Positions 1 to 64,000 of a DNA stretch of 64,000 nucleotides are shown piece by piece. A model generated the notes under the pieces. The model saw nothing but the letters and a program-made list of their open reading frames with translations, ran no database searches and was not told where the DNA came from. Numbering within the stretch: the stretch's first letter is position 1; the number at the start of each line of letters is the position of its first letter. The DNA comes from Myxococcales bacterium. GTDB lineage: Bacteria; Myxococcota_A; Polyangia; Polyangiales; DASUME01. Both the position numbers and the translations under genes were made by a program. The DNA lies in the NCBI GenBank assembly GCA_047601445.1, contig JASGJH010000001.1, positions 8,768,001-8,832,000 on the forward strand, given 5' to 3'.

Positions 1-170
1 AAGATCGCGCCCGCGAGGTCGCAACTACCCGAATCGAGAAAGAAAACGTTGTCAGGGGTTTGTTCAGGCGCGCCGTGGCCGCTAAAGTCGCGGCGCCTTT
101 TGGCCGAACCCTCTTCCAAAACGTGACGCGCGAGTGCCTCGCGCGAGCAAAACAAGGCTCCTCCATCAGC

Positions 171-974
171 ATGAAGTCGTCTCGCGGGAAGATCCTTCGC
201 TACACCATCGACCGCTTCACGGTCTTTTGGGTACTCCTCTTCTTCAGCGTCCAGCTGACGATCTGGTATTTCGCGCCGCCGTGGCTCGCCGCCGTGCTCG
301 CGTTGCCGCTGTACTTCGCGTCCATGATGTCGGCGTGCATCCACCACAATCACCAGCACGTGAATGTGTTCCGGAAGTCCTGGCTCAACCGCGTCTTCGA
401 GCTGCCGCTCACCATGCAGACGGGCGTCGGGCCGTACACCTGGGTGCTCCACCACAACCTTGGTCATCACCTGAACTATCTCGAGCAGCGTGACTACGAG
501 AAGGGTGTCGACGAGTCGCGCTGGCTGCGCAAGAGCGGCGACAAGATGGGGCGCCTCGAGTATTCGGCGTTCCTGTTCGTGAAGCACCACTTCGACGTGT
601 ACCAGGTCGGCAAGAAGCACCCGCGCATCTATCGCAACTACCTGCTCATGCGCATCCCGCTGTACACGGTGTTGGCGGTCTTGTTCTGGCTCAACCCGGC
701 CAACACGCTGATCCTGTTCCTGGCGTTGCCCCTGGCCACGCTGTTCCACACCTGTGCGGCCACCTACGAGCACCACTCGGGGCTCGAGACCAAGGATCAC
801 CTGCTGGCGAGCCGCAACAACACCAACAGGTTCTACAACATCCTCGCGCAGAACCTCGGCTATCACACGGCCCATCACACGCGTCCTGGCCTGCACTGGT
901 CCGAGCTGCCGGCCTTCCACGAGCAGATCGTGGCGAGCATTCCGGCCGGCCAAATCAAGACCACGTTCTTCTGA
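171..974 (+). CDS. Membrane fatty acid desaturase family protein
   Basis: His boxes HHNHQH, HHNLGHH and HTAHH with hydrophobic segments; ATG at 171 chosen within ORF 60-974. Confidence 0.85.
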   Translation: MKSSRGKILRYTIDRFTVFWVLLFFSVQLTIWYFAPPWLAAVLALPLYFASMMSACIHHNHQHVNVFRKSWLNRVFELPLTMQTGVGPYTWVLHHNLGHHLNYLEQRDYEKGVDESRWLRKSGDKMGRLEYSAFLFVKHHFDVYQVGKKHPRIYRNYLLMRIPLYTVLAVLFWLNPANTLILFLALPLATLFHTCAATYEHHSGLETKDHLLASRNNTNRFYNILAQNLGYHTAHHTRPGLHWSELPAFHEQIVASIPAGQIKTTFF

Positions 975-982
975 GTTCGCGG

Positions 983-1858
983 GTGGGCAGCGACCAGGCA
1001 GTCGAGCTCACGGAGCTCCTCGGACGTACGGTGACGCTCTACGTGCAGCGTCTCGGCGCGCCAGGGGCGTTTTGCTCCTTGTCACGCGAGGCCAAGCCGA
1101 GTGACCCGTCGGTGCTCTTGCCGCGCAACGAGCTCGACGAGTACGTCCATGAGGGCGACGCGCTGGAAGCCTTCGTGTACCTCGACTCCGAGGACCGTCC
1201 GGTGGCGACCCTGGCGGAGCCGAAGCTCGAGCTCGGGCAGGTGGCCTTCCTCGAGGTGCGCGACGTCAATCGCTTTGGGGCGTTCGTGGACTGGGGCCTG
1301 CCCAAGCAACTTTTGGTACCGTTCAAGGAGCAGATCCGGGAGCTGGCACCGGGGGACTGGGAGCCCATCGCGCTCGACGTCGATCGCACGGGGCGCCTGG
1401 TAGGCACGATGCGCGTGCGAGAGTTCCTGGAGGACGGCGGCGCGTTCGAGCGCAATGAGTGGGTGCCGGGCGAGGCCTGGCGCTTCGAGCCGGCGATCGG
1501 GCTGTTCGTGATCATCGAGCGGCGCTACGTGGGCTTGTTGCCTGCCCACGAGCGACACGGGTTGAAGCGCGGGGAGCAGGCGCAGTTTCGCGTCTCCCAC
1601 GTGCAGCCAGACGGCAAGGTCGAGCTCTCGCTGCGCGGCTTGGGGCATGAAGAGCGGGCGAGCGACGGCGAGAAGATTCTGGCCAAGCTCAGGGCCGGCA
1701 AGGCGCCCGGACTTTCCGATCGCACCAGTCCCGAGGAGATCGACGCCCTGTTCGGGCTCAGCAAGAAGGCCTTCAAGCGGGCGATGGGCGGGCTGCTCAA
1801 GGAGGGCAGTGTGACCTTCGATCGCGACGGCTGCTTCGTGGTGCGCGAGAAGAAGTGA
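983..1858 (+). CDS. CvfB-family S1-domain RNA-binding protein
   Basis: FVYLDSEDRPVAT, GAFVDWGLPKQLLVP and C-terminal winged helix FGLSKKAFKRAMGGL, typical of CvfB/YitL. Confidence 0.85.
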   Translation: MGSDQAVELTELLGRTVTLYVQRLGAPGAFCSLSREAKPSDPSVLLPRNELDEYVHEGDALEAFVYLDSEDRPVATLAEPKLELGQVAFLEVRDVNRFGAFVDWGLPKQLLVPFKEQIRELAPGDWEPIALDVDRTGRLVGTMRVREFLEDGGAFERNEWVPGEAWRFEPAIGLFVIIERRYVGLLPAHERHGLKRGEQAQFRVSHVQPDGKVELSLRGLGHEERASDGEKILAKLRAGKAPGLSDRTSPEEIDALFGLSKKAFKRAMGGLLKEGSVTFDRDGCFVVREKK

Positions 1859-1887
1859 TGCGGGGCGAGGGCTGAACAGCCCGCGCG

Positions 1888-3255
1888 TCACTCGAGAAGG
1901 CCGGCGTTCAGTGCGGCGGCGGCCCTGACCTGCGCCTCGAGGGTGGTGGTGCTGGCTTGGATGACGTTCGCCGATTCGTTGAAGGCATCGGGCGCACAGG
2001 TGCCGAGCTTGAACTTGGCGACGGGTGTGGTGGCGCTGCTCATGAAGGCGTCGAGGGCACCCTGGAAGGCACCTTTGGCGGCGGAGCCGAGGTCGGCACC
2101 CGCGTCGATGATGAGCTTGGATTTCTGAAAGGCGGCCAGGATGTTGGGTAGACGCGCCTTGAGCGCCTGCACGTAGTACTTCCCTTGCTCCTGGGCAGGT
2201 GCGTCGGCGCTTGCCATGAAGGTGATGTCGACCTCGAGCGACGGCGGGGTGCACTCGACCTTCAAGCTGGCGTCGGCCTTGGTCTGCGCGTCGCAGCTCG
2301 CGCTGGCGTTGCACCCAGCCATGGTCATGCAGGCCGGCGGCTTGAAGTCGCCTTCGCACTTGCCCTTGCACGTGACGAAAGCCATCGCGTTGCCTTCGCA
2401 CTTGGCGGTGGCGTCGGCCGTGCAGGAGACCATGGGTCCGGAGACCGTGCACGCGCCGCTGCAGGTGCCGCTGCAGTCCGCGCCGACGTCACTCTCAATC
2501 GTGCAGCTGCCCTGACACATGCCGGTGCACTTACCCTGGCAAGTGCCTCCGTTCTGGGTGCCTTCGCAACCGCCGGAGCAGGTGCCATCGCAGGTGCCGC
2601 CACACGCGGCGTTCACATTGCCGGTTAGTGTGCAGGTGCCGGTGCACTCGCCGGTGCAGGCCACGGAAGGTCCCTTGGTGGTACAGGACGCGGTCGCGCC
2701 TGCTTCGCACGTCACCATGGCGCTGGCTTCGACCTCACAGCCACCCTTGCACTCGAAGGAGGCCGTGCCGGGATCGCAGCTGGCGTCGACCTCACAGCCT
2801 GCTTGGGCCTTGCAGTAAGCGCTGGCTTCGAAGCTGGCGTGGGCGTCGACCTCGCACCTGGCGGGCTCGGCCTTGACCTTGATGCTGGCCTGGGCGCTCG
2901 TGGTGAGCTTGGCCTTGATGGCGCCAGCGAGGCCGCCGCCCGAGGTGAGGTCTGCGGCCGTGATGCCGAAATCCGTCTCGAGGCCCTTGAGTTCGGTATC
3001 GATGCGGCGGGTGAGCGCGTCCGCGGTGGTCTCGAAGTCGAGTGCGGCCTTGAAGAACGCGTCCACCGAAGCGACGCCAGTGATTCCAGCTTGTCCCTTC
3101 GCAACGCTGGCCTCGCACGAGAAATCGCTGCTGCAGTGATCCGTGATGACCTCGGGTGAGTCCCCGCATCCCGCGTGTGCGAAGATACTCAAGGCACCTG
3201 CCAAAACGTTCGCGCCGAAGAGCACACGAGCTCTGGAGTTCACTCGTCGAAACAT
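1888..3255 (-). CDS. Cys-rich lipoprotein, paralog 1 (palindromic cysteine ladder)
   Basis: 455 aa, lipobox-like AHAGC at Cys30, 30-Cys central block, GGAGG RBS upstream. Confidence 0.85.
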   Translation of the reverse strand: MFRRVNSRARVLFGANVLAGALSIFAHAGCGDSPEVITDHCSSDFSCEASVAKGQAGITGVASVDAFFKAALDFETTADALTRRIDTELKGLETDFGITAADLTSGGGLAGAIKAKLTTSAQASIKVKAEPARCEVDAHASFEASAYCKAQAGCEVDASCDPGTASFECKGGCEVEASAMVTCEAGATASCTTKGPSVACTGECTGTCTLTGNVNAACGGTCDGTCSGGCEGTQNGGTCQGKCTGMCQGSCTIESDVGADCSGTCSGACTVSGPMVSCTADATAKCEGNAMAFVTCKGKCEGDFKPPACMTMAGCNASASCDAQTKADASLKVECTPPSLEVDITFMASADAPAQEQGKYYVQALKARLPNILAAFQKSKLIIDAGADLGSAAKGAFQGALDAFMSSATTPVAKFKLGTCAPDAFNESANVIQASTTTLEAQVRAAAALNAGLLE

Positions 3256-3271
3256 CGCTCAGCCTCCAACC

Positions 3272-3309
3272 AAAAGCAAAACGGCCGGAGGCTTGTGCCG
3301 CCGGCCGTT
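3272..3309 (-). terminator. Intrinsic terminator downstream of paralog 2
   Basis: Minus strand AACGGCCGG-(CGGCACAAGCCT)-CCGGCCGTT followed by TTGCTTTT. Confidence 0.75.
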
Positions 3310-3333
3310 CATCCATGTGAATGCGAGGAGCGA

Positions 3334-4701
3334 TCAGCTGCCGATGAGTTCGGTGCTGAAGGCGCCAGCGGCCGTGACCTGAGCCTTCAGGTCGGCGGTG
3401 GCGCTCTGAATCTCGGTGGCCGACTCCTTGAAGGCGTCGGGGCCGCAGTGGATGAGCTTGTACTTGGCCACGGGGCTAACATCTCCCGACCCGAACGCGT
3501 CGATGGCACCCTGGAAGGCGCCGCTGGCGGTGGCGCCGAGGTCGGCACCGGCGTCGACGATGAGCTCGGACTTCTTGAGGGAGGCGAGGAGCTTGGGCAG
3601 ACGCGCCTTGAGCGCCTGCACGTAGAACTGCCCCTGCGCCTGTGCGGTGGCGTCGGCGCTCGCCATGAAGGCGATGTCGACCTCGATCGAGGGCGGCGTG
3701 CACTCGACCTTCAGGCTGGCGTCGGCCTTGGCCTGGGCGTCGCAGCTCGCGCTGGCGTCACACTTGGCCATGGCCATGCAGCTGGGCGGCTCGAAGTCGC
3801 CTTCGCACTTGCCCTTGCACATGACGGAAGCCATCGCGTTGCCTTCGCACTTGGCGGTGGCGTCGGCCGAGCAAGCGACCATGGGGCCGGAGACCGTGCA
3901 CTCACCGCTGCAGGTACCGTTGCACTGTGCTCCGACATCGCTGTCGATTTTGCAGCTGCCCTGACACATGCCGGTGCACTTGCCCTGGCAGGTGCCGCCC
4001 TTCTGGGTGCCTTCGCAGCCGCCGGAGCAGGTGCCGTCGCAGGTACCGCCGCAGGTGGCGTTCACGTTGCCGGAGAGCGTGCAGGTGCCTTTGCACTCGG
4101 CAGTGCAGGCCACGGAGGGGCCCTTGGTGGTGCACGAAGCGGTGGCGCCCGCTTCGCAGGTCACCATGGCGCTGGCTTCGACCTCGCAGCCACCCTTGCA
4201 CTCGAAGGAAGCCATGCCGGGATCGCAGCTGGCGTCGACCTGACAGTTTGCCTCGGCCTTGCACTGGGCGCTGGCTTCGAAGCTGGCGTGGGCGTCGACC
4301 TCGCACTTGGCGGGCTCGGCCTTCACCTTGATGCTGGCCTTGGCGCTCGCGGTGAGCTTGGCCTTGATGGCGCCGGCGAGGCCGCCACCGGTGGTGAGCT
4401 CGGCAGGCGTGATGCCGAAGTCAGCCTGCAGGCCCTTCAGCTCGGCGTCGATGCCACCGGCGAGCGTGTCGGCGGTGGTCTTGAAGTCGAGGGTCGCCTT
4501 GAAGAACGCGTCCACCGACGAGATGCCGGTCACCGCGAAGCCGCCCTTGGCGACGCTCTCGGTGCAGTCGAGACCGCAGATCTCCAGGCCCTTGGAGACC
4601 GGATTTTCATCGCAGCCGGGGGTCGTCAACAGGGCCGCGCCGGCCACCATGATGCCAGCGGCGCTGAGGGCACCGTAAAGTCGTGTCCTATCGAGCTTCA
4701 T
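3334..4701 (-). CDS. Cys-rich lipoprotein, paralog 2 (palindromic cysteine ladder)
   Basis: 455 aa, TTPGC at Cys30, colinear with both neighbours. Confidence 0.85.
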   Translation of the reverse strand: MKLDRTRLYGALSAAGIMVAGAALLTTPGCDENPVSKGLEICGLDCTESVAKGGFAVTGISSVDAFFKATLDFKTTADTLAGGIDAELKGLQADFGITPAELTTGGGLAGAIKAKLTASAKASIKVKAEPAKCEVDAHASFEASAQCKAEANCQVDASCDPGMASFECKGGCEVEASAMVTCEAGATASCTTKGPSVACTAECKGTCTLSGNVNATCGGTCDGTCSGGCEGTQKGGTCQGKCTGMCQGSCKIDSDVGAQCNGTCSGECTVSGPMVACSADATAKCEGNAMASVMCKGKCEGDFEPPSCMAMAKCDASASCDAQAKADASLKVECTPPSIEVDIAFMASADATAQAQGQFYVQALKARLPKLLASLKKSELIVDAGADLGATASGAFQGAIDAFGSGDVSPVAKYKLIHCGPDAFKESATEIQSATADLKAQVTAAGAFSTELIGS

Positions 4702-4927
4702 GAAATCACCTCTGCAGAATGTGGAAGTACGGTGGGCTTGTTCATTGCGGCGAAGCCGGTGTTGGCGCCGACCGCGGACGTGGGCACGGCCTGTCGCCGC
4801 ACATCATGGCCCCTTTGGGATGCTTGGGGCCGCATCATACACATCTCGGGCCGCGACGCAGCGCGGACGTGGGAGCTTCACCCGAGTCGGGGTGGTTCGC
4901 GCGCGCCCGCGTGAGTTCCCCTGAATT

Positions 4928-4966
4928 AAAAGCAAAACGGCCGGAGGCTTTGCGCCGCCGACCGTT
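4928..4966 (-). terminator. Intrinsic terminator downstream of paralog 3 (near-copy of 3272-3309)
   Basis: Same hairpin and U-tract; 4928-4993 nearly identical to 3272-3336. Confidence 0.75.
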
Positions 4967-4990
4967 CATCCGTGTGAATGCGAGGAGCGA

Positions 4991-6358
4991 TCAGCCGCCG
5001 ATGAGGTCGGTGCTGAAGGCGCCAGCGGCCGTGACCTGAGCCTGCAGGTCGGCGGTGGCGTTCTGGATCTCGGTGGCCGACTCCTTGAAGGCGTCGGGCG
5101 CGCAGGTGCCGAGCTTGAACTTGGCCACAGCGCTGACATCGCCGGAGGAGAAGGCGTCGAGGGCGCCCTGGAAGGCACCGCTGGCGGTGGCGCCGAGGTC
5201 GGCACCAGCGTCGATGATGAGCTCGGACTTCTTGAGGGCCGCGAGGAGCTTGGGCAGACGCGCCTTGAGCGACTGCACGTAGAACTCACCCTGGGCCTTG
5301 GCGGTGGCGTCGGCGCTCGCCATGAAGGCGATGTCGACCTCGAGCGAGGGCGGCGTGCACTCGACCTTCAGGCTGGCGTCGGCCTTGGCCTGGGCGTCGC
5401 AGCTCGCGCTGGCCTTGCAGTCGGCCATGGCCATGCAGCTGGGCGGCTCGAAGTCGCCTTCGCACTTGCCCTTGCACATGACGGAAGCCATCGCGTTGCC
5501 TTCGCACTTGGCGGTGGCGTCGGCCGTGCAGGAGACCATGGGTCCGGAGACCTTGCACTCGCCGCTGCAGCTGCCGTTGCACTGCGCGCCGACATCGCTG
5601 TCGATCTTGCAGGTGCCCTGACACATGCCGGTGCACTTGCCCTGGCAGGTGCCGCCGTTCTGGGTGCCTTCGCAGCCGCCGGAGCAGGTGCCTTCGCAGG
5701 TACCGCCGCAGGTGGCGTTCACGTTGCCCATGAGCGTGCAGGTGCCGGTGCACTCACCGGTGCAGGCCACGGACGGGCCCTTGGTGGTGCAGGAGGCGGT
5801 GGCGCCTGCTTCGCAGGTCACCATGGCGCTGGCCTCGACCTCGCAGCCACCCTTGCACTCGAAGGAAGCCATGCCGGGATCGCAGCTGGCGTCGACCTGA
5901 CAGTGTGCCTCGGCCTTGCACTGGGCGCTGGCCTCGAAGCTGGCGTGGGCGTCGACCTCGCACTTGGCGGGCTCGGCCTTGACCTTGATGCTGGCCTTGG
6001 CGCTCGCGGTGAGCTTGGCCTTGATGGCGCCGGCGAGGCCGCCACCGGTGGTGAGCTCGGCAGGCGTGATGCCGAAGTCAGCCTGCAGGCCCTTGAGCTC
6101 GGCGTCGATGCCGCCCGCGAGCGTGTCGGCGGTGGTCTTGAAGTCGACCGTGGCCTTGAAGAACGCGTCCACCGAGGAGATGCCCGTCACCGAGAACTGG
6201 CCCTTGGCCACGCTCTGGCTGCAGTCGAGACCGCACGCCTTGAGGCCCTGGTCGAGCGGCGAATCTTCGCAACCGGGCGCGGCCAGGAGGGTCACACCAC
6301 CGATGGTCAGGGCGACGGCGCTAAGAATGCCGCCAAGTTGTTTCGTACCTAGCTTCAT
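4991..6358 (-). CDS. Cys-rich lipoprotein, paralog 3 (palindromic cysteine ladder)
   Basis: 455 aa, AAPGC at Cys30, 34 Cys in total. Confidence 0.85.
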   Translation of the reverse strand: MKLGTKQLGGILSAVALTIGGVTLLAAPGCEDSPLDQGLKACGLDCSQSVAKGQFSVTGISSVDAFFKATVDFKTTADTLAGGIDAELKGLQADFGITPAELTTGGGLAGAIKAKLTASAKASIKVKAEPAKCEVDAHASFEASAQCKAEAHCQVDASCDPGMASFECKGGCEVEASAMVTCEAGATASCTTKGPSVACTGECTGTCTLMGNVNATCGGTCEGTCSGGCEGTQNGGTCQGKCTGMCQGTCKIDSDVGAQCNGSCSGECKVSGPMVSCTADATAKCEGNAMASVMCKGKCEGDFEPPSCMAMADCKASASCDAQAKADASLKVECTPPSLEVDIAFMASADATAKAQGEFYVQSLKARLPKLLAALKKSELIIDAGADLGATASGAFQGALDAFSSGDVSAVAKFKLGTCAPDAFKESATEIQNATADLQAQVTAAGAFSTDLIGG

Positions 6359-6749
6359 GTATCTCCCCTTGTCTTCTGCCTACGTTTGGAGGCGTTCCTT
6401 AAGTCGCGTCTGAACTCGAAGCAGCGTGTGCTTGGTTCTAGGTGTCAACGAGACCGAAGCCCCCGGTCGACCGGGCGCGACGGTAGCACGCAGCAATCAG
6501 CTTTCGTCGAGAAAAGAGCCAAAAAGAGCGGTGTGAGGAATGCGTTTCAAGCGCATGGCGCGCACATGCACGGCCGCGACGCGGGGCCTGCACCATCGCT
6601 TCACTGGGGACTGATTTAACCTTTGTCGCGTCAAGCTCGCCCCGAACACCACTCGCCGCGGCACAGATTCCCGAGGCCCCGTCCTTCTTACAGGCCATGC
6701 TGCAAAGCCGGTTCGTCATCTGCTGTCGGACAAGGTACGGTTGGCTCCC

Positions 6750-7007
6750 ATGATCGAGCCCAGTGAAATCGAACAACTGTTAAGGGCTGCTTTTCCAGAC
6801 GCCGCGGTGCTCGAGATCGAGGACCTGACGGGGACCAAGGATCACTACCAGGCCACCATCGTCAGCGGCAAATTTCAGGGCCTCACGCGCGTGGCCCAGC
6901 ACCAGGCCGTGTATCGCGCTCTCGGCGATCTCATGAAAGGCCCGATCCACGCGCTGGCGCTGAACACCTACACGCCCGAGGCCTACGCCAAAAAGCGCCT
7001 CACTTGA
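6750..7007 (+). CDS. bolA: BolA/IbaG family protein
   Basis: DHYQATIVSGKFQGLTRVAQHQAVY...IHALAL signature. Confidence 0.85.
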   Translation: MIEPSEIEQLLRAAFPDAAVLEIEDLTGTKDHYQATIVSGKFQGLTRVAQHQAVYRALGDLMKGPIHALALNTYTPEAYAKKRLT

Positions 7008-7035
7008 GCGCGGTGTCCGCGTTGACTCTAACGTC

Positions 7036-8151
7036 TCAGCGCTTTGACCGCGGGCGCACGCGATCCACGTTGCCACCGCCGCTGTCGCGCACCGAGTAGG
7101 AGCCGTCCACGGCGGGTTCCCTGAGCTTCTGCTCCGGCTGTTTGGCCTGGGCGTCGACTACCGTCTCGCGCGCGAAGCGCTGCGGGTCCTTGGGGGCGCT
7201 TGGTTGCGCGTTCAACTGGTGCAAAGTGACACGGTCGCGGCCCGCTCCCTTGCTCTCGTAGAGGGACGCATCGGCCCCGGCGACGAGATCGGCGGGAGAG
7301 CGGTACTGCAGTTCCTTCGTCAGGAGCGCCACGCCGATGCTGGCAGTGACTTGAAGGCTGCGTCCGGCCACCTGCACCGACGTCTGTGCGATGCGCGCGC
7401 GTAGACGCTCGGCCAGGACCTGAGCACCGCTCGCATCGCTGCCGCGGGCGATCACGGCGAACTCCTCGCCGCCATAGCGCGCCGCCACGTCCTCCGCGCG
7501 CAGGCTCTCCACCAGCACTTTCGCGGTGGCACCCAACACAGCGTCGCCGGCGGCGTGCCCGTAGCCGTCGTTGACCTTCTTGAAGTGATCGAGGTCGATC
7601 AGCATCACGGCCAGCACTCCACCGTGGCGCTTCACGAAGGCGTATTCGGCCTGCATGCGGTCGTCGAAATAGCCGCGATTGTAGAGGCCCGTCAGCCGAT
7701 CTCGCACCGCCGCTTCGTACATCGAGCGCGTGAGCTCCAGCTCCTCTGCATCGTGCAAAGCAAAGCGCAACACCACGCTGCCGAGCGTGATGAGCTCTCC
7801 GCTCTTGAGGCGATGGCGCGCGGTCAGTCGCTGGCCCTCCACGAAGGTGCCATTGCGGCTCTCGAGATCGGTGACCGCGAGTGTGTCGCCCTCGCGATCG
7901 AAGCGTGCGTGCGTGCGCGAGAGGCTGGGATCCTCGATGCGCAAATCGGCCTCGAGGCCACGCCCGATCACCGCGTGCGAGCCCTCCACCGTGAGCACTT
8001 CGCCGGCGTGGGGACCCTTCACCACCAGGAGTGCGAGCGCGCTGCGCTTGGAGCGGGCACCGATCGGTACGGTGATCTCCTGCGTTACGTCATCGCTGCT
8101 GGTCCGGGAACTTCGCCCCGACAAGGTCTCGATCACTTTCTGCGATCGCAT
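7036..8151 (-). CDS. FHA-domain diguanylate cyclase
   Basis: FHA (IGRG...SRTH...SRNGT) plus DRLTGLYNR, DLDHFKKVND, RAED I-site and GGEEF. Confidence 0.92.
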   Translation of the reverse strand: MRSQKVIETLSGRSSRTSSDDVTQEITVPIGARSKRSALALLVVKGPHAGEVLTVEGSHAVIGRGLEADLRIEDPSLSRTHARFDREGDTLAVTDLESRNGTFVEGQRLTARHRLKSGELITLGSVVLRFALHDAEELELTRSMYEAAVRDRLTGLYNRGYFDDRMQAEYAFVKRHGGVLAVMLIDLDHFKKVNDGYGHAAGDAVLGATAKVLVESLRAEDVAARYGGEEFAVIARGSDASGAQVLAERLRARIAQTSVQVAGRSLQVTASIGVALLTKELQYRSPADLVAGADASLYESKGAGRDRVTLHQLNAQPSAPKDPQRFARETVVDAQAKQPEQKLREPAVDGSYSVRDSGGGNVDRVRPRSKR

Positions 8152-8223
8152 CGTCGGCGCACACACCCGTCATGGACTGACGGCCGTGCCCGGACCCCCC
8201 GCGGTCGCACGGGGACTACTCTA

Positions 8224-9357
8224 CTACTCTTTGGCCGTGAAACCGCGTCGTTCGATCATCCGCCGCAATGTGGAGGTGGGTTGGCGAAGGGCCTGGTAGG
8301 TCGTCGTGTAGGCGTGTGTAAGGATGGCGCGCCGGGCCGCGAAGTTCATGGGGGAGTGCATGAAGAGCGTGGCATCGCTCGGGTCGGGTTCGAGGACGTG
8401 GACCTCGGTGTGAGGGTTGGCCTCGCGGTAGCGTGCCAGGCCGGCCCGCAAGCGGGCGTCGCTGCGCATGCGGACCGACTGGTTGTAGACCCACAGGAGC
8501 CCCTTGTCGCGCACACGCTTTTGCGGCCCGTGGCCGGTGGGGATGTCACGCAGGTGAACCTGGGAGCGAATCGGCACCATCGGGTTCACGATCAGGACCG
8601 CCTGGGCACCGAGCTCCATGGCGACGTCGAGATGGGCGATGTCGCCCAGGCCGGCATCGATGTAGTCGCGCTCGGCCACGCGCACCGGGGCGAACAGGAT
8701 GGGCAGAGCCGAGGCGGCCGCCACAGCCTGCGACAGCGGCACGTCGATGTTCGGCGCGCTGCCAAACACGCGGCGCTCGCCCGCGTCGAGGTCGAACGCA
8801 ACCAACGCGAGCGGACGCGAGAGCTCAGCGAACGAGTTTGGGATGGAGCGTCGCTCCATGAACTCGGCAAGGAAGCGCTCGTAGGCTTCCAAGCTGAAGA
8901 GGCCGGCGGGCAAGGAGTCCACGAAGCGCTCGAGTTCGTTCCAGACATCGGCGTCGAGTGGACTCGCGATCACCGAACCCATCGCGCGCCGGCCCGCGCT
9001 CAAGACGGTGGAGATCACGCGCTTGAACTCGCTACCGTGAAAATGAAACATGTGCTGACGGCGCAGCGGGAAGAAGTCGTCGGCGGGATCGAGGAGCGCA
9101 CGATAGAGGCGGCTCGCGCGCAGGCCCCCGGCGAGCGCCATGGCCACCGTGGCACCCGAGCCAGTGCCCACGAAGGCGTCGAAGTCCGAGGCGTGAAAGC
9201 CCGTGAAGAAATCCTCGAGCGCCGCCAGGCAGCCCACCTCGTAGAGCGCGCCGGTGACGCCGCCTCCGCACAGGCACAGGCCCGTCCGTGGGCCGCTCGC
9301 GTGTCGCGAGAGGGTGGGGCGATAGGACGCTTTTTCGAGCTCACTCATGGGCGCCAT
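8224..9357 (-). CDS. Patatin-like phospholipase family protein with non-canonical motifs
   Basis: GGGVTG oxyanion loop, AASALP; GTGSG and DAG in place of GxSxG and DGG. Confidence 0.8.
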   Translation of the reverse strand: MAPMSELEKASYRPTLSRHASGPRTGLCLCGGGVTGALYEVGCLAALEDFFTGFHASDFDAFVGTGSGATVAMALAGGLRASRLYRALLDPADDFFPLRRQHMFHFHGSEFKRVISTVLSAGRRAMGSVIASPLDADVWNELERFVDSLPAGLFSLEAYERFLAEFMERRSIPNSFAELSRPLALVAFDLDAGERRVFGSAPNIDVPLSQAVAAASALPILFAPVRVAERDYIDAGLGDIAHLDVAMELGAQAVLIVNPMVPIRSQVHLRDIPTGHGPQKRVRDKGLLWVYNQSVRMRSDARLRAGLARYREANPHTEVHVLEPDPSDATLFMHSPMNFAARRAILTHAYTTTYQALRQPTSTLRRMIERRGFTAKE

Positions 9358-10213
9358 CCTCGCTCGACGCGCCCTCGAGGCGCGTGATTGCGAACAGCAG
9401 GCCGAGCCCGAGCAGGAGGGGCGGCCAAACCAGATAGTGGGGTAGATGATCGGTGGTCAGGGATGGAACGTTGAACCCGCGCACCGCCACCAGGTGCTCG
9501 GGAAGCAGCACCGGTACCGCATTGAAGGCCCCATGCAGGGCCACGCCGGGCCACACGGAGCGCGTCGCGAGCGCGAGCCAGCCCAACAGGACGCCCGCCA
9601 CGGTCGCATACAGGGCGGGCACAGCGCCGAGGTGAACCACGCCGAACAACACCGAGCTCAACAAGATCCCGAAGGCCGGGCCGTAGCGGCGGCTGAGTCC
9701 GAACATGAAGATCCCCCGGAACAGGAGCTCTTCCATCAGCGGGATCACCCCGGCCAGGCACAGGATGACGACGGCGCCCTGTCCCAGGGTGCGGGCTTCG
9801 AGCAGGTTTTGCAGGGCCAGCTGCTGCTCGAGCGGATCGGGGCCGAACACGGAGCCGTGGAGCAGGTTCGAGAGCTCGGTGAGCGGGAACTGCAGGCAGG
9901 CCCCAGCCAGGAGGCACAGGCCCAGCGTGCGGCTCGCCACGGGACGCAGGGAGAGGGCGTCCGGGAGCTCGGATTCGGGGTCCATGAGGCGCAGCCCGAG
10001 CAGCAACGATGTGCCCATGGCGGCGGCCTGAATCAGCGTGAGGTTGAGCAAACTGCCGCGCACGTGGCGTTCGGCCTCGGCCAACGAGGTATCGCGACTG
10101 AACGCGGAGAGCGCGGCCAGGCCTGCCCCCAGGCCGATCATCAGCGCGACGGTGAGCACCAATAGGGCCAGCGCGCCGAACAGGGATAGGCTGCGTTGGG
10201 AACGCTCAGGCAC
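9341..10213 (-). CDS. CPBP (Abi/type II CAAX) intramembrane metalloprotease
   Basis: EELLFRG, FGVVH and HGAFN motifs, multiple TM helices; GTG start inferred. Confidence 0.88.
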   Translation of the reverse strand: MPERSQRSLSLFGALALLVLTVALMIGLGAGLAALSAFSRDTSLAEAERHVRGSLLNLTLIQAAAMGTSLLLGLRLMDPESELPDALSLRPVASRTLGLCLLAGACLQFPLTELSNLLHGSVFGPDPLEQQLALQNLLEARTLGQGAVVILCLAGVIPLMEELLFRGIFMFGLSRRYGPAFGILLSSVLFGVVHLGAVPALYATVAGVLLGWLALATRSVWPGVALHGAFNAVPVLLPEHLVAVRGFNVPSLTTDHLPHYLVWPPLLLGLGLLFAITRLEGASSEDGAHE

Positions 10214-10260
10214 TTCCCAAGTATGCTTCGTTGCCCGGGAATTGCTAAGCTCGCGGCCAC

Positions 10261-12555
10261 ATGAAGAAGCCCCTAGCGGTCGTCCCAGCCGGATTGTTTG
10301 CTCGCCAGCGGGCCAGCGCATTGGGTGCGCTCGGCGCCGCGCTCGTGCTGAGCCTGGCCATGGGAGGCTGTGCGGCGCGCGCCCGGCCACCGCAGGCGCC
10401 TCAGGTCGCCGTGCCCGAGACGCTCGACGCCGTGAGCGCAGTCAAGGTCGAGCGCGCGTATCGCCGGCTCGATCCCAGCGATCCTCAGCGCAAGGACATC
10501 CGCGCCAGCCTGGTGCGGTTCCTGGTGACCGAGGCCGAGCGGGTCCACGCCGCCGATGAGTACGACGCGACCGTGGAGAAATTGGCCCGCATTTCGTCGC
10601 TGTACTACCCGAACGAGCTCGAGAGCGGTCTGCTGCCCGAGACGCTCGCGCTGGCCAAGTACCTGCGCAAGCAGGGCGAACCCAAGGGCGACGAGGCGCG
10701 CGTGCTGTCGGCCTTGTGGATCGAGAAGACCCTGGAGCCGCACAACCCGGAGCCCAAGACGCAGTACGAGCAGCTGCGGCGCTGGAGCGATGAGGCGCGC
10801 GAGAACCTCGGTGGGGTGGCCGATCATCTGACGGGACTCATCGAGGTCATGGCCGAGCACGCGCGTTTGACGCCGGCCCCGGACATCCTCGACAACCTCG
10901 CCAATCTGTTCGTGGAGCGCCGACAGCAGCTCGTGAAGGCGCTGGGGCCCGACGGCCAGTCGCCGCCCACGCCCGGAGAGCTGTCGTTCCAGGACTATCG
11001 CGAGGCCACCGTGGCGCTCAGTCGGGCTCCGCTCGACATCGCGGGGGTGTACCTGGCGCACGACGATTTCCAGAGCGCGCTGGCGCGCCTGCGCCAGCTC
11101 GAGACCGTGACCGGACTCGAGCCACGCATTCGCACGGTCGTCGAGATCGTGGCGGAGAGCAAGCCCGAAGCCCCCGATGCGTTGCTCGCGCTCTCGCGGG
11201 CATACATCGAGGGCAGCGATCCGGGCGTGGCTCGCACGCTGTGCACCTATGGCGTGCGCGCCTTCCGGCAGGACTCGCGCTTTCCGCAGTGTCTGGGCCG
11301 CATCGCGGCGGGCGACGACGACTATGCCGAAGCCACCACGGACTACGCCGAGGCCATCCAGCTCGCCCCCGAAGAGCGCGAGCTCTACGACGAGGCGCTC
11401 GAGGTGCTCGCCAACCTGATGCGCGGCGAGATGTTCGACAGCGACCCGAGCGAGACACGGGCGCTCGCCGAGCAGGCGCGCAACATCCTCGACGAGCGCG
11501 TCAAGCGCTGGCCCGACGTGCCGCCTCCGGTGGCCGTGGACGAACTCGAGCTCGCGGTGGGGCTGGCCGAGATGAGCGCGGGCAATGTCGACGAGGCCCG
11601 GCAGCACTTCGAGATCAGCCTGGAACGCCGTGAGTCCACGCGCGCGCTGATCCAGCTCGGGCAGCTCAGCGCACGCCTCGGCAGGTACGAAGAGGCCGAC
11701 AAGTACCTGCGACGGGCCCTCGAGCGCACCACCCAGCGCGACACCGAGGAGTCTCGGCTCAAGGCGCAGATTCTCGAGCAGATCGGCGACGCCGAGCGCG
11801 CGCGCGGCGACCAGGTGGCGGCCAAGCGCTCCTACGGGGAGGCGCTCGCTCTGTGGGACGCGGGCACCCGCGCCAACGACGAGGCTCCTCAGCGCGCGTT
11901 CACCCAGATCCGTCGAGGCATCCTGCTGTCGCGCCTGGACCGCAAGAAGGAGGCCGCCGATGCGTTCGAGCTCGCCATGCAGGCCGCGCCGGACAACCGC
12001 GAGACCTACGCCCAGATCCTTTCCTACCTGGTGGTGGCTCAGCCCGACCCTTCGCTGGCGGAGTCCATCGTGGCGCGCGCCCAGCGCCAGCTGACGCTCG
12101 ATCCGGAGTGGAAGACCTATTTCTCGCTGTGGGCCAAGGCCGTGGCGGGTCGCGCTCACGCTGCGAGCCCCGGTGATGTGGATCGCTTGCTGGGCCGCCT
12201 CTCCCGCTCCGAAGCCTGGTGGGGACACCTGGCGGCGTTCGGCCTGGGCAGCATCGACTACGCCAAGCTCTCGGGGCTGGCGAAGACGCGCGGCGAACAC
12301 ACCGAAGCGGACTTCTACGAAGCCGTACGGCGCGCCAGCACCGGCGATCTGACGGGCGCGCGGGCCCTGTTCAAGGCCGTGATCGACTCGCACATGGTGG
12401 GCTTCTACGAATACCAGATGGCGCAGGAGCTGTTGCTGCTCGACGACGCCACGCTGTCGCGGGGCAGCGCGCTCGTGGCGCCGGCTGCAGACGTCGCGCC
12501 TGCAGCCGCCGCACCAGCCACAGCGGTTCCCGCACCCACCGCGAGCGCCAAGTAA
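10261..12555 (+). CDS. Large TPR-repeat lipoprotein
   Basis: Signal ending MGGC, many TPR-like helical repeats, Ala/Pro-rich tail. Confidence 0.75.
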   Translation: MKKPLAVVPAGLFARQRASALGALGAALVLSLAMGGCAARARPPQAPQVAVPETLDAVSAVKVERAYRRLDPSDPQRKDIRASLVRFLVTEAERVHAADEYDATVEKLARISSLYYPNELESGLLPETLALAKYLRKQGEPKGDEARVLSALWIEKTLEPHNPEPKTQYEQLRRWSDEARENLGGVADHLTGLIEVMAEHARLTPAPDILDNLANLFVERRQQLVKALGPDGQSPPTPGELSFQDYREATVALSRAPLDIAGVYLAHDDFQSALARLRQLETVTGLEPRIRTVVEIVAESKPEAPDALLALSRAYIEGSDPGVARTLCTYGVRAFRQDSRFPQCLGRIAAGDDDYAEATTDYAEAIQLAPEERELYDEALEVLANLMRGEMFDSDPSETRALAEQARNILDERVKRWPDVPPPVAVDELELAVGLAEMSAGNVDEARQHFEISLERRESTRALIQLGQLSARLGRYEEADKYLRRALERTTQRDTEESRLKAQILEQIGDAERARGDQVAAKRSYGEALALWDAGTRANDEAPQRAFTQIRRGILLSRLDRKKEAADAFELAMQAAPDNRETYAQILSYLVVAQPDPSLAESIVARAQRQLTLDPEWKTYFSLWAKAVAGRAHAASPGDVDRLLGRLSRSEAWWGHLAAFGLGSIDYAKLSGLAKTRGEHTEADFYEAVRRASTGDLTGARALFKAVIDSHMVGFYEYQMAQELLLLDDATLSRGSALVAPAADVAPAAAAPATAVPAPTASAK

Positions 12556-12567
12556 CGCTGCGCAGAG

Positions 12568-13044
12568 TTACGCGCCGAGTGCGTCGAAGGCTTGGATGAC
12601 CTCGGGCGGTGCCTGCACCAGCTCGATGAGCACGCCTTCGCCGCTGAGCGGGGACTCTTCGTTGCCCTTGGGGTGGATGAAGGTGACGTCGTAGCCAGCG
12701 GCGCCCTTGCGGATGCCACCGGGCGTGAAGCGCATGCCCTTGGACTCGAGCCAGCTCACGGCCGCGCGGATGTCGTCGACCCAGAGACCGATGTGGTTGA
12801 GCTGCGGGTCGTTGACCTTGGGCTTCTTGTCGGGGTCGATGGGCTGCATGAGGTCGACTTCGACGCGGAAGGGACCACTGCCCAGCACCGCGATGTCTTC
12901 ATCGACGTTTTCCTTCTCGGACTTGTAGTTGCCCTCGAGGTGCAGGCCGAGCGTGTCGACCCACAGCTTCTTGAGGCGCCCCTTATCGAGCCCACCGATG
13001 GCGATCTGTTGAAGTCCCAACACGCGAAAGGGTCTCTTTTCCAC
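12568..13044 (-). CDS. VOC family protein, probable methylmalonyl-CoA epimerase
   Basis: [21 protein letters not shown]...GVLIELVQ. Confidence 0.75.
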
Positions 13045-13062
13045 GGCCTTCTGCTCCTTCTC

Positions 13063-14040
13063 TCACTTCTTCACGGAGATGCCGATGACATCCCGAACGC
13101 GGCTCAAGGTGGCCTGCGCGATCTTGCGTGCGCGCTCTGCGCCGTGCTCGAGGATCTTGTCGAGGCCCGCTTCGTCGGCCCGCAAGGCCTGATAGCGCTC
13201 GCGCATGGGCCCGAGCTCCGACTCCATGGCGGCGAGCAGATCTTGCTTGGCGTGTCCCCAGCCGTAGTTACCCGCGGCCAGCTTGGCGGAAAGCTCCGCC
13301 GCCTTGGCTTCACCAGCCACCTGCTTGTAGATGGTGAACACGGTGGTGCCCTCGGCCTGCTTGGGCTCCTCGAGCGACTCCGAGCCCGTGACTACACTCA
13401 TCACGGCCTTCTTGAGCTCTTTCTGCGTGCCGAACAGCGGGATGACGTTGCCGTAGCTCTTCGACATCTTCTGACCGTCGAGCCCGGGTACCAGCACCTC
13501 GTCTTGGATCACGGGTTCGGGCACCACCAGCGTGCCTTCGCCGAACACGTGGTTGAGCCGCAGTGCGAGGTCGCGCGCGATCTCGATGTGCTGCTTCTGA
13601 TCGCGGCCCACGGGTACCACGTTGGTGTCGTACAGGACGATGTCCGCGGCCATCAGCACCGGGTAGTTGAAGATGCCGGCGTTCGGGGCCTGGCCCTTGG
13701 CGAGCGCGTCCTTGTAGGCGTGTCCGCGCTCGAGCTGCCCGGTGGCCGTGAGGCAGGCGAGGATCCACGTGAGCTCGAAAACCTCGGGCAAGGAGGATTG
13801 CCGGTAGAGCAGGGTACGCTCCGGGTTGAGCCCAGCAGCAAGCCATGCTGCGGCGACGTCGTAGATCATCGTGTGCAGCGCGCTGCGGTCGTTGACCGTG
13901 GTGAGCGCGTGGTAGTCGGCGATGAAGTACAGCGTGCTTTCGTAGGTTTCGGCGAGCCGCAACGCGGGGCGAATCGCTCCCAAATAGTTGCCCACGTGGA
14001 TGGTGCCGGTGGGTTTGATGCCTGTCAGGGACCGCTGCAC
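13063..14040 (-). CDS. trpS: Tryptophanyl-tRNA synthetase
   Basis: TGIKPTG-HVGNYLG, YPVLMAADI, VPVGRDQKQH, KMSKS. Confidence 0.97.
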   Translation of the reverse strand: MQRSLTGIKPTGTIHVGNYLGAIRPALRLAETYESTLYFIADYHALTTVNDRSALHTMIYDVAAAWLAAGLNPERTLLYRQSSLPEVFELTWILACLTATGQLERGHAYKDALAKGQAPNAGIFNYPVLMAADIVLYDTNVVPVGRDQKQHIEIARDLALRLNHVFGEGTLVVPEPVIQDEVLVPGLDGQKMSKSYGNVIPLFGTQKELKKAVMSVVTGSESLEEPKQAEGTTVFTIYKQVAGEAKAAELSAKLAAGNYGWGHAKQDLLAAMESELGPMRERYQALRADEAGLDKILEHGAERARKIAQATLSRVRDVIGISVKK

Positions 14041-14155
14041 TTACTCTCTCTCCGTTGCGTGCTCGTGCGCGGACCCGCGCACTTTGGATTGCCTGATTCG
14101 CGGTGGATAGCAGAACGCCTCCCCGCCGCTAGCTGGGCGGGCATAGGATCGATGC

Positions 14156-14944
14156 GTGCGCAATTTCGTGGATTGGCTGCAGTCGACGGGAGCACCCCAG
14201 TTCAGCCGCCTGCACGGCGGCGAAACCCCTCGTGTTCCAGATGTCTTGGCGGTGGGCGAGCTGAAGGTGGTGTACCAGCCTATCGTGGACCTCCGCTTCA
14301 AGCGGGTGTTCGCCTATGAGGCCCTGGTGCGCAGCTCCTCCCCGCATTTCCAGGGGCCGCCGGCCCTCTTCAGCGAGGCCCTCAAAAGCCGCCAGCTGGG
14401 TGCCCTCGGGCGCATCATCCGGGAGCTCACGGTGGAGCACGCCCCGGCCTGCCCGCTGTTCGTGAACATCCACCCCAACGAATTCGACGAGGGCTGGCTG
14501 GTGCAACCCGACGACCCCGTGTTCCGCCACGAGCACGGCGTGTATCTGGAGATCACCGAGTCGGTTCCCCTCACGCATTTCGCCATGTGCCACAACGTGC
14601 TGTCCGAGATGCGCAGCCGCGGCGCGTTCCTCGCCGTCGACGACCTCGGAGCGGGCTACTCGAACCTGAAGTACATCGCAGATCTCTCGCCCGAGATCGT
14701 GAAGCTGGATCGTGAGTTGGTGGTGAATCTGCGTCCGGGCACGCGTCAACACCTGCTAGTGCGGGCCATCGTGCGGCTCTGCGAGGAGCTCGGCACCAAG
14801 GTCGTCGCGGAGGGCATCGAGACCGAGGCCGAGGCGAGCGCGGTGATGGACACGGGAGCGCACTACGGGCAGGGCTACTACTTCGCCAAGCCCGCGTATC
14901 CACCGCCGTTGGCCAAGCTGGACGTGGTTCGCGCCGCGTCCTAG
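14156..14944 (+). CDS. Stand-alone EAL-domain c-di-GMP phosphodiesterase
   Basis: YQPIV, EALVR, EITE, DDLGAGYS, KLDR, AEGIET and QGY motifs intact. Confidence 0.9.
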   Translation: MRNFVDWLQSTGAPQFSRLHGGETPRVPDVLAVGELKVVYQPIVDLRFKRVFAYEALVRSSSPHFQGPPALFSEALKSRQLGALGRIIRELTVEHAPACPLFVNIHPNEFDEGWLVQPDDPVFRHEHGVYLEITESVPLTHFAMCHNVLSEMRSRGAFLAVDDLGAGYSNLKYIADLSPEIVKLDRELVVNLRPGTRQHLLVRAIVRLCEELGTKVVAEGIETEAEASAVMDTGAHYGQGYYFAKPAYPPPLAKLDVVRAAS

Positions 14945-14958
14945 CACGCCGCGTCCGG

Positions 14959-16954
14959 CTAGCGTCTCCGTTCGAGCTCGCTCAGGAGGGCCTGCTCCGC
15001 GCGACGCCAGGCGCCCTCGAGGCCTTCGAACGTTGCAACGACTTCCTCGGGCGAGTCGGGCTCGTTCTCGAGCGTGCCTTGCAGCGCACGCGCCCGCCGT
15101 GCGACGTCTTTGGCCCCCACCATCGCCGCTTGGCCTGCCACCGCGTGGGCAGCCTCCGCCGCAGCTGCCCAAGCCTCCGCTTGCAGCAAACGCCGGAGCT
15201 CCTCGAACTGCTCATGCTGGGAGGCCCGCGTCTGGGCTACCACCCGGGGCAGCACCGCCTGTCCGTCGCGGCCCGTGAGACCCCGCAGAATCCTCGATGA
15301 CTTTGGGGTCGAGCGGGTTGTCGGGATCGGGCGCGGACGCCTCTTGAGCTGGGCTCGCGTTGGCCGTTTGGGAGAGTCCCTGGGTCTCTGCTTCACTCAG
15401 CAAGGTGAGCAGGGCGGCGCGCGAGAGCGGCTTGGCGAGTACGCCGTCGATGGCCGCGAGCTCGCTCAGTTGCTCGTGGGCGAACAGGTTGGCCGTGAGC
15501 AGATAGATGCGCACCGGACGCTCGAGGCGCCTGGTCTGGCTGAGCCTGCGCAGCGCCACGGCAGTCTCCGCACCATCGGCGTCGGGCATCTGGTAGTCCA
15601 GCAAGACGAGATCGAATGCCTGGCTCGCCATCAAGCGTTGGGCCTCGTTGCCGCCTGCGGCGCACTCCGTTTGCCATCCGGAGAGCTCGAGCATGGCGCG
15701 CAGGAGCTCGCGCGCGGGTGCGCTGTCGTCCACGATCAGAGCGCGCCCGCCGTGCAGCGCGTGCTGTGGCAACGGCGAAGGGGGCCGAGTGGCGGCCTCG
15801 CGACGCAACTCATCCACACCGGCGAGCGGCAGGAGCACGCGGATCTTGGTGCCCCGTCCCAACTCGCTCTCGACCTCGAGCGTGCCTCCCATGTGGGTCA
15901 CCAGGCGGTGCGCGATGGCGAGGCCCAGGCCCACGCCGCCGTAGCGTCGGCGCGTGCTGCCGTCGGCTTGCTGGAACGGGGCCAGTACGCGTCGAGCCTC
16001 CTCCAGGTTCATGCCGATACCGGTGTCGCTGACCTCGACCTGGACCTGCTGCACGCCGCGCTCGCGGGCGGTGCTGCGCAGGCTCAGCGCAACCTCGCCG
16101 CGTTCGGTGAACTTCACCGCGTTGTCGAGCAAGTTGCGCACGATCTGCAGCACGCGCGCGGCGTCGGCCTCGACCCAGACCCGCTGCGCTTCGTGGTCGA
16201 AGCGCAGGGCGAGCCCCTTGACGCGCGCGCTGGGCTCCGCGGACTCCACCAACGTCTGCAGCGCGGTCACGAGCTCCACCGGTTCGCGCTCGAGACTCAA
16301 GCCGCCCGCTTCGAGTGCCGCCAGGTGCAGCAAGTCGTCCACCTGACGCTGCATGGCTCCGCACTGACCGCGGATCAGCTCTACATAGCGCCGCTGCTTT
16401 TCGTCGAGCGTACCCGCCTCGAGCAGCTCGGCGAAACCCGAGATGCAATGGGCCGGTGAACGCAGCTCGTGGCTCACGTTCGCGAGCAGCTCCGAGCGTG
16501 CGATCACGGCGCTCTCGGCGCGCTTGCGCAAGTTGCGGAGCTCCTGCTCCATGCGCTTTCGCTCGTCGATGTCGCGCACGCTGGTGCGATAGCCCGCCGG
16601 GTTTCCCGTCGAGTCCGTGAGACTCTGCCAGGAGATCGCCACCCAGCGTTCCACGCCGTCTTTACGCACGATGCGAAACTCGATGTCGTTGCCGCTGCCG
16701 CGTCGCTCGGCGTCACGCACGATGGCGCTGACCAGGGCCCGATCGTGCTCGTGCACCAGGCTCACCGGGTAGTCCGCCATGGCCAGGCACTCGTCCACCG
16801 CGTAGCCGGTGATGCGCTCCACGGCGGCGTTCACCCAGCGCGGACGTCCTTCGGCGTCGACCCAGGTCTCCCAGTCGTAGGTGTACTCGGCGATGATGCG
16901 GAACAGGTCGGGTGTGGGGGCACCGCCGCCCGCGTCCGAATGGGGCCGACTCAC
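14959..16954 (-). pseudogene. PAS-HisKA-HATPase-REC-Hpt hybrid histidine kinase with an apparent +1 frameshift near 15289
   Basis: ORF 15212-16954 has PAS, SHELRSP, N/G boxes and REC (LLDYQMP); the Hpt domain (AAHAVAGQAAMVGA) is in another frame ending at 14959. Confidence 0.75.
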
Positions 16955-16957
16955 GGC

Positions 16958-17611
16958 TCAGCTCTCCGCGTCGACCAGTCCCTGGGCGATCGCATAGCGG
17001 GTCAGCCCGGCCACGTCGTGCACGCCCAGCCGTTCCATGATGCGCGTGCGGTGGTTGGTGACCGTCTTCTCGCTCAGGATCAAGCGAGTGGCGATTTCCT
17101 TGGTGCTCATCCCGCTGGCCACCAACCGCACCACTTCGCGCTGACGACTGGTGAGCTGCTGGTCGCATTCGGGTGTGACGGCCGCCTCGTGCAAGAGCTG
17201 GCTGGTCTGGCTGCAGTAGAACACGCCGCCTGCCGAGACTCGGTCGATGGCCTCGCGCAGCTCGCGCAGGGGAGCGCCCTTGGTGACCACGCCGTGGGCG
17301 CCGCGCGCGGTGGCCTCCTTGACGATGGCTGGACGAGAGTGCGCCGTGAGCACGACGACGCGTGAGCCACGCGACGTCGACTTGATCTCACTCAAGAGCT
17401 CGAACCCGTGGGCGTCCGGCAGCACCAGATCGAGCAGCACCAGATCGAAGCGACCCTTGGTCAACGCGCTGCGCGCCTCGGCGCCGGTCCCGGCGGACTC
17501 GGTCTCGTAGTGCACGCTGGCGAAGAGCTCTTCGAGCAATTCGCGCAAGGTGGTTTGGTCTTCGACGATCAGGGCCCGCTTGGCGGCGGACGGGCGGGAT
17601 TTGGTGAGCAT
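16958..17611 (-). CDS. NarL/LuxR-family response regulator
   Basis: REC (IVED, LLDLVLP, K) plus LTSRQREVV...GMSTKEIA...SEKTV HTH. Confidence 0.93.
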   Translation of the reverse strand: MLTKSRPSAAKRALIVEDQTTLRELLEELFASVHYETESAGTGAEARSALTKGRFDLVLLDLVLPDAHGFELLSEIKSTSRGSRVVVLTAHSRPAIVKEATARGAHGVVTKGAPLRELREAIDRVSAGGVFYCSQTSQLLHEAAVTPECDQQLTSRQREVVRLVASGMSTKEIATRLILSEKTVTNHRTRIMERLGVHDVAGLTRYAIAQGLVDAES

Positions 17612-17940
17612 TCTTTTTGTGAACCTTGGGGGGTTCCCTCTATTCCGGGGGGTGGGCAAAAAGTCCACAGTGTACCCGGGGTGGAGTCTCGCGTGACCTA
17701 TTCAGGATGACGCAAAACCTCATCACGGTCGCAGGCAAGCTTGGGTGCCCGCGTAAATGCGCGGCTTTTCGAGCGCTGCGAGCCCTGCTCTCGCGTCGGT
17801 GAGGGCCCCCGACTGGGTCCTCCGGGCTCACCGAATGCGCTCCCCAACGCGGCTAGACGCTGTCTGGTCCGCTTTGGTTCCCACCACCTCCTCGGGCGCC
17901 GTGCTCCGCGCGGTCGTCCCGCTTGAACGCCCCTCAAGAA

Positions 17941-17999
17941 TCACGGGGCAGGCGAGCCAACCGTGAGAAATCCGCGCGCTCGCCCGTGAGAACTCCGCG
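17941..17999. promoter_or_regulatory. Candidate transcription-factor sites upstream of the sulfatase
   Basis: Direct repeat CCGTGAGAAwTCCGCG-like (A/C at one position) at 17961 and 17984; inverted TCACGG (17941) / CCGTGA (17961). Confidence 0.4.
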
Positions 18000-18116
18000 G
18001 ACTGCGCCATGTAAGCGCGTTTTGCAGCAGAAACGCTGGTGGCACATGCGCTGCATTGGCGGGCGCTGCGCGGCGGACTCTCGGGTTCACGCGCCGCCAA
18101 ACAAGGAGAACGAGGA

Positions 18117-19703
18117 ATGCACGCAGATGCTGCGAAGGGAGCGAGCGCCGGCCGGAGAGCTTGGTTCAGGCTCTCACTGGTGTGGGCGTTGACTGCTGTG
18201 GGATGCGCGAATCAGGGCTCGGACGCCGAGGCTACGCGCGAGGACTCGCTCGAGGTTGCGGAGACCAAGAACGAGTCTCTCTCGAGCAAGCCCAACATCG
18301 TGTACATCGTGACCGACGACCTCAACACCGAAGTGTACGACCGGCAAACCGGGCTCAAGTCGTTGCTCGATCAACAAGGCACGGTGTTCAACAAGCACTT
18401 CGTGAGCCTCTCGCTGTGCTGCCCCTCGCGCACGGCGGTCCTGCGCGGGCAGTTCGCGCACAACAGCGGCGTGTTCTCCAACGGTGGAGAGAACGGCGGC
18501 TTCGGCAAGGTCTACGCCGACGGCCTGGAGAGCAGCACGATCGCTACGGCGCTGCAGGGGGCGGGGTACCGCACGGCTCTGTTCGGCAAGTACTTGAACG
18601 GCTATCCCGGCGAGGGCCCCTCGAAGACCTATATCCCGCCGGGCTGGACGCGCTGGTTCGCCGCCAACGGTGGCAGTCCGTACTCCGAGTACAACTACGA
18701 CCTCAACGAGAACGGCACCACGGTTCACTACGGGAGCACGGCCGCGGACTACGGCGTGGACGTCGTAGCGAACAAGGCCACCACCTTCATTCGCAACTCC
18801 ACCAACAACTTCCCCAACAAGCCCTTCTTCCTCTACATCGCGCCCTTCGTTCCGCACGGCCCGGCAACACCGCCGCCTCGCTACGAGGACCGATACCCCA
18901 ACGCCAAGGCGCCACGCACGGCCTCCTTCAACGAGGCCAACGTGGGTGACAAGCCTAACTGGGTGAAGAACAAGGCGCTCCTGACTCAGAATCAGATCGA
19001 TGCCATCGACGCCCTCTATCGCAAGCGCTTGCAGACGATGCTTGCGGTCGAGGACCTCGTGCGCAACGTGATCGACACCCTCAGTGCAACCGGTCAGCTC
19101 GCCAACACGTACATCTTCTTCACTTCGGACAACGGGTTCCACCAGGGCCAGCACCGCTTGACCTCGGGCAAGAACACGGCCTACGAGGAGGACCTGCGCG
19201 TACCGTTGATCGTGCGTGGACCCGGCGTGCCGGTGGGCCGCGTGGTCAACAAGATCACGGCCAACGTCGATTTCGCGTCGACCTGGGCCGACCTCGCTGG
19301 CGTCGCCTCCCTCCCACAGTTCGACGGTCGCTCGTTGGTGCCGTTCCTCCGCAACCTGACGCCGAGCCCCTGGCGTCAGGCCCTGTTGCTCGAGCATGCG
19401 GGTCCGAGCATCACGCTGCCCAGCGCCGACGGCACCCTGGAGCCCCAGGATGACTTCGACGTGCAGGCGCAGGCCACCGGTGGCACGCCCGTGTTCGTCG
19501 GAGTGCGCACCGCCGATCGCACCTACGTGGAGTACGACACCGGCGAGCGCGAGCTTTACGACAACGTCGCCGACCCGGATCAGCTCGACAACTCCTACGG
19601 CACGGCGAGCGCGGCTCTCAAGGCCAGCCTTTCCAGCTGGACGACCAACCTCAAGAGCGCCGCTGGAGCCCAGCTGCGGGCCGCCGAAGAGGTACAGCCC
19701 TGA
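18117..19703 (+). CDS. Exported formylglycine-dependent sulfatase (GlcNAc-6-sulfatase-like)
   Basis: KPNIVYIVTDD, LCCPSR, GYRTALFGKYLN, TSDNGFH; lipobox-like AVGC. Confidence 0.92.
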   Translation: MHADAAKGASAGRRAWFRLSLVWALTAVGCANQGSDAEATREDSLEVAETKNESLSSKPNIVYIVTDDLNTEVYDRQTGLKSLLDQQGTVFNKHFVSLSLCCPSRTAVLRGQFAHNSGVFSNGGENGGFGKVYADGLESSTIATALQGAGYRTALFGKYLNGYPGEGPSKTYIPPGWTRWFAANGGSPYSEYNYDLNENGTTVHYGSTAADYGVDVVANKATTFIRNSTNNFPNKPFFLYIAPFVPHGPATPPPRYEDRYPNAKAPRTASFNEANVGDKPNWVKNKALLTQNQIDAIDALYRKRLQTMLAVEDLVRNVIDTLSATGQLANTYIFFTSDNGFHQGQHRLTSGKNTAYEEDLRVPLIVRGPGVPVGRVVNKITANVDFASTWADLAGVASLPQFDGRSLVPFLRNLTPSPWRQALLLEHAGPSITLPSADGTLEPQDDFDVQAQATGGTPVFVGVRTADRTYVEYDTGERELYDNVADPDQLDNSYGTASAALKASLSSWTTNLKSAAGAQLRAAEEVQP

Positions 19704-19735
19704 GCAGCACGGGTCGCTGCGAGGTGAGGCTCGCC

Positions 19736-20875
19736 ATGCAGGGCGTGACGAAGCGGCAGCGAAGTCTGCTGATCGGAGTCGTGCTCGGCATCGCGAGTGC
19801 TTGGTGGGGGTGCGGCTCGGAGTCGGGGGGCTCCGAGCCGCGAGCGGCCGCCAAGGTCGAGCCGCGCAGCGACCCCGGGGCGCGAGCGAGCGTGCAGCGC
19901 CCTGAGCCACTCGCGTCGGACCACGGGCGCGTGCTCTACGCCAGGATGTGCGCGGTCTGTCACGGTGCCAGAGGCGAGGGGTATCGTGCAGACAACGCGC
20001 CTGGCCTGGCGCACCCGGAGTTCTTGGCCAGTGTCAGCGACGAGGCGCTGGCGGTCGCGATCATGGACGGCCGCGCGGGCACGACCATGTCGGCGTGGCA
20101 CCTGTCCCATGGGGGCCCGCTGTCCGATCGCGATGTAGTGAGTCTCATCGAGTTCTTGCGCACGTGGTCCAGGGCTGCGCCTGCGGCGCTCGATGCGAGT
20201 CCGCCGCGAGGGGAGCCCGCCGCAGGCCGACGCCTGTTCGCGAAGGAGTGCGCGCGCTGTCACGACCCAGCCGGTCCCTACGTGCGCATCACGTCGCGTG
20301 AGTGGCTCTCCACCGCGACGCCCGGCTTTCTGCGTCATGCCTTGCGCGTTGGGCGCGTGGGGACGCCGATGGCGAGCTTTGCAGACCTGGGTGAGCGAGC
20401 CATCGAGGATCTCGTGGCCTACTTGACGAGTCTGCCGGCGTGGCCAACTCCGCAGCCTCCACCGCTGACTGCGCGCCCACCGCCGTTGCCGCTCGGACCG
20501 GTCCCCTTGAACCCGCGTGGACCTTCTCCTCGAGGCTTTGCGCCGTTTCCACGTATGACCTCGGTGGACGTCGTGCATGCGCAGCTCGCACGTGGAGCCC
20601 GCATGGTCTTGATCGACGCACGCGTACCCTCCGACTTCGTGCAGCTCCGCATCGAGGGCGCTGTCAGCGTGCCCTTCTACGATCCTGCGCCTTACTTCGC
20701 TGCGCTCCCCAAGGACACCTGGTTGGTCTGCTACTGCGGTTGCCCGCACGCCGAGTCGGGTGCGCTCGCGGAGCAGCTCGTCGCCGCTGGCTTCCGCAAG
20801 GTCACGGTGCTCGACGAGGGACTCGGTGAATGGCTCGCGCGGGGATATCCTGTCCACAGCGGCGGCGAACACTGA
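19736..20875 (+). CDS. Dihaem cytochrome c - rhodanese fusion protein
   Basis: CAVCH and CARCH haem motifs, Pro-rich linker, rhodanese LIDAR...YCGCPHAES...LDEGLGEW. Confidence 0.85.
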   Translation: MQGVTKRQRSLLIGVVLGIASAWWGCGSESGGSEPRAAAKVEPRSDPGARASVQRPEPLASDHGRVLYARMCAVCHGARGEGYRADNAPGLAHPEFLASVSDEALAVAIMDGRAGTTMSAWHLSHGGPLSDRDVVSLIEFLRTWSRAAPAALDASPPRGEPAAGRRLFAKECARCHDPAGPYVRITSREWLSTATPGFLRHALRVGRVGTPMASFADLGERAIEDLVAYLTSLPAWPTPQPPPLTARPPPLPLGPVPLNPRGPSPRGFAPFPRMTSVDVVHAQLARGARMVLIDARVPSDFVQLRIEGAVSVPFYDPAPYFAALPKDTWLVCYCGCPHAESGALAEQLVAAGFRKVTVLDEGLGEWLARGYPVHSGGEH

Positions 20876-20945
20876 TAGCCTCGCGTGAATGGCTGCATCG
20901 TTTTTTGTGAGCCGCGCGTCAGAGGATGCGCGCGTGAACCGCGTG

Positions 20946-22748
20946 ATGCGGAGTTTCCTTCGAAACAGGTCGTCTATCGCGATTGCCGGGGCAGCACTGC
21001 TTTGGTCATGCTCGGGCGACGGAACGCGCGCAGGCGACCACGTAGGCGATGGTGGCAAAGCGGACGGAGGTGGCTCCGCATGTGCCGGTCAGCCCTACGT
21101 TTGCGAGGGAAATCGCGCCGTGTCCTGTGGTCCGGACGCGGGTGCGGCCCAGGACTGCAGCGCCCTCGGCAAGGTATGCAACGAGTACTCGGGCTGCGCG
21201 GACTGCATTCCCGAGCAAGCCTCGTGCGAGAACGGCCAGGCCACTTGGTGTTCCCCCAAGGGCGAGCTGCTCGCATTCGAGTGCGACCCGGTGCAGGGGC
21301 TGACGTGCGATCCGGATGGCTGCAAGGGCGCATGCACCCTGGGCGAGGTCCATGATAGCTACATCGGTTGCGACTACTACCCCACCGTCACGCTGAACCC
21401 CGTGTGGAGCGGCTTCACGTTCGCCATCGCGGTCTCCAACGCGTCGGGTGCCGACACCAAGGTGACCATCACGCGCGGCGACGCTGTGGTGAAGGAGGAG
21501 ATGGTCGGAGCCGGTGAGCTCAAGAGCATCCCGCTCGACTGGATCCCGGAGCTCAAGGGTGGCGATTCGCAGTGCGCCACGCCGCCTCCTGCGGGGGGCA
21601 CGCGCCTGGTCGCCAACGGCGCATATCGCGTGCGCGCCGATCGGCCTGTGACGGTGTATCAGTTCAGTCCGCTCGACTACGAGCTCTCGCCCCGCCCGGC
21701 CGCCTGCCCTGTGATCGCAGAGTGCTCGACCAAGTCCAATGAGACCCGCTGTCTCTCCTACACGAACGATGCCTCGTTGCTGTTGCCCGCCTCGGCGCTC
21801 ACAGGTAGCTACACCGCGCTTTCCTGGCCTACGCAGGACAATGGCTCGGGCTTCATCGCCGTCACGGCCACGGAAGATGGCACCGAGCTGACGCTCACGG
21901 GGCAGGGCGCCACGGTGGCTGGCGCCGGCATCGGGTCCACTGCTCAGGGCACGGTCTCGATGAAGCGGGGCGACGTGCTCGAGGTGGTGGCTGCGGCCAA
22001 CGGAGATCTGAGTGGGACGCGACTGCGCGCGAACAAGCCCATCCAGGTGCTCGGTGGTCACAGCTGCGCGAACGTGCCTACCAAGGGCATCGACACCTGC
22101 GACCACATCGAAGAAGTGCTGTTCCCCGAGGACACGCTCGGCAAGGACTACCTGGTGACGCTCGGTATCTTTGCCAACCAGCAGACGCTGTGGCCGTCGG
22201 TAGTGCGTGTGGCGGCCATCCAGGACGGCACGAACGTGAGCTTCGATCCGCCGCTGTTCCCGGCCAAGACCCTCAACGCCGGCGAGATCGTGCAAGTGGA
22301 GCAATCCGGGGCGAACGCTCAGCCGGTGCACGTGATGGGCGACAAGCCGATCCTGGTCACGACCTACATGGTGGGGCAGGAGGCCCTTCCGGAGGCTCAT
22401 TTCGTGGGCGATCCATCGATGTCGATCGCGGTGCCCACCGAGCAGTTCCGGCAGTCCTACATCTTCACCGCGCCCACCAGCTACGCGATCAACTTTGCGA
22501 GCGTGATCGCAAAGCCGGGAGCCAACGCCAAGATCGACGGCGTGGTCGTGGAAGACTCGGCCTACACGCCCATCGGGAGCAGCGGCTACGGTGTGGCGCA
22601 CGTGGAGCTGAGCTCGGACACCTCGGTGCACACGCTCGAAGCGAGCCAGGAAGTCGGACTCTCGGTGTACGGCTATGGGAGCTTCACGAGTTATATGTAC
22701 CCCGGCGGAGCTGATCTCGATCGCATCACGGTGCCCCCGATCCTCTGA
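20946..22748 (+). CDS. Lipoprotein with an IgGFc-binding-protein N-terminal-like domain
   Basis: LWSC lipobox, SYIGCDYY, SYTNDASLLLP, CDHIEE, GDPSMS, C-terminal YGYG..TSYMYPGG. Confidence 0.8.
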   Translation: MRSFLRNRSSIAIAGAALLWSCSGDGTRAGDHVGDGGKADGGGSACAGQPYVCEGNRAVSCGPDAGAAQDCSALGKVCNEYSGCADCIPEQASCENGQATWCSPKGELLAFECDPVQGLTCDPDGCKGACTLGEVHDSYIGCDYYPTVTLNPVWSGFTFAIAVSNASGADTKVTITRGDAVVKEEMVGAGELKSIPLDWIPELKGGDSQCATPPPAGGTRLVANGAYRVRADRPVTVYQFSPLDYELSPRPAACPVIAECSTKSNETRCLSYTNDASLLLPASALTGSYTALSWPTQDNGSGFIAVTATEDGTELTLTGQGATVAGAGIGSTAQGTVSMKRGDVLEVVAAANGDLSGTRLRANKPIQVLGGHSCANVPTKGIDTCDHIEEVLFPEDTLGKDYLVTLGIFANQQTLWPSVVRVAAIQDGTNVSFDPPLFPAKTLNAGEIVQVEQSGANAQPVHVMGDKPILVTTYMVGQEALPEAHFVGDPSMSIAVPTEQFRQSYIFTAPTSYAINFASVIAKPGANAKIDGVVVEDSAYTPIGSSGYGVAHVELSSDTSVHTLEASQEVGLSVYGYGSFTSYMYPGGADLDRITVPPIL

Positions 22749-22895
22749 CCCGTCTCGGCCTTCCCGAGGCTCAAAAACAAGCGCAAACAAAATGGCCTCT
22801 TCAAGGATGAATCTTTGGAGGGTTATCCTGCCTTTTCCCGTCGTGCTTTGCTGGCGGGCGGACCCGCCCGCTTCGACCGAGATCCCGGAGTTGCC

Positions 22896-24902
22896 ATGAA
22901 CACGTCGCCCAACCGCGCCATCTCCAACGGTGCATTTCAGGCCTTCGGACGCAGCTGGGCGCGCTCGCTATTGCTAGGCATCTGTCTGCTCGCTGCCTGT
23001 TCGGGCAAGGAACAGAAAGGTGCTCAGCATGGCAACGGCGATGCAGGCGCGCTGACCGGCAACGATGGCGGCGGGGACGGCGATGGCAACGGCGACGGTG
23101 ATGGAGACGGCCAGGGCGATGGCGACGGAACCGGCGACGGTGACGCAGGCTCGGGCCACAAGGGCCCCATGTCGTGTTCACCCATCACGTGCGAAGCCAA
23201 GGGCTATTCGTGCGGCCTGGTCGAAGATGGTTGTGGCGGCGTGTTGCCCTGCGGCCCCTGCAAGGACAACAAGGTCTGTTCGCCCGATACCCATCAGTGC
23301 GTGGAGCCGGTTTCGCTCTGCATGATGCGCGAGTGCGGCGCCGCCATCGACGCCTGCAACGATCCCGTCGCCTGCGGCGGCTCCTGCGGGGCGGGCGAGA
23401 TCTGCAAGGGCGGCGAGTGTCAGGCCTGCGTTCCACGTGAGTGCAACAAGGACGGTCTATGCGGCGACGTGTCCGACGGTTGCGGCGCCACGCTGCACTG
23501 TCCTGGCTGCGGCGACGGAATGGCCTGCGATCGAATCATTCATCAGTGCGCCGCCTGCGAGCCCACCACCTGTCTCGGCGAGGGTGTCGAGTGCGGCACC
23601 ATTAGCGACGGCTGCGGCAAGACCCTGGATTGCAAGGCCTGCACTGCCGACAAGATGTGCTTGAGCGGCAAGTGCGTGCCCAAGGCGCTTCCGGCCGAGT
23701 GCACCGCGCAAGGCGCCAACTGCGGCGACATCCTCCATGCCTGCACGGGCGCCAAGCTCAACTGCGGCAAGTGCGTGGAAGGCGAGATCTGCTCGAACAA
23801 CGTGTGCAAGAGCTGCGTGCCCACCAGCTGCGACGAGAAGAGCGCGGTGTGCGGCGACATCGACGATGGCTGCGGAGGCAAGCTGCACTGCGGTGACTGC
23901 GATGATGCCAAGGACGAGGTGTGCAACCGCGGCAGTTGCTGCGTGCCCAAGACCTGCGAGCAGCTCGGCAAGAACTGCGGCGACAACGTCGATGACGGCT
24001 GCGGCGGCAAACTGCACTGCGGCGACTGCGACCCGCTGAAGAACCAGTTCTGCGGCTACAAGACCTCACCCAACGTCTGCGGCACTTGCATCCCCACCAC
24101 CACCTGCGCCGACGCGGGCGAGCAGTGCGGCCGGCTCTTCGACGGCTGCAAGGACGTCAATTGCGGCGACTGCGACGCCGGTGAGGGATGCGACAATGGT
24201 GGAACAGCCAACATCTGCGTGCAGTGCCCCACCTGCGCGTCAATCGCCGCGGACAACGGCGGCAAGCAGGCCTGTGGTCCTCACAAGGGCGTTTGCGGCG
24301 ACCTGAACTGCGGCGATTGCTTGGCCTCCAATGAGAGGTGCGGTGCCGGTGGAACCGCTGGTATCTGCGACGTTTGCGTGCCCGACCCCAACGCCTGCGC
24401 TGGCAAGAACTGCGGCACGGTCTGGAACGGCTGCGACAACGTGACCTGCTCGCCTAACAGCTGCGGCGCGGGCGAGACCTGTGGCGCCAATGGAGTCGCC
24501 AACGTGTGCGGCGTGTGCTCGCCCACCACCAGCTGCCAGGCCCAGGGTAAGACCTGCGGCACGGTCTGGAACGGCTGCGTGAACGAGCAGTGTGCCGGCT
24601 GCAAGGCGGGCGAGAAGTGCATTGCGAACGGCACCCAGTGCTGCAAGCCCGACAGTTGCTCTGCTCACGCCGGTCAGTGCGGAGACATCGACGATGGTTG
24701 CGGTGGCACCTTGCACTGCGGCTGCCCGTCGCAGTCCCAGAGCTGCTTCAACGGTAGCTGCTGCGTGCGCCGCACCTGCCAGGAGATTGCCAACCAGATC
24801 GGCGGCAACGATCCCGTGGTCGGCTGTGTGGACGGCGACCAGCAGAACTTCATCGAGTGCGGCGAGATCGTGCAGTGCGAGTTGTGCCTCGATCTCCAGT
24901 GA
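22896..24902 (+). CDS. Cys-rich repeat lipoprotein (C.P.TC...CG...DGCG repeats) with GD linker
   Basis: LAAC lipobox, GDGDGNGDGD tract, more than 10 Cys-rich repeats. Confidence 0.8.
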   Translation: MNTSPNRAISNGAFQAFGRSWARSLLLGICLLAACSGKEQKGAQHGNGDAGALTGNDGGGDGDGNGDGDGDGQGDGDGTGDGDAGSGHKGPMSCSPITCEAKGYSCGLVEDGCGGVLPCGPCKDNKVCSPDTHQCVEPVSLCMMRECGAAIDACNDPVACGGSCGAGEICKGGECQACVPRECNKDGLCGDVSDGCGATLHCPGCGDGMACDRIIHQCAACEPTTCLGEGVECGTISDGCGKTLDCKACTADKMCLSGKCVPKALPAECTAQGANCGDILHACTGAKLNCGKCVEGEICSNNVCKSCVPTSCDEKSAVCGDIDDGCGGKLHCGDCDDAKDEVCNRGSCCVPKTCEQLGKNCGDNVDDGCGGKLHCGDCDPLKNQFCGYKTSPNVCGTCIPTTTCADAGEQCGRLFDGCKDVNCGDCDAGEGCDNGGTANICVQCPTCASIAADNGGKQACGPHKGVCGDLNCGDCLASNERCGAGGTAGICDVCVPDPNACAGKNCGTVWNGCDNVTCSPNSCGAGETCGANGVANVCGVCSPTTSCQAQGKTCGTVWNGCVNEQCAGCKAGEKCIANGTQCCKPDSCSAHAGQCGDIDDGCGGTLHCGCPSQSQSCFNGSCCVRRTCQEIANQIGGNDPVVGCVDGDQQNFIECGEIVQCELCLDLQ

Positions 24903-24917
24903 ACGAGTGACCAGAAC

Positions 24918-26795
24918 ATGATTCAACGCTCCAGTTTCAAGCTCTACAGCGCGTTGCTGCTCGCCAGCGCCGCCTGCGGTGGTGACGTCAACGGCGGCCA
25001 CATGCTCGACGAAGATGCCGGCGAGACCATGGACGCCTCGCACATGGGCATGCCTGAGGCAGGGCCCGCTCCGGTCGTGGATGCGGGCAGCGATGCCGCG
25101 GTGGAGGACCCCTACCAGGTGTGCTCCTCGGACGGCTGGTGCTTCGAGCAGCCGCTACCCACGGTGGCCGATCTGTTCACGGGCGTGCGCGTGAGTCCGA
25201 CGCAGGCGTGGTTCGGCGGCGAACGCGGCACCTTGCTGTCCTACGACGGCGTGGGAATCGCGGGTGCAGCCAGCGGCACCGAGTCTGCGCTCCGGGGCAT
25301 GTTCGCGTTCTCGCCCACGGACGCCTGGGCGGTCGGCGATGCGACCACCGTGCTGCGCTTCGACGGCACCAAGTGGAGCCCGCTCGCCACGGGCACCGAC
25401 GGCGGGACGGCCGCACCCGAGGAGCTCCAGGCAGTGTGGGGCGCCAGCGCGGACGACGTCTGGATCGTGGGTCGAGCGGGGGCGCTCTGGCGTGCGCAGG
25501 CGGGTGTCCTCGCCAAGCAGACGGCTCCTTCGGGCGATCACTTCCACGCCATCTGGGGCAGCTCCGCGAGCGACATCTTTGCGGTCGGCGACAAGGGCGC
25601 GTCGATGCACTACGACGGCACCAAGTGGACCAAGAGTCCCGCGCTTCCGAGCACCGGCAAGAACCTGCTCGCCATCCACGGCACGGGGCCCACGGACGTC
25701 TGGGCCGTCGGCGCAGCCGGCATCGTGCTGCACTTCGACGGCATGAAGTGGAGCGCGGTGGAGCTCACGCTGCCCAAGGTGGACCTGTGGGCGGTGCGAG
25801 CCATCTCGGCCACGGAGGTCCTGGTGGTCGGCGCCGAAGGAGCAACTTATCGCTACGACGGTACCACCTGGCACGCGCTCACCAGCGGCGTGGACGAGAT
25901 CATCCACGGCATCGTGCCCGGTGAAGCCGGTCGCTTCATGACCGTGGGCAACCACGGCACCGCCATCGAGTGGAATGGCGAGGTCCGTAATACGTTCAGC
26001 GAAGGTCCGCGCACCAACCACCTGGCGCAGTTCGACGGCAAAGACGGCGCGCTCTGGATCCTCGGCGATGGCACCGAGAAGCTCACCGAAGCCGGCTATG
26101 AAACCGTCGACACCGGCACGCCCCGCTCGCTCTACGGTGGCTTCGCGCCGTCGGCTGCGGTCGCGTGGGCGGTGGGCACCAACGGCACCATCGTGCGGCG
26201 CAAGGACGGCAAGTTCGCCCCAATGGAGAGCGGCACCATGAACTGGCTGCGGTCCGTATGGGGTCCCAACGAGAGCAGCGCCTGGTTGGTCGGCGACAAG
26301 GGCACCGTGCTCGGTCTCTTGAACGGTGCGTCCTGGCAGAAGATCTCGGCGGGAGCGACAGTCGACCTCTACGCGGTCTGGGGCACTTCGCTCGAGGATG
26401 CCTGGACGGTGGGCGACATGGGCACGGCGGTGCACTGGGACGGCACGTCCTGGACGCCGATCGCCACCAACTCCACGGCGGGCCTGCGCTCGCTCTGGGG
26501 CAGCGCGGCCAACGACGTGTGGGCCGCCGGCACGCTGGGTACGGTGCTGCACTGGAATGGACAAGCCTGGGTAATCTCCCAGAGCGGCGCTGGCTACTCA
26601 TTGAATTCGATCTGGGGCACGGGTCCCAGCGACATCTATGCGGTCGGCAGCGGCGGCACCATCGTGCACTACGATGGCAGCGCGTGGACCCAGCAGAGCT
26701 CTCCCACCGATCGCGCACTGTTCTCGGTGATGGCTGGCCCCGATGGTGTGTTGCGTGCCGTCGGTGAGGACGGCGTAGTGCTCACCAAGCGCTAG
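24918..26795 (+). CDS. Beta-propeller repeat lipoprotein (WG-S--DVWAVG repeats)
   Basis: SAAC lipobox; ~40-aa repeats LxAVWGxxxxDVWAVGxxGxxxHxDG. Confidence 0.82.
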   Translation: MIQRSSFKLYSALLLASAACGGDVNGGHMLDEDAGETMDASHMGMPEAGPAPVVDAGSDAAVEDPYQVCSSDGWCFEQPLPTVADLFTGVRVSPTQAWFGGERGTLLSYDGVGIAGAASGTESALRGMFAFSPTDAWAVGDATTVLRFDGTKWSPLATGTDGGTAAPEELQAVWGASADDVWIVGRAGALWRAQAGVLAKQTAPSGDHFHAIWGSSASDIFAVGDKGASMHYDGTKWTKSPALPSTGKNLLAIHGTGPTDVWAVGAAGIVLHFDGMKWSAVELTLPKVDLWAVRAISATEVLVVGAEGATYRYDGTTWHALTSGVDEIIHGIVPGEAGRFMTVGNHGTAIEWNGEVRNTFSEGPRTNHLAQFDGKDGALWILGDGTEKLTEAGYETVDTGTPRSLYGGFAPSAAVAWAVGTNGTIVRRKDGKFAPMESGTMNWLRSVWGPNESSAWLVGDKGTVLGLLNGASWQKISAGATVDLYAVWGTSLEDAWTVGDMGTAVHWDGTSWTPIATNSTAGLRSLWGSAANDVWAAGTLGTVLHWNGQAWVISQSGAGYSLNSIWGTGPSDIYAVGSGGTIVHYDGSAWTQQSSPTDRALFSVMAGPDGVLRAVGEDGVVLTKR

Positions 26796-26803
26796 GACAC
26801 CCC

Positions 26804-27661
26804 CTAGCGCGACAGGGTTTCTTCGAGCCGGCTCTTCAGCTGACCTACGTAGCTTGCCCCGAACAGGCATACGTGCACGAGCAGCGGATAGAGCTGGCAC
26901 AGGGCCACGCGTTGCTCGGCCCGTGGGGCCCGCGGATACACTTCGTCGTAAGCGCGGAAGAGGCGCTCGGACGGTGACCCGAACAGCGACAGCATGGCCA
27001 AATCCATCTCGCGATGGCCGCCGTAGACCGCGGGATCGATCAGCACTGGGGCGCCCCGTTCGTCGCAGTGCACATTCCCGCTCCAGAGGTCGCCATGCAG
27101 TCGACTCGGCGGCTCGTCCGGTCCCGCGAGCTCGGGCAAGCGCTCGCGCAGCTCCTCGAAGCGCAGGAGCAACAATCCCGCAAGCAGACCGCGCGCACCC
27201 GCGCGAGCCAGCAGCGGCTTTAGCCGCTCGCTCCAATAGAACGCCGGCCAACTCGCGCTCTCGCGATTCGATTGCCCAAGCGAACCGATGAAATTCTCCC
27301 GCGCCAGTCCGAAGGTCGGCGCCCCTGCCTGGTGCACGCGCGCCAGCCCTCGCCCGAGCTGCTCCTCGAAGTCCCGTGCGCGAGCCCTCGCCTCGATCCA
27401 CTCGAGCACCAGGAACTCGCGTGTGGCCAACTCCACTTTGGGCACCCGCAGCGCCCCCACCTCGGCGAGCCATGCGAGCCCTTCTGCCTCGCGCGCGTAC
27501 ATCTCCGGTGGGGCGCCCGCCCGCGTCTTCACGAAACGCAGGCTGCCGTCGCTCAGCTGCGCCCGGAAGGCCTCGTTGATGTCGCCGCCCGGAACCCGCG
27601 TGAGGTCCACAATCTCGCGCCCCAGCGTGCTCGCTAGGGCACGCCGCAGGGCCTCGCTCAC
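26804..27661 (-). CDS. Fructosamine kinase family protein
   Basis: GGDIN, LHGDLWSGN, LIDPAVYGGHREMDLAM. Confidence 0.92.
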   Translation of the reverse strand: MSEALRRALASTLGREIVDLTRVPGGDINEAFRAQLSDGSLRFVKTRAGAPPEMYAREAEGLAWLAEVGALRVPKVELATREFLVLEWIEARARARDFEEQLGRGLARVHQAGAPTFGLARENFIGSLGQSNRESASWPAFYWSERLKPLLARAGARGLLAGLLLLRFEELRERLPELAGPDEPPSRLHGDLWSGNVHCDERGAPVLIDPAVYGGHREMDLAMLSLFGSPSERLFRAYDEVYPRAPRAEQRVALCQLYPLLVHVCLFGASYVGQLKSRLEETLSR

Positions 27662-28164
27662 AGGCCGTGCTCCCGCTGCACGTGCGCCAAGAGCCCGCGG
27701 CACGCCGAGTCACAGATATCGAAGACGCGCTCGAAGCCCTCGGGGCCGCCGTAGTACGGGTCCGGCACGCTCAGATCGTCCCGCGCGTGCTCGGGCTCGA
27801 ACGAGCGCAGCAAGTGCACCTTGGAGCGCGCCGCGGGCGTGCTCGCCAGAGCCAGCAAATTGCGCTGATTTTGCTCGTCCATGGCCAACACGTAGTGGAA
27901 GCGCTCGAAGTCGCTGCGCTCGAATGCCCGCGCGATGCTCGGCAGGTCGACCCCGCGCGCCTGCGCCGTTTGGCGGCTGCGGCGGTCGGCGCGCTCGCCG
28001 ACGTGGTAGGCGGCCGTGCCCGCGCTGTCGATCTCGATGCGCCCGGCCAGGCCCGCGGTCTTCACCAACGCCAACATGATGCCCTCGGCGGTCGGCGATC
28101 GACAGATGTTGCCGAGGCACACGAAGCAGATGCGCACGCGTTCGCCGTCCATGTCCTGCCTCAC
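27658..28164 (-). CDS. Low-molecular-weight protein-tyrosine phosphatase
   Basis: CLGNICRS P-loop, DSAGT, VPDPYYG. Confidence 0.95.
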   Translation of the reverse strand: MRQDMDGERVRICFVCLGNICRSPTAEGIMLALVKTAGLAGRIEIDSAGTAAYHVGERADRRSRQTAQARGVDLPSIARAFERSDFERFHYVLAMDEQNQRNLLALASTPAARSKVHLLRSFEPEHARDDLSVPDPYYGGPEGFERVFDICDSACRGLLAHVQREHGL

Positions 28165-29621
28165 TCCGTGATGACGACCAAGCTTCCCGTGTAGCCGGTC
28201 TTCTGCGTGGACACGCCGTGCCAGCCAGGGGCCACCACCGGCCAGGTGTGCTGGAAGATGTAGAACGCGTCAGCCGGGGCCAGGTTCACGCAGCCGTGGG
28301 AGCGCTTGATGCCGAACTGCGAGTGCCAGAACGCTCCGTGCAGCGCGCGCGCGCCATCGAAGTACTGGGTCCACGGCACATCGTCGATGCTGTACCGGTT
28401 GTCGGCCACGTCGGCTCCGATGTCGGCCATGCTGTCCGACACGTACTTCTTGTGGATGCGAAAGCTGCCGAGCGGCGTGGCGTGCTCCACCAGGCCCGAC
28501 GAGATCAGCGTCGCGTAGATGGGCTCGTCCCCCACGTAGAGCACCAGGGTTTGCTCACCCACGTCCACGTGCACCCAGGGCTCTTTGGGGCCGACTTCCT
28601 TGGGCCGCGCCATCTTCTCGGCCACCGCCAGGTACCAGTCGTACAGATAGGTGCCGTCGCTCAGCTCGTGCATCAGCTTGCCGTCGACGCGCGCCCAACC
28701 CTTCCAGTTGCTCACCACCGACAGCCGCTCGAACGGCTTGGCATCGGGCGCATCGACCCAGTTCACGCTGCCATCGGCGCGCGTCTTCGGGACCTGCGGC
28801 GTGGCTCCGCGCACTGCCCACACGGCGGGTAACGTCTTTCCGTCCTTGAGCTCCACGCCGTGAAACGAGGGCCCTGACTTGGGCTCGAGCTGCTGCGCCT
28901 TGATGTAGCTCCCTCGCACGGAACGCGCGAACGTCCGCTGCGAGCGCACCAGCGTGCCCGTGGAGGCCACGTAGAAACCGCGCTCCAAAAACCGGCGAAT
29001 CACCGCGTGCTTGGTGGGCTGCCCCGGCAGGCTGCCCTCGAGGAACTTCTTGAGCTTCTGTGCGTTGCCCTCGAGCTCCAGCTTCTGCCACATGTCCGAG
29101 TAGGCCGCCGCGGCGCGCTGTTGATCGCGCGACGGCAGCTGGTGGTACTCGGGCACCTTGGCGTCCTTCACCAGGTAGTACTGGTAGGGCATGGGCGCGT
29201 TGCGGTTGGCTTCGGAGCGGTCTTCCTCGGCCACCTGCGGAGCGCCCGGCGACACGTCGATGCCTTCGCCCGCGCACACGAACCCCTTGGGGTGGATCTC
29301 GTGCCAGCCGCTCTTGCAGGTCGCACTCTTCAGGGTGCTCGGCTTGAGCCGTATGATCTCACCGCGACGCAGCCAGCCCAGCGCGATGCCCTCCGGAGCC
29401 GCCTCCTTGCGCACCGTGATGGCGGTGCCGCTGACGCGCCCGTAGAGCGGGAAGTCTTGGTAGGGATCGGGCCCCAGGTTCGCGGCACCCACCTGGCCCG
29501 TCTGCTCTGGTGTGCCCTCGGCCGCGTTCGCACCTTCGGCCTTCGAGCAGCCTGCGGCCAGCGCCAGGAGCAGAAGAGGCAGGGCAAAACGGGGTCTCGA
29601 TAGCCGCACGGGACCCTTCAT
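28161..29621 (-). CDS. L,D-transpeptidase lipoprotein
   Basis: LAAGC lipobox, TPLGSF, ALHGAFWH...SHGCVNL. Confidence 0.9.
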   Translation of the reverse strand: MKGPVRLSRPRFALPLLLLALAAGCSKAEGANAAEGTPEQTGQVGAANLGPDPYQDFPLYGRVSGTAITVRKEAAPEGIALGWLRRGEIIRLKPSTLKSATCKSGWHEIHPKGFVCAGEGIDVSPGAPQVAEEDRSEANRNAPMPYQYYLVKDAKVPEYHQLPSRDQQRAAAAYSDMWQKLELEGNAQKLKKFLEGSLPGQPTKHAVIRRFLERGFYVASTGTLVRSQRTFARSVRGSYIKAQQLEPKSGPSFHGVELKDGKTLPAVWAVRGATPQVPKTRADGSVNWVDAPDAKPFERLSVVSNWKGWARVDGKLMHELSDGTYLYDWYLAVAEKMARPKEVGPKEPWVHVDVGEQTLVLYVGDEPIYATLISSGLVEHATPLGSFRIHKKYVSDSMADIGADVADNRYSIDDVPWTQYFDGARALHGAFWHSQFGIKRSHGCVNLAPADAFYIFQHTWPVVAPGWHGVSTQKTGYTGSLVVITE

Positions 29622-29638
29622 GTAACGATCGGCGGCCA

Positions 29639-30499
29639 ATGAGCAAGTTCTGGTTGCGGGAGAGCGAGCGAGGGCTCGTGATCCAGGGAGACAACGAGGC
29701 GGTCCTGCCCGAGTTACCCGCGGCGAGCGTCGATCTCATCTACATCGATCCCCCCTTCAACACGGGGCGGCCACAGGAACGTCTGCAGCTGCGCACCAGG
29801 CGGGACCCTACTGGAGATCGCACGGGATTTCAGGGCGCCCGCTACCGCACAGAGCGGATAGCGAGCGAGCGCTACGAGGACAGCTTCGAGGATTACCTCG
29901 CGTTCCTGGAGCCGCGTCTCGCCCACGCCCACAGACTGCTCAAACCGACGGGAAGCTTCTACTTCCACATCGACTATCGCGAGGTTCACTACTGCAAGGT
30001 GCTGCTCGATCGCATCTTCGGGCGCGCGGCCTTCCTCAACGAGATCATCTGGGCCTACGACTACGGAGCGCGCACCAAGCGGCGCTGGCCCGCCAAGCAC
30101 GACAACATCCTGGTTTACGTGCGCGATCCCAAGCAGTACCACTTCGACACCGCCGAGGTGGACCGCATCCCCTACATGGCGCCTGGCCTCGTCGGGCCCG
30201 AGAAAGCCGCGCGCGGCAAGCTACCGACCGACACCTGGTGGCACACCATCGTGAGCCCTACCGGCAAAGAAAAGCTGGGCTATCCCACGCAAAAGCCCGT
30301 TGGCATCCTCGAGCGCATCGTGCGCGCCTCCTGCCCGCCTGGCGGATTGGTGCTCGATTTCTTCGCCGGCAGCGGAACCACCGGCGCGGCCGCGCTGCGC
30401 TCCCAGCGGCGCTTCGTGCTGGTAGACAAGCATCGACCCGCGTTCGACGTGATGACGCGTCGCTTCGATGGAGAGCCGGGAATTCGCTTCGAACCCTGA
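29639..30499 (+). CDS. Orphan beta-class amino (N6A/N4C) DNA methyltransferase
   Basis: IYIDPPF, YPTQKP, VLDFFAGSGTT; no adjacent endonuclease. Confidence 0.9.
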   Translation: MSKFWLRESERGLVIQGDNEAVLPELPAASVDLIYIDPPFNTGRPQERLQLRTRRDPTGDRTGFQGARYRTERIASERYEDSFEDYLAFLEPRLAHAHRLLKPTGSFYFHIDYREVHYCKVLLDRIFGRAAFLNEIIWAYDYGARTKRRWPAKHDNILVYVRDPKQYHFDTAEVDRIPYMAPGLVGPEKAARGKLPTDTWWHTIVSPTGKEKLGYPTQKPVGILERIVRASCPPGGLVLDFFAGSGTTGAAALRSQRRFVLVDKHRPAFDVMTRRFDGEPGIRFEP

Positions 30500-30510
30500 C
30501 GTCAGGTCCG

Positions 30511-31053
30511 TCAGGCGTGCACGGTCTTGTCGAGTCCGCCGTTCCGAATCCACTGGTTCATCACGCGGGCTTCGATCTCGAGCAGGCGCTTGGCTTCGCG
30601 CGCGATCATCTGCTCGACCATGCCGGCCATCGGGCGCACCAGCAGGGGCAGGCTGTGCAGCTTGATCTCTGCCTTGGTGCGGCGGTGGGTCTTGCCGGAG
30701 GGCAGGGGGGTGAGCTGGATCTCGCCCTGGTTGAGGAAGCGCTCACGCACTTTGTCCGCGACGGGCACGTTGTTGAAGGCCAGCGTGCGCGTGCGTTTGT
30801 CCCAGGTGCTCGACTCGACGAACTCGAACCAGTTCGAGGGCACCTCTTTGAAGCCCACGTGGTCGAAGGCCGGCCGGGCAACGTAGTGCACCCGACGCCG
30901 AATCTGCGCTGGGCTCTCCTCGAGCGCCTGCGGATGGGCGCCGGTGAGGATCTCGTGGTGCGCCACCAGGAACGCGAGGTATTCCGGATGGAACATCGCG
31001 GCCTCGATGGTCTCCACGGGCGCCTCGAGGATATGTTCTACCTCAAAGTACAT
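30511..31053 (-). CDS. Probable SRPBCC/START-like (DUF2505-like) protein
   Basis: Size and pattern FEVEH...FVESSTWD...GEIQL...MVEQMI; family call is tentative. Confidence 0.5.
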   Translation of the reverse strand: MYFEVEHILEAPVETIEAAMFHPEYLAFLVAHHEILTGAHPQALEESPAQIRRRVHYVARPAFDHVGFKEVPSNWFEFVESSTWDKRTRTLAFNNVPVADKVRERFLNQGEIQLTPLPSGKTHRRTKAEIKLHSLPLLVRPMAGMVEQMIAREAKRLLEIEARVMNQWIRNGGLDKTVHA

Positions 31054-31138
31054 CGCCTACATGGTTACCACGCCCGAGCGACTCAAGGAAGCGCACCCTG
31101 GTGAAGCGTCGAAGGCCGGGGGCGAACGGATGGAACCC

Positions 31139-31543
31139 CTACCCGGCGTCGTCTGAGTCGGTGTCCTTGAGCAGCGAAAGTCCCAGGAAATCCCGGAGAG
31201 ATTCGTCGCCCACGCTGACCTGGTCGAAGCGCACTCCAAGGCCCGGACGGTCGCCTGCCGCAGGTGACACTCGGCGCACCACTTGGCCTTCGGCGATCAC
31301 GGGGTCGAGACCTGGCAGCTTGAGCGTGACCTTCACGTCGACGCCTGGCGCCATCGGTAGCGCGGTGCGCAGGAACAGCCCGCCTCGACCGATGTCCACC
31401 GTGGTGCCAAATACCGTCGCGTCCTGGTGTTCCAGCCAACAGCCGCAGCGCACTGCGACACGCTGATACTGACGGGGGCGCCGACGGGTCTTTCCCGCCG
31501 GGACCGTGGCCTGCAGTTCTTCGCGTTGGGCTTGTACCGTCAC
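31139..31543 (-). CDS. PilZ-domain protein
   Basis: RQYQR (RxxxR), DIGRGGLFL, GLGVRF. Confidence 0.85.
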   Translation of the reverse strand: MTVQAQREELQATVPAGKTRRRPRQYQRVAVRCGCWLEHQDATVFGTTVDIGRGGLFLRTALPMAPGVDVKVTLKLPGLDPVIAEGQVVRRVSPAAGDRPGLGVRFDQVSVGDESLRDFLGLSLLKDTDSDDAG

Positions 31544-31644
31544 GACGCCGCCATCATCTGCTCTCGGTTTATGTATGTCAAGAGCGTGTCTGTCGCAGTG
31601 TTGCCTACATTTCCCTGTCGCTCACAAAACCGCGTGAAGTGCCC

Positions 31645-32103
31645 ATGAAAGTCATTCCCAAAATCCTGACCGCAAGCGCCCTATTCATCGCCGCGGCCTC
31701 GGGCTGCCAGAGCGAGGAGGCTCGTTTGCGGGAGGAGGCCGGTCGACTGGTGGAGCTCTGCGCCGGAATCCAATACAACGACCCGCCCGATGTGCGCGAA
31801 AAGCGCCTCGCAACCCTCGAGCAGGCAGTCTTCGTGAGCCCCGATGTTGTGGCCGCGCGCACAGTTTGTCTGTCGGGCCACCGACAGTTACTGCAGGCGC
31901 AGCGATCACAGGACGAAACCGCTAAGGAATTGGACAAGGCCCTGGCGCAGACGGATGGCGGGGGGCCGCTGGCGGTCGGGACCATCGAGCGCCTGCAGGG
32001 CACCCTCGCGAGTGCCCAAACTCAGCTGCGCGGAGCCCAGGCCGAGCTCACCGACTGCGAGGCACGCGTGCGCGCCCTCGACGTCCGCTTCGGACGGCGC
32101 TGA
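31645..32103 (+). CDS. Hypothetical helical lipoprotein
   Basis: ASGC lipobox, coiled-coil-like C-terminus. Confidence 0.6.
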   Translation: MKVIPKILTASALFIAAASGCQSEEARLREEAGRLVELCAGIQYNDPPDVREKRLATLEQAVFVSPDVVAARTVCLSGHRQLLQAQRSQDETAKELDKALAQTDGGGPLAVGTIERLQGTLASAQTQLRGAQAELTDCEARVRALDVRFGRR

Positions 32104-32179
32104 CCCGAACGGACCAAAGGGTCCGAGCTCGCCCCGCAAGCGACTGGCGCAAGCCTTGGGCCGACCCCAGACTGATCCT

Positions 32180-32890
32180 GTGAGCTTGAGCAGGTCCCTG
32201 AAGTCCCTTCTGTTCTGTGGCCAGCTGCTGCTCGCGGGCGCCTGCGGGAACCCGACCCAGGACGCGCAGGCAACGAACCGGACGAGCGCCCCCGCTTCCC
32301 TCGAGCAAGTGATGGGGGCAAGCGCGCCTGCCAAGCCGCCCTTCGCGGTGGAGGGCGAGGCGCAAGGCCTCTTGCTTGTGTGGTACGACGCCGACGGTGC
32401 GGCCCACAGCGCCGAGAGCCGCGCTCAGATTCCCGACGACCGCCGCGCCCAGGTCCGGGTGGACTCCCTCGAGGTTCCGCCGGAGGCGCGCCTGGACCCT
32501 GCCTTCATGTACGTGGCCGACCTGCGCGCGCCCGGGGCCGACGGGCGTTATGGCGTGCGACAGGTCTCGCGTGAGGCCTTCGAGGCGGCCCTGATGAAGC
32601 CCGCGCCCGCCGCGTCCACGGCCCTGGCTGCGGCGAAGGACGAGGGAGTGATCATCTACGGGGCGAGCTGGTGTGGCGCCTGTCGCCAAGCCGCGGGCTA
32701 CCTGCGCCAGAAGAACGTGCCCTTCATCGAGAAGGACATCGAGAAGGAGCCGGGTGCCCGCAGTGAAATGGCAGCCAAAGCCAAGGCCCAGGGGCTGCGC
32801 ACCTCCGGCATCCCGGTCATCGACGTGTACGGGACGCTGATGGGCGGGTTCAGCCCCAGCCAGCTGGACGCCCTGCTGGCGCGCAAATAA
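32180..32890 (+). CDS. Lipoprotein with C-terminal glutaredoxin (NrdH-like) domain
   Basis: AGAC lipobox; IYGASWCGAC, GIPVIDV...GF. Confidence 0.8.
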   Translation: MSLSRSLKSLLFCGQLLLAGACGNPTQDAQATNRTSAPASLEQVMGASAPAKPPFAVEGEAQGLLLVWYDADGAAHSAESRAQIPDDRRAQVRVDSLEVPPEARLDPAFMYVADLRAPGADGRYGVRQVSREAFEAALMKPAPAASTALAAAKDEGVIIYGASWCGACRQAAGYLRQKNVPFIEKDIEKEPGARSEMAAKAKAQGLRTSGIPVIDVYGTLMGGFSPSQLDALLARK

Positions 32891-32909
32891 GCGGAGGCTG
32901 TTCTACGAG

Positions 32910-32987
32910 GAGGTCACGCGACCTCTCCGCCCGTCGCGGCAAAGTCCCCGCGGGGCCCACCCCTCCGCGAGCTTCGCTTCGCCCACG
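32910..32987 (+). repeat. Dispersed structured repeat, copy A
   Basis: CACGCG...CCGTCGCGGCAAAG...CCGCGAG.TTCGCT.CGC.CACG shared with the copies at 42962 and 43875. Confidence 0.7.
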
Positions 32988-33010
32988 CGATGCTCGTTGA
33001 TTCGTCGCCT

Positions 33011-34579
33011 TCAGCTACGGGGGCGCTTGTTCTTCTTCTTGCGATAGACCACGCGCACGGGCGTGCCCACGAAGTCGAAGTGCTTCAGCAGCTGGTTCTG
33101 CACGTAGCGCCGGTAGCTGAAGTGCACGTACTCGGGGAAGTTGGTGCTGGCCACGAACGTGGGCGGCTCGGTCTGGGCCTGGGTCACGTAGTAGAGGCGC
33201 ACCGAGTGGCCGGCCTGGGGAGGCGGCGGGTGGTGGGCCAGGACCTGCTCGAAGAAGCGATTGAGCTCGCCCGTGCCCACGCGCCGCCGGAAGCACGACA
33301 TCACCAGATCGACCTGATCCAGCAGCTTCGTGGTGCCACGGCCGTTGAGAGCGCTCGCGACCATGACTGGGGCATACGCGGCGAAGTTCAGGATCTCACG
33401 CGTGCGCTCGATGGCCTTGTTGAGCTCGTCTCGCGTCAGGAGGTCGCTCTTGTTGAGCACCACGATCATGGCGCGCCCGCGATCGTTGGCGAGACCGGCG
33501 ATCTTGGCGTCCTGTTCACCGACACCCTCGCGGGCGTCGATCATCAGAATCACCAGGTCGCAGCGCTCCATGGCGCGTACCGCGGAGAGCACGCCTTGCT
33601 GTTCGGTGTTCTCCTTCTTGCGCGCCTTCTTGCGGATGCCGGCCGTGTCGATGAGCACGTACTGCTTGCCGTTTTTCTCGAGCAAGGTGTCGATGCTGTC
33701 CACGGTGGTGCCGGCGCGCGCGTCCACCAACTGGCGTTCCTCGCCGAGGAAATGATTCACGAGCGAAGACTTGCCGGCGTTGGGGCGGCCGATGATGGCG
33801 ATGTGCGGGGCGTTCTCGTAGCCGGTCTCCGCGTGCTCCTTCGGCGGCGGCAGCGCAGCCACCATGGCCTCTTCGAGGTCGCCGATGCCGTGGCCGTGTA
33901 GGGCGCTGACCGGGAAGAAGGTCTCGATGCCGAGCTCGTAGAGATGAGTGGCCTCTTCGATGCGCTTCGGGGAGTCGCACTTGTTGCCGATGAAGAGCAC
34001 CGGCTTTTTCGCTCGCCGCAGCAGCTTCACCGCTTCGATATCGGCGGGCAGCGGCACGCTGGTGGCGTCGAGCACGCACAACACCACGTCGGCTTCCTCG
34101 AGGGCCAGGCGAACCTGACGCGCGATGCCCTCCTGCATGGGGTCGTCGCTGTCGGGGTCGAAGCCGCCCGTGTCGATGAGCACGTATTCGCGGAGTAGGG
34201 CCTCGGCGTCCGCATAGTGGCGGTCGCGCGTCACGCCGGGCCGGTCCTCGACGATGGCGATGTTGGCGCGGGCCAAGCGGTTGAAGAGCGTGCTCTTGCC
34301 CACGTTGGGGCGTCCCACCACGGCCACCAGGGGGCGCGGCGTACGAGCGCCTGCGGGACGCTCCTTGCGCTTGCGTCGGCGGGGGCGTCCCGAGCTCTCT
34401 TCGGCTTCCGCTTCGTCTTCTTCGTCTTCTTCGTCCTCGGGCTCTTCGTCGTCGTCGAACTCGTCATCGTCGAGTTCTTCGTCGTCACCTTCGGGCTCGT
34501 CGCCTTCGGGCTCGTCACCTTCGGGGTCGCCGGATGCTGGGGGATCGTTGGGGTCGAACGCGTCGTCTTCGATGTTCAC
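33011..34579 (-). CDS. der: Ribosome biogenesis GTPase Der with acidic N-terminal extension
   Basis: Two G domains (GRPNVGKS, GRPNAGKS, DTGG/DTAG) and KH-like C-terminus. Confidence 0.96.
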   Translation of the reverse strand: MNIEDDAFDPNDPPASGDPEGDEPEGDEPEGDDEELDDDEFDDDEEPEDEEDEEDEAEAEESSGRPRRRKRKERPAGARTPRPLVAVVGRPNVGKSTLFNRLARANIAIVEDRPGVTRDRHYADAEALLREYVLIDTGGFDPDSDDPMQEGIARQVRLALEEADVVLCVLDATSVPLPADIEAVKLLRRAKKPVLFIGNKCDSPKRIEEATHLYELGIETFFPVSALHGHGIGDLEEAMVAALPPPKEHAETGYENAPHIAIIGRPNAGKSSLVNHFLGEERQLVDARAGTTVDSIDTLLEKNGKQYVLIDTAGIRKKARKKENTEQQGVLSAVRAMERCDLVILMIDAREGVGEQDAKIAGLANDRGRAMIVVLNKSDLLTRDELNKAIERTREILNFAAYAPVMVASALNGRGTTKLLDQVDLVMSCFRRRVGTGELNRFFEQVLAHHPPPPQAGHSVRLYYVTQAQTEPPTFVASTNFPEYVHFSYRRYVQNQLLKHFDFVGTPVRVVYRKKKNKRPRS

Positions 34580-35529
34580 GGACTGCTCTCCATGGCGAGG
34601 CGGCGCACGCTCGCGGGATCCTCGGTCCAGTTCTCGATGACCTTCACGAACAGCCCCAGGTACACCTTGCGCTCCACCAGCTTTTCAATCTCCGCGCGCG
34701 CTTCGCTGCCGATCTTCTTCAGCATCTGCCCGCCGGCGCCCACCACGATCTTCTTGTGATTCGGCTTGTCCACCACGATGGAGGCCTCGATGCGCGTGAG
34801 CTTGTCGGTCTCTTCGAAGCTGTCGATCAACACGGCCACCGCGTACGGGATCTCCTCGTGGGTGTTGCGGATCACGGCCTCGCGCACCAGCTCCGAGGCG
34901 AAGAAGCGCTCGGGGCGGTCGGTGAGGTAGTCAGGATCGTCGTAGAGCACCCCGGGTGGCAGGTGCTTGCGCAGCTCCGACACGAGCTGCTTCACGCCCT
35001 TCTCCTTGAGGCCGGAGATGGGCACTACGGCCTCGGGCGTGAGCTCGCGCTGATAGAACTCGAGGTAGGGCAGGAGCTTCGACTTGTCCTTGAGCTTGTC
35101 GATCTTGTTGATCGCCACGACCAGCTTGGTGCGCGTGTTGGTCTTGAGCAGCTCGCGGACTTCCCTGTCTTGGGCCGCGAAATTGGCTTCGCTCGGCGAC
35201 TTGTCGTTGGGGCTCTCCACCAACCAGAGGACCACGTCGGTATCGGCGAGGGCGCCCTGGGCCTCCTCCACCAGTGCGCGTCCGAGCGCGTTCTTGGGGC
35301 GGTGCAGCCCGGGGGTGTCCAGGAACGCAATTTGGGTGGGGGGCTCGCTGCTGCTGTAGACACCGAGGATGCGGTGGCGCGTGGTCTGGGGCTTGGAGGT
35401 GGCGATGGCCAGCTTTTGCCCGAGCAGCGCATTCAACAGGGTCGACTTGCCCACGTTCGGGCGGCCCACGATCGTACAGCGGCCTGCCCGGGGACCGGTC
35501 TCCGCGTCGTCTTCAACTACATCAGCCAT
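34576..35529 (-). CDS. era: GTPase Era
   Basis: GRPNVGKSTL, KPQTTR, DTPG, NKID, KH domain. Confidence 0.96.
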   Translation of the reverse strand: MADVVEDDAETGPRAGRCTIVGRPNVGKSTLLNALLGQKLAIATSKPQTTRHRILGVYSSSEPPTQIAFLDTPGLHRPKNALGRALVEEAQGALADTDVVLWLVESPNDKSPSEANFAAQDREVRELLKTNTRTKLVVAINKIDKLKDKSKLLPYLEFYQRELTPEAVVPISGLKEKGVKQLVSELRKHLPPGVLYDDPDYLTDRPERFFASELVREAVIRNTHEEIPYAVAVLIDSFEETDKLTRIEASIVVDKPNHKKIVVGAGGQMLKKIGSEARAEIEKLVERKVYLGLFVKVIENWTEDPASVRRLAMESSP

Positions 35530-35593
35530 GGAAGTTGTTCAGTGTAGTGCGATGCGCTCCCCGGGCCAGGTTTCGTTCTGGTAGAACCCGTGC

Positions 35594-36517
35594 GTGCGGC
35601 GAATTTCATGGGCCTTTTCGAGCCTCCTCGCGCTGTGCGCCGCATGGTTGGTGCAGCTCAGCCCGTACGCCAGGCAGGCGCGCGCCGTGGAGCAGGGCTC
35701 CGCGGTATTCATCGCTCCCGGCTGGTTCACCATGGGCGCGACCCAGGGCGACGTCGAGTTCGCCCGGCGCCTGTGCGTGACCGAGCGCATGTCCGAGGCC
35801 CTACGGCTGCGCGGCTGCGCCAACGAGGACCTCTTCAGCGAGGAGTCGCCCGCACGGCGCGTCTACGTCTCGGGCTTCTGGCTGGACCGTTTCGAGCTCA
35901 GCCGCAGCGAGTACGCTGCCTGTGTGGCGGTCGGGGCGTGCAGCGTGCCGGTGCGACCCACGGAGCACCCGGGGCTCACCCACCCGCGACATCCGATGGT
36001 AGGCATCAGCCAGGTCCAGGCGGCCGAGGCGTGCCGTTTTCGTGGGGGTCGCTTGCCGAGCGAGGCCGAATGGGAGCGCGGCGCGCGCGGAGACTCGGGT
36101 CGTCGCTTCCCATGGGGCAATTTTCACAATGAGGGGCTGGCCAATCAGGGAGGTGCGTCGCCCAGCGGGGCCGGCGCGGAGGGCCAGCCTTCGGACCGCG
36201 ATGGATTCGCGTTTGCCGCACCCGTGGACGCGTTCTTCCAGGCGCGCAGTCCCCATGGGTTGGTCCAGATGGCGGGCAACGTCTGGGAATGGACCCGTGA
36301 CACGTATGTACCGCTCGCCGTGGTGAACCAACGGGTCAACCCCTCCGAGACCCGGACGCCAGGTCTGTGGGTCGTGCGCGGGGGATCCTTTCGCAGCCCA
36401 GCCTATGCCTTGCGCGTGACCCACCGCGAGCCACGGCCGGCTGGCACGGGCTTTGTGGATGTGGGTGTGCGGTGTGCCTACGACGCCCCTGATCGAAGCG
36501 CGCCCTCGGGCCCGTGA
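35594..36517 (+). CDS. FGE-sulfatase (SUMF1-like) domain secreted protein
   Basis: FTMG, RLPSEAEWE, FPWG, MAGNVWEW, RGGSF, GVRCA. Confidence 0.85.
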   Translation: MRRISWAFSSLLALCAAWLVQLSPYARQARAVEQGSAVFIAPGWFTMGATQGDVEFARRLCVTERMSEALRLRGCANEDLFSEESPARRVYVSGFWLDRFELSRSEYAACVAVGACSVPVRPTEHPGLTHPRHPMVGISQVQAAEACRFRGGRLPSEAEWERGARGDSGRRFPWGNFHNEGLANQGGASPSGAGAEGQPSDRDGFAFAAPVDAFFQARSPHGLVQMAGNVWEWTRDTYVPLAVVNQRVNPSETRTPGLWVVRGGSFRSPAYALRVTHREPRPAGTGFVDVGVRCAYDAPDRSAPSGP

Positions 36518-36671
36518 GCGCCGGATCGGCATGCCGTAAACGCAGACCGTCCTTGAGAAAACGGCTATGCTCGGGCTTCGTCGGTCGGTCCCGAGCGACC
36601 GTTACGAAAGTCTGAGCGCCGAGCGCAGCAATCCCCACGGGATCGCGCGAGGTGGCTCGGTGGAGGACTGG

Positions 36672-37616
36672 ATGAGGAGACTTGTACAGACGCTCGCGCA
36701 GATGGTCGCGGTGGTCCTGTTGGTGGTGAGCAGTTCCAGTGCGCTCGCCGAGCCTCCCACGCCCAAGGACAAGGCCCGCGCACGCGAGCTGTACACCCTG
36801 GGCCAGCAGATGTTTCGGCAGGGAGACTTCGCGGGCGCCGAGAAGTCCTTCGTGGATGCCTACGCAGCCGTGCCGAACCCCATCGTGCTCCTGAGCATCG
36901 CCGAATGTCAGGTGCGCACCGAGAACTTCACCGAAGCCGTGGTGACGCTGTCGCGCTACGTGAGCGAGCGTCCGGACGCGCCCGACCGTGCCCAGGTCGA
37001 AGAGCAGATTCAGAAGCTCAAGGCCAAGCCCGGCCTCGTCACGGTGGAGAGCACGCCGGCGGGGGCCACGATTTGGGTCGACGGGCAGAACAGCTCGCGG
37101 ATCACGCCGGCAGACATCGAGTTGCCGGCGGGCGATCACGTGATCAGCGTGGAGGCCCAGGGCTACAACAACGCCGAGCAGACGGTCACGGTGTTGATCG
37201 GCTCCGTGCAGCGCGTGAGCTTGTCGCCCATCCCGCAGGCGCCCCCGGCCGAGAGCGTGGCCACGACGCCCGAGGTCCAGATCCAGGCGCGCGCCACCAG
37301 TGAAGGCAAGCTGCCAATGTGGATCGCCACCGGTGTGGCCGGCGCGGGTCTGGTTACCGGCGCCATCCTGGGAGGCCTTGCACTCAAGGAAAAGGGCGAC
37401 TTCGATAGCCATCCGACCGAGGGCAAGGCCGACAAGGGCGAGCGCCTGGCGTTGTTCGCCGACGTTGGCTTCGGCATCGCGGCCGCAGCCGGCATCACCG
37501 CGGTGGTGCTCTACGTGACCCGCGACAAGGACGCCGACAAGAGCCAGCAGTCCTGGTCCATCAAGCCCAACCTGGCCAAGAGCAATCTCGGCCTCACGGG
37601 TCGCCTGCACTTCTAA
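36672..37616 (+). CDS. TPR + PEGA domain protein with C-terminal hydrophobic hairpin and terminal beta strand
   Basis: Signal peptide, TPRs, VESTPAGATIWVDG PEGA, ends GLTGRLHF. Confidence 0.85.
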   Translation: MRRLVQTLAQMVAVVLLVVSSSSALAEPPTPKDKARARELYTLGQQMFRQGDFAGAEKSFVDAYAAVPNPIVLLSIAECQVRTENFTEAVVTLSRYVSERPDAPDRAQVEEQIQKLKAKPGLVTVESTPAGATIWVDGQNSSRITPADIELPAGDHVISVEAQGYNNAEQTVTVLIGSVQRVSLSPIPQAPPAESVATTPEVQIQARATSEGKLPMWIATGVAGAGLVTGAILGGLALKEKGDFDSHPTEGKADKGERLALFADVGFGIAAAAGITAVVLYVTRDKDADKSQQSWSIKPNLAKSNLGLTGRLHF

Positions 37617-37725
37617 GCCAGCACTTCTCTGCCGCTCGCGGTTTCTGTCTCAGTCGTTCGCCTCTTTTTTTCCCGCGCGCTCGAGAGCGCGCTTCGACAA
37701 CGGCTTCCCAAGGGGGACTTTGCCC

Positions 37726-39687
37726 ATGTTGCGCTCGCGTGTCCTTGCTCTGCCGCTCCTCTGTGCCTGGTTGACCGCTTGCTCGTTCATCGTGGACTTC
37801 GATCGCAGCAAGATCGACCACGGCGGCAACGACTCGGGGGCTGGCGACGGGGATGGCGATGGCGACGGCGATATGGACAGCGGGCAAATCCACGTGGACG
37901 CGGGGCACGACGCATCGGTGAAGCCCGACGCCAACACGGGCTGCACGGACAACGACGGTTGCGCCAGCGATCAACTGTGCTGCGGGAACGTCTGTGTGAA
38001 CACGTCCCTCGCGGGCTGTACGGGCTGCGGCGTGGCCTGTGAGAGCAACCTCTCCTCGAGCTGCGTGGGCCGCGAGTGCAAGTGCGGAACGAACGCGGTG
38101 TGCACGGGCTCGGGTAGCAGCGCGTTTTGTGCGGGCGCTGTCGGCGAGCAGAGCTGCGTCGAGTGTCGCGATTCGGATGACTGCCCCGTCGACAAGAGCC
38201 AGTGCGTGAGTGGCGCGTGCCAGGCCTGCGTGCCTGGTCCGGCCAACGCGGGCTGCGGTGGCAACAAGCCCTTCTGCAACCCCGACACCAAGGTCTGTGA
38301 GGCTTGCACGGCTTCGCCCGACAACTGCACCGGGGCCCTGGTGTGCACATTGAGCGGAGCCTGCGGTGGCTGCGCCAACTCGATGGTGGATTGCACCAAC
38401 CCCGACGAGCCCATCTGCAACAAGAACTCGACGCAGTGCACGGCTTGCACGGGCGACGACGTGGCCAGCTCCGCGTGCGTGACGGAGCAGGGCAAGGCCT
38501 ACTGCGTGAACAACCAGAAGTGCAGCGTGTGCTTGCCCGACACGGAGGCCGGCTGCGATGGCACCTCGAACAAGCCGGACTGCCGCCTGAACGGCAACCA
38601 GTACGAGTGCCAGGCCTGCACCAGCAACACGCACTGCGAGAACCTCGGCGTGCGCGACACCTGCGTTACCAGCGGGGCTGGCAGCGGAAAGTGCGTCGAG
38701 TGCCAGGCCAATGCCGACTGCACGGACGCCGACAAGCCGCTGTGCGACCCGTCCTCGGGGCTGTGCAAGCGCTGCGATCAAGTGGCGAACGCCGACGCCC
38801 AGTGCGGCATGAAGAACGGCAGCACCTGCGACGAGGCCATGGGGCGCTGCGTGGAGTGCACGGTCGCCACTCAGGCTGCGGACTGCACGACGAACGGTCA
38901 GACCGTATGCAGCAATAACATGTGCGTGCAGTGCACCGATGCCACCGAGGTCGCCAAGTGCGGCAATGACGTGTGTGTGAGCAACGCGTGCGTCAACTGC
39001 ACCCTCGACCTGCAGTGCGTGGCTCACACGGGGAAGCAGTGCGTCACCGTGGGCGCGGGCAACAACGACTGCAAGGCGTGTGATCCCGCGGGCGCTACCG
39101 GCTCCAACGGATGCACCGGGCTCCAGGTCTGCAATCCTGTCACCTTCACCTGCGACACCGTGCAGTGCTTGGCCAATACGGATTGCACCGCCGATCCCAA
39201 CAAGCCTCTTTGCGATAACACGCACAACTGCGTGCGCTGCGACACGCTCGGCGATGCCGAGGCCGACGCGGCCTGCGCGGGTAAGCCTGGTAGCAATGAC
39301 ATCTGCGTGCGCGCCACAGGCGCCTGCGCGGTGTGCGAGCCGGCGACGGATCAGGGGTGCCCTGGCAGCCAGAGCGCCGAGAAGGATCAGTGCAATGGCG
39401 CGGCCACGCCCGCGTGCGTGGATTGCGACGCCTCGGGAGGGTGCGCCGCGGCCAACACCATCTGCGACGTGGCGAAACTCGTCTGCGTCTCCACCGTCTG
39501 CACCACACTTGGATTGAGCGGAGACTGCGCTGGCAATCCCGCCGGCGAGGCATGCGTCGACCCGGACGCCTCCGGCTCGGGCTTCGAGTGCCGAAAGTGC
39601 GATCCCACCCTGGGCGGCGGCATGGGCACAGCGGCAGGCTGCGCTGCGGGCGAGACGTGCCAGGCCGACTTCACCTGCGCGCCCTGA
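37726..39687 (+). CDS. Cys-rich repeat lipoprotein (CVEC...DC...KP.C repeats)
   Basis: LTAC lipobox, GDGDGDGDGD linker, many Cys-rich repeats. Confidence 0.82.
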   Translation: MLRSRVLALPLLCAWLTACSFIVDFDRSKIDHGGNDSGAGDGDGDGDGDMDSGQIHVDAGHDASVKPDANTGCTDNDGCASDQLCCGNVCVNTSLAGCTGCGVACESNLSSSCVGRECKCGTNAVCTGSGSSAFCAGAVGEQSCVECRDSDDCPVDKSQCVSGACQACVPGPANAGCGGNKPFCNPDTKVCEACTASPDNCTGALVCTLSGACGGCANSMVDCTNPDEPICNKNSTQCTACTGDDVASSACVTEQGKAYCVNNQKCSVCLPDTEAGCDGTSNKPDCRLNGNQYECQACTSNTHCENLGVRDTCVTSGAGSGKCVECQANADCTDADKPLCDPSSGLCKRCDQVANADAQCGMKNGSTCDEAMGRCVECTVATQAADCTTNGQTVCSNNMCVQCTDATEVAKCGNDVCVSNACVNCTLDLQCVAHTGKQCVTVGAGNNDCKACDPAGATGSNGCTGLQVCNPVTFTCDTVQCLANTDCTADPNKPLCDNTHNCVRCDTLGDAEADAACAGKPGSNDICVRATGACAVCEPATDQGCPGSQSAEKDQCNGAATPACVDCDASGGCAAANTICDVAKLVCVSTVCTTLGLSGDCAGNPAGEACVDPDASGSGFECRKCDPTLGGGMGTAAGCAAGETCQADFTCAP

Positions 39688-39733
39688 CCGGCGCTCATTT
39701 TCCCTCGCCGCCCGCTCAGGCTAGGCTCTCCGC

Positions 39734-40081
39734 GTGCTTTCTTCGCGCCCCGTCCTCCCCGCCCTCGCGCTGCTCCTGCCGCTCGCGCTGAGCGGCTGTG
39801 AGGTCATCGCTGACTTCGATCGCGACCGGATCAACCAGTCGACCACCAAGCCGCCCGTGAGCATTCCGCCCACGGTGCCGCCCGAGGAGCAGCAGCCGTC
39901 CGAGGACGCAGGCTCGCCGGACGGGGGCCCGAGCGATGGCGGAAGTCCGGATGCGGGACTCGATGACGGTGGCCTCGACGCAGGTCCCGAGGACGCGGGC
40001 GACCTCGACGCAGCCACGGACGCGGGCGACGCCGGGGCTGACGCGGGCGACGCTGGGGCTGACGCGGGCGACGCTTCGTAA
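39734..40081 (+). CDS. Small lipoprotein with acidic DAG-repeat tail
   Basis: LSGC lipobox, Pro-rich segment, repeated DAG/DGG. Confidence 0.65.
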   Translation: MLSSRPVLPALALLLPLALSGCEVIADFDRDRINQSTTKPPVSIPPTVPPEEQQPSEDAGSPDGGPSDGGSPDAGLDDGGLDAGPEDAGDLDAATDAGDAGADAGDAGADAGDAS

Positions 40082-40187
40082 GCCGTCTGACTATCCCGGG
40101 AGCTCGCGTACGCCTCTCTGGGCTTCGGCAACTGCTGCATTCGCTGGCGCATTGGGTCAGCGCCATGGCACCCGCGGCCAATCGGCT

Positions 40188-40901
40188 CTACTTGGGTGAC
40201 TTGCCGCGTTGACCGGCCTTGCCCGAGCCGTCGTCGGCCATCGGCAAGGTGGCGAGGGTGCTCTTCACCTGGTCGGCGAGGGTCCGGTAGAGCAGCATGT
40301 TGGTCGCGACCACGTCTTCGAGCGGCGTCCTGAAGTCCTCGCGGATCCAGCGCTCGGCCATGTACAGGTTGGCGCCCACCAAGCCATGCGAGAGGAACTC
40401 TGCGCTCAGCCGCGGATCGTGCGCCATCGTCGGGTACAGGAGCAGCATGAAGCCGCGCACCATGTTCGCGTAGTCCTCGATGGCCTTCTCCACGAACATG
40501 CGCACTTGCGGGTTCACCGCCAGCGCTGAAAACCCGATAATTCTGGCTCTTTTGGGGTCCTGGCGGATGAAGATGAAGTACGAGCGCAGGTAGGCTTCGG
40601 CGAGCGACATCGGGTCCTTGGGCGCCAACATGATCGCCTTCAGAACCTCGTTCTTGAGCTGCATGTTCACCTCTGCGAACACCGCCATGAACATGGTCGG
40701 CATGTTCTCGAAGGACTCGTAGAAGTAGCGCTCGGTGAGCTTCGCCTCGGCGCACAGCTCGCGAACCGTGACGGCGTGGTAGCCGCGCTCCCCGAAGGCC
40801 GCGATGCCCGCATCGATGAGCCGGCGCCGGCGCTCGGCTTGGCGCTCCTCCTGGGACTGGCCTTTGAACGTCCGGCTATTACTGCCTGACATCACAGACA
40901 C
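40188..40901 (-). CDS. TetR-family transcriptional regulator
   Basis: RRRRLIDAG...GYHAVTVRELCAEAKLTERYFYESF. Confidence 0.92.
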   Translation of the reverse strand: MSVMSGSNSRTFKGQSQEERQAERRRRLIDAGIAAFGERGYHAVTVRELCAEAKLTERYFYESFENMPTMFMAVFAEVNMQLKNEVLKAIMLAPKDPMSLAEAYLRSYFIFIRQDPKRARIIGFSALAVNPQVRMFVEKAIEDYANMVRGFMLLLYPTMAHDPRLSAEFLSHGLVGANLYMAERWIREDFRTPLEDVVATNMLLYRTLADQVKSTLATLPMADDGSGKAGQRGKSPK

Positions 40902-40926
40902 TTTCGCAAACCGATAAGACCAACAT

Positions 40927-40972
40927 TGACATGGTCCGTTGTCATCCTGTACGTAGACATCATCTGTTGTCA
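40927..40972. promoter_or_regulatory. Tandem palindromic operators GACA-N8-TGTC, probable TetR autoregulatory sites
   Basis: TGACATGGTCCGTTGTCA (40927-40944) and AGACATCATCTGTTGTCA (40955-40972); the first overlaps TTGACA. Confidence 0.6.
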
Positions 40973-41042
40973 GTTTCTGGGTTCGACCTCAAAGACGGCA
41001 ACTCTTTCTTCACTTTGGCTGCGTTCATCGAGGTGGTGTCAG

Positions 41043-42053
41043 ATGTTCGTTTCCAGGCTCATGGTTCAGGCGATGTTGGCAGAGCTTCAGGCCCGGGGGC
41101 TCAAGCCTAACAACTTGGTACCCGACTTCACACCTCTGCAGGGGGAGCAGCTTCCGACTGCGCCCGGCCTCCGAGGCCGCGAGATGGAGCTCCTGGTCGA
41201 GCGTGCCATTCGTCAGTCCGGTGACCAGTCACTCGGGTTGACCATGGGGCAGCGTACCCCCGAGACCATGCTGCATGTGCTCGGACACCTCTTGCTCACC
41301 TGTAGCACCGTCCGCGAGGCCTTCGCGGTCCTGCAACAGTACGCCACGCTGATGCTCGGCGGGGTCGAGTGGTACATGGCCGAGCGCGGGGCCGTGGCCG
41401 TGTTCGGCTTCTCCAAGCCGAGCGTGTCCGACGAGGCCGCACGCTTCTGGGGAGACTGGGTGCTGGCCTTCGCGCTGCGCGTCGGCCGTCAGTACGCCCG
41501 CGACCCCAAGGCCGCGCCCAACGAGGTCCACCTGGCCCACTCGGCGCCGACTTACGCCCAGGATTACGCCAAGGTTTTCGGCTGTCCCGTGCGCTTCGAC
41601 CAACCGAACTACGCCATCGTCTTCCCGCGCGCACTTCTGGACCGTCGCCAGCCCCATGCCGACCCCATGCTGTCGGCCGTGCTGCGCGAGACCGCGGACA
41701 ACCTGCACCGCCAGAGCACCGGGGCCAGCAGCTTTGCCGAGCGCGTGCGCCACGCCCTCCGCTATGAGCAAGACCTGGTCAACGTGGACTTCGATCGCCT
41801 GGCTTCCCGCTGGGGCATGACCCGACGTACCCTGCGTCGCCGTTTGAGCGCCGAGGGTCAATCTCTCTCCGACCTTCTCGACGAGGCTTGCTGTCGGCAG
41901 GCCAAGGAAGAGTTGCGCAGGCAGGACGAAAGCATCAAAGAGATCGCCGAACGGTTGGGCTACTCGGAGACCAGCGCCTTTCACCGCGCGTTCAAGCGCT
42001 GGACGGGCCAGACTCCCACCGAGTTCCGAGCCGTGGCCGCGGAAGCCGTCTGA
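41043..42053 (+). CDS. AraC-family regulator (OruR-like)
   Basis: FGCPVRFDQ; C-terminal RTLRRRL...IAERLGYSETSAFHRAFKRWTG. Confidence 0.92.
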   Translation: MFVSRLMVQAMLAELQARGLKPNNLVPDFTPLQGEQLPTAPGLRGREMELLVERAIRQSGDQSLGLTMGQRTPETMLHVLGHLLLTCSTVREAFAVLQQYATLMLGGVEWYMAERGAVAVFGFSKPSVSDEAARFWGDWVLAFALRVGRQYARDPKAAPNEVHLAHSAPTYAQDYAKVFGCPVRFDQPNYAIVFPRALLDRRQPHADPMLSAVLRETADNLHRQSTGASSFAERVRHALRYEQDLVNVDFDRLASRWGMTRRTLRRRLSAEGQSLSDLLDEACCRQAKEELRRQDESIKEIAERLGYSETSAFHRAFKRWTGQTPTEFRAVAAEAV

Positions 42054-42118
42054 GGCAACCGGGCGCGATGTCGGACCTAGCGCGTGCGGAGCACGCGCGT
42101 GTTGATGCAGGAGTCACG

Positions 42119-42862
42119 ATGCGTAAGACGATTCTGATCACCGGCGCGAGCTCTGGGCTCGGGGCCGGCATGGCGCGTGAGTATGCCAAGCTGGGCCGCG
42201 ACCTCGCGCTTTGCGCGCGTCGCACCGAGCGCCTGGAGGAGCTCAAAGCAGAGCTCCTGCGCAGCAACCCGAGCATCCGCGTGGTGCTGCGGCCCATCGA
42301 CGTGAACAACTACGAGCAGGTGTTCGAGGGCTTTCGCGCCTTCCAACAGGACCTCGGCTCCCTGGACCGCATCATCGTGAACGCGGGCCTAGGCAAGGGA
42401 CAGCCGCTCGGCACTGGCTTCTTCCATGCCAACCGTCAGACCGCGGAGACCAACTTCGTGGCGGCGCTGGCGCAGTGCGAAGCGGCCCTAGAGATCCTGC
42501 GCAAGCAGAACCAGGGCCACCTGGTGACCATCTCCTCGATGAGCGCCATGCGCGGGATGCCGCGCAACCTCACGACCTATGCCGCCACCAAGGCCGGCCT
42601 CGCCGCGCTCACCGAAGGCATCCGCGCCGACCTGATCAACACGCCGATCAAGGTCAGCACCATCTACCCCGGCTACATCCGCTCGGAGATCAACGAGAAG
42701 GTCAAGAGCACCCCCTTCATGGTCGATACCGAGACCGGCTGCCGCGCGCTGGTGAAGGCCATCGAGAAGGAGCGGCCTGAGGCCTACGTGCCCGGCTGGC
42801 CCTGGACGCCCATCGGCTTCCTGATGCGTCACTTGCCTTTGCGCATCGTCGCGAAGATGTGA
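42119..42862 (+). CDS. SDR-family oxidoreductase
   Basis: TGASSGLG, NAG, YAATK. Confidence 0.93.
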   Translation: MRKTILITGASSGLGAGMAREYAKLGRDLALCARRTERLEELKAELLRSNPSIRVVLRPIDVNNYEQVFEGFRAFQQDLGSLDRIIVNAGLGKGQPLGTGFFHANRQTAETNFVAALAQCEAALEILRKQNQGHLVTISSMSAMRGMPRNLTTYAATKAGLAALTEGIRADLINTPIKVSTIYPGYIRSEINEKVKSTPFMVDTETGCRALVKAIEKERPEAYVPGWPWTPIGFLMRHLPLRIVAKM

Positions 42863-42961
42863 CCAGGTCGCGCTGGTCGGGGGCGGGCTTCTTGAAAACC
42901 GCTTTCGACTGGCCTCGCCGCGCTCCCCCGCGGTTTCCGAAATAGCAAGAACCGACGGGCC

Positions 42962-43040
42962 CGTGAGCGAAGCGAACCTCGCGGTGGGGTGGCCCCGGCG
43001 CAGCTTTGCTGCGGCGGTCGGGGAGGGCGCGTGCCCCCCC
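42962..43040 (-). repeat. Dispersed structured repeat, copy B
   Basis: Reverse complement closely matches 43875-43953. Confidence 0.75.
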
Positions 43041-43203
43041 GGATAATTGGCTTTGCCTTCCGAGCCTTGGGTGTACCTAACGCCTTGCGCACCGCGTTGG
43101 AGCGGCGGATAATTTTCGCCCCCCACCCGATGCGGCGTGGGGTCGACCACCAACCACAGCCGACCGCGCAAATGTTGCGCGCGAGCAAGAACAAGGGTGA
43201 GCC

Positions 43204-43791
43204 ATGGCTTTTGAACTTCCTCTGCTCCCGTATGCGAAGGACGCCCTCGCACCGCTCATGAGTGCGGAGACCTTCGAGTATCACTACGGCAAGCATCACC
43301 AGGCCTACGTGACCAATCTCAACGCTGCCATCGTCGGCACGCCCAACGAGAAGAAGAGCCTGGAGGAGATCATCCTCAGCAGCGACGGCCCGCTCTTCAA
43401 CAACTCCGCCCAGGTCTGGAATCACACGTTCTTCTGGAACTCCATGAAGCCCAAGGGCGGCGGCAAGCCGAGCGGCGATCTGGCTGCGGCCATCGACCGC
43501 GACTTCGGCGGCTTCGACAAGTTCCGCGAGCAGTTCGTGCAGGCGGCGGTGAAGCAGTTCGGCTCCGGCTGGGCCTGGCTCGTGAAGGAGGGCGACAAGC
43601 TCAAGATCACCAGCACGGCCAACGCCGATCTGCCCATGAAGCACAACCAGACGGCGCTCTTCACCGTGGATGTCTGGGAGCACGCTTACTACATCGACTA
43701 CCGCAACGCGCGGCAGAAGTTCGTGGAAGCCATCGTGGATAGCCTGGCCAACTGGGACTTCGTCTCCGAGAACCTCAAGAAGGCCAAGTAA
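43204..43791 (+). CDS. sodB: Fe/Mn superoxide dismutase, probably Fe-type
   Basis: HYGKHHQAY, AQVWNH, FGSGW, DVWEHAYY. Confidence 0.93.
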   Translation: MAFELPLLPYAKDALAPLMSAETFEYHYGKHHQAYVTNLNAAIVGTPNEKKSLEEIILSSDGPLFNNSAQVWNHTFFWNSMKPKGGGKPSGDLAAAIDRDFGGFDKFREQFVQAAVKQFGSGWAWLVKEGDKLKITSTANADLPMKHNQTALFTVDVWEHAYYIDYRNARQKFVEAIVDSLANWDFVSENLKKAK

Positions 43792-43830
43792 GGGTCTTTG
43801 GCGAGTCGCGGGTTCGTCCCGAGACTCTGG

Positions 43831-43870
43831 CGCGCCCCCCGGCTCTGCCCGGCGGGCGCGTTTGTTTTTT
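43831..43870 (+). terminator. Intrinsic terminator after the SOD gene
   Basis: CGCGCCC..CCGG / CCGG.GGGCGCG hairpin followed by TTTGTTTTTT. Confidence 0.75.
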
Positions 43871-43874
43871 CATC

Positions 43875-43953
43875 GGGGGGGCACGCGCCCTCCCGCCCGT
43901 CGCGGCAAAGCCGCGTCGGGGGCCCACCCACCGCGAGGTTCGCTGCGCTCACG
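43875..43953 (+). repeat. Dispersed structured repeat, copy C
   Basis: GGGGGGGCACGCGCCCTCCC, CGCGGC-AAA-GCCGCG, TTCGCTGCGCTCACG. Confidence 0.75.
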
Positions 43954-44005
43954 CAGGTCGTTCCCCGGCACCCGGAGGGCCCGCCGCGTGTTATCAGAAG
44001 GGGAC

Positions 44006-45034
44006 ATGCCGTCTCGCTATCCGTTTTCGCCGTTCCCGGATGGTTGGTTCTTCGTCTGCTACTCGCACGAACTTCCCCGCGGAAAGCTGTTTTCCAAGAC
44101 CTTCATGGGCAAGGAGATCGTCGCCTACCGCGGGGCGGATGGTCAGGTGGCCGTCGCTGACGCCCACTGCCCCCACCTCGGGGCCCACATGGGCAAGGGC
44201 GGCTGCATCGAGAACGACGCCATCAAGTGTCCGTTCCACGGCTTTCGCTTCGACAGCCAGGGCAAGTGCGTAAGCACTCCTTATGGGGAGCCGCCCAAGA
44301 CCGCCAAGCTCAACACGTGGCCGGTCCACGAGACCAACGGCTTTATCTTCGCTCACTACGACGCCGAGGGGAGGGCGCCCAGCTGGCGCGTCCCCGAGCT
44401 CGACGACGCGGGTTGGGGCGAGCTGGTGACCAGGCGCTACCGCCTGCGCGGACATCCCCAGGAGACCACCGAGAACGGCGTGGACACGGCGCACTTGATG
44501 TCGGTCCACGGCTATCGCGAGGTCACCACGCTCGATCCGCTGCGCATCGAGGGGCCCTACCTCACGGGCTCCTATCGCATGCGTCGCTATGCCGGGCCGC
44601 TCGAGCTCCTGGGCATCCGCTTGGATCCGGAGTTCCGCGTGCACGTGTGGGGGCTCGGCTACTCGATGGTCGAGACCTACGTGGAGAAATACGGTCTGCG
44701 CGGGCGCCAATGGGTGTTCTCCACGCCGAGTGATGGCGAGTACATCGACCTCTACATTGCGCTGCGCGTGAGCCGCCTCGAACACCCCGAGCGCATCTTC
44801 CCCGGCGCCGAGCACGTGCCTCAGAGCGTCATCATGGCCGCGGTGCGCAAGGTGTTCATGCACGCCTTCGAGAACGACATCGGCCAGGACTTCACGATCT
44901 GGGAGAACAAGGCGTACATGCTGCGGCCCGCGATCGCGAAGAACGACGGACCCATCGGCCAGTACCGCCGCTACTGCAGGCAGTTCTATCCCGAGCTGCG
45001 CGTGAAGGACTCGGGCGCCAACGCTGCGCAGTGA
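44006..45034 (+). CDS. Rieske non-haem iron oxygenase (KshA/Neverland-like)
   Basis: CPHLG...CPFHG, ENGVDTAHLMSVH, QDFTIWENK. Confidence 0.88.
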   Translation: MPSRYPFSPFPDGWFFVCYSHELPRGKLFSKTFMGKEIVAYRGADGQVAVADAHCPHLGAHMGKGGCIENDAIKCPFHGFRFDSQGKCVSTPYGEPPKTAKLNTWPVHETNGFIFAHYDAEGRAPSWRVPELDDAGWGELVTRRYRLRGHPQETTENGVDTAHLMSVHGYREVTTLDPLRIEGPYLTGSYRMRRYAGPLELLGIRLDPEFRVHVWGLGYSMVETYVEKYGLRGRQWVFSTPSDGEYIDLYIALRVSRLEHPERIFPGAEHVPQSVIMAAVRKVFMHAFENDIGQDFTIWENKAYMLRPAIAKNDGPIGQYRRYCRQFYPELRVKDSGANAAQ

Positions 45035-45073
45035 GGCCCTGAGACCAGCGGGCCCAGGCTGACCCGTCCGAGA

Positions 45074-45706
45074 TCAGCGCGCAGAGCTCAGCGTGTCCAC
45101 TAGCTGCTGGGGCGTGTCGACCAGGTGATCCGGGTTCTGGGCCAACAAAGCATCGCGCTGTGCATAGCCCCAGCCCACGGCGATGGAGCGCACGCCGGCA
45201 GCCCTGGCCGCGCTGATGTCTCGCACCTCGTCGCCGACATAGAACACCCGTGAGCCGTCGTAGCGAGCTCGCTTGATGAGCTGTTTGAGCGCCGCACCCT
45301 TGCCGAACATGCTGGCACTGCCTGCGATGTGCTGGAACATGCGCAAGTCTTGGGCGCGCAAGAAGGCCGCGATGTTGGGCTCGGAGTTGGTGGACAGGAT
45401 GCTGAAGCGGCAGCCGGTGAGCTCGAGCGCGCGCAGCGCGTCGACGATGCCATGAACGGGGCTGAGCTTGGCCACGTGCGCGCGCAGTGCGCGCCGCATG
45501 GTGTGGGCGAGGAAGGGCAGCTTCCAGAGGCTCACGTCGTGTTCGCGTAGGGCAGCGCGGCCACCCAGCGTGCGCAGGCGAGGGAGCTGACGGCGGTCGA
45601 TGGCCTTGACGCGAAAGCGGGGGGCGAGGCGGTTATATTCGTCGATCACCACATCGAGAGAATCGGCGAGCGTTCCGTCGAAGTCGAAGATAGCGATGGC
45701 AGGCAC
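45074..45706 (-). CDS. HAD-superfamily phosphatase
   Basis: FDFDGTLADS, YVGDEVRD. Confidence 0.9.
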   Translation of the reverse strand: MPAIAIFDFDGTLADSLDVVIDEYNRLAPRFRVKAIDRRQLPRLRTLGGRAALREHDVSLWKLPFLAHTMRRALRAHVAKLSPVHGIVDALRALELTGCRFSILSTNSEPNIAAFLRAQDLRMFQHIAGSASMFGKGAALKQLIKRARYDGSRVFYVGDEVRDISAARAAGVRSIAVGWGYAQRDALLAQNPDHLVDTPQQLVDTLSSAR

Positions 45707-45903
45707 GTCTCGTGCGTAGCACGGCGAGCGCGCGGGGCCTCTGACACGGAGCGCAAAAAAAAAACGCAACCGTTGCGTGGTGCGGCCGATATCACCCGCA
45801 AAGCACGGCGAGTCGGACCGGTGAGCGCGTAGCGCGTGGTGCGCCGCGAGCTCGCCGCGAAGGCTCGCGCGTGGGTGCGCTCGGACGCGCATGGGAGGAA
45901 GCG

Positions 45904-46143
45904 ATGGAAATGAGTATGGCCAATCAGCTCGGGCGCCTCGCTCGAGATAGGAGAGGGCTCTCCACGGTGGAGTACGTGCTGCTCCTGGTCTTGATCGCGG
46001 CGGGCAGCATCCGCGCGTGGCAGCAGTTCGGCAGTGCGCTCATCCAAAAGGTGGACGCTCAGAAGACCGCGATTCAGGGGCTGGGGTCCGGCGGAGGAGG
46101 TGGTGGTGGCCTGGGAGGCTTGCCGCTGCCCGGAGGCCCTTGA
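45904..46143 (+). CDS. Flp-type pilin
   Basis: RRG|LSTVEY prepilin motif, hydrophobic helix, Gly-rich tail; GGAGG RBS. Confidence 0.85.
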   Translation: MEMSMANQLGRLARDRRGLSTVEYVLLLVLIAAGSIRAWQQFGSALIQKVDAQKTAIQGLGSGGGGGGGLGGLPLPGGP

Positions 46144-46304
46144 AGAGGCTGGCGACCGAGCGGGGCTCGGTGTTCGCCGAGTATCTGGTGCTGCTCGTCA
46201 GCATCTCTCTGCCGCTGGCCGCGGCGACACTCGCCTTGGGCCCCGCCCTGGTGCGCCTCTATCGGACCCAGGTGGCGGTGCTCTTTCTGCCGCTCGCCTA
46301 CTGA
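46140..46304 (+). CDS. Second small Flp-like pilin
   Basis: ERG|SVFAEY plus hydrophobic stretch; TTG start overlaps the previous stop. Confidence 0.65.
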   Translation: MKRLATERGSVFAEYLVLLVSISLPLAAATLALGPALVRLYRTQVAVLFLPLAY

Positions 46305-46355
46305 ACTCGTCACCCTTGCTCGGAGGCTCTCTCCCCGGAGCCTCAGGAGGCCCTC

Positions 46356-46877
46356 ATGCTCGTCGTCCCCTGGAGCCTCGCAGTGTGTGTGATCGCGTCC
46401 GCCGTGGCCGCGTTCACCGACCTGCGTTCCCGCACGATTCCCAACTGGCTCAGCTTGCCGTTGCCCTTGCTGGGCATCGTCGTGCACAGCGTCAGCCTGG
46501 GACTCGAAGGAATGTGGATCGCTTGTTTGGGTTGTCTGTTTTGCTTCGCCCCCGCGTACCTTCTCTTCGCACGCGGGGCTCTGGGGGGCGGCGACGTCAA
46601 GCTGTTCGCAGGACTGGGTGCCTTGCTTGGGCCACGCGAGGGGCTCGAGCTGCAGCTCGTCTCGTTCGTGCTCGTGGCGCTGTACGCGGTGTGGACGAGC
46701 GGCTGGCACGGACGGTTGTGGGCGCTCATGCGAGCTTCCGTACAGGCCTCGCTGCATCTGCTCGCACCGGCTCGCTTCACGCGCCCGGGCGGCCCTGAGC
46801 ATGCGAGCGTGGAGCTGCCGATGGGCGCCGCGATCCTGATGGCGGTGTTGCTGCTGTGCCTGAGGGCGTGGCCATGA
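46356..46877 (+). CDS. cpaA: Prepilin peptidase (A24, CpaA/TadV)
   Basis: TDLRSRTIPNW, GGGDVKL. Confidence 0.9.
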   Translation: MLVVPWSLAVCVIASAVAAFTDLRSRTIPNWLSLPLPLLGIVVHSVSLGLEGMWIACLGCLFCFAPAYLLFARGALGGGDVKLFAGLGALLGPREGLELQLVSFVLVALYAVWTSGWHGRLWALMRASVQASLHLLAPARFTRPGGPEHASVELPMGAAILMAVLLLCLRAWP

Positions 46878-47857
46878 CGACGCTGGTGACCAGGCTGGCT
46901 CCTTCGGTGAGCGGAGCGGTCTTCGCGGAGTTCCTGATCTCCTTCATGCCCTTCTTCATCTTGTTCGTGAGCGTCGTGCAACTCGCCACCATCGCCACGG
47001 CTCGCCAGGTGGTGCAGCACGCGGCCCTGCAAGCGGCGCGCGCTGCGGTGGTCACCATCGACGACGCCCCAGCTTTCTACGAGGACGGTAAGCGCAAGCA
47101 CCTCGAGACCAAGGGCAGCGGAAAGAGTCGCGATAGCACCAAGAAGGCCCTCGACATGATCGCCAAGGGCATCGGCCATCGGCCCACTGGACTGGGGGCG
47201 CGGGGCACCGAGCGCCTGAACCGGATCCGCAACGCCGCCTATCTCCCGTTGTCGGTGATTTCTCCCACGGCCGAGCAGGTCGCACGCTTCATTCCCGCGG
47301 CGAGCCTGATCAGTCCTTCGCTGGAGAACCGCAGTATCGCGGACGACCTCGGCGATTTGCCTGCGCTCCGCATGGTGGTGGGCTTCGGCGTCTATGCGCG
47401 GATGGCGGCAGCCATTACGTTTCCCGTCTCGCCAGGCGCGGACAAGCTGCGCGACTTCAACGACGCCGAGTTCAAGGACCGTGAACAGGTGACCGTGCGA
47501 GTCACATACCTGATGCCATGCAACATCCCGCTGGCGCGGGAGCTCCTTTGCGACTCCATGGTGGAACTCACGGGCCTCCCCGATCTCATCACAGGCATCA
47601 ACGCCGTCAACGCTGCGCACTCGGTGGACGACTGGGAGCGCGCATTCCGGCACCTGTTGCGCGTTCCCGGGGTGGTGGCGAGATTTTCCAGGGGCATGAA
47701 CGAGCTCGTGCGGGCCGAGTGGGCGGCGCTGCAGCTCCCACTGTGGCCGCAGCTGTCTGAGCGCTTCGTCATCGTCACCGGGGAGGCGTCGCTGCCGAAC
47801 CATGGCGCACCCTACAAATATCATTCCGAGCTCAAGAGCCAGAAGGGCACGCCATGA
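46874..47857 (+). CDS. TadE-like minor pilin (large)
   Basis: SG|AVFAEF, HAALQAARAAVV. Confidence 0.78.
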   Translation: MTTLVTRLAPSVSGAVFAEFLISFMPFFILFVSVVQLATIATARQVVQHAALQAARAAVVTIDDAPAFYEDGKRKHLETKGSGKSRDSTKKALDMIAKGIGHRPTGLGARGTERLNRIRNAAYLPLSVISPTAEQVARFIPAASLISPSLENRSIADDLGDLPALRMVVGFGVYARMAAAITFPVSPGADKLRDFNDAEFKDREQVTVRVTYLMPCNIPLARELLCDSMVELTGLPDLITGINAVNAAHSVDDWERAFRHLLRVPGVVARFSRGMNELVRAEWAALQLPLWPQLSERFVIVTGEASLPNHGAPYKYHSELKSQKGTP

Positions 47858-49923
47858 CTCGCGTCGGAGCGCTGCAGCGGGACCGGCGAGGGGCAGCGTT
47901 GGTGTTCGGAATCTTCTTCGCGGTGTTCCTGGTGGCGTGTGTATTCAAGCTCCACGGACTGACCCAGGTCATCCTCTATCGCCAGGCGGTCCAGGATGCG
48001 GCTGACGCGTCGGCGTTTGCGGCCGCCGTGGTGAATGCGCGCGGAATGAACCTGATCGCGCTGATCAACATGACCATGGCCGCCGTGCTCTCGGTGCTGG
48101 TCGGGCTGCGGCTGGCCCAGACGCTGTGCGTGATCGGGCTCTCCCTCTGCGTCGCCTTGGCTTACCCGACGATGGGCAATTCTCTCGCCTATGTTCCGTC
48201 GCTCACGACCGCTACACGCAACCTCAAGAAGGTCACCAAGAAGGTGAAAAAGGTGGTGCCCAAGATCCTCGCGTCGCTGCACACGGCGGGCAAGGCCGTG
48301 TCCGTGGTCATCCCGCTCGGCGCCAACGCCCGTGTGCTCGAGGTGGCCATCCAACAGCACAATCAAAAGCTGGGCGTGGCGTTGCCGGGGCGCTTCACGC
48401 TGCCGGTGCAGGACGGGCAGTTCATCGATCTGTGTCGGCACGCGGGGCAGCTCGCGGGAGAGGTCGCCATGCTGCCCATTTCTCCCTTCGTGGGCGGCAA
48501 GGTCGAGGAGGGCATCGCCCATGCGGCCGGGGCGATCGCGCAAGCGGCTCCCGACTGGTTCTGCGGCAAGCAAGCCAAGGGCAAAAAGCCCGATCTGGAT
48601 CCAGGTGGCGCGTTCGATCCCATCGACTTGCCGGTGTTGCCACGGCAGAAAGCGTGCAACGACACCGTGGGCAAGTACCAGGCGGTCGACGAGCTGAGCG
48701 ACGAGCAGCAGGCCGAGGTGGATCAGACATGCGGCGCGGCAGCCGTGGAGTATTTGGCGTCTTCGCCGGGCCAAGACGGACGATCTCGCGACGGAGAGAG
48801 GCTGTGCCCCGTGGATTGCAAGACCAGGCCACGCTCGGCCTGTCCACCGAACGATGTGGAGTTGTGCGACCAAGCCCAGGCCATCGAAGTCGACGGTCAG
48901 GCCGCGCGCAGCGGTCAGTCCAGCATCGTTCCGGGAGGCTCGGCGAGTCCCTATGGTCAACGCTTGGGGCTCGCCCATGCGCAGTGCGACCCCGCGTCGC
49001 CGCACGGCTATGCGCTCGGTGGGTTTGCCTGGGTCGAGCAGCTGGTGACGTACCAATACGTTTGGGACCCGGCGCGTCGAGCATTCGTGCGCGACCCTGC
49101 CGTGCAGGTACTCCATCCCAAGACCGAGCTCGTTCGACTCAAGGACGAAGACCGCAGCCAGCCCTGCGGTCCTCACGGAGTGGTCGGTGATCCATACGGC
49201 ACAGACCCGACCAACGTATGCGAGGACGACGGACGCTGCTCGGACAGTTCGGGCACGGCGCTCTCGAGTGGACCCTGCGCTTCACCTTTCAACACCAAGA
49301 GCTACTGGCAGACCCATCGGCGCGTCGTGGGCATCCTGCGCTGCGTCGAGCTTCGCCCGCATCAAGAGGTCGAGACGCCCGATATCGATCTCGATCAGGA
49401 ACTCCAGAGCTCGAAGAAGAAGGGGCAGAACACTTCGCCCTTCGAGCTCGACAAGGACGCGTGGTTGGGTGGTAGCGACTTTCAGCTGCGCGCCATCGTG
49501 GTCGGGAACGACCCCGGGATCAGTGCCGGGCAACTCGTGGAGCTGGCGAGCTGGGGCGAAGACGCCGAACCACTCGACCAGGCGCTGAAGGAGATCCCCG
49601 AGCAGGTGGGCCGCCTGGGCTTGAGTCAGGGCGAATACTACTTCGACGTGGGCGAGTTCGGAGAGTACGCGGATCAGCAGAAGCAGGCGGATCGTGTCGA
49701 GTGGCTGTGGAACCAGGGCTGGGTCGCGCGCCTGCGCCCGTTCCGACTGAGCTACAAGAAAGCGGACGCACCACGCGCGAAGAAGCCCGCATACGATCCC
49801 GAGCAAGCGGCCTTTCGCGACCCCAATAAGCCTGCGATGCCCGAGCCGGGGCTCGGTGACTTCGCCGGCAAAGTAGGCTCGGATCAGCTGGAGAAATTGC
49901 TCGACCAGGGAGGCGGGCCATGA
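47854..49923 (+). CDS. TadG-like minor pilin with Cys-rich C-terminal region
   Basis: RRG|AALVF, QDAADASAFAAA...ARGMNLIALIN. Confidence 0.75.
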   Translation: MTRVGALQRDRRGAALVFGIFFAVFLVACVFKLHGLTQVILYRQAVQDAADASAFAAAVVNARGMNLIALINMTMAAVLSVLVGLRLAQTLCVIGLSLCVALAYPTMGNSLAYVPSLTTATRNLKKVTKKVKKVVPKILASLHTAGKAVSVVIPLGANARVLEVAIQQHNQKLGVALPGRFTLPVQDGQFIDLCRHAGQLAGEVAMLPISPFVGGKVEEGIAHAAGAIAQAAPDWFCGKQAKGKKPDLDPGGAFDPIDLPVLPRQKACNDTVGKYQAVDELSDEQQAEVDQTCGAAAVEYLASSPGQDGRSRDGERLCPVDCKTRPRSACPPNDVELCDQAQAIEVDGQAARSGQSSIVPGGSASPYGQRLGLAHAQCDPASPHGYALGGFAWVEQLVTYQYVWDPARRAFVRDPAVQVLHPKTELVRLKDEDRSQPCGPHGVVGDPYGTDPTNVCEDDGRCSDSSGTALSSGPCASPFNTKSYWQTHRRVVGILRCVELRPHQEVETPDIDLDQELQSSKKKGQNTSPFELDKDAWLGGSDFQLRAIVVGNDPGISAGQLVELASWGEDAEPLDQALKEIPEQVGRLGLSQGEYYFDVGEFGEYADQQKQADRVEWLWNQGWVARLRPFRLSYKKADAPRAKKPAYDPEQAAFRDPNKPAMPEPGLGDFAGKVGSDQLEKLLDQGGGP

Positions 49924-50459
49924 AGCGCAGCCCGAGGCGGAAGCTCGGTGTGGTGAGCGTGGAGATCGTGGTGATGCTGCCGGTCTTCGTGGCTCTGTTG
50001 GGGGCCGTCATCTACTTGCACCAGCGGGCGCTTGCGGTTCAGGCAGCGAGCCTGGCCGCGCGGACCTGCGCGTGGACCTACGCCCTGAAGGGCTGCGAAA
50101 TGCCCATGCCGAAGGTCTGCGATCGGAAGCTGCTCGGTAGCTCCAAGGGCTGGCGCGTCTCGCTTCCGGGTAGTCAGGTCGAGTTCAGCGCCGATGGGGT
50201 CGACTTCCACGGCAGTTACTTCGACATGATCGCGGAGATCCCGGTGTTCGGAGCGGCCGTCAAATCGGTGTTCGGCGTCGGTGAGCGGATCTACGCCACC
50301 AAGCAGACACCCCAATTCATGCGTTCGGGCAAAGAGACCGTGGAGGCCAGCATGTACGTCCTCTGCAACACACGGGCGGAGACTTGGACGAACAACATGG
50401 GTCAGCTCTTCGACCAGCTCAAGGACTGCAGCGACAAGAAGGGACGCCTATGCAACTGA
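49920..50459 (+). CDS. TadE-like minor pilin
   Basis: KLG|VVSVEIVVMLP, AARTCAW. Confidence 0.7.
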   Translation: MKRSPRRKLGVVSVEIVVMLPVFVALLGAVIYLHQRALAVQAASLAARTCAWTYALKGCEMPMPKVCDRKLLGSSKGWRVSLPGSQVEFSADGVDFHGSYFDMIAEIPVFGAAVKSVFGVGERIYATKQTPQFMRSGKETVEASMYVLCNTRAETWTNNMGQLFDQLKDCSDKKGRLCN

Positions 50460-51364
50460 TGCTCCGCAGGATTCTGCTCGCGAGTCTGCTCGGTGGTGTT
50501 CTGCCAGGCCTTGGGCTCGCTCACGCAACGTCCGAGCTGGAGGCGTCGCTGCTGGAGCGGACGCGAAGTTTGTTCGAGCTCGCTCCTCATTGGCAGCGAG
50601 TTCCACCGCGCGTCCTGCTAGTCAACGGAGCACGGCTTGTGTTGGCCACCGGACGCAGCGAGCAGCCGCTCTCCGCCATGCTGGACCACTTTCAAGCACA
50701 CTGTCGCGCCGAGAGCGGCGGGCTTCATCAAGCTGCGCGCGCAGTTTATCGGTCAGCGAGGAAAGACCTGCCCTCCCTGATTGACGGCGTGCTGCGAGTC
50801 GAAGAAGAAAAAGAGGGGCTCGTTGCTTGCCTGGCGCTGGGGGCCAAACTCAGTCCACGCGAGCTTTTGGCACGTCTCGAGCGCTTCGGGGAGCACGCGG
50901 ATCTGCAGGAGCTCGGCGGACTGCGGGTGGTACGGGTGCGGCGGGTGGACGAAGGGAGCTTCTTCGTGGCGACCTGGAACGAGGGGCCCTTGCCGCTAGC
51001 AGACATGTTTCCAGAGCAGGGAGATAGTCCGGGCGACGAGCCGCCGGATGTCCCGCGCCCCAGGCAAGCGCGACGCCTACTGAGCGCGTGGCAAGAAGGG
51101 AGGCCGTCGGGGGTCTACGTGTACTCGGTGTCGGCAGCGCGCGATGCCGTGTTCGAGTCGTATGTCGCGGAGCTCGAGCGTGGCGGTTGGCGCCTGCAGG
51201 ACGCATCGAGCCTGGTCGGCGGGGTCCCATTTCATGGCGCTGCGTTCGCGCGTGGTTCCCAGGGATTGGTCGTGCATACCCAGGCGGACGGGGAAGGGAC
51301 GTTGATCTCGGTGCTGCCCCTCGAGAGCCGACCGCGCCGTCACATCATCGGCAAACGGTTTTAG
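50450..51364 (+). CDS. Hypothetical exported protein in the Tad locus
   Basis: Signal peptide; overlaps the upstream gene. Confidence 0.6.
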   Translation: MQLMLRRILLASLLGGVLPGLGLAHATSELEASLLERTRSLFELAPHWQRVPPRVLLVNGARLVLATGRSEQPLSAMLDHFQAHCRAESGGLHQAARAVYRSARKDLPSLIDGVLRVEEEKEGLVACLALGAKLSPRELLARLERFGEHADLQELGGLRVVRVRRVDEGSFFVATWNEGPLPLADMFPEQGDSPGDEPPDVPRPRQARRLLSAWQEGRPSGVYVYSVSAARDAVFESYVAELERGGWRLQDASSLVGGVPFHGAAFARGSQGLVVHTQADGEGTLISVLPLESRPRRHIIGKRF

Positions 51365-51423
51365 ACGCAACCCTGGGCTCCTCTGGCCGATACGTCACCC
51401 GGTTAAACAAAGCGAGGCATTCC

Positions 51424-52134
51424 ATGAGTCGGCAGGCGATGGCCGCGACGGCGTTGATTGCGACGGCAGGCGCCCTGGCCTTCCACTTCTACCTGCGCCG
51501 GTTCGAGCTCGAGATGGCAGGGGGCGAACCGCGGCCGGTCCTGATCACCACTTCGGACCTGACCCTCGGCCAAGTCATCACGCGCTCGACGCTGGATGCG
51601 AAGGATGTTCCCGAGAGCTACGTCGAAGAGCGCCATATCCTGGCCAACGATTTGGAGCGCGTGCTGGGGGCACGGGTGACGTCGGCGATTCCTGGTGGTG
51701 GAGCGTTGCTGTGGACGGACCTCGACACCATGCAGGATGGTCGCACCCTTTCCGGCCTGGTTCGTGTCGGCATGCGTGGCTACGCCCTGAGCGAGCGTGA
51801 CGCGAGCTTCGATGGTCTGCTGCGCCCCGGGGACCGCGTCGATGTCGTGTTCATCGAAGCCGAGACCCGTGAGGAGGCGACCACGCTCTTGACCAACGTA
51901 CTCGTGCTCACCGTAGGAGCAGACTTGGGAGACGAGGGACACGGCGCCGCGCGCGAGGCGGGGCGCGTCACCTTGAGCGTGACACCCGAACAAGCCGCTT
52001 TGCTAGCGCTGCGCGAAGGGGTAGGGCGGATCCGACTCACATTGCGCAATCCGCAGGATGCGGTGGTCCACAAACCATCGGCGAACGTGAGTGCGGCGCT
52101 GACGCCGCCGGGAGGCGATCATGGCGGCAACTAG
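51424..52134 (+). CDS. cpaB: Flp pilus assembly protein CpaB/RcpC
   Basis: TM + SAF domain, GMRGYAL, LRPGDRVDV, VTLSVTPEQA, LTLRNPQD. Confidence 0.88.
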   Translation: MSRQAMAATALIATAGALAFHFYLRRFELEMAGGEPRPVLITTSDLTLGQVITRSTLDAKDVPESYVEERHILANDLERVLGARVTSAIPGGGALLWTDLDTMQDGRTLSGLVRVGMRGYALSERDASFDGLLRPGDRVDVVFIEAETREEATTLLTNVLVLTVGADLGDEGHGAAREAGRVTLSVTPEQAALLALREGVGRIRLTLRNPQDAVVHKPSANVSAALTPPGGDHGGN

Positions 52135-53743
52135 AGGCCGTGGCTACGCGCTGGCGGTGCACGTGCGGGCCGCCAGGTTCGACGAGCTGCTGATGCTCGC
52201 ATTGGGGGACACGGAGCTCGTGTTTGGACGCGGACCGGACTGCGACGTGGTGTTGCCTTCCAAGGCGGTCTCTCGTCGACACGTGACCATCGCGTGGAAA
52301 CATGGCGCACTCTCCGCGCAGGACCTGTCTTCCCACGGCACCTGGGTCGATGGAACGCGGGTGCAAGGCGGTCGCGTGGTCCTTGGAGAACGCTGCGACC
52401 TCGAAGTGGGCCCGTACCGCCTCGAACTCAAGTTGGTTCGTCCTGCCGCGGGCGCTCCCGAGCTCGCGCCGCCTGCCGTCGGTGAGGTTTCGATTCAGGC
52501 GCGCCGGGCCTTGCGCTCGGCGGTGCTCGAAGGGCTCGACCTCCTGACGCTCGACCGCAGTCAGATGGATCGGAACACGTTGGGGCCCGCCGTGCACGAG
52601 GCCCTGGAGCGAGCCGCCGCCAGTATGGGAGAAGGACTTCCGCGGGGACCCGCCCTGCAAGCCCTGCTCCGTGAACTCGCCGATGAGGTGCTCGGCTTGG
52701 GGCCGCTCGAGCCGCTGTTGGCGGATCCCTCGGTGAGTGAGATCATGGTGGTGGACCCCGAGACCATCTACGTAGAACGCGACGGGCGCATCCAGCTCTC
52801 GGCGTCTCGCTTTACGGACGATCAAGCGGTGCGTTCGGTCCTCGAGCGCATCGTCACCCCGCTTGGGCGACGGGTCGACGAATCCCAACCGATGGTCGAT
52901 GCGCGCCTCCCGGACGGCTCCCGCGTCAACGCCGTGATTCCGCCGCTGGCCTTGAAGGGCGCTGCCATCACGATTCGGCGCTTCTCCAGGCATCCGATCA
53001 CCATCGAGCGGCTGGTTTCTTTGGGGGCGATGAGCGAGGAGATGGCCGTCTTCCTCGAGCGCTCGGTGCAGGTGCGCGTGAACATGGTGATCGCGGGCGG
53101 CACGGGTTCGGGAAAGACCACGCTGCTCAACGTGCTCTCCGCGGCGATTCCTGATTCGGAGCGCGTCGTGACCATCGAAGACGCTGCGGAGCTCTCGCTG
53201 CGCCAGCGGCACGTCGTGTCGCTCGAGAGTCGACCTCCCAACATGGAGGGGCAGGGTGCCGTGAGCATCCGCGATCTCGTGCGCAACGCCCTGCGCATGC
53301 GACCCGACCGCATCGTGGTGGGGGAATGCAGAGGGGGGGAGGCACTCGACATGCTGCAGGCCATGAACACGGGGCACGACGGGTCGATGACGACCACCCA
53401 CGCCAACAGTCCGAGAGAGGCCGTGCAGCGCCTCGAGACCTTGTGCCTGATGTCGGGCATCGACCTTCCGTTGGCGGCGATCCGGCGACAAATCGCGGGT
53501 AGCGTGAACCTGTTGCTGCAGCAGGCACGTTTTAGCGATGGATCGCGGCGCATCACCCACGTGACCGAGGTGGCAGGGCTCTCGGATGATGGCGAGCTCG
53601 AGCTGCGGGACGTCTTTCGCTTCGAGCCCGCGCGCAGCGGGCGCTCCGGCAAGCTGGAGGGCGTGTTCGTGGCCACGGGTGTCATCCCCAACTTCGTCGA
53701 TCGCTTCGTCACGCGGGGACTGTCGCTGGGTGGGCTATGGTGA
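52121..53743 (+). CDS. cpaF: FHA-fused CpaF/TadA ATPase
   Basis: N-terminal FHA (FGRG...SRRH...HGT); GGTGSGKTT, RMRPDRIVVGECR, NTGHDGSMTTTHAN. Confidence 0.93.
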   Translation: MAATRGRGYALAVHVRAARFDELLMLALGDTELVFGRGPDCDVVLPSKAVSRRHVTIAWKHGALSAQDLSSHGTWVDGTRVQGGRVVLGERCDLEVGPYRLELKLVRPAAGAPELAPPAVGEVSIQARRALRSAVLEGLDLLTLDRSQMDRNTLGPAVHEALERAAASMGEGLPRGPALQALLRELADEVLGLGPLEPLLADPSVSEIMVVDPETIYVERDGRIQLSASRFTDDQAVRSVLERIVTPLGRRVDESQPMVDARLPDGSRVNAVIPPLALKGAAITIRRFSRHPITIERLVSLGAMSEEMAVFLERSVQVRVNMVIAGGTGSGKTTLLNVLSAAIPDSERVVTIEDAAELSLRQRHVVSLESRPPNMEGQGAVSIRDLVRNALRMRPDRIVVGECRGGEALDMLQAMNTGHDGSMTTTHANSPREAVQRLETLCLMSGIDLPLAAIRRQIAGSVNLLLQQARFSDGSRRITHVTEVAGLSDDGELELRDVFRFEPARSGRSGKLEGVFVATGVIPNFVDRFVTRGLSLGGLW

Positions 53744-54606
53744 CGACTCCTCCCTCTGTGCTCGCGCTCTTGCGTCTCGCCAGTGTGCTCGGCGTAGGTG
53801 GCGCTGGTTGCGCGTTCGCGCTGTTTACCGTGCGAGCCTACCTGGTCGTGGCGCGGCGCAAGCTCGCCGCCTACCACGACGCCCTTGTCCGAGAATGCTC
53901 CTTTCTCCGACTCGCCATCGCGCCGCGCCACCTGCTGTTCGGACAGGCGGCTTTGGTGGCGCTCGCGCTCCTCGCCCTGGCGCTCGGTAATCCGCTGGCG
54001 GCGTCGGTGGTGGTGCTTCCTGCGCTATGCCTGCAGCCCGTGCTCGGCATGCGTCGAGCTCGCCGCATCGCGGAGCTCGAGAGCCAGTTGGACGCCTGGC
54101 TACGGGGCTTGGCCGCGGCCCTGCGAGCTACTCCGGCGCTCGGCGACGCGCTCGAGTACAGCCTCGGGTTGGTCGCGAGTCCCCTGCGTGACGAGCTCGA
54201 GACCCTGGTGAAGGAGCACAAACTCGGCACGCCGCTGGACGAAGGGCTGACCCGCATGGGACGGCGCATCGGAAGTCGCAGTCTACAGACGGCGCTCGCC
54301 ACTTTGCGCATCGGTCTGCGCACGGGGGAGATATCTCGCGGATCTCTGGAGCGCTCGGCCAGCACCCTGCGCGAAATGGCGCGTCTCGAGGGCGTAGTTC
54401 GTGTGAAGACAGCCGAAGGCAAGGCCCAGGGCTTCGTGCTGGCGCTCTTGCCGCTACCCATGGTGGCTTTGTTTCGATACGTGAATCCCACTTATCTGCT
54501 GCCATTGATAGAAGAACCTCGCGGTCACTTGGTCATGGGCTGCGCGTTCCTGTGTTGGTTCTCGTCCCTCGTGCTGACCAGGAGGATCCTCGATGTCGAT
54601 CTTTGA
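53737..54606 (+). CDS. tadB: TadB-like platform protein
   Basis: T2SS-F-like domain, KTAEGKAQ followed by two TMs. Confidence 0.82.
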   Translation: MVTTPPSVLALLRLASVLGVGGAGCAFALFTVRAYLVVARRKLAAYHDALVRECSFLRLAIAPRHLLFGQAALVALALLALALGNPLAASVVVLPALCLQPVLGMRRARRIAELESQLDAWLRGLAAALRATPALGDALEYSLGLVASPLRDELETLVKEHKLGTPLDEGLTRMGRRIGSRSLQTALATLRIGLRTGEISRGSLERSASTLREMARLEGVVRVKTAEGKAQGFVLALLPLPMVALFRYVNPTYLLPLIEEPRGHLVMGCAFLCWFSSLVLTRRILDVDL

Positions 54607-55504
54607 GCTCCCCTCGAGTCTGTTCTGGCTACGTGGGGCTGTTCTGTTGGCCGTCGTTGTGTGCCTCGGCCTCTTGGCTGCACCCATGGTGCGCATCCCG
54701 GCGCTGCCGATCCCGCGCTTCGGCCTGCGCGGCAAGCGGCGGCTCCTGGCGCGCTCGGACCGTGCATTCCGTTGCCTCGAGGTCTGGACCCGCCACGTCG
54801 GGGCCTGGCTGGCGCACGTGCCTGCCGAGCAGCTGCGCAGCCGGATCTCCTCGCTTGCGCTGCACGCGGGCTTGCCCATGGGGTTGTGCGCGGACGAGTG
54901 GTTGGCGCTCTCCCTGCTTTCTTTCCTGGGATTGGGGTGCGGCGGCGGGTGGTTGGTGGCGCGTGCCGGGATGGACATTTGGTGGCAGCTCAGCGTGCTC
55001 GGCTTGGCCGCCGTGATGCCCGTGATGCGGCTCCGGCAGGCCGCCACGGAGCGAGCCAAACAGCTCGAACGCAGCCTGCCCAACGCGATCGACCTTTGCG
55101 TGCTGTGCATGGGAGCTGGCGCGGACTTTCCCGCCGCGCTCCGCTTCGTGGTGGCCGAGATGGGCGCCGCCCACGCGGCCTGTCGAGAGGAGCTAGCCCA
55201 TGTGCTCGATGAGCTTGCGCTTGGTCGCACCCGTGTGGAGTCGCTTACGGCGCTCGCGCAGCGCACCGACAGCTGCGCCATTCGCGACTTCGTCGCAGCG
55301 GTGTGCCAGTCGGACATCAAGGGCACGCCCCTGGTGAGCGCACTCGACATTCAGGCGGGCACGTTACGGCAGCGACGCAGTGTGCTCGCCGAGGAGGCGG
55401 CTGCCAAGGCCGGGGTACGCCTGATGCTGCCGATGATGCTGATGGTGGTCTGCGTCTTGTTGATCGTGATTGGGCCGTTCATCGTGACCGGGATGGGCAT
55501 GTGA
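54593..55504 (+). CDS. tadC: TadC-like platform protein
   Basis: LPNAIDL...GAG, GTPL...AEEAAAKAGVRLMLP. Confidence 0.88.
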   Translation: MSIFELPSSLFWLRGAVLLAVVVCLGLLAAPMVRIPALPIPRFGLRGKRRLLARSDRAFRCLEVWTRHVGAWLAHVPAEQLRSRISSLALHAGLPMGLCADEWLALSLLSFLGLGCGGGWLVARAGMDIWWQLSVLGLAAVMPVMRLRQAATERAKQLERSLPNAIDLCVLCMGAGADFPAALRFVVAEMGAAHAACREELAHVLDELALGRTRVESLTALAQRTDSCAIRDFVAAVCQSDIKGTPLVSALDIQAGTLRQRRSVLAEEAAAKAGVRLMLPMMLMVVCVLLIVIGPFIVTGMGM

Positions 55505-56082
55505 GCACGGAGACGACGAAGAATAGGGGGATCGCGCCCATGCGGGGGGCGTTGCTCGTGCTCCTGGCCCTGCTCGTGCTGTCGCTGAGCTTGCTGGAGC
55601 GCGGGGAGCCGCTGGCGCAACGAGCCGACGCGCTCGACGTTTCGCCGCTGCCGGAGCAGGCGCCCGCGTGCCAGGTTTCTCGCCGCGAGGCACAGACTCG
55701 TGCGCAGTGGCTCGCAGCCGCCGCGGACGCAAGCTGGGAGCGCGTGCCCTTCGATTGCGCCGAGGCGCCCAACGCCGTGCTGCGCAGCTCGGAGGCCGAG
55801 GTCTGCTACGACATCGCTGGAGACCGGGAAGGCGTTCAACGCCTGGCGGCGAAGCGACGTAGCTTCGAGGCCGAGCTCACGCGCCGATTTCGACGCGCCA
55901 GGCTGCTCTTGGAGCTCGCCCGTCGGCGGGGCGATCTGATGGGCATGCGGCGCGAGATCACCACACTGTTGGCGCTCTCGAGCCAGACGGGACCCGCGGG
56001 GCGAGCGTACCGCTCTCTGCTCGAGCGGCTCGACCGCGCAGCCGAGGCGCAGCTGCTCGATGCGAAGAAAGGAGCCGATTGA
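55501..56082 (+). CDS. Hypothetical membrane-anchored helical protein in the Tad locus
   Basis: N-terminal TM, start overlaps the tadC stop. Confidence 0.6.
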   Translation: MSTETTKNRGIAPMRGALLVLLALLVLSLSLLERGEPLAQRADALDVSPLPEQAPACQVSRREAQTRAQWLAAAADASWERVPFDCAEAPNAVLRSSEAEVCYDIAGDREGVQRLAAKRRSFEAELTRRFRRARLLLELARRRGDLMGMRREITTLLALSSQTGPAGRAYRSLLERLDRAAEAQLLDAKKGAD

Positions 56083-56083
56083 G

Positions 56084-57154
56084 ATGGTACCCGAAAGCGT
56101 GTTCGAGCGAGCGTTGGCCAGGTTCTTCGCACCGATCGGTGCGCTCCTGGTCGATCCGAGCGTGAGCGAGGTCATGGTCAATGGTCACGACTGCGTGTTC
56201 GTAGAGCGGCGGGGCAAGCTCGAGCGGGTGCCCGAACGATTCGAGAGCGAGGCGTCGCTCATGTCGGGCCTGCGCGTGCTTTCGCAGTACGTGGGGCGGC
56301 CCTTCGATCCCGAGCACCCAATTCTCGAAGCGCGCTTGCCCGACGGGTCGCGAGTCGAGGCGGTCATGGGGCACCTGGCCAAGGGAGGCACGCACGTCGC
56401 CATCCGGCGCTTCGCGCGCGACCGGCTCGACATCGCGCAGCTCGTGGCCTCGGGCAGTCTGAGTGAGGACGCCGCGGAGTTTCTGCGGGACCTGGTCGTC
56501 CGCAAGTTCAACATCCTGGTCGCTGGCGGCACGGGCACGGGCAAGACGTCTCTGCTGAACGTGCTCACGGCCTTCGTGCCGGCCTCCGAGCGGGTCGTGG
56601 TGCTCGAAGACTCCAGGGAGCTGCAACCGCGCGGCGGGCACACAGTACAGCTGGAGGCTCGCCCGGCCGACGAACGCGGCAAGGGCGCGGTGAGCATTCG
56701 CGGGCTCTTCAAGGCCACCCTGCGCTTGCGACCCGACCGCATTGTGCTGGGAGAAATCCGCGACGGCGCCGCACTCGATCTGCTGCAGGCGATGACCTCG
56801 GGCCACGGCGGGTGCCTCGCGACCCTGCATGCCAGCCACCCCCGCGATGCGCTCTCGCGCCTCGAGACCATGGCGTTGATGGCCGACGTGGAGCTGCCAC
56901 TCAGTGCGCTTCGAGCACAGATCGCGTCGGCCGTCGACGTGGTCGTGCAGCTCGAGCGGTTGCGGAACGGGCAGCGTGTCGTGACGCATGTTTCGCAAAC
57001 GGAGCCGCTCGACATGCAAGGCCGCTACGTGCTGCGGGACTTGTTCGTGCGCCAGGGACAGCTCCGGAGGACCGGTATTTCGTTGCTAGATGCAGGGCGC
57101 TTCCACGAGGAGCACGAGACCTCGGCGTGTTTTTCCGAGCGGGGGAGTCCATGA
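56084..57154 (+). CDS. Second CpaF/TadA ATPase without N-terminal extension
   Basis: GGTGTGKTS, RLRPDRIVLGEIR, GHGGCLATLHA. Confidence 0.92.
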   Translation: MVPESVFERALARFFAPIGALLVDPSVSEVMVNGHDCVFVERRGKLERVPERFESEASLMSGLRVLSQYVGRPFDPEHPILEARLPDGSRVEAVMGHLAKGGTHVAIRRFARDRLDIAQLVASGSLSEDAAEFLRDLVVRKFNILVAGGTGTGKTSLLNVLTAFVPASERVVVLEDSRELQPRGGHTVQLEARPADERGKGAVSIRGLFKATLRLRPDRIVLGEIRDGAALDLLQAMTSGHGGCLATLHASHPRDALSRLETMALMADVELPLSALRAQIASAVDVVVQLERLRNGQRVVTHVSQTEPLDMQGRYVLRDLFVRQGQLRRTGISLLDAGRFHEEHETSACFSERGSP

Positions 57155-57984
57155 GAAGCGACGACCCCGAAACCAAGCTGCTGCGGATCTCGGAGCTAAG
57201 CGAGCATCTCGCTCGAACTCGCAAGCGCGCAGAGGATCCAGGCGGTACCTCCACGCGCTTGAGCATCGACATGGACGAGGTAGGAAAGCCCGTTCTGGGT
57301 GGCGTAGAGGGTCCTGGCTCGGAGAACGAGCCGGCCCCGATTGGCGAGACCAGGGAGGTGCCGCAGCAAACGCCACGCGGTATCGCAGCAGGGGCCAGGG
57401 CTTGCTCGGACACGGCCATGACACTGGTTTTTCAGCGTGCCGATCTACGGCCCCCCCCTGCGCGGACCAGGCGGAGGCCAAGCGCGAGGAGGGGTGTGTC
57501 ATGGTTGGTGCGGATAGGTGCACTCGGGCTGGCTTTCTACCTCCTGCTGCCCGTTTTTCAGGGGACGTTGGTGGCAAGCCGTGAAGTCACCGAAGCGGCG
57601 AAATCCGCCGACGTCGGGTCGTCCAACGAGCGCCCGCCCGAGGTCATTCAGCCTTCGCTGCTCGTCACGCCGAAGGACCATGTCGCCTCGATCGAAAGTC
57701 CCGCGTCGGCTGGCAGTTCTGTCCCCATCGGCGCGGCCGCCTCCCAGGACAAGATCAGCTCGCCCATGGACAGCGTGGCCGCGGACGGGTCAAACGAGTC
57801 TGAGGCTGGACACCTGCGCGCCGCGGTGGACTTGCTGTTGTCTGGTGACACGCGGGGGGCGCTCGACGGCTACCGTGGGCTCCTGGCGCGCCGCAAGGGC
57901 TCGCCCGAATTCGCTCTGGCCGTGCGCATTCTCGAGCGAGAGGTGGTCCGGTGCGCGGGCGGAGGTTCCGCATGTACGCGCTGA
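57151..57984 (+). CDS. Hypothetical bitopic membrane protein
   Basis: Disordered N-terminus, central TM, helical C-terminus; overlaps both neighbours. Confidence 0.55.
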   Translation: MRSDDPETKLLRISELSEHLARTRKRAEDPGGTSTRLSIDMDEVGKPVLGGVEGPGSENEPAPIGETREVPQQTPRGIAAGARACSDTAMTLVFQRADLRPPPARTRRRPSARRGVSWLVRIGALGLAFYLLLPVFQGTLVASREVTEAAKSADVGSSNERPPEVIQPSLLVTPKDHVASIESPASAGSSVPIGAAASQDKISSPMDSVAADGSNESEAGHLRAAVDLLLSGDTRGALDGYRGLLARRKGSPEFALAVRILEREVVRCAGGGSACTR

Positions 57985-58658
57985 GGCGAGCCCTCTTCGG
58001 CCTGGCCCTGATGTTTACAATCGGCTGCGCGGCGGGAGACGAATCGCAGGAGGTGCGCTTTCACGTGAGCGTGCGCGATGACCAACTGCAAGCGCAGCCA
58101 GGAGTTTCCATCGAAGTCGACGGCCAAGCTGTCGCCAGCACGGACACTCAAGGGCGCGCCTCGGTGTCCTTCCACGCACGCGCGAACCGCGCGCGCATCG
58201 CCGTGCGGTGTCCGAGCGGATATCATGCTTCTGAGCCGCGCAGTATTCCGTTGTCCCGGCGCGGCAGGCAGCCTCCGCTCGAGCTCGTGTTCACCTGTCG
58301 CCCCGCGCAGCGCACGTTGCTTCTGGTCGTGCGTGCACCCGAGGGAGTCGGCATGCCCGTGCTGGCCGACGGCGAAGCGCTGGGCCATGTGGCCGAAGAC
58401 GGAACCTTTCACGCGGTGATCAAGCGCGCACCCGACGCCACGCTGCGCTTGACCCTCGACACCACGGACGCGCCGCTTCTAGTGCCCCAGCACCCCGTCA
58501 GAGAGATCACCGTCGGCGAGCGCGACGAGATCATTGTCTTCGATCAGGAGCTGCGGGCTGCGCGCCCGCCCAGGCGCGTGCGCCAGACCTCCGGCAAGTC
58601 CTCCTCTGCGACGCGGCACATTCCCTATGCCATCGGCGCAGCGCGCTATTCGTGGTGA
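57972..58658 (+). CDS. Hypothetical beta-rich lipoprotein (PEGA/Ig-like)
   Basis: TIGC lipobox; repeated V.VDG...G.T...G motif. Confidence 0.6.
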   Translation: MYALRRALFGLALMFTIGCAAGDESQEVRFHVSVRDDQLQAQPGVSIEVDGQAVASTDTQGRASVSFHARANRARIAVRCPSGYHASEPRSIPLSRRGRQPPLELVFTCRPAQRTLLLVVRAPEGVGMPVLADGEALGHVAEDGTFHAVIKRAPDATLRLTLDTTDAPLLVPQHPVREITVGERDEIIVFDQELRAARPPRRVRQTSGKSSSATRHIPYAIGAARYSW

Positions 58659-58669
58659 CCTGCGCGGTT

Positions 58670-59176
58670 TCAGCCCAGGGCGTCCGTCAACCGTTGCAGG
58701 TATGCCTGGACCTCGGACGAGCCTTCTTCCGGGGCCCATGTCGCGAAGTCCTTGGCAGACGCCTCCACGTAGGGGCCGGCTTTGACCTCATAGAGCAGCG
58801 TGTCCGGCTCCCGCACGATGAAGCTGTGGAACAGCCCGGGCGCGAGATCGAGGCCGAACTCTGCGCCTCCGGCCTTCAGTCGGCGACTGAAGGTCACGTT
58901 GCCTTCGTCGTCGAAGACCACCAGATCGATGGCTCCGCGCAGCACCAGGAACACCTCGGCCCGCGGCGGACTCGTGTGGCGATGCGGACGCACATACGTG
59001 CCCGGTTGCAGCGCGTTGAACATGCGCTGCAGCGGATCCGCCCCCTGCTTGTGGAACGGAACGATCATGCGCTTGCGCTCGCTGGCGCGCGAGGCCTCCA
59101 GCGCGCGCTCGGCGAGCTCCTGCGAGATCACGACGAGCTCACCTTCCGGCGGAGGCAAAGCGCGGGGAGTGGCCAC
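58670..59176 (-). CDS. WbuC-family cupin
   Basis: QRMFNALQPGTYVRPHRH, FHS, EVKAGPY. Confidence 0.85.
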   Translation of the reverse strand: MATPRALPPPEGELVVISQELAERALEASRASERKRMIVPFHKQGADPLQRMFNALQPGTYVRPHRHTSPPRAEVFLVLRGAIDLVVFDDEGNVTFSRRLKAGGAEFGLDLAPGLFHSFIVREPDTLLYEVKAGPYVEASAKDFATWAPEEGSSEVQAYLQRLTDALG

Positions 59177-59178
59177 GT

Positions 59179-60069
59179 CTAGGCTCCCTTGGCCTTGCGT
59201 TTACGCTTCGTCTCGGGCTGCTCCGCTTCCTCTTCTTCCTTCGGCTCGGCCTTCTTCGGTCCCTTGCCGGACGGCGCGGGCGCCGCCTTCTTTCCGAGCG
59301 CGTTGGGTTCGAGGCTCTTCTTGAGCGCCTCGAACAGATCGATAATCTGGGCGGCCGGCTGCTCGGGAGCCGTCTGGATCTCCATGCCCTGCGCCTTCTG
59401 CTCGGCCACCTGACGGACGCGGTCGCTGGTCTCGTCGCGGAACTCCGACGGGTCGAAGCTCTCCACGCTCAGCTGCTCGATCAACTTCAGCGCCAGGTCG
59501 CGCTCGCTCTGACTCAGCCGCACGTCGCTCCCGATGTCCACCTCGTCGAACGCATGCACCTCGTCGGCGTAGTAGAGCTGGTGCAACGCGAGGCCCTTGT
59601 CGTACGGGCGAATCATCACCACATAGCTCTTGCCGCGCGCGTTGTAGCGTCCGATGGCCACCACGCTCGAGTCCTTCATGGCGTGCCCTAGCAGGGTGTA
59701 CGCCTTGTGTCCGCCTTTGTCGGGTCCGAGGTAGTGGGTCTTCTCGATCTGGATGAAGTCCACCGTCTGCGCGGGCACGAACTGGACGATGTCGATGGTG
59801 TTGGTGCGCTCGGCCTCCAGCTGACGTAGCTCCTCGTTGCTGAAGACCACGTACTGGCCCTTGGAGATCTCGTAGCCCTTGACGGTGTCGTCGCGCTCGA
59901 TGACCTGATCGTGGGTGGGGCAGTAGAGCTGCTGCTTGACCCGCGTGTTGCACTCCTTGTGGAGCATGTTGAAGCTCACACTTTCGGAGTGGGTGGCGGT
60001 GTAGAGCTTGACCGGGATCGAGACGAGCCCGAAGGAGATGGTGGTCGATCCAGTAGAGCGCGCGGCCAT
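59179..60069 (-). CDS. ku: NHEJ protein Ku
   Basis: ISFGLVSIPVKLY, VKGYEISKGQYV. Confidence 0.95.
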   Translation of the reverse strand: MAARSTGSTTISFGLVSIPVKLYTATHSESVSFNMLHKECNTRVKQQLYCPTHDQVIERDDTVKGYEISKGQYVVFSNEELRQLEAERTNTIDIVQFVPAQTVDFIQIEKTHYLGPDKGGHKAYTLLGHAMKDSSVVAIGRYNARGKSYVVMIRPYDKGLALHQLYYADEVHAFDEVDIGSDVRLSQSERDLALKLIEQLSVESFDPSEFRDETSDRVRQVAEQKAQGMEIQTAPEQPAAQIIDLFEALKKSLEPNALGKKAAPAPSGKGPKKAEPKEEEEAEQPETKRKRKAKGA

Positions 60070-60105
60070 GCCGAAAGCATAGATCGCGGCCTCGGTGTCA
60101 TGTAA

Positions 60106-62739
60106 ATGAATGGCGTGAGCGAAGGCGACAAGCCCGACAAACTCGCGGGCTACCGCCAGAAACGGGACCCGGGGCGTACCAACGAGCCCTTCGCGCCTGA
60201 ACCTTTGCCCAGCGCACGCGCAGGACGCGCGGCTGGCGGGGCCAGCTGGGGTGGCGCGTTCGTTGTCCATGAGCACGATGCCAGCCGCAAGCACTACGAC
60301 CTACGGTTGGAGGTGGGCGGCGTCCTCAAGAGCTTTGCCGTGCCCCAGGGGCCGACCCTGGACCCCGAAAAGAAACGTCTCGCCGTGCAAACCGAGGACC
60401 ACCCGTTCGAGTACCTCGAGTTCGAGGGCGTGATCCCCGACCACAACTACGGCGCAGGACCCATGATCGCCTGGGACCTGGGCCGCGTGCGCTATCTCGA
60501 GCAGTCCGCCGAAGAGGGGCTCGCCAAGGGCAAGCTCGACTTCGAGCTCCAGGGCTACAAGCTGCGCGGGCGTTTTGCCCTGGTGCTCACCAGCGGTCGC
60601 AAGCCCGGAGACAACCCGAAGCAGAAGCAATGGCTGCTGCTCAAGAAGCGCGACCCACACGCGCGCCCGAATACCGAGCTGATCGAGGAGCTTCCCCAGA
60701 GCGTGCTGTCGGGCCTGCGCGTCACGGAGCTCGAGGCCGCCCACGAGCGCGCGCAGGCGCTCGAGGCAGAGCTTGCAAAGCTCGGCGTCGAGCAGCGTGC
60801 CTTGCACTCGAGCGGACTGGTGCCCATGGCGTGCGCGCTGGACGGGGCTCCGCTCGAGAGTCCCGCCTATCTCTACGAGCTCAAACTCGACGGCGTGCGC
60901 ATGCTGGCGGAGAAGCAAGGCGACGAAGTCTCGCTCTTCTACCGCAAGGGTCGCAGCGGCACCATCAGCTATCCGGAGGTCGTGCGGGCCCTGCGCGCGT
61001 TGCCCTTCGAACACGTAGTCCTGGACGGCGAGATCATCACCATCGACGAGACGGGACGCCCCAACTTCCAGCGCCTGGCCCAGCGCTTCCAGGCCACGCG
61101 CCCGCGCGACGTGGAGCGCGTGATGCGCATTGTGCCCGTCAGTTTCATCGCGTTCGATTTGCTGGCCCTCGGCCCCTACGACCTCACCAAACAGCCGCTG
61201 ATCGATCGCAAAGCCCTGCTGCAGCGCATCGTACCGCCACGCGGCGTGATCTCTCGTCTCGATCACATCGAGGGAGACGGCCGTGCACTCTACGAGTTTT
61301 GCCGGGTACAGCGCCTGGAGGGGCTGGTGGCCAAGCGCGCAGGCTCGCCTTACCGCGTGGGCCCCAAGGCATCGAACGACTGGGTGAAGATCAAGGCCGA
61401 CCGCGAGGACGATTTCGTGGTCATTGGCTACACCAAGGGCAACGTAGGGCGCGAACTCGGTGCGCTCGATCTGGCGAGCTACCAGGGCGATCAACTGATC
61501 TCACGTGGCAAGGTCGGCAGTGGCTTCGATGCCGCGACCCTCAAACTTCTGCTCGGAGAGCTCACGCCGCGCCGTGTGAAGAGCGTGGACGTGCAGGGTG
61601 AGCTCACGCAGGCGCCGCGCGGACGCACCTTCGTGCGGCCAGAGCTGGTGGTCAACGTGCGCTACACGGGCTTCACCGAAGATGGACATCTGCGTCATCC
61701 CGTGTACCGCGGGCTGCGCGCCGACGTCGCGCCTCGTGACTGCACGGCGGGTCCAGCGCTTCCCATCGAGCAGATTCAGCTCGAGGGCGAGGTCTCCGCG
61801 CGCGAGGAGCCGCCACCCCCCAAGCCCAAACCGGTGTCGACCGCCGAGCGGCGCGTCGTGATCTCCAATCCCAAGAAGGTGTTTTGGCCTGCCGAGGGCT
61901 ACACCAAGAGCGACCTGTGCGCCTACTACGAGGCGATGGCGCCCGTGTTGTTGCCGATTCTACGCGAGCGCCCCGTGATCCTGGTGCGCTATCCCGATGG
62001 CATCGAGGGCAAGAGTTTCTATCAGTGGAACGCGCCGCAGGGCACGCCGTCGTGGGTGCGCACGGTGAAGGTGCGCTGGGAGGATCGCGACAACAAGGAG
62101 GTCGAGCTGTTCCTCATCGACGACCTTCCGACGCTGGCCCACATCGCGAACCTCGGCTGTATCCCGCTGCATATCCTGGCCTCGCGCGTGGGCGCACTCT
62201 CCACCTCGGACTTCTTCACCATCGACTTCGATCTCGGAGGCCAGCCCCTGTCCTACGGCATCACGCTGGCGCGCGAGCTGAAGGCCTTGCTCGAGCAGGT
62301 GGGGCTGCGGGGCTATCCCAAGACCAGCGGTCAGACGGGCCTGCACGTGCTGGTTCCGCTCGGGCCGGCCATCGGCTTCGACACGGCGCGCGCCCTGTGC
62401 GAGTTGCTCGGCACGCTCGTCGCCAACAAACACCGCGAGATCGCCACCGTGGAGCGCAACAAGGCACGTCGCGGCCCGCGGGTCTATGTGGACACGGGCC
62501 AGACCGGAACGCTGCGGGCCATCGTGGCACCGTACTCGGTGCGCGCCTATCCGGGTGCGCGCGTGTCTACGCCTCTCACGTGGGACGAGGTGTCGTTCGC
62601 GCTCGAGCCTGCCCGCTTCAATATCTTCAGCGTGCCCGAGCGCATGCAGGAAATCGGCGACCCGCTGGCGGACTTCCTCAAGCAAACACCGGACATCCCG
62701 GCTGTGGTGGAGGCACTGCGTGCGCGGTTTTCACGCTGA
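60106..62739 (+). CDS. ligD: DNA ligase D (PE-LIG-POL)
   Basis: HDASRKHYDLRLE, YELKLDGVR, EGLVAKR, polymerase KTSGQTGLHV. Confidence 0.95.
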   Translation: MNGVSEGDKPDKLAGYRQKRDPGRTNEPFAPEPLPSARAGRAAGGASWGGAFVVHEHDASRKHYDLRLEVGGVLKSFAVPQGPTLDPEKKRLAVQTEDHPFEYLEFEGVIPDHNYGAGPMIAWDLGRVRYLEQSAEEGLAKGKLDFELQGYKLRGRFALVLTSGRKPGDNPKQKQWLLLKKRDPHARPNTELIEELPQSVLSGLRVTELEAAHERAQALEAELAKLGVEQRALHSSGLVPMACALDGAPLESPAYLYELKLDGVRMLAEKQGDEVSLFYRKGRSGTISYPEVVRALRALPFEHVVLDGEIITIDETGRPNFQRLAQRFQATRPRDVERVMRIVPVSFIAFDLLALGPYDLTKQPLIDRKALLQRIVPPRGVISRLDHIEGDGRALYEFCRVQRLEGLVAKRAGSPYRVGPKASNDWVKIKADREDDFVVIGYTKGNVGRELGALDLASYQGDQLISRGKVGSGFDAATLKLLLGELTPRRVKSVDVQGELTQAPRGRTFVRPELVVNVRYTGFTEDGHLRHPVYRGLRADVAPRDCTAGPALPIEQIQLEGEVSAREEPPPPKPKPVSTAERRVVISNPKKVFWPAEGYTKSDLCAYYEAMAPVLLPILRERPVILVRYPDGIEGKSFYQWNAPQGTPSWVRTVKVRWEDRDNKEVELFLIDDLPTLAHIANLGCIPLHILASRVGALSTSDFFTIDFDLGGQPLSYGITLARELKALLEQVGLRGYPKTSGQTGLHVLVPLGPAIGFDTARALCELLGTLVANKHREIATVERNKARRGPRVYVDTGQTGTLRAIVAPYSVRAYPGARVSTPLTWDEVSFALEPARFNIFSVPERMQEIGDPLADFLKQTPDIPAVVEALRARFSR

Positions 62740-62842
62740 AATCGGTACTTTCGCGCAGATGAAATGCGCCTCGGACCGGGGTGCAGAGCACCCCTCTTCA
62801 CCCACGGGCGCCGTGGGCGGGCCAATGGCAGGATAGGGCGAG

Positions 62843-64000
62843 ATGGATGAAGTCAGAACATTGATCGTGGGCGCCGGCATGAGCGGGCTCGCGACCGCGG
62901 CGTTCCTGAAGCACTCGGACTACGCCATCCTCGAGCGCGACGCGGAGATAGGCGGCTACTGCAAGACCGTGCGTCAGGACGGCTTCGTCTGGGACTACTC
63001 GGGTCACTTCTTCCACTTCAAGCACCAGGACATCTCGGACTACTTGCACTCCCGCATGCCCGGCCAGAGCATTCGCAAGGTCGAGAAGCGATCCTTCATC
63101 CACTACAAGGGCGCCTACGTCGATTTCCCCTTCCAAAAGAACATCCACCAGCTCCCGAAGGACGAGTTCATCGAGTGTCTGGTGGATCTGTACTTCGCAC
63201 GCACCCCGGGCGAGGCACCTGCGCTGCCCGAGAACAACTTCGAGGAGATGCTGTACGCGCGCTTCGGCCGGGGCATCGCGGAGAAGTTCCTCATCCCTTA
63301 CAACGAGAAGCTCTACGCCTGCCGCCTCAGTTCCCTGGACAAGAACGCGATGGGGCGCTTCTTCCCCCACGCCGACCTGCCCGACATCATCCGCAACATG
63401 CGGAGTGCCGACAACAGCAGCTACAACGCCTCGTTCATGTATCCCGAGGGCGGAGCCTTCGAGTACGTGAAGGCGCTGGCCTCCGAGGTCGACGCACGCA
63501 AGATTCACCTCTCCGAGAGCCTGCAGAGCCTGGACGTCTCGAGGAAGATCGCGCGCACCACGCGGCGTGAGATTCGCTTCGAGAACCTGGTGTCCTCCAT
63601 CCCGTTTCCCGCGCTGGCACGTGCCGCGGGCAAGGCGGACGACGCACAGGTGTGGACCTGGAACAAGGTGCTCGTGTTCAACCTCGGCTTCGACAAGAAG
63701 GGCCCCGAGCGCGTGCACTGGGTGTACTACCCGGATCGCTCGCTCGCGTTCTATCGCGTGGGCTTCTACGACAACATCTTCGACACCGAGCGCATGAGCC
63801 TCTACGTGGAGATCGGCTATCCGGCCGATGCCGAGGTGAATGTGGAAGCGATGCTCGAGCGCACGCTGCAGGATCTCGAGCGAGTGGGAGTAGTCGATGG
63901 GCAGCGCCTGATCTCACACCACTCGGTGATCCTCGATCCGGCCTACGTGCACATCACCGAGGCTTCCATGCGCGCCCATGCAGCGCTCAAGGGAGAGCTG
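62843..64000 (+). CDS. FAD-dependent oxidoreductase (PPO/UDP-galactopyranose mutase-like), truncated by the window end
   Basis: [29 protein letters not shown]; reading frame appears open to 64000. Confidence 0.75.

Follow-up and report, generated by a model that had tools for sequence, protein, structure and literature searches.

Near the start of a 64,000-nt stretch of DNA from a Myxococcales bacterium (hereafter the window), three neighboring genes lie in tandem on the minus strand, each encoding a 455-aa protein that, judged by its sequence, is a lipoprotein of the membrane-anchored type and contains 34 cysteines. The 30 central cysteines of each are spaced as a mirror image about a short loop, which a preliminary description read as a straight, all-beta hairpin of ~30 nm on a helical, lipid-anchored base, with disulfides linking Cys i to Cys 31−i. 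The array thus raises two questions, namely which cysteines are partners and what shape the linked chain would adopt.

The cysteine mirror and its genomic setting

The features of the array are as follows, with paralog 3 described in full.

4991..6358, minus strand: paralog 3 (P0001), a 455-aa lipoprotein, the first gene of the array and the one modeled with AF2
6269..6358, minus strand: signal peptide of paralog 3 with its lipobox-like Cys30, assigned from sequence; a lipobox-like Cys is present in 198 of 212 homologs
5963..6268, minus strand: N-terminal half of the helical base of paralog 3, with the invariant Cys46 and a spare Cys42 (nt 6233–6235)
5357..5962, minus strand: 30-Cys mirror ladder of paralog 3 (Cys133–Cys334), with a predicted helical pair as foot, a DPG/PP hinge, a wound CxGxC part, and a tip
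5648..5671, minus strand: tip loop of paralog 3 (EGTQNGGT), a two-residue Gly-Gly turn in the AF2 model
4994..5356, minus strand: C-terminal half of the helical base of paralog 3, comprising two long helices and the invariant Cys419 (nt 5102–5104), the likely partner of Cys46
4932..4953, minus strand: intrinsic-terminator-like hairpin 3′ of paralog 3, duplicated together with the gene
3334..4701, minus strand: paralog 2 (455 aa), 87% identical to paralog 3
3700..4305, minus strand: 30-Cys mirror ladder of paralog 2 (Cys133–Cys334)
3276..3298, minus strand: hairpin and 3′ region of paralog 2, a near-identical copy of that of paralog 3
1888..3255, minus strand: paralog 1 (455 aa), 73–75% identical to the other two
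2251..2856, minus strand: 30-Cys mirror ladder of paralog 1 (Cys134–Cys335)

A signal peptide ending in a lipobox Cys, the criterion for a bacterial lipoprotein, was found using a simple pattern test rather than a trained predictor. Paralogs 2 and 3 share identical DNA runs of up to 113 nt, and the array is flanked by genes encoding a desaturase, a CvfB-like S1 protein, BolA, and an FHA-GGDEF protein. The terminator scan is by itself no evidence, given that two sites were found against 3.3 expected, and a promoter scan found none.

In all three paralogs, the residues between the 30 cysteines number 13,5,5,8,3,9,7,8,3,3,9,3,3,3,[8],3,3,3,9,3,3,8,7,9,3,8,5,5,13, a mirror of radius 14 centered on EGTQ(N/K)GGT. 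Among 200,000 shuffles of the spacers, the best radius was 8 (reached six times), which bears out the exact mirror first described. The four highest radii among the 751 Cys-rich, high-GC3 open reading frames of the genome (14, 14, 14, and 13) belong to the window trio and to a fourth paralog elsewhere in the same genome (C1:2583628–2585037), while the next-best mirrors, of radius 10, are plain periodic repeats. The Pro/Gly residues claimed for the 8-residue spacers were likewise found, as was the mirroring of the flanks, and small hydrophobic residues alternate in the long spacers. The ladder is 202 residues long and acidic (10–13 basic vs. 23–25 acidic residues; median net charge −16). DNA inversion was considered as the origin of the mirror and rejected, as reverse or reverse-complement matches between the arms reached only E 0.24 or worse.

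Probable cysteine pairing across the family

Among the genomes sampled, the family was found only within the class Polyangia, where two subfamilies (A and B) are recognized. Within one taxonomic family, 17 of 23 genomes carry it; it also lies in syntenic housekeeping neighborhoods, and its distribution is patchy in other taxonomic families (3/18). Two to four tandem copies are carried by 40 of 133 loci, with the number of rungs (Cys pairs) varying among paralogs within one locus. The tip loop ranges from 3 to 17 residues across the family, being 8 aa long in 225 of 327 subfamily A proteins, with Gly at −2 in 268 of these 327; in subfamily B, 87 of 119 proteins end in an alternating Ser/Val tail. 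A search of viral contigs returned 26 pattern matches, none of them a relative, and no viral locus was found.

Mirrors were counted in 604 distinct ladders (458 from subfamily A and 146 from subfamily B), with 87 of 691 family matches excluded as fragments, duplicates, or lacking a complete ladder. The Cys count is even in 598 of these (452/458 in A and 146/146 in B), and 488 are perfect mirrors (352 in A and 136 in B, comprising 45 and 10 arm types, respectively), with the outermost spacer matching by definition of the ladder. After arm swapping, the perfect mirrors numbered 51 (maximum 69) in subfamily A and 91 (maximum 99) in subfamily B, for which this control is weak since a single arm type accounts for 115 of the 146. 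At least one unequal spacer occurs in 100 of 452 subfamily A ladders.

The preliminary description had also called for a check on symmetric indels in homologs. On a tree of 440 proteins, from which the ladder was left out, 131 left-arm and 134 right-arm changes were placed, sharing a branch 99 times vs. 20 expected, with 32 left-only and 35 right-only changes. Where rungs are missing, their index matches between the two arms in 390 of 427 ladders, in 15 patterns, and no ladder shows a shift. Rungs are gained or lost singly (rung number odd in 363 ladders and even in 235), lost rungs are replaced by Ala/Val pairs, and Gly occupies the middle of CxxxC in 97% of the 1771 spacers of one arm and in 95% of those of the other. 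Because of the even counts, the mirrors, the same-branch arm changes, and the same-index missing rungs, we infer, as did the preliminary description, that Cys i is paired with Cys 31−i along an out-and-back chain, the middle of which is probably held by ~15 sulfur–sulfur rungs.

At 13 of 133 loci, a VKOR-DsbA fusion gene lies next to the family in the same orientation, and in loci L024 and L028 it sits between two paralogs; none lies beside the window array, the genome's single VKOR being located elsewhere. This adjacency favors disulfides, which, judging from models and statistics, are very probably the chemistry of the paired thiols.

Predicted shape and self-association

Coevolution displayed the anti-diagonal that had been expected, in that 41 of the 50 strongest ladder couplings lay at offsets of 8 or less from the mirror against a background of 8.7%, although couplings are modest at the available depth (Neff 336; 34–78 in gap-free subgroups). 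In four gap-free subgroups, distal couplings had mean z values of 2.4, 3.1, 1.6, and 2.0 at +4 and of up to 2.8, 1.9, 2.1, and 1.6 in a broad stripe from −6 to −10, and were weak (0.6–1.2) at rung register 0; +4 was not the top offset in one of the four. No consistent within-arm i,i+k stripe was found. In the AF2 model of paralog 3, the two-residue turn at Gly-Gly gives a hydrogen-bond register of +4, the strand boundaries (DSSP) fit −6 best (0.95/0.84), and +4 plus −6 cover all strand residues, whereas register 0 covers just 0.67/0.62. The 13-residue outer spacers are modeled as helices. The +4 register prompted us to consider shifted cross-strand bonds of the Cys200–Cys213 type, which were rejected, as 0 of 427 ladders show such a pattern.

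These data fit arms that touch at registers +4 and about −6 in the CxGxC part, rather than at the rungs. A toy C-alpha model can be built at 0.74–1.03 Å per residue with Cys innermost, while a simpler two-residue version left the −6 contact partly unsatisfied (residual 0.9–1.3). Resting on the strand boundaries, the modest couplings, and the toy model, a two-start winding is moderately probable, although the second coupling stripe could stem from intermolecular contacts. The out-and-back chain (symmetric change, coevolution, and AF2 model) and the helical, lipid-anchored base (AF2 model and lipobox-like Cys) thus find support, whereas the straight all-beta hairpin, the cross-strand register of its disulfides, and its ~30 nm length do not.

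A homodimer model scored 0.50 vs. 0.09 for the best control, exceeding a pass mark that was attained for 20 of the 30 solved pairs and for 1 of the 23 single chains; at least 23% of contacts agreed across runs, and pLDDT was at least 73, with one of three runs scoring 0.02. Its interface includes mature residues 13–14 (Cys42), rungs 7–12 are placed near the stalk base, and mature residues 164–179 and 226–238 contact the same base helix as residues 301–308. The number of cysteines other than that of the lipobox is odd in 275 of 307 subfamily A proteins. Models and statistics therefore lean slightly toward a homodimer, in line with the self-association suggested earlier.

As a whole, the best explanation, which we hold with modest confidence, is that these are Polyangia-specific, exported, N-terminally lipidated envelope proteins of two parts, one being a twisted-ladder rod. 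The three-helix base would be closed by a Cys46–Cys419 bond near the lipid anchor, with the out-and-back chain, its Cys i bonded to Cys 31−i, inserted in it. At the foot, the arms would run as two antiparallel helices that turn at the DPG/PP hinge, beyond which the (Cys-x-Gly-x)n arms may intertwine as a compact two-start antiparallel beta-helix, each arm being hydrogen-bonded along its two edges to the other, at registers +4 and about −6. Gly would form the bends and leave room, and the disulfide rungs would be stacked along the axis. The predicted product is a short, rigid, acidic rod of ~5–10 nm, not 30 nm, with the variable loop at its end and a length that would evolve rung by rung (11–19 rungs). 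Homodimers of parallel subunits are the probable assembly, and the spare Cys42 may lock them.

Known systems, alternative readings, and putative role

The cystine ladder of theta-defensins and a cystine-ladder-like loop in algal HAP2 have parallel, nested disulfide rungs between the two arms of an out-and-back chain, with three rungs in 18–37 residues (PMC6327110). Nested parallel rungs are common to these and to the Polyangia ladder, in which the bonds are deduced from evolution and number 11–19 over 77–117 residues per arm across the family. Unlike theta-defensin and HAP2, the rungs here appear off the hydrogen-bond register, favoring +4/−6 over 0 in couplings and model strands. Theta-defensins are short cationic peptides, whereas the acidic Polyangia ladder forms an insertion in the helical bundle of a lipoprotein; neither system is related to the family by sequence. 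The gp37 needle of phage T4 has axial iron sites. It is an elongated, six-stranded antiparallel structure with a receptor-binding domain at the end (PMC7291167). As modeled, the Polyangia rod resembles it as a thin, wound, out-and-back rod with axial cross-links and a recognition tip, but gp37 is a phage trimer with metal–His sites and the Polyangia protein a single-chain bacterial lipoprotein with S–S rungs; structure searches gave no fold or sequence match between them.

Searches against known structures returned five PDB sequence matches (best E 0.33), nothing at E ≤0.001 in Foldseek PDB for the full model or the stalk, and only clusters of this family in ESM Atlas, with no named look-alike after setting aside PF27846 and PF04519. 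A single BFVD match (E 1e-4) was rejected (TM 0.10, rmsd 40). No published description of the family was found in the titles and abstract openings covered.

Among the alternatives, an extended, open ribbon of two twisted strands that keeps the i to 31−i rungs and reaches up to ~20–30 nm is fairly unlikely. The same symmetry evidence applies to it (mirrors, branch sharing, and missing rungs), as do the alternating small hydrophobics and the passed self-pair model; without the second register the toy model permits up to 2.86 Å per residue (~20 nm), and that stripe would then reflect ribbon packing in a fiber, sheet, or tube (S-layer, coat, or sporangiole wall), where the Ser/Val tail of subfamily B could polymerize. 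The AF2 model instead has helical outer spacers and strands that fit +4/−6 inside one chain, and the sharing of one base helix by distant segments of the dimer model is impossible for a straight rod. Axial thiols binding Zn, Cu, Cd, or Fe-S as a metal–thiolate wire or in nested sites, of which the zinc hairpin of DnaJ is an example, would also give mirrored cysteines, and the acidic ladder, BolA beside the window array, and the Fe-S carrier Mrp/ApbC near 24 of the searched loci are compatible with this. Mrp, however, belongs to a housekeeping block, lost rungs become Ala/Val pairs, and the lipoprotein-type export signal and the VKOR-DsbA neighbors at 13 loci speak against it; moreover, since rungs change singly, the unit of the ladder is a Cys pair and not a Cys4 site, leaving metal binding improbable. 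That a known repeat explains the spacing (a bactofilin-like single-chain beta-helix, a radical-SAM target repeat, or local furin/EGF-type disulfides) is extremely improbable. Bactofilin, which is right-handed, and the Cys-stapled insect antifreeze beta-helices are single-start parallel solenoids without mirror symmetry, sharing with the ladder a hydrophobic-x-Gly-x period, inward residues, and Gly at bends; bactofilins are cytoplasmic, whereas the Polyangia proteins carry a signal peptide with a lipobox-like Cys. The Pfam Bactofilin match (PF04519, E 7e-5) gives the three paralogs 23.4, 15.5, and 18.9 bits and locus L009 25.4, below the gathering score of 27.9, and bactofilin is absent from the structure matches listed. 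The radical-SAM target repeat (TIGR04114/PF27846, tSAM_targ_Cxxx) also contains CxxxC runs, and 3 of 8 family proteins scanned (3 of 7 homologs) pass the TIGR04114 cut-off, yet its matches in homologs are compositional, span 14–15 residues, and, like those of Bactofilin, track the hydrophobic-x-Gly-x period. It was rejected, as none of the three window proteins matches at the HMM cut-off and no radical-SAM gene lies beside the window array or among the 16 neighbor proteins scanned from conserved clusters. Local bonds lack a consistent within-arm stripe and cannot account for the joint change of arms 10–200 residues apart.

Regarding function, a periplasm-facing strut or ruler that stays unexposed on the cell surface, in which rung number sets the distance from the outer membrane to an inner layer or partner, is unlikely; the predicted lipid anchor, stepwise length changes, prevalence in one taxonomic family, and the syntenic housekeeping neighborhoods suit it, but tandem copies, variable tip loops, and differing rung numbers per locus better suit a repertoire, and the distribution elsewhere is patchy. 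A pore-forming or prey-attack protein, with a ClyA/AhlB-like helical base and the ladder as targeting arm, is very improbable; the sampled 19-residue hydropathy past the signal peptide stays at or below 0.71, with no hydrophobic membrane-inserting segment. Guessing from its anatomy, we tentatively assign the twisted-ladder rod a putative role as a protease-resistant surface recognition or structural element displaying its tip, in small tandem repertoires. The chances are evenly balanced that it represents a new fold, a single-chain antiparallel two-start beta-helix with axial disulfide rungs and rung-wise length, which Polyangia cells would display as dimers or bigger polymers joined by disulfides and for which some lineages would supply a dedicated VKOR-DsbA.

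If true, this would be a design rule unseen among solved structures, in which a mirror-spaced Cys-x-Gly-x chain yields a rigid, covalently cross-linked rod tunable in length by one added rung per arm, a simple, testable architecture for use as a scaffold or ruler, and it would raise a folding question, namely how 15 nested bonds are made in the proper order in the cell. It would also offer an entry to the uncharacterized surface of Sorangium, Chondromyces, Polyangium, Nannocystis, and Enhygromyxa, in which hundreds of family proteins are now labeled as hypothetical, bactofilin, radical-SAM target ("modification target Cys-rich repeat protein"), or "Keratin associated protein".

The array in the window and its relatives

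The genome carrying the window is a single contig of 9.5 Mb (66% GC). By open-reading-frame reading, the window holds three tandem lipoprotein genes of 455 codons, 73–87% identical to one another:

4991-6358, minus strand, lipoprotein gene (paralog 3)
3334-4701, minus strand, lipoprotein gene (paralog 2)
1888-3255, minus strand, lipoprotein gene (paralog 1)

The same terminator-like 3′ region lies downstream of genes 4991-6358 and 3334-4701. The preliminary description gave coordinates and cysteine spacers that are all correct for the three paralogs, and the 30 central cysteines (the ladder) form an exact mirror of radius 14 in 3/3, with a maximum of 8 reached in 200,000 spacer shuffles. A fourth paralog (C1:2583628-2585037, minus strand; locus L141) is unlinked to the array, 31% identical and without the spare Cys42, with a mirror radius of 13, 14 rungs (mirror-paired cysteines), and a tip loop of 16 residues. 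These four are the top mirrors of 751 Cys-rich ORFs in the genome; the mirror is genuine and well beyond chance. A DNA inversion relating the two arms was ruled out. The genes at 60-1858 and 6741-8166 are ordinary, encoding a fatty-acid desaturase, a CvfB-like S1 protein, BolA, and an FHA-GGDEF diguanylate cyclase. We also noted a 717-aa open frame at 22749-24899 (plus strand) with 102 Cys in short repeats and a start resembling a signal peptide, for which an NCBIfam search gave no match.

Homologs belong to the Polyangiales and Nannocystales. Protein searches returned 732, 1262, and 1611 proteins at E 0.001 (the best 120 of each examined), and a representative-set search returned 933 (the best 150 examined); 30 of 301 genomes sampled across the phylum match at E 1e-20, all from the same order or class, and a viral scan revealed no family relatives. 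The family divides into subfamily A, which includes the window genes and has 13-residue spacers at the ladder ends, and subfamily B, whose ladder ends are 9,3 and which, among the matches listed, has members in cultured Sorangium, Chondromyces, and Polyangium. The two are homologous along their full length (HHalign 99.8%) and lie side by side in tandem at locus L126; a C-terminal alternating Ser/Val tail is found in 87/119 B proteins vs 2/333 A proteins. Two to four copies are carried by 40 of the 133 family loci, and one 831-aa protein (P0239) carries the complete base-plus-ladder unit twice; in one of these, each arm has 13 CxxxC rungs without a break. Six proteins (P0183, P0185, P0228, P0244, P0251, and P0264) have ~110–170 additional N-terminal residues that separate the base from its lipid anchor, with no Pfam match for P0185 and P0228. 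Several short frames of family genes at L045:7562-10023, in one metagenome-assembled genome, are frameshifts or assembly errors. No counterpart of the architecture was found among solved structures, and the family is uncharacterised.

Probable pairing of the rungs

Mirror counts were made on 604 distinct complete ladders (out of 691 family matches), spanning 11–19 rungs. The Cys count is even in 452/458 A and 146/146 B ladders. A perfect mirror is present in 352 A ladders (45 arm types), vs a mean of 51 and a maximum of 69 when arms are swapped between proteins; in B, 136/146 are perfect and the swap, here a weak control, gives 91. A tree of 440 A proteins, computed from the base sequence alone, shows 131 spacer changes in the left arm and 134 in the right, with 99 on a common branch (20 expected) and 32 left and 35 right one-sided. 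A 7-residue spacer marks a rung replaced on both arms, mostly by Ala/Val. The index of missing rungs, counted from the tip, is the same on both arms in 390/427 ladders (15 patterns, two of which cover 330), shifted in 0/427, and otherwise patterned in 37. Mean-field coupling analysis (444 sequences, Neff 336) placed 41 of the top 50 ladder couplings within 8 residues of the mirror (background 8.7%), the anti-diagonal anticipated beforehand. From the symmetric ladders, co-occurring arm changes, same-index rung loss, and near-mirror couplings, we strongly infer that Cys i pairs with Cys 31-i.

Modelled shape of the ladder and probable self-association

In mature numbering (full numbering minus 29), mirror partners add up to 409, and an offset d denotes i+j = 409+d. 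AlphaFold2 modelled the mature protein with pLDDT 86 and pTM 0.74 (stalk alone, 81 and 0.65), with a base bundling helices 32-65, 322-376, and 391-424. Both 13-residue spacers (108-121 and 288-301) are mostly helical in the model, so the ladder is not the wholly beta structure that had been proposed. In the CxGxC part, where the spacer Gly occurs in 97% and 95% (two arms), couplings peak off the rung register, at +4 (S197-M216, G199-T214, T195-Q218, T175-E238, K140-D273), with a second peak at -6 to -9 (E193-Q210, N185-Q218, S160-G243, T162-E238). Four gap-free subgroups each show the two stripes again, the second being broad and +4 not always highest. The modelled tip turn at Gly206-Gly207 gives register +4, and model strand boundaries fit best at -6; +4 and -6 together cover every strand residue, offset 0 only 0.67 and 0.62 of them. 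Pairing of one arm with its partner along both edges, at registers ten residues apart, points to a two-start helix, in which offset 0 would fall across the axis, where inward cysteines would meet.

Toy geometry built on C-alpha positions and a four-residue repeat can be satisfied at 0.74–1.03 Å per residue with the cysteines innermost, a cruder two-residue model shows slight strain, and with just +4 and the rung imposed the rise is capped at 2.9 Å. Each arm of 69 residues would thus span ~5–7 nm when wound along its whole length and could not exceed 20 nm; the ~30-nm straight hairpin of the preliminary description is therefore not supported. A shorter wound rod in its place appears reasonably probable from DSSP, couplings, and toy geometry, the first two of which share the same alignments.

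The suggestion that the protein self-associates found agreement in ESMFold2 runs of two copies, scoring 0.02, 0.50, and 0.58 (median 0.50 vs 0.09 for the best of 3 controls), with contact agreement between runs of at least 23% and pLDDT of at least 73; the dimer-score mark is reached by 20/30 proteins solved as pairs and 1/23 solved as single chains, counts that are approximate for the alignment used. The modelled dimer is symmetric about residues 35, 39, and 307, and couplings T47-E304, A40-L301, and S234-K348 map to its contact surface. Since 164-179 and 226-238 touch the same partner helix (323-348) as 301-308, the middle rungs would lie near the foot, with the chain folded back. In full numbering, Cys46 and Cys419 are invariant and Cys42 is extra (246/255); the non-lipobox Cys count, made odd by Cys42, is odd in 275/307 A proteins and even in 107/111 B proteins. 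Cys42 sits in the modelled interface, and a natural guess is that it would form an inter-chain bond.

Bond chemistry and other cysteine-rich proteins

A lipobox-like Cys is present in 198/212 full-length homologs. A VKOR-DsbA fusion gene, possibly a dedicated oxidase for the family, occurs in 14 of 133 loci (many of them short contigs); in 13 it is the immediate same-strand neighbour of a family gene, and in two loci it is sandwiched by two paralogs. The window's genome has one VKOR, unlinked to the array.

VKOR-DsbA genes adjoining or between family genes
L013:10737-11807, L015, L019, L024, L028, L032, L035
L038, L095, L103, L104, L123, L126

Rung number is odd in 363 ladders and even in 235, so the unit is a pair of Cys, as in a disulfide, rather than a metal site made of four. 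That the ladder thiols instead bind metal is very unlikely: its sole support is Mrp/ApbC neighbouring the family in 24 loci and BolA flanking the window array, and Mrp lies amid housekeeping genes.

Another lipoprotein, very rich in Cys and often with Mrp/ApbC downstream, is encoded upstream of A as well as B genes (L007:6364-7815 and 10 other loci). In the window's genome, a different exported Cys-rich protein (G000:C1:7113475-7114419, minus strand; L139:1476-2420) has a near-mirror CxxxC ladder without Gly (left, 7,3,8,7,3,7,3,3,3,10,3,3,3; right, 3,3,3,11,3,3,3,7,3,7,7,3,8) and a hydrophobic-plus-basic C-terminal tail, with no NCBIfam match; it is perhaps a helical counterpart. Three paralogous lipoproteins (G000:C1:3999258-4000121, 7189687-7190472, and 3023134-3024519) share an N-terminal motif and CxxxC-x5 tandem repeats, and are symmetric only because they are periodic.
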